Positions 1-64,000 of a DNA stretch of 64,000 nt are shown in pieces. The DNA is from Candidatus Harrisonbacteria bacterium. Lineage in GTDB: Bacteria; Patescibacteriota; Minisyncoccia; UBA6257; 1-14-0-10-40-38. How positions within the stretch are numbered: position 1 is the first letter of the stretch; every line of letters starts with the position of its first letter. The stretch lies in assembly GCA_023245035.1 (NCBI GenBank), contig JAHFLD010000002.1, forward strand, positions 67,297 to 131,296, in the 5' to 3' direction. The position numbers and the translations under genes were made by a program. A model generated the notes under the pieces. It did no database searches and was not told where the DNA came from. It saw only the letters and a list, made by a program, of their open reading frames with translations.

Positions 1-27333: not shown

Positions 27334-28284
27334 GTGGAGAGAAAGGGGTTAGCTTTGGATGAGCCGAAGGTTCTGTTGGTTGAGCTGAAGATCCCGCGTT
27401 TTTGGACGCTTGGGATGTGGGTTTCCGTTTCCCTTCTCGGTTTGGCGATGGTTTTTTGGTTCGTAGTTCAGCTTTACATGCAGCGAGAGTTTGGCAGGAT
27501 TGATGAGTCCCTAGCGAGGTGGAAGGCCGAAGATGCAAAGACGGCTTCGCTGAATTTGAAGACCGAAGAGACAAAGACGACTCCGCTGTTTCATGACGAT
27601 GGTTCCGTTTTCAAGTCGGACTACGCTTATTCCGATGGCTACTTACCACGAAGCGTGGCGGCGCAGGTGGCAATTCTTCGCGAGCATTTTCCGCAGTTGG
27701 GTTCGTTTGACGAGAATCTGGCGATGCAATTTCTTCCAAGGGGCGCCGAAGCCAACTTCGCCATGCCGAAGTGGCAGAAGATTGACCCGGATTATCCCAG
27801 GGCGGTGCAAAAGATGCTTGGCGCGTCGCACTTGAGCGGCGAGGGTTTCGGGGCTATACCTTCAAGCTTTTCTTTCGATGGCGAGCATTTGGTTTCTATT
27901 CCGCGAACCGTTAATTTTCGAGGCACACTTTACAGCCGTCAAGGACAACACGACATCGTGGTGGTGCCGGCGCAATTTGGCGGGAAGTACGCGGGAAGAT
28001 CGCCGTCGGAGATTGATTTCCGTTTGCCAAGCAATGAGTTTGTCTTTGGCGCCTTTGAACTTGCGGTCTACTATCTGACTCACCCAGAGCGATTGCGCTC
28101 GGAGCGAGACGCTGGTTTGATTGCGGTAGGCGATGAGTGCTGTTTGACTCGTCCGGGTGAGGGAGTTGTTTTTAATATGGCGCCTTGCTTGCTCCAAAAG
28201 AGCAAGTCCGTTCTTTTTTCCTTGCAACTGAAGCACAACTCGTTTGCGTCGTTCGGTTCGCCGACGTGCTTCTTGTCTGAATAG
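27334..28284 (+). CDS. hypothetical membrane-anchored protein inserted between fusA and tuf
   Basis: 316-aa ORF with one N-terminal TM helix, its own terminator (28291-28329) and flanked by repeat families C and D; no recognizable domain. Confidence 0.5.
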   Translation: MERKGLALDEPKVLLVELKIPRFWTLGMWVSVSLLGLAMVFWFVVQLYMQREFGRIDESLARWKAEDAKTASLNLKTEETKTTPLFHDDGSVFKSDYAYSDGYLPRSVAAQVAILREHFPQLGSFDENLAMQFLPRGAEANFAMPKWQKIDPDYPRAVQKMLGASHLSGEGFGAIPSSFSFDGEHLVSIPRTVNFRGTLYSRQGQHDIVVVPAQFGGKYAGRSPSEIDFRLPSNEFVFGAFELAVYYLTHPERLRSERDAGLIAVGDECCLTRPGEGVVFNMAPCLLQKSKSVLFSLQLKHNSFASFGSPTCFLSE

Positions 28285-28290
28285 TCGGTT

Positions 28291-28329
28291 AAGCCATCTT
28301 CCGTTTTACGGGCGATGGCTTTTTTATTT
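28291..28329 (+). terminator. rho-independent terminator (AAGCCATC...GATGGCTT plus TTTTTTATTT)
   Basis: Hairpin plus T-tract immediately after the stop of the inserted ORF. Confidence 0.6.
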
Positions 28330-28342
28330 GTACACAGGCTTA

Positions 28343-28371
28343 TTGACACTATTTAGGGGTTTGTCTACAAT
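28343..28371 (+). promoter_or_regulatory. sigma70-like promoter for tuf (TTGACA, 17-nt spacer, TACAAT)
   Basis: Consensus -35 at 28343-28348 and -10 at 28366-28371, ~90 nt upstream of tuf. Confidence 0.55.
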
Positions 28372-28460
28372 TCAGATATCGCTGCTTGATAGTGGCGGCC
28401 TTGCTTTCTTTCCTGCAAAATCAGTGAGAGGCGAGAAATTATAAACCCATATCAAAAACC

Positions 28461-29660
28461 ATGGCAGAAAAGGAAAAATTTGAAAGAACCAAACCCCACG
28501 TTAACGTCGGAACGATTGGCCACGTTGACCACGGCAAGACGACCTTGACCGCGGCTTTGACTCACGTTTTGCACTTGAACGGCTTGGCTAAGAAAGAGGA
28601 GTCGGTGGACATGATTGACAACGCGCCTGAAGAAAAAGCGCGCGGTATTACTATTGCTTTGCACCACTCGGAATATGAGTCTGCCAAGAGGCACTACGCG
28701 CACATCGATGCTCCGGGACACGCTGACTATATTAAGAACATGATTACCGGCGCCGCGCAGATGGATGGCGCGATTTTGGTTGTTTCGGCGGCTGACGGTC
28801 CGATGCCGCAGACTCGAGAGCACATTCTTTTGGCCCGCCAAGTCGGCGTGCCTTCGGTTGTGGTTTTCTTGAATAAGTGCGACATGGTGGATGATCCGGA
28901 GCTGATTGATTTGGTGGAATCCGAAGTTCGGGAGTTGCTCAAAAAATATGAGTTCCCCGGAGATACCACGCCAATCATTCGCGGTTCGGCCTTGAAGGCT
29001 TTGGAGACGACCTCCGGTTCCAGCGCCGAGGCGAAGCCGATTTTGGATTTGGTTAAGGCGCTTGATGAATTTATTCCGGATCCGGTTCGGGAGACTAACA
29101 AGCCATTCTTGATGCCGGTGGAAGATATCTTCTCTATTGAAGGACGCGGAACGGTGGTAACCGGACGGGTGGAGAGAGGCAAGTTAAAGATTAACGATGA
29201 AATAGAGGTTATCGGTTTGCGACCGAATCAAAAGACGGTAGTAACCGGGATTGAAATGTTTAATAAGTTGCTGGATGAGGCCCAAGCCGGGGACAATGTC
29301 GGCTTGCTCTTGCGTGGTTTGAAAAAAGAAGACGTGGAGCGCGGTCAGGTGCTCGCCAAGGCGGGATCAGTTAATCCGCACGCCGAGTTTGACGCCGAGG
29401 TTTACGTCCTTTCCAAAGAGGAGGGTGGACGACACACGCCGTTTTTCAAGGGCTATAAGCCGCAGTTCTATATTCGCACCACCGACGTGACCGGAGAGGT
29501 TACTTTGCCGGAGGGAATGGAGATGGTGATGCCGGGAGATACGGTAAAAGTCGTGGTCAAGCTAATTTCGCCGGTGGCGCTTGAAGAGAAGCAGCGCTTT
29601 GCGATTCGGGAGGGAGGCAAGACCGTCGGCGCCGGCGTCGTGACGAAGATCATCAAGTAA
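28461..29660 (+). CDS. tuf: elongation factor Tu
   Basis: [19 protein letters not shown] motifs; 399 aa. Confidence 0.98.
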
Positions 29661-29764
29661 TAAATATCAACTAATAACGAATTTTTTACGAATATACGAA
29701 TAAAAAATTAATTTGAATCTATTCGCTCATTCGGGATTGATTCGCTATTCGTTGATGAAAGCTT

Positions 29765-30094
29765 ATGGCCACTAAAAAGGAAATTGAAAAGGAAAAACTT
29801 AGGCTTCGACTGCGCGCCTACGATCACAAGCTGATTGACACTTCTTGCCGGCAGATAATTGATACTGCCGAGCGGCAGGATGCCGAGGTAATCGGTCCGA
29901 TTCCATTGCCGACCGAGATGAAGAAGTACACGGTTAATCGTTCCACGTTTATTGACAAGGATTCCCGCGAGCAGTTTGAGTTGCGGATTCATAAGAGACT
30001 GATTGATATTTTGAATCCCAATCAGGCGATTATTGAATCGTTGTCACGGCTCAATCTTCCGGCGGGTGTGGACATCGAGATTAAGATGGTCTAG
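29765..30094 (+). CDS. rpsJ: 30S ribosomal protein S10
   Basis: [14 protein letters not shown]...GPIPLPT is canonical S10. Confidence 0.95.
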
Positions 30095-30175
30095 GATGGG
30101 TTCTTAGGTAAGAACCGCTAGGTTTTCTACCCTGGCGGTTTTTATTGCCACTGATTATTGCTTTAAGTAACATAT

Positions 30176-30595
30176 ATGAAAGTCCCAGGAATCAAACTGA
30201 AAATGACGCATTTCTTTAAGGGAAACGAGGCGTTCGGAGTTACTCCAGTACGCTTGGTTAAGGCTGATGATCTGGAATTTTTTAAGACCGGAGATCGGGT
30301 TATGGCGACCGGTGTGATGAAAGGGCGAGGTTTTGCCGGTGTTGTAAAGCGCCATGGCTTCCATGGCGGACCGGCGACTCACGGACAAAAGAATCGACAG
30401 CGGGCTCCGGGTTCGATCGGTAATACATCTCCACAGCGTGTTTTGCCGGGACGTAAGATGGCCGGACACATGGGCGCGGTTAACGTGACGACAAAAAATT
30501 TGTTAGTGGTGGATATTAAAACTGATACCAAAGTGGTTTTATTGTTGGGCGCCGTACCGGGAAACACCGGCGGCAAGGTGGCGCTCGGCAAATAA
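30176..30595 (+). CDS. rplC: 50S ribosomal protein L3 (short form)
   Basis: GRGFAGVVKRHGFHGGPATHGQ...PGSIGNTSPQRVLPGRKMAGHMG is the L3 core; 139 aa. Confidence 0.85.
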   Translation: MKVPGIKLKMTHFFKGNEAFGVTPVRLVKADDLEFFKTGDRVMATGVMKGRGFAGVVKRHGFHGGPATHGQKNRQRAPGSIGNTSPQRVLPGRKMAGHMGAVNVTTKNLLVVDIKTDTKVVLLLGAVPGNTGGKVALGK

Positions 30596-30603
30596 TTTTT
30601 TAT

Positions 30604-31209
30604 ATGGACGTTAAAGTTTATAACACTAAGGATGAGGCGGTTGGCACAGTAAAGGTTTCCGAGGCTATTTTTGGGAGGCCTTGGAATCAGGAGCTGGTGT
30701 ATCAGGCGCTTAGGGTGCAGGAGGCCAATGGCCGAAAAAACGTGGCGCATGCCAAGGGTCGCGGAGAAGTTCGCGGAGGCGGAATCAAGCCTCGTCCGCA
30801 GAAACATTCCGGCCGTTCCCGCCAAGGATCAATCCGTTCGCCGATTTGGAAGGGAGGCGGCGCTTCTCATGGTCCGACAAAGGAGCGGAACTTTTCGCTA
30901 AAGATCAGCCGACCGATGCGCCGGGCCGCCATGCACGCGATTTTATCTCAAAAACTGCGAGAGGGAGAACTTAAAGTTATTGACTCGCTCGGTTTGAAGC
31001 AGGCCAAAACCAAAGAAGCAGCCTTGATGCTAACTCCATTCTCTCGCTCTCTTTTGCTTATCCCGGGAAGAGAGAATCGGTTAATAACCCGCGCCGCGCG
31101 AAACTTGCCGCGAGTGATGAGTCTGGCGCCAACTCATTTAAATGTCCGCGATTTGTTGAAACATAAGCAAATTTTAATAGAGCGCGAAGCGTTGGCCGAT
31201 ATTCACTAA
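30604..31209 (+). CDS. rplD: 50S ribosomal protein L4
   Basis: L4 family; WKGGGASHGP block. Confidence 0.93.
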   Translation: MDVKVYNTKDEAVGTVKVSEAIFGRPWNQELVYQALRVQEANGRKNVAHAKGRGEVRGGGIKPRPQKHSGRSRQGSIRSPIWKGGGASHGPTKERNFSLKISRPMRRAAMHAILSQKLREGELKVIDSLGLKQAKTKEAALMLTPFSRSLLLIPGRENRLITRAARNLPRVMSLAPTHLNVRDLLKHKQILIEREALADIH

Positions 31210-31213
31210 GCAT

Positions 31214-31492
31214 ATGAATAAATTCCTTATCCAGCGACCACTAATTACTGAAAAAGGGGCGGCGATGGCCGAGATGGGCAAGTACATTTTTTTGGTTGAC
31301 TCCAGAGCCAACGGTCCCGAAGTTCGCAAGGCGATTAAGGCCATCTACAAAGTTGACGTGGTGGCGACGAATGCCATCAATACCCCGTCAAAGAAGCGCC
31401 GTTTGGGGGCTACGGTCGGCGTGCGTCCGGGTTATAAAAAAATGATTGTTACGCTCAAGCCCGGGCAGAAGATAGAGGTGATGCCTGGTTAA
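31214..31492 (+). CDS. rplW: 50S ribosomal protein L23
   Basis: 92-aa L23 in conserved operon position. Confidence 0.9.
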   Translation: MNKFLIQRPLITEKGAAMAEMGKYIFLVDSRANGPEVRKAIKAIYKVDVVATNAINTPSKKRRLGATVGVRPGYKKMIVTLKPGQKIEVMPG

Positions 31493-31518
31493 ATCTCGGT
31501 AACGAATAAATTTACACT

Positions 31519-32349
31519 ATGAAATCCTATCGTCCAACAACTCCATCGCGCAGACAGATGACCACGGTGTCTTATGATTCGCTGTCTCCGGTTCGCCGTC
31601 ATAAGGCCTTAACCATGCGACTTAAGACGCATTCCGGCCGGAATCATCGCGGCTCAATTACGGTGCGGCATCAAGGCGGGGGCAATAAAAAAATTTATCG
31701 GGTGGTTGATTTTATGCAGGATCGGTTGAATATTCCGGCCCGCGTGCTTTCGTTGGAATACGATCCTTATCGCAGCGCTTTTATCGCGTTAGTGGTTTAT
31801 GCCGACGGGCGGAAAAATTATATTTTGGCTCACCGCGAGATGAAGGTTGGCGATAAGGTTGTTACCAGCGAACAGGCGCCGCTTATCCCGGGAAACCGTC
31901 TGCCTTTGCACAAAATTCCAGTCAGTACTTTTATCCACAACGTGGAAATGCGCCGTGGAGGCGGAGGCAAGATAGCCCGCTCTGCCGGTTCTCAAGTTGA
32001 GATTTTGGCGCATGAAAATGGCAAGACCGACTTAAAACTGGGGTCAAAAGAAATCAGGAAGGTTTCGTCATTCGGTCTCGCGACCATTGGACAAGTTTCA
32101 AATTTTGATTATAATTTAGTCAACATCGGCAAAGCTGGCCGTTCACGCTGGCTTGGCATTAGACCGACGGTCCGCGGTAGCGCCATGAATCCGGTTGACC
32201 ATCCCTATGGCGGTGGTGAGGGAGCTCAACCTCGCGGAACCAAGAGACCGAAAACGATGTGGGGCAAGGTTACCGGCGGTCACAAGACTCGGCATAAAAA
32301 GAAGTGGTCGACGAAGTTTATTTTGCAACGCCGGCCCAAGGTGCGCTAA
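31519..32349 (+). CDS. rplB: 50S ribosomal protein L2
   Basis: GGGNKKIYRVVDF...MNPVDHPYGGGEG is canonical L2. Confidence 0.97.
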   Translation: MKSYRPTTPSRRQMTTVSYDSLSPVRRHKALTMRLKTHSGRNHRGSITVRHQGGGNKKIYRVVDFMQDRLNIPARVLSLEYDPYRSAFIALVVYADGRKNYILAHREMKVGDKVVTSEQAPLIPGNRLPLHKIPVSTFIHNVEMRRGGGGKIARSAGSQVEILAHENGKTDLKLGSKEIRKVSSFGLATIGQVSNFDYNLVNIGKAGRSRWLGIRPTVRGSAMNPVDHPYGGGEGAQPRGTKRPKTMWGKVTGGHKTRHKKKWSTKFILQRRPKVR

Positions 32350-32361
32350 TTTTTTCATCCT

Positions 32362-32688
32362 ATGTCACGGAGCTTAAAAAAGGGTCCTTATGTTGATCCT
32401 AAACTTTTGAAGAAAGTCAGCAAGCTTAAAACCGGCGACCGCACGGTTATTAAGACTTGGTCGCGCGATTCGGAGATTTCTCCCGAAATGGTGGGTTTTA
32501 CTTTCGGCGTTCATAACGGCAAGATTTTTGTGGAAGTGACAATTAAAGAAGAAATGGTCGGGCACCGGCTTGGCGAATTTTCTTTGACCAGAAAATTTGT
32601 GAAACATGGCGGTAAGATGCAACGCGATCTTGAAGCCGCGGCCAAGCAAACTACGGCTCCGGCTCCGGCGCCCGCGGCTAAGAAGTAA
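32362..32688 (+). CDS. rpsS: 30S ribosomal protein S19 with Ala/Pro-rich C-terminal tail
   Basis: [19 protein letters not shown]...GHRLGEF is canonical S19. Confidence 0.95.
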
Positions 32689-32695
32689 TTCTTTT

Positions 32696-33220
32696 ATGGC
32701 TACTCCGATTTATACCGCAAAACTTCGCTATTTACACATTGCTCCGCGCAAGGTTCGGCTTATTGCCAACACGCTTCGCGGGCTTTCCACGCAGGAGGCG
32801 GAGGCGCAGTTGATGACGCGCCCCCAGCGTTCCGCGATGCCACTCAGAAAGTTAATAAAATCGGCGATGGCAAATGCTATGGCGAACAATACCGGAGCAA
32901 AGGCTACCTGGATTATTCAGGAAATTCGCGTTGATCAGGGTCCGGTTTTGGAACGATTTTTGCCGAGAGCTCAAGGGCGAGCGACGCCGTTGCAAAAAAA
33001 GATGAGCCACGTTACCGTTATGCTTCGCGAAGGGAAGACTCGCTTGGATCGCTTTGTTATCGCGCCCCGCGAGATTAAGAAAAAACCGACAGCTGACGAA
33101 AAGAAGACCGCTCGGGCGGCTCGTGGCCAGCAGTCATCGACTGATGAGGCCGCGGCGCTGAAAGCTAAAACTTCCGATAAGGGGTTTTTGCGAAAGGTCT
33201 TTACCCGCAAGAGCGTCTAA
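32696..33220 (+). CDS. rplV: 50S ribosomal protein L22 with Lys-rich C-terminal extension
   Basis: ATG at 32696 (in frame with ORF 32606) gives MATPIYTAKLRYLHIAPRKVRL..., canonical L22. Confidence 0.9.
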   Translation: MATPIYTAKLRYLHIAPRKVRLIANTLRGLSTQEAEAQLMTRPQRSAMPLRKLIKSAMANAMANNTGAKATWIIQEIRVDQGPVLERFLPRAQGRATPLQKKMSHVTVMLREGKTRLDRFVIAPREIKKKPTADEKKTARAARGQQSSTDEAAALKAKTSDKGFLRKVFTRKSV

Positions 33221-33238
33221 TTCGCCAAATCATCGCTT

Positions 33239-33940
33239 ATGGGACAAAAAATTAATCCATATTCTTTCCGACTAGGTATTACCAAGAACTGGAATTCTCG
33301 GTGGTTTCCGTTGCGAAAAAATTTTAAAAATCAGTTGGAGGAAGATCTTTTGATTCGTCGGGTTATTGAGGAAAAAATTTCTCCGGCTGGCATTGTTAAT
33401 GTTGAAATCGAACGCGGTATTAATAATGTCTACCGGGTTTTTATAAAAGCGGCAAAACCAGGTTTGATTATTGGTCGCGGTGGCAAGGGCATAGAGGATC
33501 TTTCTCGGGCGATTGAGCAGGAAATGGGCGAGTTGTTGCGCAAGCGCGGCGTGGCCAAGCCTTCGGTAGCTTTGAGTTTGAACGTTGAAGAACTTAAACG
33601 TTCCGAAATTGCCGCTCGATACGTGGCTCAATCGATGGCCTGGGATTTAGAACGACGTTTGCCATCGCGCCGGGCGATAAAGAAGGCCATTGAGAGCGCC
33701 ATGCAAAATCGAGACGTGCAGGGAATTAAGATTAAGCTTTCCGGACGCGTTGACGGGGCCGAGATAGCTCGGAGGGAGTGGCTGGCGAAGGGGAAGTTGC
33801 CCCTGCAGACGCTTCGCGCCAATATTGATTATGGAACCGCTACGGCTTTTACCACTTTTGGCACGGTCGGAGTCAAGGTCTGGGTTTATAAGGGCGATAT
33901 TTTTGAAAAGGAGGCGGTCGCTCAAACCAAGAGACGTTAA
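33239..33940 (+). CDS. rpsC: 30S ribosomal protein S3
   Basis: MGQKINPYSFRLGITKNW... with KH and S3-C domains. Confidence 0.97.
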   Translation: MGQKINPYSFRLGITKNWNSRWFPLRKNFKNQLEEDLLIRRVIEEKISPAGIVNVEIERGINNVYRVFIKAAKPGLIIGRGGKGIEDLSRAIEQEMGELLRKRGVAKPSVALSLNVEELKRSEIAARYVAQSMAWDLERRLPSRRAIKKAIESAMQNRDVQGIKIKLSGRVDGAEIARREWLAKGKLPLQTLRANIDYGTATAFTTFGTVGVKVWVYKGDIFEKEAVAQTKRR

Positions 33941-33955
33941 TTTTAAAACAGATTT

Positions 33956-34366
33956 ATGCTTGTTCCAAAAAAGGTCAAACATCGCAAGTGGCACAAGGGC
34001 CGTTCGCGCAACCGCACGATTGAGACTCGAGGCACTTATTTGAGTTACGGCAGTTTTGGACTTAAGGCGCAGAGCAGCGCCTGGGTGAATTCGCGTCAAA
34101 TTGAATCGGCGCGGCGAACGATAAATAATTTTATCAAACGAGAGGGCAAGCTTTGGATTCGGATTTTTCCGGACAAGCCGGTTACCAAAAAACCGCCGGA
34201 AGTTACCATGGGAGGCGGCAAAGGCGCCGTGGATCATTATGTTTTTCCGGTTCGCTCGGGAAGGATTCTATTTGAAATGGATGGCGTGACTCCGGAAATT
34301 GCCAAGGAGGCGCTTCGCTTGGCCGGACATAAGTTGCCGGTTAGAACGAGAGTGGTAACTAAATAG
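33956..34366 (+). CDS. rplP: 50S ribosomal protein L16
   Basis: [19 protein letters not shown] is canonical L16. Confidence 0.97.
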
Positions 34367-34368
34367 TT

Positions 34369-34554
34369 ATGAAAAAAAACGATTATCAAACATTGGCCCA
34401 GAAGCCGAAGGCTGAGCTCGCAACGATGCTTCAGGCTCATCGGGATAAGCTATGGCAACTTAAAGCCGATCTGGTTTCGGGCAAGGTTAAAAACGTGCGC
34501 GAAATTGTCTTGATAAAAAAGTCGATTGCGCGTATATTAACTGCTCTTGCTTAA
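34369..34554 (+). CDS. rpmC: 50S ribosomal protein L29
   Basis: 61-aa L29 in conserved position. Confidence 0.9.
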   Translation: MKKNDYQTLAQKPKAELATMLQAHRDKLWQLKADLVSGKVKNVREIVLIKKSIARILTALA

Positions 34555-34801
34555 TATGACGGAAACCAGACGAAGAACATTGCGGGGCGTGGTTGTCTCG
34601 CACAAAATGATGAAGACGGCCGTGGTGGCGGTGGTCTACCAAAAGCGACACCCTCGCTATTTAAAGGATTACACCGTTACCCGACGGCTTAAGGCGCATA
34701 ATCCGGATGATAAGTTTAAGACCGGAGATAGCGTGTTAATGGAAGAGACGCGTCCGTTGTCGCGGGACAAGCATTGGAGAATTGTGGCCAAGGTTGCCTA
34801 A
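34547..34801 (+). CDS. rpsQ: 30S ribosomal protein S17
   Basis: RRTLRGVVVSHKMMKTAVVAV is canonical S17; start may be 34556. Confidence 0.93.
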   Translation: MLNMTETRRRTLRGVVVSHKMMKTAVVAVVYQKRHPRYLKDYTVTRRLKAHNPDDKFKTGDSVLMEETRPLSRDKHWRIVAKVA

Positions 34802-34807
34802 TTTTTT

Positions 34808-35176
34808 ATGATTCAAGAACGATCCATTTTAAAAGTTGCCGATAACAGCGGTGCCCGTTTGGTCCGTTGTTTTCGGGTTTTGGGCGGCAGCCGCAAGCGT
34901 TACGCGCACATTGGCGATTTGATTATTGCTTCAGTCCAGACCGCGGAACCGCGCAAGGCCATTAAGAAGAAAGACGTAGTGACGGCACTTGTGGTGCGCA
35001 CTCGCAAGCCGTTGCGACGTTCCGATGGCACTCAACTTCGTTTTGACGACAACGCCGTGGTGTTGCTGGATGAAAAACGCGAACCGCGCTCGACTCGCGT
35101 GTTCGGCCCAATTCCCCGCGAGATTAAGGAGTATGGATTTGAGACGGTCGCGACGCTTGCCGAAGAAATAATGTAA
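34808..35176 (+). CDS. rplN: 50S ribosomal protein L14
   Basis: MIQERSILKVADNSGAR is canonical L14. Confidence 0.97.
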   Translation: MIQERSILKVADNSGARLVRCFRVLGGSRKRYAHIGDLIIASVQTAEPRKAIKKKDVVTALVVRTRKPLRRSDGTQLRFDDNAVVLLDEKREPRSTRVFGPIPREIKEYGFETVATLAEEIM

Positions 35177-35186
35177 TTTTTTTACT

Positions 35187-35498
35187 ATGCATATTCGCAA
35201 AAATGATACGGTAAAAATTCTTTCGGGGGATGAGAGAGGTAAGACCGGCAAGGTTTTGTCGGTCAATCCAGAGATGGCAACGGCAACGGTGCAAGGACTA
35301 AATGTCATCAAAAAAACCCGGCGGTCGAAAAAGGAAGGCGAGAAGGGCGAGGTAGTTCAACTTACCAGACCAGTTTCGGCTTCGCGTCTGATGGTGGTCT
35401 GTTCCGCCTGCGGCCAGGCTAGTCGTACCGGCATGCGCATTGACGAAAAAAGCAAAACCAAAGTAAGATACTGCAAACAATGCAACGCATCACTGTAG
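35187..35498 (+). CDS. rplX: 50S ribosomal protein L24 with C-terminal Cys4 zinc-ribbon-like tail
   Basis: KOW motif KNDTVKILSGDERGKTGKV; tail CSACGQ...CKQC. Confidence 0.92.
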   Translation: MHIRKNDTVKILSGDERGKTGKVLSVNPEMATATVQGLNVIKKTRRSKKEGEKGEVVQLTRPVSASRLMVVCSACGQASRTGMRIDEKSKTKVRYCKQCNASL

Positions 35499-35977
35499 AC
35501 AAACGCATCGCCAAAGTCGTGGTTAACGCCGGCATTGGTCGGCTTTCCCAACAGCAATCTTTTGAAGAAAAAGTTCTTCCGGAGATTGTTCGCGACTTTG
35601 CGGCCATAACCGGACAGCATCCCGCAACCCGCGCCGCGCGCCGTTCAATCGCGGGTTTTAAGATGCGCCAGGGGACCGTGGTGGGTTTGATGGCCACCTT
35701 GCGTGGTCGGAGAATGATGTCGTTTATCGCTAAAATAAACGGTATTGTCTTTCCGCGGGTTCGCGATTTTAGAGGAATCGGGCTGTCGGCGGTTGATAGC
35801 GACGGCAATTTGAATGTTGGTGTTAAGGATCATTTAGTTTTTCCCGAACTTAACGCCGAACTTTCCCGCGTTCCGTTCGGTTTGCAAATAACGGTGGTGC
35901 CGCGCGAGCGAATGATGGATCGAGCTCACGCAATAGCTTTCTATAAAGAGCTTGGTTTTCCGATCGCAAAACATTAA
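35480..35977 (+). CDS. rplE: 50S ribosomal protein L5
   Basis: L5 family ([31 protein letters not shown]). Confidence 0.93.
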
Positions 35978-35985
35978 AAAAGATT

Positions 35986-36171
35986 ATGGCTAAAACATCC
36001 GTTATCGCGCGATCGCAGAAAAAACCAAAATTTTCCAGCCGAATTGTCCGGCGTTGTTTTCGTTGCGGCCGGAAGCGGGCTTATTTGCGCGATTTCGGAC
36101 TTTGCCGTATTTGCTTCCGTGAATTGGCGACCTTGGGGCAAATTCCGGGAATCAAAAAGTCTTCCTGGTAA
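35986..36171 (+). CDS. rpsN: 30S ribosomal protein S14 type Z (zinc-binding)
   Basis: 61 aa, CFRCGR...CRIC. Confidence 0.93.
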
Positions 36172-36183
36172 TTTAAAATCAGC

Positions 36184-36564
36184 ATGTATATAGACACTCT
36201 AATCAGAATCAAAAATGCCCAGCAGGCCCGAAAGCGTTCGGTCAAATTTCCATTTGCCAAGATGGACATGGCCATCCTTGAAGTTTTGGCCTCAAAAGGA
36301 TATATTGACGAGGTTCAAAAACATGGCCGTTTGCCAAAACGGGTGCTTGAGGTGCGTCTGGCCTATCCCGAGGGCAAGGGCGCTATCACCGGATTGCGCT
36401 TTGTTAGCAAGCCTTCAAGACGTCTCTACGCCGGTTATCGCGAGATGCGCAAGGTTAAAAATGGTTATGGACTCGCGGTACTGACCACGCCCAAGGGTAT
36501 TTTGACCGGGCCCGAAGCGCGCGCGAAAAAGGTTGGCGGGCAGGTGCTTTTTGAAATCTGGTAG
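36184..36564 (+). CDS. rpsH: 30S ribosomal protein S8
   Basis: MYIDTLIRIKNAQQARK is canonical S8. Confidence 0.95.
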   Translation: MYIDTLIRIKNAQQARKRSVKFPFAKMDMAILEVLASKGYIDEVQKHGRLPKRVLEVRLAYPEGKGAITGLRFVSKPSRRLYAGYREMRKVKNGYGLAVLTTPKGILTGPEARAKKVGGQVLFEIW

Positions 36565-36578
36565 AAATATTTTCTTTT

Positions 36579-37124
36579 ATGAGTCGTCTGGCAAAAAAAC
36601 CAATTTCTGTTCCGGAAGGAGTAACCGTCAAGCTAAATGACGGGATTTTTTCCTGCACGGGAAAAAACGGAACGCTTAATGTTCCGGTTTTGCCTTTTTT
36701 GGAAGTTGTCATTGATTCAACGGGAATTTTGATAAAATCCGAAGCGACCAACTCTCAAGCGCGAGCCAATTGGGGCACAATGGCTTCTTTGATTCGTAAC
36801 GCGGTGCAAGGAGTCGTTACCGGTTACGCCAAGGATCTGGAAATTCAGGGTGTTGGTTTTAAGGCGAATCTTGAAGGCAACGCTTTGGTTCTGAACGTTG
36901 GTTTTACGCATCCGATTAAATTTCCCATTCCCGTCGGAATCAAAATTGCCGTGGAAAAAAACGTGATTAAGATTTCCGGCAGTGACAAGGCGCTGGTGGG
37001 TGAGACTGCCGCTATCATCCGACGGTTTAAAAAGCCGGAGCCTTATAAGGGAAAGGGTATCCGCTACGCCGGTGAGGTGGTTCGCCGCAAAGCTGGTAAG
37101 AAGGTTGCCGGTACGACTGCTTAA
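36579..37124 (+). CDS. rplF: 50S ribosomal protein L6
   Basis: MSRLAKKPISVPEGVTV is canonical L6. Confidence 0.95.
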   Translation: MSRLAKKPISVPEGVTVKLNDGIFSCTGKNGTLNVPVLPFLEVVIDSTGILIKSEATNSQARANWGTMASLIRNAVQGVVTGYAKDLEIQGVGFKANLEGNALVLNVGFTHPIKFPIPVGIKIAVEKNVIKISGSDKALVGETAAIIRRFKKPEPYKGKGIRYAGEVVRRKAGKKVAGTTA

Positions 37125-37130
37125 AATTCT

Positions 37131-37484
37131 ATGTCTTCACTTACAGTACAGCGAGCAATTAGAATGCGAAGGGTGCAACGAACCCGGGCTACCACAAATG
37201 GCACCGCGCTTCGTCCGCGTATTTCTTTATTTAAGAGTAATAAGTTCGTCTACGCTCAATTGATTGACGATGAAGCTCAGCGAACTCTTTTTTCGGCTTC
37301 AACGAGGGATATAAAAGAAAAGATGAACCGAACCCAGCAGTCGGCCCGTTTGGGCGAATTAGTGGCTTTAGGCGCCAAGAAGGCCGGAATCAGCTCGGCG
37401 GTTTTGCATCGCGGGCAATATAAATATCACGGGCATCTGAAGGCTTTCGCGGAGGCCGCTCGGGCGGGAGGTTTAGCTATTTAG
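37131..37484 (+). CDS. rplR: 50S ribosomal protein L18
   Basis: L18 family (RPRISLFKSNKFVYAQLIDD). Confidence 0.93.
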   Translation: MSSLTVQRAIRMRRVQRTRATTNGTALRPRISLFKSNKFVYAQLIDDEAQRTLFSASTRDIKEKMNRTQQSARLGELVALGAKKAGISSAVLHRGQYKYHGHLKAFAEAARAGGLAI

Positions 37485-37500
37485 CGCTTTTACTTTTTTT

Positions 37501-37989
37501 ATGTACAAACAGCCAATTATCAAAGACGAGTTTAAGGAAAAAGTTTTAGACTTGCGACGGGTTACCCGGGTGACTGCCGGAGGCAAGCGCTTTCGTTTTC
37601 GCGCGACCGTGGTGGTCGGCGATGAGCGCGGACGGGTTGGCGTCGGGGTAGCCAAGGGATTAGACGTGGCGCAGTCAATTGCCAAGGCTCGGCTTGATGG
37701 CAAGAAAAATTTAATTATGGTGCCTTCGGTCGGCGGTACGATTCCTCATGACGTGGAGGCAAAATATAGCGCCGCGCGGGTGCGTTTGCGTCCGGCGAAA
37801 CCAGGGCATGGACTCGTGGCTGGCGGATCGGTTCGGGCGGTGCTGGCTTTGGCGGGAATTCGCAATATCACTTCTAAATGTCTCGGCCGAACTCCTAATA
37901 AGCTGACCAACGCCAAGGCGACCATCGAAGCTTTGAAATTACTAAAGCCAGTTCGCAAGCCGATCTCTCCCAGTCTTCCCAGGAAGTAA
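37501..37989 (+). CDS. rpsE: 30S ribosomal protein S5
   Basis: S5 dsRBD plus C-terminal domain (VTRVTAGGKRFRFRATVVVGD). Confidence 0.95.
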   Translation: MYKQPIIKDEFKEKVLDLRRVTRVTAGGKRFRFRATVVVGDERGRVGVGVAKGLDVAQSIAKARLDGKKNLIMVPSVGGTIPHDVEAKYSAARVRLRPAKPGHGLVAGGSVRAVLALAGIRNITSKCLGRTPNKLTNAKATIEALKLLKPVRKPISPSLPRK

Positions 37990-37994
37990 TTTTA

Positions 37995-38429
37995 TTGACT
38001 ATGCAGTTACACAACATTTCATCCAAAAATAGAAAATATCCGGCTCCGCGAGTCGGCCATGGAGGCAAGCGCGGAACTTATTCCGGTCGGGGACAGAAGG
38101 GTCAACGTTCCCGGAGCGGACACAAGATTCGTCCGGCCGAGCGTGATTTGATTCAACGCTTGCCAAAGTTGCGCGGTTTTAGAAATAAGCCGCTTGGCGA
38201 CCCTCTTTGCCTGGTAAACCTTGATGAGCTTGAGGTTATCATGAAGGGACGCGGAGAAATAGCTACGCCGGAAATTGTGCGCCGAGCCAAGGGCTTTGCC
38301 GCTAAGTCCGGAGTTAAGGTGAAAATTCTGGCCACAGGAGCGCTCCACGCGCCGATTGTAGTTCGTGGTTTTGAAGTTTCCGCTTCCGCCGCTAAAAAAA
38401 TCGTGGCTGCCGGTGGAAAAGTCGCCTAG
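37995..38429 (+). CDS. rplO: 50S ribosomal protein L15 (follows S5 directly; no L30 gene)
   Basis: L15 family (GHGGKRGTYSGRGQKGQRSRSG). Confidence 0.93.
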   Translation: MTMQLHNISSKNRKYPAPRVGHGGKRGTYSGRGQKGQRSRSGHKIRPAERDLIQRLPKLRGFRNKPLGDPLCLVNLDELEVIMKGRGEIATPEIVRRAKGFAAKSGVKVKILATGALHAPIVVRGFEVSASAAKKIVAAGGKVA

Positions 38430-38440
38430 TCTATAAACAT

Positions 38441-39709
38441 ATGTCGCGCTTTTTGCAGATTTTTAAGATTCCCGATCTGCGCAATAAGGTTTTTATTGTG
38501 CTCTCGCTTTTGATTGTCTTTCGTTTGTTGTCGGCGATTCCAATTCCGGGAATTGATCCAATTCGGCTGAAGAACTTTTTTGAATCCAGCCAGCTTTTTG
38601 GCTTGTTCAGCGTTTTTTCCGGCGGTTCTTTGAGCAATCTTTCGGTGGTGATGCTGGGTGTCGGTCCCTACATTACGGCGACCATCATCATGCAGCTGTT
38701 GACGATGATTTTTCCGGCGCTTAAGGTTTTGTATCACGAGGAGGGAAGTTTGGGACGAGCCAAATTCAATCGATATTCCCGTTATTTGACGGTGCCGCTC
38801 GCGGCTCTTTCGGGTTATGGCTTTTTGAACTTGCTGATTAATCAAGGGGCACTTCCGGAATTGGCCTTGTTGCCCATGCTCCGAAACGTGATTTTGATTA
38901 CTGCCGGGTCAATGGTTTTGATGTGGATCGGCGAGCTGATTACCGAGCAGAAGCTTGGCAATGGAACTTCGCTGATTATTTTTGCCGGTATTGTAAGCCG
39001 GTTGCCGACCATCGTGCGGACGGCCGTTTTTTCTTATGATCCGGCGACCTTGCCGACCTATATCGCCTTTGTGCTGTTAAGCGTGGTCATTATCGGCGGG
39101 GTGGTTTTTGTGAATCAAGGCGAGCGCAAGGTGCCGATTTCTTACTCCAAACGAATTCGGGGTAACCGGGTTTATGGCGGAGCCGTGAGCTACTTGCCGC
39201 TTCGCGTCAATCAGGCCGGTGTCATTCCAATTATTTTTGCGATTTCCATCTTGTTGTTTCCGCAATTTTTTGCGCAAATAATCTCCATCTTCTCAACTTC
39301 GGTTTCGTTGAAGCTAACTGAACTAGTGACGCGCTTTTTGAGCCATCAAATTATTTACGCGATTATTTATTTCGCTTTAGTCGTAATTTTTACCTACTTT
39401 TATACTGCGGTCACTTTTGATTCCAAAGAAATTTCCAAAAATCTGCAACGAAGCGGGGGCTTTATTCCCGGTATTCGTCCCGGAGAGTCCACGGGAGACT
39501 TCTTGGCGGGAATTACCCGGAGTATTACCTTGTTTGGCGCCTTGTTTTTGGGTGTTGTAGCCGTATTGCCAAACATTACTCAAATCGTTACCGGTATTCC
39601 GTCGCTGACCATTGGAGGTACCGCGCTTTTAATTGTGGTTTCGGTGGCGCTTGAAGTTATGAAACAAGTTGATTCGCAGTTGACGGTTCGTGAATACGAA
39701 GGGGCTTAA
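38441..39709 (+). CDS. secY: preprotein translocase subunit SecY
   Basis: 10-TM SecY with conserved plug and hinge regions. Confidence 0.97.
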   Translation: MSRFLQIFKIPDLRNKVFIVLSLLIVFRLLSAIPIPGIDPIRLKNFFESSQLFGLFSVFSGGSLSNLSVVMLGVGPYITATIIMQLLTMIFPALKVLYHEEGSLGRAKFNRYSRYLTVPLAALSGYGFLNLLINQGALPELALLPMLRNVILITAGSMVLMWIGELITEQKLGNGTSLIIFAGIVSRLPTIVRTAVFSYDPATLPTYIAFVLLSVVIIGGVVFVNQGERKVPISYSKRIRGNRVYGGAVSYLPLRVNQAGVIPIIFAISILLFPQFFAQIISIFSTSVSLKLTELVTRFLSHQIIYAIIYFALVVIFTYFYTAVTFDSKEISKNLQRSGGFIPGIRPGESTGDFLAGITRSITLFGALFLGVVAVLPNITQIVTGIPSLTIGGTALLIVVSVALEVMKQVDSQLTVREYEGA

Positions 39710-39719
39710 ATAAACTTTT

Positions 39720-39900
39720 TTTAGGCAACACGCTCCCGCGAATATATCTTAAGTCGCTCCTAACGAAACTTTACCGCCCTGCTTCTTCGCCCGCGGGCAC
39801 CCGGTTAAAGTTTCTATTCACTCCTAAAGATATCACTTCGCCTCCGCTGAAGTTGCCTGAAAAAGTTTATTCTCGCTGTTGGTGGGGTGGTTGGCGACTT
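39720..39900. repeat. intergenic repeat cluster (family D-related) between secY and the inserted ORF
   Basis: CTCGCTGTTGGTGGGGTGG and CGCCTCCGCTGAAGTTGCCTG segments resemble 50590-50726 and family C/D motifs. Confidence 0.45.
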
Positions 39901-39939
39901 GACTTTTGGTGGCTTTAAGTTGTATAGTCTAAAAGTTCT

Positions 39940-40752
39940 TTGAAAATAGGCATTTTAGCTCTAAAACGCGTGGTTTTGGAGGTGCCTGGAAGTGGTCGCC
40001 TGGGATCCGCGAAAACAGGATCCGGAAAGGCAAGTAGCATGGCTGCGAATACCGGCGATGCTCGAGTGGTTCTTTGGGAGCGCCTCATGGCGCTTTTCTC
40101 AAGTGCGATTGAACTTACGCGAAGCGGAAGGCGTTCGCTTGAAGAGTTTGTGGACTTGCTTGAGCTAGTGAATCACAAGCCAAACTTCATGGAGCAGGCG
40201 ATTGCGCCGATGATGCAGAATTGCTTGCTTCAGGAATGGAAGCGGTTCTACTCTGATCATGAAATTGAACTTGATACCGAGAACATCAAGATCCCGGAGA
40301 GACCGAGCAAGGCATGGGATCTGATCGTAGTGCCTGGTGGTAGATCGGTAAACGGCTTGCTCAAAATTGCTCGTGTTAATCCTGAGCAAGTGAACAAGGA
40401 TTGCGGTCGACAGGATTCATTTGAGAAGCTTTCAGCTGATCCCTATGCTCTCTGGGTTTTGAAGTCTCCATTTCCGGATCAAACAAATACTCGTCCGGAG
40501 CATGTATCGTCTGGCTTCTCCGCCAGAGAGAATGAAGGAGATCGAGCGCTCAATCTTCAGGAATATCTGCTTTACAGTGCCTTCGTGTTTTGGCAGACAC
40601 AGGATCCGCTTGATGTTACCTCTCTCACTCTGGCTGTCTGTGGGGACGCGACTTACGAAGCCTATTGGAGCGGCTATGGAGTCGAAATCAAACCCTTCCG
40701 TGGCAGTATGTTTGGCCCAAGGTTTATTGGTTCGCGTCTTGCGAGCGGCTAG
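39940..40752 (+). CDS. hypothetical protein inserted between secY and adk
   Basis: 270-aa ORF (start uncertain), own terminator at 40766-40798, flanked by repeat copies; no recognizable domain. Confidence 0.45.
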   Translation: MKIGILALKRVVLEVPGSGRLGSAKTGSGKASSMAANTGDARVVLWERLMALFSSAIELTRSGRRSLEEFVDLLELVNHKPNFMEQAIAPMMQNCLLQEWKRFYSDHEIELDTENIKIPERPSKAWDLIVVPGGRSVNGLLKIARVNPEQVNKDCGRQDSFEKLSADPYALWVLKSPFPDQTNTRPEHVSSGFSARENEGDRALNLQEYLLYSAFVFWQTQDPLDVTSLTLAVCGDATYEAYWSGYGVEIKPFRGSMFGPRFIGSRLASG

Positions 40753-40765
40753 CTGGAGAGTCTCT

Positions 40766-40798
40766 TCGCCCCGATTAATTTCGGGGCGATTTTTTTTA
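40766..40798 (+). terminator. rho-independent terminator (TCGCCCCGA-TTAATT-TCGGGGCGA plus T8)
   Basis: Perfect 9-bp stem plus TTTTTTTT. Confidence 0.7.
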
Positions 40799-40809
40799 TA
40801 GTCAACGAG

Positions 40810-40858
40810 CTCGCCTCCGCTCGACCTGCTTGCCGGCAGGCAGGGCTACGGACGAATG
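40810..40858. repeat. family C repeat copy C3
   Basis: CTCGCCTCCGCTCGACCTGCTTGCCGGCAGGCAGGGCTACGGACG, near-identical to 9013-9060. Confidence 0.7.
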
Positions 40859-40898
40859 AATGCAAGAGCGATAAATCTTGATGTGCTACAATTTGGTT

Positions 40899-41585
40899 AT
40901 GCATAAAATCGCGGTTGTAATCTATGGACCGCCGGGATCGGGCAAGGGAACGCAAGCTAATCTGCTGGCCCTATCTCATGGCCTGATTCATTTTGACTCG
41001 GGACGTTTTATTGAGTTTTTGCTTAAAGATCCGCGCAACGCAGGTGATCCGGTGATTGATCGACAGCGGGCCTTGTTTGAAAAAGGCGAGCTTTGCGAAA
41101 CTGAATGGGTGATGGATGTTATCGGCCGGCAGACAAAAAAAATCGTCGCGGCAGATTTTGGCATTGTTCTTTCCGGATCGCCGCGAACTTTTTTTGAGGC
41201 TTTTGGCGACGACAAAACCAAAGGTATTTTGCCCTTGCTCCAAGAGGCTTATGGAAAGGAGGATGTTCACGTGGTTTTTTTGCGCGTCGAGGATAAAGTT
41301 TCTATCGAGCGCAATAGCCATCGTAAATTATGCACGACTTGCGGCACGCAGTTGATAAATAATCCGGAGCTCGTTAATCCCTTTTGCCCGTTTTGCGGCG
41401 GTTCGCTTTATACCCGCGTTTTTGACAATGAGGCAAAAATTGTGATAAGACTTGAGGAGTTTCGCAAGAAGACTTTGCCGATTTTAGAGGAGTTGCCGAG
41501 GCGGGGCATTAAACTTGCCGAAGTTAACGGTGAACTTCTGCCGTATTTGGTGCATCGAGAAATAGTCGAGAAGAGTTCGGTTTGA
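40899..41585 (+). CDS. adk: adenylate kinase with zinc-binding LID
   Basis: P-loop GPPGSGKGTQA; LID CTTCG...CPFCG. Confidence 0.93.
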   Translation: MHKIAVVIYGPPGSGKGTQANLLALSHGLIHFDSGRFIEFLLKDPRNAGDPVIDRQRALFEKGELCETEWVMDVIGRQTKKIVAADFGIVLSGSPRTFFEAFGDDKTKGILPLLQEAYGKEDVHVVFLRVEDKVSIERNSHRKLCTTCGTQLINNPELVNPFCPFCGGSLYTRVFDNEAKIVIRLEEFRKKTLPILEELPRRGIKLAEVNGELLPYLVHREIVEKSSV

Positions 41586-41648
41586 AGGAGTAGAGGATCT
41601 AGGGAGAGGCGGTGGATAAGGGGATGGATCTTGGTTATTTATTTTTTT

Positions 41649-42410
41649 ATGGGAATTATCAAAAAGCCAAAGGAGATAGAGCAGATGAAAAGCGCCGGAA
41701 GGATTCTAGGCGGTGTTTTGGCGCGTTTAGCCGATGAATCGAAGGAGGGGGTTTCTCTGTTGGAGTTGGACGCGCTCGCGCAGAAATTAATTACGGAAAA
41801 TGGAGGGGAATCATCTTTTTTGGGTTATCGGCCGGAGGGCGCGGCGAAACCTTATCCTAAAACATTGTGCGCTTCACTTAATAATGTGATTGTGCACGGC
41901 GTGCCAACTTCGCGCCGACTTAAAAGCGGAGATTTATTGAAGCTGGATTTGGGAGTGAAGTTTAATGGTTATCATGCCGACGCGGCTCTTACGGTGGCGA
42001 TTGGCTCGGTGGCGAGCGAGGCGCGAAGATTATTAGAGATTACCAAAAAAGCCTTGATGGCGGCGATTTTGGCAGCTAAGCCCGGCGCTCGGCTTGGGGA
42101 CATAGGCGCCGCAGTGGAGGCGGTGGCGAAGGAGGCCGGATTTAGGGTGACACAAGGTCTGACCGGGCACGGAATCGGTCGGCGCTTGCATGAGTCGCCA
42201 AGCGTTCCAAATGAAGGAGTTTCAGGAACGGGAATGGTACTGCGCCCGGGTATGGTTTTGGCCTTAGAGCCGATGTTGAATCTGGGTAGCGCTGAAATCC
42301 GGCAATTGGCCGATGAAAGCTATGGCACGTCGGATGGCAACTTGTCGGCCCATTTTGAGCATACAATTTTGATCACGAAGGGCGAGGCGGAAGTTTTGAC
42401 CGATTATTAA
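41649..42410 (+). CDS. map: methionine aminopeptidase type I
   Basis: Pita-bread fold metal ligands (VHGVP..D...D...H...E...E pattern); start at internal Met. Confidence 0.9.
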   Translation: MGIIKKPKEIEQMKSAGRILGGVLARLADESKEGVSLLELDALAQKLITENGGESSFLGYRPEGAAKPYPKTLCASLNNVIVHGVPTSRRLKSGDLLKLDLGVKFNGYHADAALTVAIGSVASEARRLLEITKKALMAAILAAKPGARLGDIGAAVEAVAKEAGFRVTQGLTGHGIGRRLHESPSVPNEGVSGTGMVLRPGMVLALEPMLNLGSAEIRQLADESYGTSDGNLSAHFEHTILITKGEAEVLTDY

Positions 42411-42460
42411 TTCGGTTTTGTCGGCTTGAAATTAAGAGCGTGGAGCATTAGGATCAATGA

Positions 42461-43372
42461 ATGGTTCGGCCACTTTTTAGTTTTATTGTTTTTACGAGAG
42501 ACGCGGAGCTGGCCTTACCGATAACTTTGGCCAATCTTGATCAGTTTTTGGCGATGGCGGATTTTGACTATGAAATTCTCCTGATTGATGACGGTTCACG
42601 AGACGCATCGGCAAAAATAGTCAGGGCTTTTGCTTCTTGGCTTCATCGCGCGCGAGTGATAGCGAACGCCGACGCGCTGGGAGTCGCGAAGTCCGCTTAT
42701 TTGGTTTCGCTTACGGCACGCGGAGCAGTTAGGATTTTTTTGGACGGCAGGCTTGGCGCGGCTTTAACTAAAGATTTTTTTGCGCGTATTGTCGCTTATG
42801 GGCGACGGTCTCACGCCCCGTTTTTTACCTTTACCCTGGTTTCGAATTTTAGTTTGGTTTCCTGGTTTTATTATCTTTATGAGTTTTTGGTTGGATTTTG
42901 GGGCAGGTTATGGCTCAAAACCTCGCCGGGGTTTTTCCCGACAACCGTTTGGGGATTAGATTCCACTTTTGACCCAGAGATTTTTCGAAAGATTCGCAGC
43001 GGTGATTCGCTGGCTTGGTTGGAGGCGGAACTAATCTTTGCCCAACTTGGTTTTCCCCGCAATCACGTTATGGTGCCGGCGGGAGTCTTTCCGAATTTTG
43101 AAATGTCTTTTGCTGAAAGTTTGCATATTTTTTCCGGAATAGCTAAAATGCGGTGGTGGCTTAATGATTCAACTTCGCCGGTTTTGGCTCACGTGAAGGC
43201 CGAAGCCAATTCCGCTGATCCGCTGGCGAAGGTTTTACCGATGGCGAGCACTCACTCTTATAGGATTCCCTCCGTTTCTCACGTGAGGACTCCGGCGGCG
43301 CTATCTTCAATTCCCGTAAAGAGTGGCGTATCTCGCTTAAAAAGCCGAAAGAACAAAAAAACAATTTCCTAG
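42461..43372 (+). CDS. glycosyltransferase family 2-like protein (N-terminal DDGSRD motif) with hydrophobic C-terminal half
   Basis: FSFIVFTRDAE...YEILLIDDGSRDAS resembles the GT2 N-terminus; the remainder is uncharacterized. Confidence 0.4.
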   Translation: MVRPLFSFIVFTRDAELALPITLANLDQFLAMADFDYEILLIDDGSRDASAKIVRAFASWLHRARVIANADALGVAKSAYLVSLTARGAVRIFLDGRLGAALTKDFFARIVAYGRRSHAPFFTFTLVSNFSLVSWFYYLYEFLVGFWGRLWLKTSPGFFPTTVWGLDSTFDPEIFRKIRSGDSLAWLEAELIFAQLGFPRNHVMVPAGVFPNFEMSFAESLHIFSGIAKMRWWLNDSTSPVLAHVKAEANSADPLAKVLPMASTHSYRIPSVSHVRTPAALSSIPVKSGVSRLKSRKNKKTIS

Positions 43373-43387
43373 TTTTATTTTTTTATT

Positions 43388-43843
43388 ATGGATTACTATT
43401 TAACTGAAACTCGCCTTGGAGAGCTAAAGGTGGAACTGGAGGACCTTAAAACGAATAAGCGGATTGAAGTGGCAAAGCGATTGAAGCGCGCCAAGGAGCT
43501 GGGCGATCTTTCGGAGAATTCGGAATATCAGGAGGCCCGGAACGAGCAAATGCAGGTGGAGTCGCGAATTTTCGAACTTGAGCAGATGATTAAGAATGCC
43601 AAGATGATTGAGAAGGGAGGAAGCGCCGGAGTTGTCAGAATCGGTTCAACGGTCAAAGTGGAGAAGGGCGGAATAGTAACAGCTTTCACTATTATAGGTT
43701 CTAACGAAACTAGACCGGAGGCCGGCCTTATTTCCAACGAGTCGCCATTGGGATCGGCGTTAATCGGGCATAGTGTCGGTGATATCTGCCAGGTTCAAAC
43801 GCCCGGAGGCAAGGCGGCTTATAAAATTGTCGCTATAGAATAG
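43388..43843 (+). CDS. greA: transcription elongation factor GreA
   Basis: N-terminal coiled coil with acidic tip (DLSENSEYQEA) plus C-terminal FKBP-like domain. Confidence 0.92.
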   Translation: MDYYLTETRLGELKVELEDLKTNKRIEVAKRLKRAKELGDLSENSEYQEARNEQMQVESRIFELEQMIKNAKMIEKGGSAGVVRIGSTVKVEKGGIVTAFTIIGSNETRPEAGLISNESPLGSALIGHSVGDICQVQTPGGKAAYKIVAIE

Positions 43844-43852
43844 TAATTTTTT

Positions 43853-45325
43853 ATGCGAGACGATTTGATAGCGGAAAGAATGCGAAAGTTGGCGGCTTTG
43901 CGCGCCGCTGGCGTTGATCCTTATCCGGCCCAGATTAAGCGCTCACATACGATTAGCGAGCTTTTGGATAAGTTTAAATCGCTGGAGCAGGACAAAAAAG
44001 AAGTCGCGGTTGTCGGGCGGGTGATGGGTTTACGGAATCAAGGCGGTTTGCTGTTTGCTGATTTGCGCGATGAAACCGGACAGGTTCAGATTGTGGCCAA
44101 GCGCAACGAGGTGGCGGATTTTGAGTTGCTTCGAGATACGCTTGATTTGTCCGATTTTTTGGAAGTTCGCGGAGTTCCGTTTACGACTCAACGAGGCGAA
44201 CAAAGCGTTGGCGCCTTGTCGGCCAGAATCGTGGTGAAAAGTTTGCGAACTTTGCCGAGCTCTTGGTACGGACTTCAGGATGTGGAGACTCGCTTGCGCC
44301 AGCGCTATCTTGATTTTTTACTGAATCCCGACTTGAAGGATTTGTTCGCAAAAAAGTTCAAGTTTTGGGCCGAGTTTCGCGCTTTTTTAACCAAGGCCGG
44401 TTTTCAAGAAGTGGAAATGCCGGTTTTGGAGCCGATTCCCGGCGGTGCCGAGGCGGAGCCGTTTTTGACTCACCACAAGGCTTTGGATTGGGATTTCTAT
44501 TTGCGGATTTCGTTGGAATTGCCGCTCAAAAAGCTTTTGGTGGCCGGCTTTGAAAAGGTTTTTGAAATAGGCCGGATTTTTCGCAACGAAGGGATAGATG
44601 CCGAACACCTGCAGGATTACACTCAATTGGAGTTTTATTGGGCTTACGCCGATTATAATGATCTAATGAAGTTTGTGGAGAAGATGTATTCGTCGGCCAT
44701 CAAAAATGTTTTTGGAACTTTGACTTTGCCGTGGAATCGGAAAAAAATTGATTGGACGCCGCCGTGGCCGAAGGTCCAATATTATGATTTATTTAAGAAG
44801 TTTACCGGCTTGGACTTGAAAACTGTGACGCGCGACGAACTTTACATGAAAGCGCTTAAGGAGAATTTGAAGCCGGAGCTGGAACTTGGACGGGGACGCT
44901 TGATAGATTTGCTTTTTAAAAAGATGGTCAGACCAACGTTGGTTCAACCGGTTTTCTTGGTTAACCCGCCGGTGGATATTGAGCCGTTAGCCAAGCGACT
45001 TTCGGGAAATCCCGATAAGGTGGCGCGGTTTCAGGTGGTGGCCTGCCAGACCGAACTTGGAAAGGGTTTTTCCGAATTAAACGATCCCCAGGATCAAAGA
45101 GATCGCTTTACCGAGCAGATGGATTTGCGCGCCAAGGGAGACAAGGAGGCTCAAATGCTGGATGAGGATTTTTTGGTGGCTCTGGAGCACGGCATGCCGC
45201 CGGCTGCCGGTTTTGGCGTTTCGGAGCGCTTGTTTTCGGTCTTGGCCGGCAAACCGATTCGAGAGCTGGTCTTTTTTCCGCCAATGCGTCCTAGGGATAC
45301 AAACGAGAGCGGTGATCGTGAATAA
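43853..45325 (+). CDS. lysS: lysyl-tRNA synthetase (class II)
   Basis: OB anticodon-binding domain plus class II motifs (FRNEGID, GGAEAEPF). Confidence 0.95.
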   Translation: MRDDLIAERMRKLAALRAAGVDPYPAQIKRSHTISELLDKFKSLEQDKKEVAVVGRVMGLRNQGGLLFADLRDETGQVQIVAKRNEVADFELLRDTLDLSDFLEVRGVPFTTQRGEQSVGALSARIVVKSLRTLPSSWYGLQDVETRLRQRYLDFLLNPDLKDLFAKKFKFWAEFRAFLTKAGFQEVEMPVLEPIPGGAEAEPFLTHHKALDWDFYLRISLELPLKKLLVAGFEKVFEIGRIFRNEGIDAEHLQDYTQLEFYWAYADYNDLMKFVEKMYSSAIKNVFGTLTLPWNRKKIDWTPPWPKVQYYDLFKKFTGLDLKTVTRDELYMKALKENLKPELELGRGRLIDLLFKKMVRPTLVQPVFLVNPPVDIEPLAKRLSGNPDKVARFQVVACQTELGKGFSELNDPQDQRDRFTEQMDLRAKGDKEAQMLDEDFLVALEHGMPPAAGFGVSERLFSVLAGKPIRELVFFPPMRPRDTNESGDRE

Positions 45326-45331
45326 TCTACT

Positions 45332-46594
45332 ATGCTTGACGCAAAATTACTTCGGGAAAATCCAGATGAGGCCCGCGCGGCTTTAGCGCGGCGTGGCCGA
45401 AATCCAAAAGAAATTGATTCTTTTTTGGAAGTGGATGGCCGTTGGCGGGCGCTTAGTCAGCGTTTTGACGAGGCCAGACGAGAACTCAAAGAATTGAGTT
45501 TGGCGAGGGCTATAGAGAAGGCCAAGGTTTTAAAGGTTTCTCTTAAATCCATTGAAGAGGAGTTGAGCTTGGTTACTACCGAGCGTGATAATTTGCTGTC
45601 GCAACTGCCAAACATGCCTTTTGCCGAGGTACCAAGCGGCAAGGATGATTCCGAAAATCCGGTGCTTCGCACCGTGGGCACACCGGGCGAGCTAAAAGTT
45701 GACTATCTGACCTTGGCGCGAAATTTGGACTTATTGGACGTGGAGCGTTCGGCTACGGTTTCGGGCAGTCGATTTAGTTACTTAAAAAACGAGTTGGTTT
45801 TGTTGGAGTTCGGTCTGATTCGTTTCGCTCTTGATCTGCTTTTGCCCCACGGATTTACTCCGATTATTCCACCACAAATGATTCGCCCCGAAGTCTATCG
45901 AGGAATGGGGCGTTTGTCCGGCGGACAGGAGGAGGAGCGCTATTTTTTGGCGAAGGATGACTTGTATTTAATCGGCAGTGCCGAGCATACCATGGGGCCA
46001 TATCACGCCGGAGATGTTTTTTTGGCCAAGGATTTGCCGCGGCGCTATGTTGGTTTCTCCACCTGCTTCCGTCGGGAGGCTGGCTCTTACGGCAAGGACA
46101 CCAAGGGTATTTTGCGGGTGCATCAATTTGATAAGGTGGAGATGTTTTCTTTCGCTCATCCGGAAAAGTCCGGCGAGGAGCACCAGTTTTTATTGGCGCG
46201 CCAGGAGGAGTTGCATCAAAAACTCGGCTTGCCTTATCGGATTGTGGAAATTTGCACCGGCGATCTTGGATTTACCGATGCCAAGGCATATGACACCGAG
46301 GTTTGGTTGCCGAGCGAGGGTCGTTATCGCGAAACCGGATCATGTTCCAATACGACCGATTTTCAGGCGAGAGGCATTGATGTTAGGTATCGGGATGAGG
46401 CCCAGGGACCGATTAAAGGTTTTGCTCATCTACTCAATGCTACCGGACTCGCGATTGGCCGAACGCTCATAATGATTATGGAAAATTACCAGACCGAGAC
46501 TGGTACTATTTTAGTTCCCGAAGTTTTAATTCCCTATGTCGGTTTTAAAGAAATTACCACCACCAAATTTAAAGGTTTGGGTGGAGATCGATAA
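45332..46594 (+). CDS. serS: seryl-tRNA synthetase
   Basis: N-terminal coiled coil plus class II core (FRREAGSYGKDTKGILRVHQF). Confidence 0.95.
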   Translation: MLDAKLLRENPDEARAALARRGRNPKEIDSFLEVDGRWRALSQRFDEARRELKELSLARAIEKAKVLKVSLKSIEEELSLVTTERDNLLSQLPNMPFAEVPSGKDDSENPVLRTVGTPGELKVDYLTLARNLDLLDVERSATVSGSRFSYLKNELVLLEFGLIRFALDLLLPHGFTPIIPPQMIRPEVYRGMGRLSGGQEEERYFLAKDDLYLIGSAEHTMGPYHAGDVFLAKDLPRRYVGFSTCFRREAGSYGKDTKGILRVHQFDKVEMFSFAHPEKSGEEHQFLLARQEELHQKLGLPYRIVEICTGDLGFTDAKAYDTEVWLPSEGRYRETGSCSNTTDFQARGIDVRYRDEAQGPIKGFAHLLNATGLAIGRTLIMIMENYQTETGTILVPEVLIPYVGFKEITTTKFKGLGGDR

Positions 46595-47651
46595 GACGGC
46601 TTTACTGGCCAATCTTGAACTTTTTCGTTCGGTGGTGAATCCAAAAGTTGAAGTGTGGGCGGTTGTTAAATCAAACGCTTACGGCCACGGACTTTTTGAG
46701 GTTGCCGATATTCTGAAAAATTTGGTGAATGGTTTTTGCGTGGACAGCGTTGCCGAAGGGGAGGCTTTGCGAAAGCGAGGAATTAAGAGTCCAATTTTGG
46801 TCTTGGGACCGACCTTGCCGGCGCTTTTTAGCGTTGCTTATCGTAAAAAATTGACGCTGACCATTGCCGATATCGGTACCTTGCGGAAATTAAGTTCGCG
46901 GAGTCCAAACTTTCACCTAAAATTTGATACCGGTATGCGGAGGCAAGGTTTTTTGCCGTCCGAGCTGTCCCGAGTTTTAAATTTCTTGCGAGGTAAAAAT
47001 TTGCCATTACGCGGTATCTACAGTCATTTTGCCGGCGATGAGGTTGGTGGAATTTCCAGATACCGGGAACAGTTTGCTTTGTTTGAGGCGCTAATGAAAT
47101 CTTTTTCTGCCGCCGGATATAATTCCCTTAAGCGACATATTGCCGCTACCGACGGGGTTTTGCAGAATGCTGACTTTCATTTGGATATGGTTAGAATCGG
47201 GATGGGTTTTTATGGAGGCACTAAACTTTTTCACCAAGGAAAAGTTTTTCCTGGTAGACCGGTCTTGTCTTGGCGGACCGTTGTGTCCGCGCTTAAGACG
47301 GCTCAAGCCGGCGATCGCGTTGGTTATGCTCCGAGCGAGATTCTAGCCGCTCCGTCCAAGCTTGCGATCTTGCCGATTGGTTATTGGCACGGTTTCCCGC
47401 GAGCCCTTTCCCGAATCGGGGAGGTTTTGGTGCGAGGCAGGCGAGCCAGAGTTGTTGGCTTGGTTTCTATGGATCTGCTTACTGTTGAGGTGACGAATAT
47501 TCCCGGGATTCGGGTTGGGGATATGGTTACGATAATCGGCAGTGATCTCGGATCCGTTTTGACGGCCGATGATTTGGCGCGACCCATTCAAACCGTTCCT
47601 TATGAGATACTCACACGCACCAATCCACTGATGCGACGCTTCGTGGTTTAA
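46536..47651 (+). CDS. alr: alanine racemase
   Basis: PLP lysine motif AVVKSNAYGHG. Start uncertain: ORF start at 46536 overlaps serS by 59 nt. Confidence 0.88.
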   Translation: MSVLKKLPPPNLKVWVEIDKTALLANLELFRSVVNPKVEVWAVVKSNAYGHGLFEVADILKNLVNGFCVDSVAEGEALRKRGIKSPILVLGPTLPALFSVAYRKKLTLTIADIGTLRKLSSRSPNFHLKFDTGMRRQGFLPSELSRVLNFLRGKNLPLRGIYSHFAGDEVGGISRYREQFALFEALMKSFSAAGYNSLKRHIAATDGVLQNADFHLDMVRIGMGFYGGTKLFHQGKVFPGRPVLSWRTVVSALKTAQAGDRVGYAPSEILAAPSKLAILPIGYWHGFPRALSRIGEVLVRGRRARVVGLVSMDLLTVEVTNIPGIRVGDMVTIIGSDLGSVLTADDLARPIQTVPYEILTRTNPLMRRFVV

Positions 47652-47661
47652 TTAGACTGGT

Positions 47662-48444
47662 ATGACCAATGCCTATTTAGCGCAGTCGCGCATGCGGCGT
47701 TTCCGAAAACGCCGGTTGCGATTTTATGCCTGGTTTTTGGGTGTCCTGGTTTTTGCTTTTTTTCTGTTTTACGCGGTTCGGGAGTCGTCTTTTTTCGTCA
47801 TTCGCACGCTTAAAATAAACGGTGTTTCTGGCGCGGAGCAATCCAATCTCTTAACGTCTTTGAGAACCGCGGTCGCTCAAGAAACTCTGGGGAAGATCTT
47901 GGGGGCTGATAATTATTTGGCTTGGCCCGCGACTTTACCACCGCCATCGTTTTCTTTGGCTTCGATCGCGATTACCAAGCGTTTTTTTGATAGAAGCGTT
48001 GAGGTTGCGGTTCAGCGGAAAAATATTGGAGGAATGTGGTGTTTTGGCGACGAGGCGCAATCATGTTTCTGGTTTGATGGTGAAAGTGCTCTATTGCTGA
48101 CGCCGGCGCCATCAACCGAAGGTTCGTTAGTTCAAGTAATTTACGAGGAGTCGTCTATTCCACTGACTCTTGGACAACCGGTGCTTTCCTCCGAGGAGTT
48201 TGCTTATTTTAAGGAAATAGCCGGGGTATTGGGTGGGATGGATTTTGGCGATTTGCGTTTGGTTTTTAACCGCGATCGGAGAGAGCTGACCGCGATACCG
48301 GTTCATGGACCGGAGCTTAGATTTAGCGTTCGCTTTCCATCGCGAGTGGCGCTCGCCGCGCTTCGGGAGATGGCGAGTCGCCCAAGCTTTTCCAATTTGC
48401 AATACGCGGATTTTACGGTTAATAACAAGGTTTATACCAAGTAG
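47662..48444 (+). CDS. hypothetical membrane protein, possibly FtsQ/DivIB-like (POTRA-like region)
   Basis: One N-terminal TM helix followed by FFVIRTLKINGVSGAEQSNLLTSL, reminiscent of an FtsQ POTRA domain; weak. Confidence 0.35.
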   Translation: MTNAYLAQSRMRRFRKRRLRFYAWFLGVLVFAFFLFYAVRESSFFVIRTLKINGVSGAEQSNLLTSLRTAVAQETLGKILGADNYLAWPATLPPPSFSLASIAITKRFFDRSVEVAVQRKNIGGMWCFGDEAQSCFWFDGESALLLTPAPSTEGSLVQVIYEESSIPLTLGQPVLSSEEFAYFKEIAGVLGGMDFGDLRLVFNRDRRELTAIPVHGPELRFSVRFPSRVALAALREMASRPSFSNLQYADFTVNNKVYTK

Positions 48445-48475
48445 CTCGATTATGAAAATCCGGTTGTAATATTTT

Positions 48476-48850
48476 TTGTCGCGATTTTTCTTGAATATGA
48501 ATTTTAGATTTCCCGAGGACGACCGGCAATTTACCTGGACTCGGCATATCAAAAATAAGATGTTGTTTTACGGACTTTCCGAGCAGCGGGTTCGCGGTGT
48601 TTTTAAATCGCCTGCCAGATTGGTGGAAGGCGTGGCCGAGGATACAATCGCGGCTATGAAGCCGAATTCTACCAAGAGCCGCCGTGAGGAGGTTTGGATT
48701 ATGTATCGAGCGCAAAAGGTCAAATCAAAACAGGCGCCGAAAATTTTAATGATCAGCGCTTGGCGATATCCGGGTTTAAGCAATCCGGAAAAAGCGGTGC
48801 CAATTCCCGAAGAGGTTGTGCTTGAATTAGGACTTAGGATTCAAGCATAG
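48476..48850 (+). CDS. hypothetical protein (possible DUF4258-like)
   Basis: 124-aa ORF; FTWTRHIKNKMLFYGLSEQRV weakly resembles the DUF4258 H..rM..RgI block. Confidence 0.35.
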   Translation: MSRFFLNMNFRFPEDDRQFTWTRHIKNKMLFYGLSEQRVRGVFKSPARLVEGVAEDTIAAMKPNSTKSRREEVWIMYRAQKVKSKQAPKILMISAWRYPGLSNPEKAVPIPEEVVLELGLRIQA

Positions 48851-48854
48851 CGCT

Positions 48855-50105
48855 TCAAGAGTTTTGGTCTTTCTCGGTTTCACACAAGGGGCAAGTTTCG
48901 GAAAACTTGCTGGTGCTTAAAAATGTGCTGATGGCCTTGCGGGCGGGCATGAGCATGGTAAAGGCTCGAAAATCAGCTAGTCGGCGCAAGAACCAGCCAA
49001 CGCGCCCGAAGAAAAGAAGCTTTCCGATTTGGGCTCCGGCCCAGTGGTGTCCGGCCGGAATTACGTACCAGGGTTTTCGAGGGACATATTTTAAGCGCCA
49101 AGCGTGATTACCCAGGGTGTTTTCGGCAATTCTCTCGGCTACATAATGCGCGTCATAGATCGCGGTTTGAGCCATGCCCGAATAGGTAGTTGCCGCCGCG
49201 TCACCAATGGCAAAAACATCTTCATGGTTTTTGGCGCGCAGATATTCATCAACAACAACCCTTCCTTTTTTGTCGGTTCCAAGGTTGCTGGTCGCGGCCA
49301 GCAGGCGATGGGCACGAATGCCCGCAGTCCAAATAAGGGTTTGAGTTTTGAACTGCATGTCTTTAAGATAGACGGTTTCCACTTCCTCTTGGACGACGGC
49401 GCGGTTCAAGAAGATATTGACGCCGAGTTCCCGCAGGCGAGACTCAACGCGTTCGGAAAATTTCGGCAACAACATAGATACCAGGCGGGGGGCGGCCTCA
49501 ACAACGTCAATGGTTACAATGGAGGCGTCCAGCTTGTGGGTGACGGCGATTTTTTTGGCGTAGTGCGCCAGATCGCCGGCGATTTCGGTTCCGGAGGCGC
49601 CGCCGCCAACCACGACAAAATGCGCCGCTTTGACTTTTTCATCCATGGTTCCAACTTTGGAAACCGCGACCATCATTTCGTGCAGGTGGCGTTTGAGCGC
49701 CAGGGCTTCGGAGACTGTTTTAAAGCCATAGGAGTTTTCTTTTAATCCGGGGATGTTGAAGTATTCGGTTTCGCTGCCAAGCGCGAGCACCAAGGTTTCG
49801 TATTCGTAGCGCGTACCGGAGTTTCCTTTGAGTTCCTTCTTTTCCAGATTTATTTCCACAATCCGATCTTCCAGAAGCTCCACCGGCGTATGCGCAAAAA
49901 TTTCTCGCAGTGGCACGCAGGTTTCGAGAGGCGAGTGTCCGGTGACTACGCGATAGAGAGCGGCGTGATATTCAAAATGAGGCTTGTCGCTAATTAAAAT
50001 AATTCTGGTATATGGCAGGCGGCGGCGGGCGAGGTCAAGCGCCAGACGGATACCGCCAAAACCGGCGCCGACGATGACGATTCTTTTTCGGTGAGGTACG
50101 GACAT
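48855..50105 (-). CDS. ndh: type II NADH:quinone oxidoreductase (NDH-2)
   Basis: Two Rossmann GxGxxG motifs (IVIVGAGFGG, FVVVGGGASG); FAD/NAD(P)-binding oxidoreductase. Confidence 0.9.
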   Translation of the reverse strand: MSVPHRKRIVIVGAGFGGIRLALDLARRRLPYTRIILISDKPHFEYHAALYRVVTGHSPLETCVPLREIFAHTPVELLEDRIVEINLEKKELKGNSGTRYEYETLVLALGSETEYFNIPGLKENSYGFKTVSEALALKRHLHEMMVAVSKVGTMDEKVKAAHFVVVGGGASGTEIAGDLAHYAKKIAVTHKLDASIVTIDVVEAAPRLVSMLLPKFSERVESRLRELGVNIFLNRAVVQEEVETVYLKDMQFKTQTLIWTAGIRAHRLLAATSNLGTDKKGRVVVDEYLRAKNHEDVFAIGDAAATTYSGMAQTAIYDAHYVAERIAENTLGNHAWRLKYVPRKPWYVIPAGHHWAGAQIGKLLFFGRVGWFLRRLADFRAFTMLMPARKAISTFLSTSKFSETCPLCETEKDQNS

Positions 50106-50205
50106 GCTATTACTTTAACACCAAAACCAAGTTGTTATGTGTGGGTAAATTTTGGTAAGAAAAAATCCGCCTTGATGGCGGACTTTTTCCGCATGTTGAA
50201 AAAAA

Positions 50206-50394
50206 CTATTGATGGGCTGCGGGATTTTTCATGCAGCAATCCTTGACCATCTTGCCACTACCGCAGGGGCATTTTTCGTTTGCTACGTCCTTGGCTTCGT
50301 TTGCGCTGTGGCACATACCGGCCATTTTGCCACTGCCGCAATGACAGGGCTTCATCAGTTTCCCCATCTTATCACTAAGCATTTTTGAATCCAT
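50206..50394 (-). CDS. SEC-C metal-binding motif mini-protein (two SEC-C motifs)
   Basis: CHCGSGKMAGMCH and CPCGSGKMVKDCC match the SecA C-terminal SEC-C zinc-binding motif. Confidence 0.6.
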   Translation of the reverse strand: MDSKMLSDKMGKLMKPCHCGSGKMAGMCHSANEAKDVANEKCPCGSGKMVKDCCMKNPAAHQ

Positions 50395-50559
50395 ATTCGG
50401 GTAAAACCTAGATTTTTTGTCGGCGACCTTTCTTTGGCTATTATACCAGAAGGGCGCTCGGACACATCTCTCTCAAGAGACGGGATAACATCTCTTCCAG
50501 CGGAGATGTTTCCCTGTCTCTCGGCGAAATGATTTCGCTATTCAGCGAAAACCCAGCTC

Positions 50560-50730
50560 ATTTCGCCTGCGAGAACCTCTTGAAGAGAGATGTGTCCTCG
50601 CTGTTGGTGGAAATGAAGCTCCGAGAGCTTCCTGCAAAAGAAAATTCCTCGCTGGATGGAGGAGGCGAAGCTCCGAGAACTCCCCGCGTAATAAAAGTCC
50701 TCACGGTTGGAGGGGTGGAATAATGGGTAA
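50560..50730. repeat. family D repeat cluster (internal direct repeat GAAGCTCCGAGAnCTxCC ... AAAGTCCTCACGGTTGGAGGGGTGGAATA)
   Basis: Aligns with 27055-27110 (GAAGCTCCGAGAGCTCCCCGCAAAATGAAAGTCCTCGCAGTTAGGGTGATGGAATA). Confidence 0.65.
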
Positions 50731-50736
50731 TAAAAA

Positions 50737-50765
50737 GCCCCGACGAGAGTCGGGGCTTGGGTGGT
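50737..50765 (-). terminator. rho-independent terminator for the minus-strand gene (GCCCCGAC-GAGA-GTCGGGGC with T-run on the minus strand)
   Basis: Perfect 8-bp GC stem; minus-strand reading gives hairpin plus TTTTTATT. Confidence 0.65.
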
Positions 50766-50783
50766 GGCGCTACATCATTTGAA

Positions 50784-51308
50784 TCAAGTTCGGGAGGAGG
50801 AGACGGCGAACGCGAAGCCGCTGCTAGGACTCCATCCTTTGTTACCGGCTCCAGCATCGAACGCGTTGAGCCAGCGACCATCCTCTTGACGGCCCATGCC
50901 CAGCATGCATGGACCCTCGGAATCGTTAATGGGTTCGTGCATCACAATGATGGACCACAAGCGCATGGCTTTGATCTCTGCATCAGAGAACTTCTCACGG
51001 ATGAGACAAGCCAGTTCGGCGCTCGGTACCATGAGCTTGCGATGCTTGGCCTCGGCGTGGATCTTCGACAGCATCCTGTTCTCGGTCCTGAAGAGAGAAC
51101 TTTTCAAGACTGCGACTTGGGTTGTTACGCCACTTGTCGGCTTGAAGTCCGACGAGCAGAGCACCTCCTCAGCGCACGTTCCAACTTTGAAACGCTTTTT
51201 CCAGTCCTCGCCCTTCGTGCCGTCGCTCGTAACCGAGAAGTAGATGACGCCGTCTTTTTCGTGCCATCGTGGCTTCCTCTTGCATTGGATCGTCTTCAGT
51301 TTTGCCAT
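50784..51308 (-). CDS. hypothetical protein
   Basis: Start at 51308 (ATG preceded by AAGAGGA RBS); 174 aa; the ORF track start at 51407 adds a poorly supported extension. Confidence 0.5.
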   Translation of the reverse strand: MAKLKTIQCKRKPRWHEKDGVIYFSVTSDGTKGEDWKKRFKVGTCAEEVLCSSDFKPTSGVTTQVAVLKSSLFRTENRMLSKIHAEAKHRKLMVPSAELACLIREKFSDAEIKAMRLWSIIVMHEPINDSEGPCMLGMGRQEDGRWLNAFDAGAGNKGWSPSSGFAFAVSSSRT

Positions 51309-51494
51309 TAGAATCCTCTTTCTTGGGTTTTTAATTATCCGAGTCGCTCGGGTCAGTGTTTTCGCCTCATGATGAGGCGGGTCAAGGTTGTCAACGAACG
51401 CTGGCACTTTAGCACGGCTTTTGCTTTTTTGTCAATGGCTTAAAGGCTTAAAGAAGTGTAGTGCAAAAATCATAAGATTAGTGCTTTCTGCTAG

Positions 51495-51522
51495 AAAAAA
51501 AAGCCCCGACTTAAGTCGGGGT
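51495..51522 (-). terminator. rho-independent terminator overlapping the stop codon of the upstream minus-strand gene (GCCCCGAC-TTAA-GTCGGGGC plus T8 on minus)
   Basis: Same stem sequence as the terminator at 50737; the stop codon TAA sits in the loop. Confidence 0.6.
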
Positions 51523-51771
51523 TGGGGGAGCGGATTTGCGGAAGAAGTGGCTGATGCCAAACTCCCGAACCCAGACCCAGAAGACGAGCGTGATGCCGGC
51601 GAAGGCGAGCGGATACCATGAGGGGATCGTGGCGAGGTGTCCGATTGCGAGGCTCACGATGAGGTGGACGTCGATCACCAAGGTGGCGGTGTAGATTGCC
51701 GAGACGAGGATTTCTCCCGCGAAGACGATGCCGCGAACCAGCGCGTAGACGAGGCAGGACAGCAGTTCCAT
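51511..51771 (-). CDS. hypothetical small membrane protein (2-3 TM helices)
   Basis: 86-aa hydrophobic ORF. Confidence 0.4.
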   Translation of the reverse strand: MELLSCLVYALVRGIVFAGEILVSAIYTATLVIDVHLIVSLAIGHLATIPSWYPLAFAGITLVFWVWVREFGISHFFRKSAPPTPT

Positions 51772-51786
51772 GAGGTTCTCCTTGGG

Positions 51787-52044
51787 TTATCGGGTTCGGT
51801 TCTTTTCTCTTTCGAAGTCGTGTATCTCGCGGTAGTTGTACAGGCCGATCTGAAGAATTAGACCTCCGGTCGTCGAGACTAGACAGAGCAGATACGTTGA
51901 TTCTCCGGATAGTTGGCCGTAATACTGGCCAAGTTCAGAGAGACGCGTGTTCGGAAACTCCCTAGCGAGGGCGATGTGGTAGCCGATCACGAAGATCGTG
52001 GTTACAAGCAGAAGGTAGACACTGACGCCGATCAGCTTTTTCAT
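51787..52044 (-). CDS. hypothetical small membrane protein
   Basis: 85-aa ORF with N-terminal TM helices, adjacent and co-oriented with 51511..51771. Confidence 0.4.
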   Translation of the reverse strand: MKKLIGVSVYLLLVTTIFVIGYHIALAREFPNTRLSELGQYYGQLSGESTYLLCLVSTTGGLILQIGLYNYREIHDFEREKNRTR

Positions 52045-52139
52045 CGCTTCTTTTTCGCTGTTAAAGAACTGGTTTAATCGGTTGCTTCCGATTATGGCTC
52101 GATTATAGCACGTGGATTTGTTTTGTCAATGATACGCGG

Positions 52140-53705
52140 CTAAAGTTTGAAAATTGCTTGGCCTAGTGATTCAAATACCGGAAGGTATCGGTTGTCGCTT
52201 TTGACATAGGCGTAGAATTTGGCGTTGCGGCTTTTTTCCACAACGACATAGCTGGCCTGGAATTTTTTAGTCAGGACTTCGTAGGTGTCCTCCAGATCGG
52301 CGGCGGCGCATTCGGTGGCCGGACAGGTTACGTTCGTGGTATCGCCGGTGTTTAAGTAATAACCGCGCCAGTATTGGACTTCGCTAAACGAGTATTCAAA
52401 AATCGGATCCATCCCGCGGATGTAGCGTCCGTTTGGATTCCAGAAAAAAAGTTTGGGGAAAATGTCCCAGTAGACGTTGTAGATTATGGTTTGCGGGGGA
52501 GTATTTTGCTTGAGCCACAGGCCAACTTCTTTGAATTCGTTGGGGTCATTTCCGGTTTTAAGACTTCGCGCGTGAGTAAAAAATCCATAGGGTATCAGCA
52601 GTAATAAGATTATAACGCAGGCGGCAGCGAAGTTGCGATGATAAGTTTGGTTGGTATTAGCGGATCTGACTTTGGCGAGAACCAAGCCGCAGAGCGTAGC
52701 TCCAAAAACCGCCCAAAGGTCGTAAAAGCGCCGTGCGAGAAACATGGTCATTAAAAAATAAGCAGTGGAGATAATCGCGGTTCCAAGCAAGAGCGCCCGG
52801 CGGTTTGTCTCGGTGGTAGCCTTTTTGAGTTGGAAAAATTCTTTGATTGCGAGGTACAGGGCCCAAATCCAAACCGCCGTAAATGGCAGGAAGTTTTTGC
52901 CGAAAGTTCCCCAGTCGAGCGGAAAGAGCTCCTTGCCAAAGAGAAGCGGGACGCCCCGAAGTTTGGCGGCGAGCAGTTCGAACATTTGAACGTAGACGAG
53001 ATGAGCCGCGCCGATGGGGTTGGGACGCAGGAGCCAGGCGATTGCGAGGCCGAGAATGACACTAATAAGTTCGCGCCAAAGTAGCTTGCGTTCGGCAAGA
53101 TACCGAGCATCGATGGCTATCATGGCCGAAAGCAGGGGCAGCCAAAAAAGGCTTAGGTGCAAAAATGCCGAGGCAAAAGCAGTCAGGCCAATCAGCCAAA
53201 GTTTTGATTTCTTGGCAGAGAAGACAAGAGCGAAAATGAGAAGCGAGAGACTGCTGGTGAGAACGTGCGGGCGGGTCATGGCGAGGTGAAAGATCACATT
53301 GGGTGCCGTAAAAAGCGCGGCGAAGGGCAGGGCGAGGGCGTAGCGCAAACGCAAAAGGCGGAAGGCTAAGGCGCAGATTAAAAGAAAAACGGCGGTAATC
53401 ACGATGCCGGCGAGTTTAATTCCGAGTATCTCGTTCTGAATTAGAGTGAAAGGAATAAGCGCGAGATGAAAGCCATACCAGATGTCGCCGCCAAATTTGG
53501 CGACGACCGAAAGCGGCAACCAGGGAAATTCGGCGAAGAACAAGCCTCGTTCGCGATATTCGGCGGCGTGGCGGAAGTGATAAAAGCTGTCGGAGTCGGG
53601 AAGGTTGGGACTTTGAAAATGAAGGATGGCGCTAACGGCTAAGGCCAGCAAAGTAAAAGCCGTCCAAGACCAAATCTTTTTATGCTGGAGTATTTTCTGC
53701 AACAT
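52140..53705 (-). CDS. polytopic membrane protein, GT-C-fold glycosyltransferase-like (ArnT/PMT-like), with C-terminal soluble domain
   Basis: About 11 predicted TM helices over the first ~380 aa followed by a hydrophilic C-terminal domain; architecture resembles GT39/GT83 families; no definitive motif. Confidence 0.4.
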   Translation of the reverse strand: MLQKILQHKKIWSWTAFTLLALAVSAILHFQSPNLPDSDSFYHFRHAAEYRERGLFFAEFPWLPLSVVAKFGGDIWYGFHLALIPFTLIQNEILGIKLAGIVITAVFLLICALAFRLLRLRYALALPFAALFTAPNVIFHLAMTRPHVLTSSLSLLIFALVFSAKKSKLWLIGLTAFASAFLHLSLFWLPLLSAMIAIDARYLAERKLLWRELISVILGLAIAWLLRPNPIGAAHLVYVQMFELLAAKLRGVPLLFGKELFPLDWGTFGKNFLPFTAVWIWALYLAIKEFFQLKKATTETNRRALLLGTAIISTAYFLMTMFLARRFYDLWAVFGATLCGLVLAKVRSANTNQTYHRNFAAACVIILLLLIPYGFFTHARSLKTGNDPNEFKEVGLWLKQNTPPQTIIYNVYWDIFPKLFFWNPNGRYIRGMDPIFEYSFSEVQYWRGYYLNTGDTTNVTCPATECAAADLEDTYEVLTKKFQASYVVVEKSRNAKFYAYVKSDNRYLPVFESLGQAIFKL

Positions 53706-53771
53706 CTTCTTTTTACTCTAGCACTCAATCCGGAGTAAAAAAAATCCCCCGCGGTGGCGGGGGTGGGCGCA

Positions 53772-54866
53772 TCAAACGACGTGCCAAGCGAGCGTTTCAT
53801 CGGCGAGAAATGGTCTAATTACGTTACTAGAACCACTTGGGGGAAAATCTTCGTTTCTAATATAGATGCGAGGCACTTTCCACGATTCCTTGACGAGCGT
53901 AATTCTGGCGTCACTCACAAGCAGTTCCTTGGTTAGGTTGTAGAAGTTGCTACCGTGGGTGGCTACAAAATCTTCCAGCTTGTCCAGAGCATTCATTCGG
54001 TCAAAAACATCGGCGAGAATCGGCAGGGCGACCGGAGCAGTGAAGCAACCGGCGCAAGCTTGGACGCATTCTTTATCACTTATCGAATGGGGAGCGCTAT
54101 CACTGCCGAAAAAGAACTTGGGGTTGCCGGAAGTGGCCGCGTGGCACAAGGCCTGGCGATCAAACTCATGCTTGGCAATCGGCTTGCAGAAGTTGTGTGG
54201 AGACAGCTTGCCTTGAGACTGCTTGCTATAACCAATCACATCATCAAGTGTGAGTACCAAATGATGAGCGGTGATGGTGGCGGCGACGTTTGCCGGAAGC
54301 GAATGAACCGCTTGGACCGCGTCGAAAGTGGTGATGTGCTCCAAAACAATTCGGAGACCCGAGAACTTGATGGCGATCTCTCTTAGTTGTGGAAGGAAGG
54401 CGGCTTCGCGGTTTAATCCCGCAACGCCGTGATTAGGCGATTCGCCGTGAAGGCAAAGCACCAAGTTGCAATCCGCCATGGTTCCAAAAACCGGGTAGAG
54501 ATCCTTGAAGTTACTAACTCCGTTATCGGAGTTAGTGGTAACACCTTCGGGATAGAGCTTGCAGGCGACGACGATTCCTTCGCGGGCGGCTTCGGTGATG
54601 ATCTTGGGTGTTGTTTGGGGCGTAATCTGCAGAGTCATCAGCGGGCAGAAATCTTGAGCAAGAGGATCTAAAGTTCGCTGGATCTCTTGGTAGTAACCAG
54701 CGGCGTCTTGTATGGTCAAAATCGGATGTGGTCGGGTGTTGGGCATAACCAGCACGCGGGCAAAGTTTTTTGCCGTGAGCGCGGCGACTAGGCGCAAGAT
54801 CTTGCCTTGTCGTAGGTGAACGTGAAAATCATCGGGACGGCGGATCGTCAGTGTTGATACTGGCAT
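53772..54866 (-). CDS. pyrC: dihydroorotase
   Basis: DFHVHLRQG metal-binding motif and amidohydrolase fold. Start at ATG 54866 preceded by AAGGAGG; the ORF track start at 55088 is an unsupported extension. Confidence 0.88.
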   Translation of the reverse strand: MPVSTLTIRRPDDFHVHLRQGKILRLVAALTAKNFARVLVMPNTRPHPILTIQDAAGYYQEIQRTLDPLAQDFCPLMTLQITPQTTPKIITEAAREGIVVACKLYPEGVTTNSDNGVSNFKDLYPVFGTMADCNLVLCLHGESPNHGVAGLNREAAFLPQLREIAIKFSGLRIVLEHITTFDAVQAVHSLPANVAATITAHHLVLTLDDVIGYSKQSQGKLSPHNFCKPIAKHEFDRQALCHAATSGNPKFFFGSDSAPHSISDKECVQACAGCFTAPVALPILADVFDRMNALDKLEDFVATHGSNFYNLTKELLVSDARITLVKESWKVPRIYIRNEDFPPSGSSNVIRPFLADETLAWHVV

Positions 54867-55879
54867 TGATTGCCTCCTTTCTTTTCGGGGAAGATGTGGC
54901 AGTAAACTTGATAGGCGCTTTTGATGACTCGCGCGAGCCGCCAGGGACGAAGAATCGCAATGGAACCCAAGGAGATTGCCGAGGCGCCGGAGCCAGCCAA
55001 TCTTTTTAGATCGCCTTCGCTCATCACTCCGCCACCGGCAATGATTGGCTTTCGGATTGAGGCGTCGTTTCTGGCTTGATGTACCCATTCGCGAACCGGT
55101 TCAAAAATCGGAGAGCCGGAGAGTCCGCCGCCGCCGTACTTGGCGAGAGGCGACTCTTGACTGCCAAACAAGCCGGACCAATTGATTTGCGCGGGCAGAC
55201 TTCCCCAGGGAATCGTGTTGGAGACGCACAAGGCGTCGCAGGCTGAGTGGTCGCTGATCTGGCGCGCGATGCTCGGTGGCGTGAGAATATTTAACTTTGG
55301 CACTAGCGGGACATTTAGTGAGCGAAGCGTGTCGAGTGTGGCATGAACTTCGGCAACGAAGGCCATGCCTTCAGTTGGGCCGTGTTCGGTGTTGGGACAG
55401 GAGAAGTTGATCTGCAGGCCAAAGGGCGCTTTGAATTGCGAGGCAAAGACTTGGAGATACTTAAGAAAGTCCCTGGTTTCCTTTAGGCGCAATTCTGGCG
55501 TGGTGGCGGTGGTGGCGAAGGAGAGAAAAAATGGGCTAGTGCGTTCAATCCACGGATTACATGGTCCATTTTTTGCCAGCAGAAACAAGGCGCCGGGGCC
55601 GGACAGGCCGACGGCGTTTAACACCGCCGCTTCCCGAAAATTGACGCGAATGCAGTCGGGAAAAAGTTTTCTTACGGTCAAGCCGTCATCGCCGAGTTGC
55701 ATGTTGCCGCGACGCGATTCCAGAGTCGTGGTCTTGGCAGTGAAGGTGAGTCCATTAAAGTCAAAACCAAACGGAAAGAGTTTGCGAAACCACTTGTGAT
55801 GAGGATAGCCCTCACCATAGAATCCTTGGACGCCGGAGGCGCCAATCACCGGACCGAAATCTATGTCGTGCAAGCGCAT
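54848..55879 (-). CDS. pyrD: dihydroorotate dehydrogenase
   Basis: NAVGLSGPG, INFSCPNT, GGGLSG, IAGGGV motifs of DHODH. Start at ATG 55879 preceded by AGGAG. Confidence 0.85.
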   Translation of the reverse strand: MRLHDIDFGPVIGASGVQGFYGEGYPHHKWFRKLFPFGFDFNGLTFTAKTTTLESRRGNMQLGDDGLTVRKLFPDCIRVNFREAAVLNAVGLSGPGALFLLAKNGPCNPWIERTSPFFLSFATTATTPELRLKETRDFLKYLQVFASQFKAPFGLQINFSCPNTEHGPTEGMAFVAEVHATLDTLRSLNVPLVPKLNILTPPSIARQISDHSACDALCVSNTIPWGSLPAQINWSGLFGSQESPLAKYGGGGLSGSPIFEPVREWVHQARNDASIRKPIIAGGGVMSEGDLKRLAGSGASAISLGSIAILRPWRLARVIKSAYQVYCHIFPEKKGGNQCQYQH

Positions 55880-56102
55880 AGCGGCTCCTGTTCCAGAAAC
55901 TTGGCAGATGTTGTCAAAGAACGCTTGATAGATATAACAGAAAATGGACGTTATAAGCAAATTGCCAAGCTTGGATTAAGATTGCTGTAAAGTCACGAAA
56001 AATTATCTACCCGTATCGAAAGCCAGTCCGACATAATGTCATTCGGGCAAGGTGCTTTCGGCCGGGCGAAAAATACTAGCAATAAGAGAGGATAAAAAAA
56101 TC

Positions 56103-56130
56103 CCCCGTTTTTGGCATTAACGGGGGGAGG
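56103..56130 (-). terminator. rho-independent terminator for the minus-strand membrane protein gene
   Basis: CCCCCGTT...AACGGGGGG hairpin followed on the minus strand by TTTTTTT. Confidence 0.55.
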
Positions 56131-56136
56131 TAGGAA

Positions 56137-56979
56137 TCACTCTTGCTTAAAGGTGACGAGCGGACAAATCTTTTGCCTCTTGGCCTGCCACCAGAGCTTG
56201 AAAATGCTTGGCTTTGGTGAGGCCGCACTTCTTGCCTTGGAATCATCGCGGCGATCTTTCCAATCATCAATCGCGTCTGCGATTCTGCTCTTCATCCTAA
56301 CTAGAGAGTATAGTGACCACAGGAACCAGCCTCTTTTTGTCGGTTTCCTTTGGTTGGCTATGATTTTTTGGTCAAGCCAGTTCTCGAGCGCCATAACGAG
56401 CTTGCGGATGCCTTGTTTGCTCTTGTTGACGACGGTGAAAGTGGCTATGAAGAACAGACCAAGCAAAACCAGAAAGACTAGCGAGCTTGTGACTGCGAAC
56501 AAGAGCCAAACCGCGCCATGGAACAGCCCTATGTCGGTGTTGGTGGTTGCATTCCGGTAGATTTCCACATTAGCCCGGATGTACAAAACAAGCAGCAGGT
56601 AGGATTCTACGAAGACGAAGTATTCCGGACGCAGTTCAAAGCCGAAAAAGCGGAGATCTTCTTTCCACCAGCGCATTTTGACCTTGAGGCGGAACGGCCG
56701 CGGGAATTCTCTGGGAAGGCCGAGTGGCAGGAGGAGAATTACGCCGATTCCCCACAGACAATATTGAGGAATGAGAATGACGCTTGCCATAAGAAGGCCC
56801 ATCGCGCCCATCAACAGACCCAATACCAAGTACCAGAAGTAAGCACAGAGATTTGTTTGCGGAGGCGGTTGCTTCTTGAAGTTCACGAGCTCATAGCCCA
56901 ACTTGAAGCAGTGGTAGTGCCATGCCTTTTCCGAAATGGAGACAGCGCCATTCGGAGGCGCGCCGGAGGCTTCACTCAT
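56137..56979 (-). CDS. hypothetical polytopic membrane protein
   Basis: 280-aa ORF with about 5 TM helices. Confidence 0.5.
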   Translation of the reverse strand: MSEASGAPPNGAVSISEKAWHYHCFKLGYELVNFKKQPPPQTNLCAYFWYLVLGLLMGAMGLLMASVILIPQYCLWGIGVILLLPLGLPREFPRPFRLKVKMRWWKEDLRFFGFELRPEYFVFVESYLLLVLYIRANVEIYRNATTNTDIGLFHGAVWLLFAVTSSLVFLVLLGLFFIATFTVVNKSKQGIRKLVMALENWLDQKIIANQRKPTKRGWFLWSLYSLVRMKSRIADAIDDWKDRRDDSKARSAASPKPSIFKLWWQAKRQKICPLVTFKQE

Positions 56980-57069
56980 TTGATTCTCCGTGTAAGAGTT
57001 GTTAACGAACCGGCCTTAGATTATCCTAATTTGCCGGATATTGCAACTATTGCCAAATTGGATTTTTTG

Positions 57070-64000: not shown

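What the first reader, a model, noticed from the sequence alone, without database searches (positions are those of the whole stretch)
39710..40870. Second inserted hypothetical gene, between secY and adk, again flanked by repeat copies and carrying its own terminator
secY-adk-map is a nearly universal adjacency. Here a 270-aa ORF (39940..40752) of unknown function lies between secY and adk. It is preceded by a family D-like repeat cluster (39720-39900) and followed by a strong terminator (40766-40798) and a family C copy (40810-40858). The architecture is the same as the fusA-tuf insertion.
Basis: partly seen in the sequence, partly recalled or inferred. Interest (0 to 1): 0.55.

Follow-up and report, generated by a model that had tools for sequence, protein, structure and literature searches.

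The report
Stand-alone DGR variable-protein gene homologue
The unknown gene between secY and adk is a very divergent relative of the proteins that candidate-phyla (Patescibacteria) bacteria hypermutate with diversity-generating retroelements; here no retroelement lies within 64 kb, the gene forms its own regulated transcription unit, and the flanking repeats did not bring it in.

Summary
There is an ORF between secY and adk, a terminator, a family C repeat copy and a D-like repeat cluster.

- **Gene:** The real gene is probably 40039-40752 (237 aa).
- **Family:** It belongs to a Patescibacteria-only family of about 240-aa proteins with no Pfam domain (family HMM E=4e-17). Predicted C-terminal domains have the C-type-lectin/FGE fold of the DGR variable proteins TvpA, Mtd and TaqVP. 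In 29 of 88 family loci the last ~120 nt recur downstream as a template repeat; 568 of 633 mismatches lie at template adenines, and Avd and reverse-transcriptase genes follow.
- **This copy:** The 64-kb window has no template repeat, Avd or RT. The protein is the family's most divergent member (57 bits against 213-316), and all assemblies give an identical sequence.
- **Age of the insertion:** The nearest relative (SecY 95% identical) carries the ortholog in the same slot at 43% identity. It has the same promoter, leader and terminator but lacks these repeats, so the repeats did not deliver the gene.
- **Hotspot:** 12 of 63 relatives carry unrelated cargo in the secY-adk slot.
- **Leader:** A conserved 5' leader has twin hairpins (loop CGAAAAC) bracketing the ribosome-binding site, with covariation across eight loci. 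It has no Rfam match.

The parts
38441..39709 (+). secY (context, upstream neighbour)
   Evidence: Pfam SecY 1.7e-96. 95% aa identity to L001.
39709..39871 (.). 163-nt imperfect palindrome that starts at the last base of the secY stop codon; built from D-like repeat material
   Evidence: Outer arms 39709-39729 and 39852-39871 are 92-100% complementary. The 171-nt stretch folds at -50.6 kcal/mol, z = -6.4 against my dinucleotide shuffles. Not alignable in L001.
39832..39896 (+). Diverged copy of the dispersed repeat family D1 (core TTCTCGCTGTTGGTGGGGTGG)
   Evidence: Aligns with D1 units at 27057, 50614 and 50666. A 14-mer is shared with 50597-50610.
39899..39928 (+). Sigma-70-type promoter TTGACT-18-TATAGT of the inserted gene
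   Evidence: 10 of 12 consensus matches. TTGACT is conserved in L001.
39934..40038 (+). Conserved non-coding 5' leader: box GTTCTTTGA, hairpin P1, hairpin A and the Shine-Dalgarno sequence
   Evidence: 77-89% nt identity to L001 where neutral expectation is about 40%. An indel breaks the frame, so it is not coding. nhmmer finds a homologous leader in L099 (E = 9e-4). No Rfam match.
39948..39987 (+). Leader hairpin P1
   Evidence: Present in the minimum-free-energy folds of the window, L001, L099, L081 and L168, with unrelated sequences. One A-U to C-G compensatory change between the window and L001.
40003..40023 (+). Leader hairpin A (stem GGAUCC/GGAUCC, loop core CGAAAAC 40010-40016)
   Evidence: Found 28-53 nt upstream of the ATG in L001, L081, L093, L099, L124, L166, L168 and L086, with covarying stems.
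40024..40030 (+). Shine-Dalgarno-like GGAAAGG, 8 nt upstream of the ATG
   Evidence: Read from the sequence. Purine-rich AAAGG(A) sits at the same place in the related leaders.
40039..40752 (+). CDS of 237 aa: divergent homologue of Patescibacteria DGR variable proteins (N-terminal helical bundle plus C-terminal C-type-lectin/FGE-like domain)
40042..40056 (+). Hairpin B inside codons 2-6 (stem GCUG/CGGC, loop CGAAUAC)
   Evidence: Loop starts at +7 from the ATG in all 8 loci. Stem changes are compensatory and non-synonymous (V/D to A/G to S/A).
40620..40749 (+). Segment equivalent to the variable region (VR) of DGR-linked relatives; no matching template repeat in the window
   Evidence: In relatives the last 119-146 nt is the VR. 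A word-7 blastn of 40560-40760 against the window finds nothing beyond itself.
40766..40798 (+). Intrinsic terminator (9-bp stem, loop TTAATT, T8)
   Evidence: Loop, 3' arm and T-run are identical in L001; the 5' arm has one substitution (C to U) that becomes a G-U pair. A hairpin, usually followed by a T-run, lies 30-50 nt after the stop in most family loci.
40805..40854 (+). Family C dispersed repeat copy with palindromic core CCTGCTTGCCGGCAGGCAGG
   Evidence: Three copies in the window. 0 matches expected by chance. Absent from L001 and from all 165 fetched loci.
40884..40892 (+). Extended -10 element TGCTACAAT of adk's own promoter, ending 6 nt before the adk ATG
   Evidence: Read from the sequence. 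The block 40876-40920 is nearly identical in L001. Promoter function is inferred.
40899..41585 (+). adk (context, downstream neighbour)
   Evidence: Pfam ADK 6.3e-15. 87% aa identity to L001.

Best explanation
The gene at 40039-40752 encodes a cytoplasmic-looking two-domain protein: an N-terminal helical bundle and a C-terminal C-type-lectin/FGE-like ligand-binding domain. It descends from the Patescibacteria family of DGR variable (target) proteins. In this lineage it survives as a stand-alone copy with no template repeat, Avd or reverse transcriptase nearby, so its binding surface is most likely frozen rather than hypermutated. It evolves fast under weak purifying selection.

It entered the secY-adk slot before this organism and its nearest known relative diverged. 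That slot is a recurrent landing site for unrelated genes in this clade.

It works as an independent monocistronic unit:
- its own sigma-70-type promoter;
- a ~105-nt structured leader in which two near-identical hairpins (loop CGAAAAC) bracket the Shine-Dalgarno sequence and start codon. I infer these form a translational operator for an unidentified RNA-binding factor;
- its own intrinsic terminator, after which adk restarts from its own promoter.

The flanking D-like palindrome and family C copy are unrelated, younger intergenic repeats.

Shown by tool results: family membership, fold, DGR linkage of relatives, absence of DGR parts in the window, orthology and rates, repeat absence in the relative, and hairpin covariation. 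Inferred only: loss (rather than remoteness) of the DGR, and the function of the hairpins.
For: Family and fold
- phmmer against 1.84 billion representatives finds 23 hits. A profile search finds 211 proteins, all from Patescibacteria-type sources, about 240 aa, no Pfam domain.
- An HMM of 50 typical members scores the window ORF at 57.3 bits, E = 4e-17.

DGR linkage of relatives
- 29 family loci have a VR/TR pair. 568 of 633 mismatches are at TR adenines (for example L145 23/23, L162 25/25), with AAC-rich TRs. An Avd-like gene and an RT with a YxDD motif follow; Pfam bAvd and RVT_1 are recorded for L168.
- L166 and L168 are syntenic (target 61%, M16 peptidase 62%, aaRS 63% aa identity) and differ by presence or absence of TR-Avd-RT.
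- 16 loci have no TR or RT within 1.5 kb or more on either side, yet keep family scores of 213-316 bits.

This copy
- The 64-kb window has no RT, Avd or TR.
- All cluster records are 100% identical.
- Many family-invariant residues are lost.

Age and selection
- The ortholog in L001 sits in the same slot at 43% aa identity, while neighbouring genes are 76-95% identical.
- dS is about 1-1.5 and dN is 0.53, giving omega of about 0.3-0.6. Indels are in multiples of 3.

Transcription unit
- Promoter and terminator.
- Leader 77-89% conserved.
- Twin hairpins in 8 loci: 85.7% of cells paired against 61.8% in shuffles (0/500); covariation 0.632 against 0.201 (0/500); slid controls 0.15 or less.

Hotspot
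- 12 of 63 relatives have 500 nt or more of unrelated cargo in the slot, including an SDR.
Against: - Only 64 kb of the genome could be examined, so a DGR elsewhere acting in trans on this gene is not excluded.
- The three identical records may come from the same or related samples, so the lack of population variation is weak evidence.
- The window hairpin A has a G-A mismatch at its closing pair, and the minimum-free-energy fold of the window leader prefers an alternative small hairpin over hairpin B.
- The covariation test pooled A and B hairpins from only 8 loci, so relatedness inflates it.
- No ligand or function is known for any family member.
- The direction of change (DGR loss or DGR gain) at the L166/L168 locus is not resolved.
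Confidence: 0.7

Rival explanations
1. Active remote DGR target. The gene is still hypermutated in its last ~40 codons by a DGR (TR-Avd-RT) located elsewhere in the genome, outside the 64-kb window.
For: - The family is a genuine DGR target family.
- Roux et al. 2021 (PMC8144416) state that remote targets exist and are missed by contig-based surveys.
- 16 scaffold-intact members lack a local TR or RT.
- The C-terminal two-thirds is the most divergent part against L001, at about 43% nt identity.
- An RSR-like end of the VR (GGTTCGCG) and a downstream hairpin are retained.
Against: - No TR, Avd or RT in 64 kb.
- Divergence against L001 is not confined to the VR. It covers all of residues 100-237, with omega below 1.
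- Scaffold residues that DGR targets keep invariant are lost (GSR, the EADEE block, H of HLD), and the score is 57 bits against 213-316.
- Records from several assemblies are 100% identical.
Confidence: 0.12
2. Recently inserted mobile cassette bounded by dispersed repeats. The D-like cluster and the family C copy mark the junctions of a transposed or recombined unit, as proposed for the fusA-tuf ORF.
For: - Repeats lie on both sides of the ORF.
- Copies of the same two families also lie upstream of the fusA-tuf ORF (27057-27184).
- The slot is empty in most relatives.
Against: - The ortholog in L001 occupies the same slot without either repeat.
- The insertion predates a divergence with dS of about 1 or more, whereas the repeat copies are 74-90% identical within the genome.
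- The two flanks belong to different families, with no direct repeat at the junctions.
- Repeats lie outside the conserved promoter-to-terminator unit.
- No mobility gene, and normal GC content.
- Family C also occurs at 9008, where no insertion is evident.
Confidence: 0.05
3. Decaying remnant. The ORF is a functionless relic of a lost DGR cassette, drifting towards pseudogenisation.
For: - It is the most divergent family member and has lost family-invariant residues.
- Omega rises to about 0.6 in the C-terminal part when scaled to the background dS.
Against: - The frame is intact in both lineages after dS above 1, with only 3n indels.
- Codon-position identity runs 2>1>3 even in the C-terminal part.
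- Promoter, leader hairpins and terminator are kept at 77-100% identity where neutral DNA would be about 40%.
- The AlphaFold2 model is confident at pLDDT 85.8.
Confidence: 0.08

Closest known systems
Variable (target) proteins of Patescibacteria/CPR diversity-generating retroelements (DGR clade 2 of Roux et al. 2021, PMC8144416; first surveyed, from memory, by Paul et al. 2017 Nat Microbiol)
   Same: - Sequence family (E = 4e-17 to a profile of typical members).
- About 240 aa, with no signal peptide, transmembrane segment or Pfam domain. Roux et al. report the same for CPR targets.
- C-terminal C-type-lectin-like fold.
- A terminator hairpin after the stop codon.
   Different: - No TR, Avd or RT within 64 kb.
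- Scaffold motifs are degraded (57 bits against 213-316).
- No sequence variation among the available records.
- Sits inside the ribosomal-protein / secY-adk-map gene string.
Structurally characterised DGR variable proteins: Mtd (1yu0), TvpA (2y3c), TaqVP (5vf4), and the FGE/sulfatase-modifying-factor fold
   Different: - Only 5-13% sequence identity.
- Different N-terminal domain (a three- or four-helix bundle).
- No trimerisation or surface-anchoring domain.
REP/MITE-like dispersed intergenic repeats
   Same: The family C and D elements are short (50-60 nt), hairpin-forming, intergenic and multi-copy. They differ between close relatives.
   Different: No transposase, terminal inverted repeat with target-site duplication, or REP-associated transposase was identified. 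Their function and mobility were not tested.
Translational operators made of hairpins flanking the ribosome-binding site (for example CsrA/RsmA sites or phage coat-protein operators; recalled from general knowledge)
   Same: Two similar small hairpins with a conserved loop and covarying stems, one upstream of the Shine-Dalgarno sequence and one immediately after the AUG.
   Different: - The loop is CGAAAAC, not a GGA motif.
- No binding factor is known.
- No Rfam family matches.
- Function is inferred only.

Membership tests
DGR variable (target) protein | Homology to proteins whose 3' end is a VR paired with a TR | tested here: met
   The family HMM, built without the window sequence, gives 57.3 bits, E = 4e-17. 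29 family loci carry VR/TR pairs.
DGR variable (target) protein | C-type-lectin / FGE-like fold carrying the variable residues at the C-terminus | tested here: met
DGR variable (target) protein | Cognate template repeat with adenine-specific mismatches to the VR | tested here: not met
   A word-7 blastn of 40560-40760 against the whole window finds only itself. The repeat finder gives no pair. Only 64 kb of the genome was searchable.
DGR variable (target) protein | DGR reverse transcriptase and Avd accessory gene in the locus | tested here: not met
   tblastn with two family-linked RTs and two Avds gives no hit better than E = 0.19 in the window, and none in L001-L080.
DGR variable (target) protein | Sequence hypervariability of the VR within populations | tested here: inconclusive
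   Three cluster records on 5 contigs are 100% identical. Sample independence is unknown and reads could not be examined.
Repeat-bounded mobile insertion (MITE/IS/cassette) | Matching terminal repeats at both junctions, target-site duplication, or a mobility gene | tested here: not met
   The upstream flank is a D-like palindrome and the downstream flank is family C, which are different families. The unit contains one CDS with no Pfam, PHROGs or PADLOC hit.
Repeat-bounded mobile insertion (MITE/IS/cassette) | Presence/absence polymorphism whose junctions coincide with the repeat ends | tested here: not met
   L001 has the gene, promoter, leader and terminator but neither repeat. Relatives with an empty slot are too distant (SecY 74% or less) to map junctions.
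Known cis-regulatory RNA families (Rfam 15) | Covariance-model match to the leader | tested here: not met
   At gathering threshold only two tRNAs match in the window. At E up to 10 on 39650-40950, only chance-level hits appear, far below gathering scores.
Intrinsic (Rho-independent) terminator | G+C-rich stem-loop followed by a T-run just after the stop codon | tested here: met
   40766-40789 has a 9-bp stem with 7 G-C pairs, followed by T8. It is conserved in L001 with one G-U-compatible substitution.

The most novel reading that the evidence does not exclude
The P1 plus twin-hairpin 5' leader (loop CGAAAAC on covarying stems, one copy upstream of the Shine-Dalgarno sequence and one inside codons 2-6) is a previously undescribed cis-regulatory RNA dedicated to a subfamily of Patescibacteria DGR variable-protein genes. 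It is kept whether or not the retroelement is still present. That would imply the variable proteins are under tight translational control by a hairpin-binding factor, possibly the protein's own N-terminal helical domain. It would also imply that DGR-less copies such as this one are retained as regulated, fixed-specificity binding proteins.
Probability: 0.4. Interest if true: 0.6.

Novelty: new variant of a known kind. Interest (0 to 1): 0.45.

Why it matters
CPR/Patescibacteria are the bacterial group most enriched in DGRs. Their target proteins have no recognisable domains, and it is unresolved whether they are membrane-bound or what they bind (Roux et al. 2021).

This locus, with the family census made here, shows three things:
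- The targets form one coherent family of about 240 aa with a C-type-lectin-like fold.
- About a third of adequately flanked members (16 against 29 DGR-linked) have no local DGR engine. One syntenic pair differs only by that engine.
- A subfamily carries a conserved structured leader.

This gives a concrete handle for asking how these proteins are regulated and what happens to a hypermutation target once the mutator is gone. For genome annotation, it turns a 'hypothetical protein interrupting secY-adk' into a classifiable gene. It also warns against reading nearby dispersed repeats as insertion scars.

Tried and rejected
Searches that found nothing
- Pfam, NCBIfam, PADLOC and PHROGs scans of the ORF and typical relatives gave no significant hit.
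- A profile search of PDB sequences found nothing (best E = 1.5).
- Foldseek against the PDB gave no hit at E of 0.001 or better.
- The afdb50 library was unavailable.
- The word-indexed protein search with the single ORF found only itself.
It worked with A4.
- The look-up of the 237-aa form was not on record.
- No DNA was obtainable for the contigs that carry the window's own gene.
- Tandem Repeats Finder found nothing in 9000-9850.

Ideas rejected
- Foreign composition: GC is 0.47-0.52 across the unit, like its neighbours.
- Divergence beyond the neutral rate, implying hypermutation or allele replacement. This looked plausible from the 43% against 95% contrast. It was dropped once the background dS was found to be about 1-1.5 and omega about 0.3-0.6.
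- The cargo in the secY-adk gap of other relatives being distant homologues of this ORF: phmmer and the family HMM found none, and the cargos are unrelated to one another.
- The leader hairpins marking only DGR-less copies: L168 has both the hairpins and a full DGR.

Full report
**Observation.** The window is a ribosomal-protein / secY-adk-map region of a Patescibacteria (Paceibacteria, Harrisonbacteria-like) genome. SecY-based retrieval returned 80 related MAG loci of that group.
- Between secY (38441-39709) and adk (40899-41585) lies an open frame, 39940-40752.
- It is followed by a clean intrinsic terminator at 40766-40798.
- Next comes a copy of a 50-nt dispersed repeat ('family C', 40805-40854), with further copies at 9008 and 27135 and 0 matches expected by chance.
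- Upstream, 39709-39871 is a 163-nt imperfect palindrome (z = -6.4 against my shuffles). Its right arm and the next 25 nt align with the 'family D' units at 27057, 50614 and 50666.
Only the start codon needs correcting, to ATG 40039 (237 aa).

**Real gene, old insertion.** The nearest relative available, L001, has SecY at 95% and Adk at 87% aa identity. It carries an ortholog in the same slot at only 43% identity, while the other 19 genes compared are 60-95% identical.
- All indels in the CDS alignment are multiples of three.
- Codon-position identity runs 2>1>3, even in the most divergent part.
- Background dS between the two genomes is about 1-1.5, and the ORF's dN is 0.53 (0.30 in the N-terminal 100 codons, 0.77 in the rest). 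That gives omega of about 0.3-0.6: weak purifying selection, not super-neutral change.
- At this dS, neutral DNA should be about 40% identical. Three segments are therefore under selection: the promoter-proximal leader (77-89%), the terminator (identical apart from one G-U-compatible change) and the adk promoter region (about 100%). The repeat-bearing segments are unalignable.
- L001 lacks the family C copy and the palindrome, and has a different, D2-like repeat upstream.
- Family C copies within this genome are 74-90% identical, so they spread after the gene was in place.
- The slot itself is a hotspot. 42 of 63 relatives have a gap of 161 nt or less, but 12 have 500-1480 nt holding mutually unrelated ORFs: an SDR in L003, membrane or lipoprotein-like proteins, and unknowns.

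**What the protein is.** The usual libraries give nothing.
- An exhaustive phmmer search found 23 representatives. A profile search found 211 proteins of about 240 aa; every source name given is a Patescibacteria/CPR 'hypothetical protein'.
- AlphaFold2 models of the window protein (pLDDT 85.8) and of a typical member (93.6) show an N-terminal helical bundle and a C-terminal alpha/beta domain.

**DGR linkage of the family.** Fetching 80 metagenomic loci of the family gave the decisive result.
- In 29 loci the last 119-146 nt of the gene is repeated 250-400 nt downstream.
- 568 of 633 mismatches fall on adenines of the downstream copy, which is rich in AAC codons.
- An Avd-like four-helix gene and a reverse transcriptase with a YxDD motif follow (Pfam bAvd and RVT_1 in L168).
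- The family is therefore a DGR variable-protein family. This matches Roux et al. 2021, who describe CPR 'clade 2' DGR targets as lacking transmembrane or other recognisable domains.

**Status of this copy.**
- The 64-kb window has no RT, Avd or template repeat. Neither do L001-L080.
- 16 family loci have no TR or RT within 1.5 kb or more on either side, yet keep normal family scores (213-316 bits, against 247-316 for DGR-linked ones).
- L166 and L168 are syntenic and differ only by the TR-Avd-RT module.
- The window protein (57 bits) and its L001 ortholog (53 bits) lie far outside both distributions. They have lost many invariant residues, including the EADEE block, the H of HLD and the GSR motif.
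- All records of the protein in the 15-billion-sequence collection are identical.
- I conclude, with about 0.7 confidence, that this is a stand-alone, no-longer-diversified derivative. A remote DGR elsewhere in the genome remains possible (about 0.12) and could not be tested.

**The transcription unit and its leader.** The unit has a promoter TTGACT-18-TATAGT (39899-39928), a leader (39934-40038), the CDS and a terminator. adk then has its own extended -10 element (TGCTACAAT), ending 6 nt before its ATG. That is inferred from sequence and conserved in L001.
- The leader is non-coding: a frame-breaking indel sits in DNA that is still 85% identical.
- A homologous leader precedes family genes in unrelated metagenomes (nhmmer E = 9e-4 for L099).
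- Its architecture is a GTTCTTTGA box, a long hairpin P1 of variable sequence, hairpin A, the Shine-Dalgarno sequence, the AUG, and hairpin B within codons 2-6.
- A and B share the loop CGA(A/U)AAC on stems that covary. Stems seen include GGAUCCG/CGGAUCC, GUCCCG/CGGGAC, CAUCCG/CGGAUG, UUAUCUG/CGGAUAA, GGUCG/CGACC and GCUG/CGGC.
- In hairpin B the compensatory changes are non-synonymous, which argues for RNA-level constraint.
- On 16 hairpins from 8 loci, 85.7% of cells pair (shuffles 61.8%, 0/500). The covariation score is 0.632 (shuffles 0.201, 0/500; slid controls 0.15 or less).
- Caveats: few and related sequences, pooled A and B hairpins, and in the window hairpin A has a G-A closing mismatch.
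- L168 has both this leader and a complete DGR, so the leader is a subfamily trait rather than a marker of orphan copies.
- No Rfam family matches.
- A translational operator bound by an unknown factor is my inference, not a result.

**Verdict.** The gene is a new, degenerate, DGR-less variant of a known kind (CPR DGR variable proteins). It sits in a recurrent insertion slot of the ribosomal gene string and has a conserved, apparently undescribed structured leader. Interest is moderate.

Noticed in passing
window 9130-9790: An array of about seven consecutive long hairpins (70-90 nt each) lies upstream of ORF 9812-11041. Each has GG(A/G)GAC in the 5' arm and GTTTTC(C) in the 3' arm, but the arms are otherwise unrelated. 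The 671-nt stretch folds at -279.7 kcal/mol. Tandem Repeats Finder sees nothing. Looks like a repeated structured-RNA array.
   Followed up: partly
window 40876-40901: adk appears to have its own extended -10 promoter (TGCTACAAT, 40884-40892), ending 6 nt before its ATG. This suggests a leaderless or near-leaderless adk mRNA. The block is nearly identical in L001.
   Followed up: no
window 1603-1780, 11179-11231, 13539-13636; L001 7290-7400: A further dispersed repeat family (CTCGCTCGCGCCTCGCACTCCAAGAAAAATCCTGCG, families D2/D5/D8) has a recognisable relative in L001. There it sits between secY and the inserted gene, where the window has the D-like palindrome instead.
   Followed up: partly
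window 26897-28461: The fusA-tuf ORF (27334-28284, no Pfam hit) is preceded by a D1 copy (27057-27113) and a family C copy (27135-27184). A strong tuf promoter, TTGACA-17-TACAAT, follows at 28343-28371. The layout resembles the secY-adk unit, but the protein is unrelated to the DGR-target family.
   Followed up: partly
family loci L081-L165, 10-45 nt after the stop codon: Many family genes, both DGR-linked and orphan, carry one or two copies of a CTTGTWCC-like motif between the stop codon and the terminator hairpin (for example L117, L099, L114, L132). The window copy lacks it.
   Followed up: no
L087, L101, L148: These loci hold two paralogous family genes near each other. Their 3' ends are 144-146 nt long and about 86-91% identical, with mismatches that are not adenine-specific. 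They are paralogue pairs rather than VR/TR pairs.
   Followed up: no
window 24168-24219 and 29665-29716: A 52-nt AT-rich repeat (TATCAAC.AAT.ACGAATTTTTTACGAATATACGAATAAA), 87% identical between copies, lies just upstream of two ribosomal-operon ORFs (starts at 24216 and 29765). It may be a shared promoter or operator.
   Followed up: no
window 6794-6881 and 11122-11209: An 88-nt direct repeat at 85% identity in two intergenic regions. It contains two hairpins (CTCCCTTCGGGAG and GTACTTGCATAAGTAC).
   Followed up: no
L001-L080, secY-adk gap: In this clade the secY-adk junction is a recurrent insertion site. 12 of 63 loci carry 500-1480 nt of unrelated cargo: an SDR in L003, two paralogous membrane-like ORFs in L007, a lipoprotein-like ORF on the opposite strand in L025.
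   Followed up: partly
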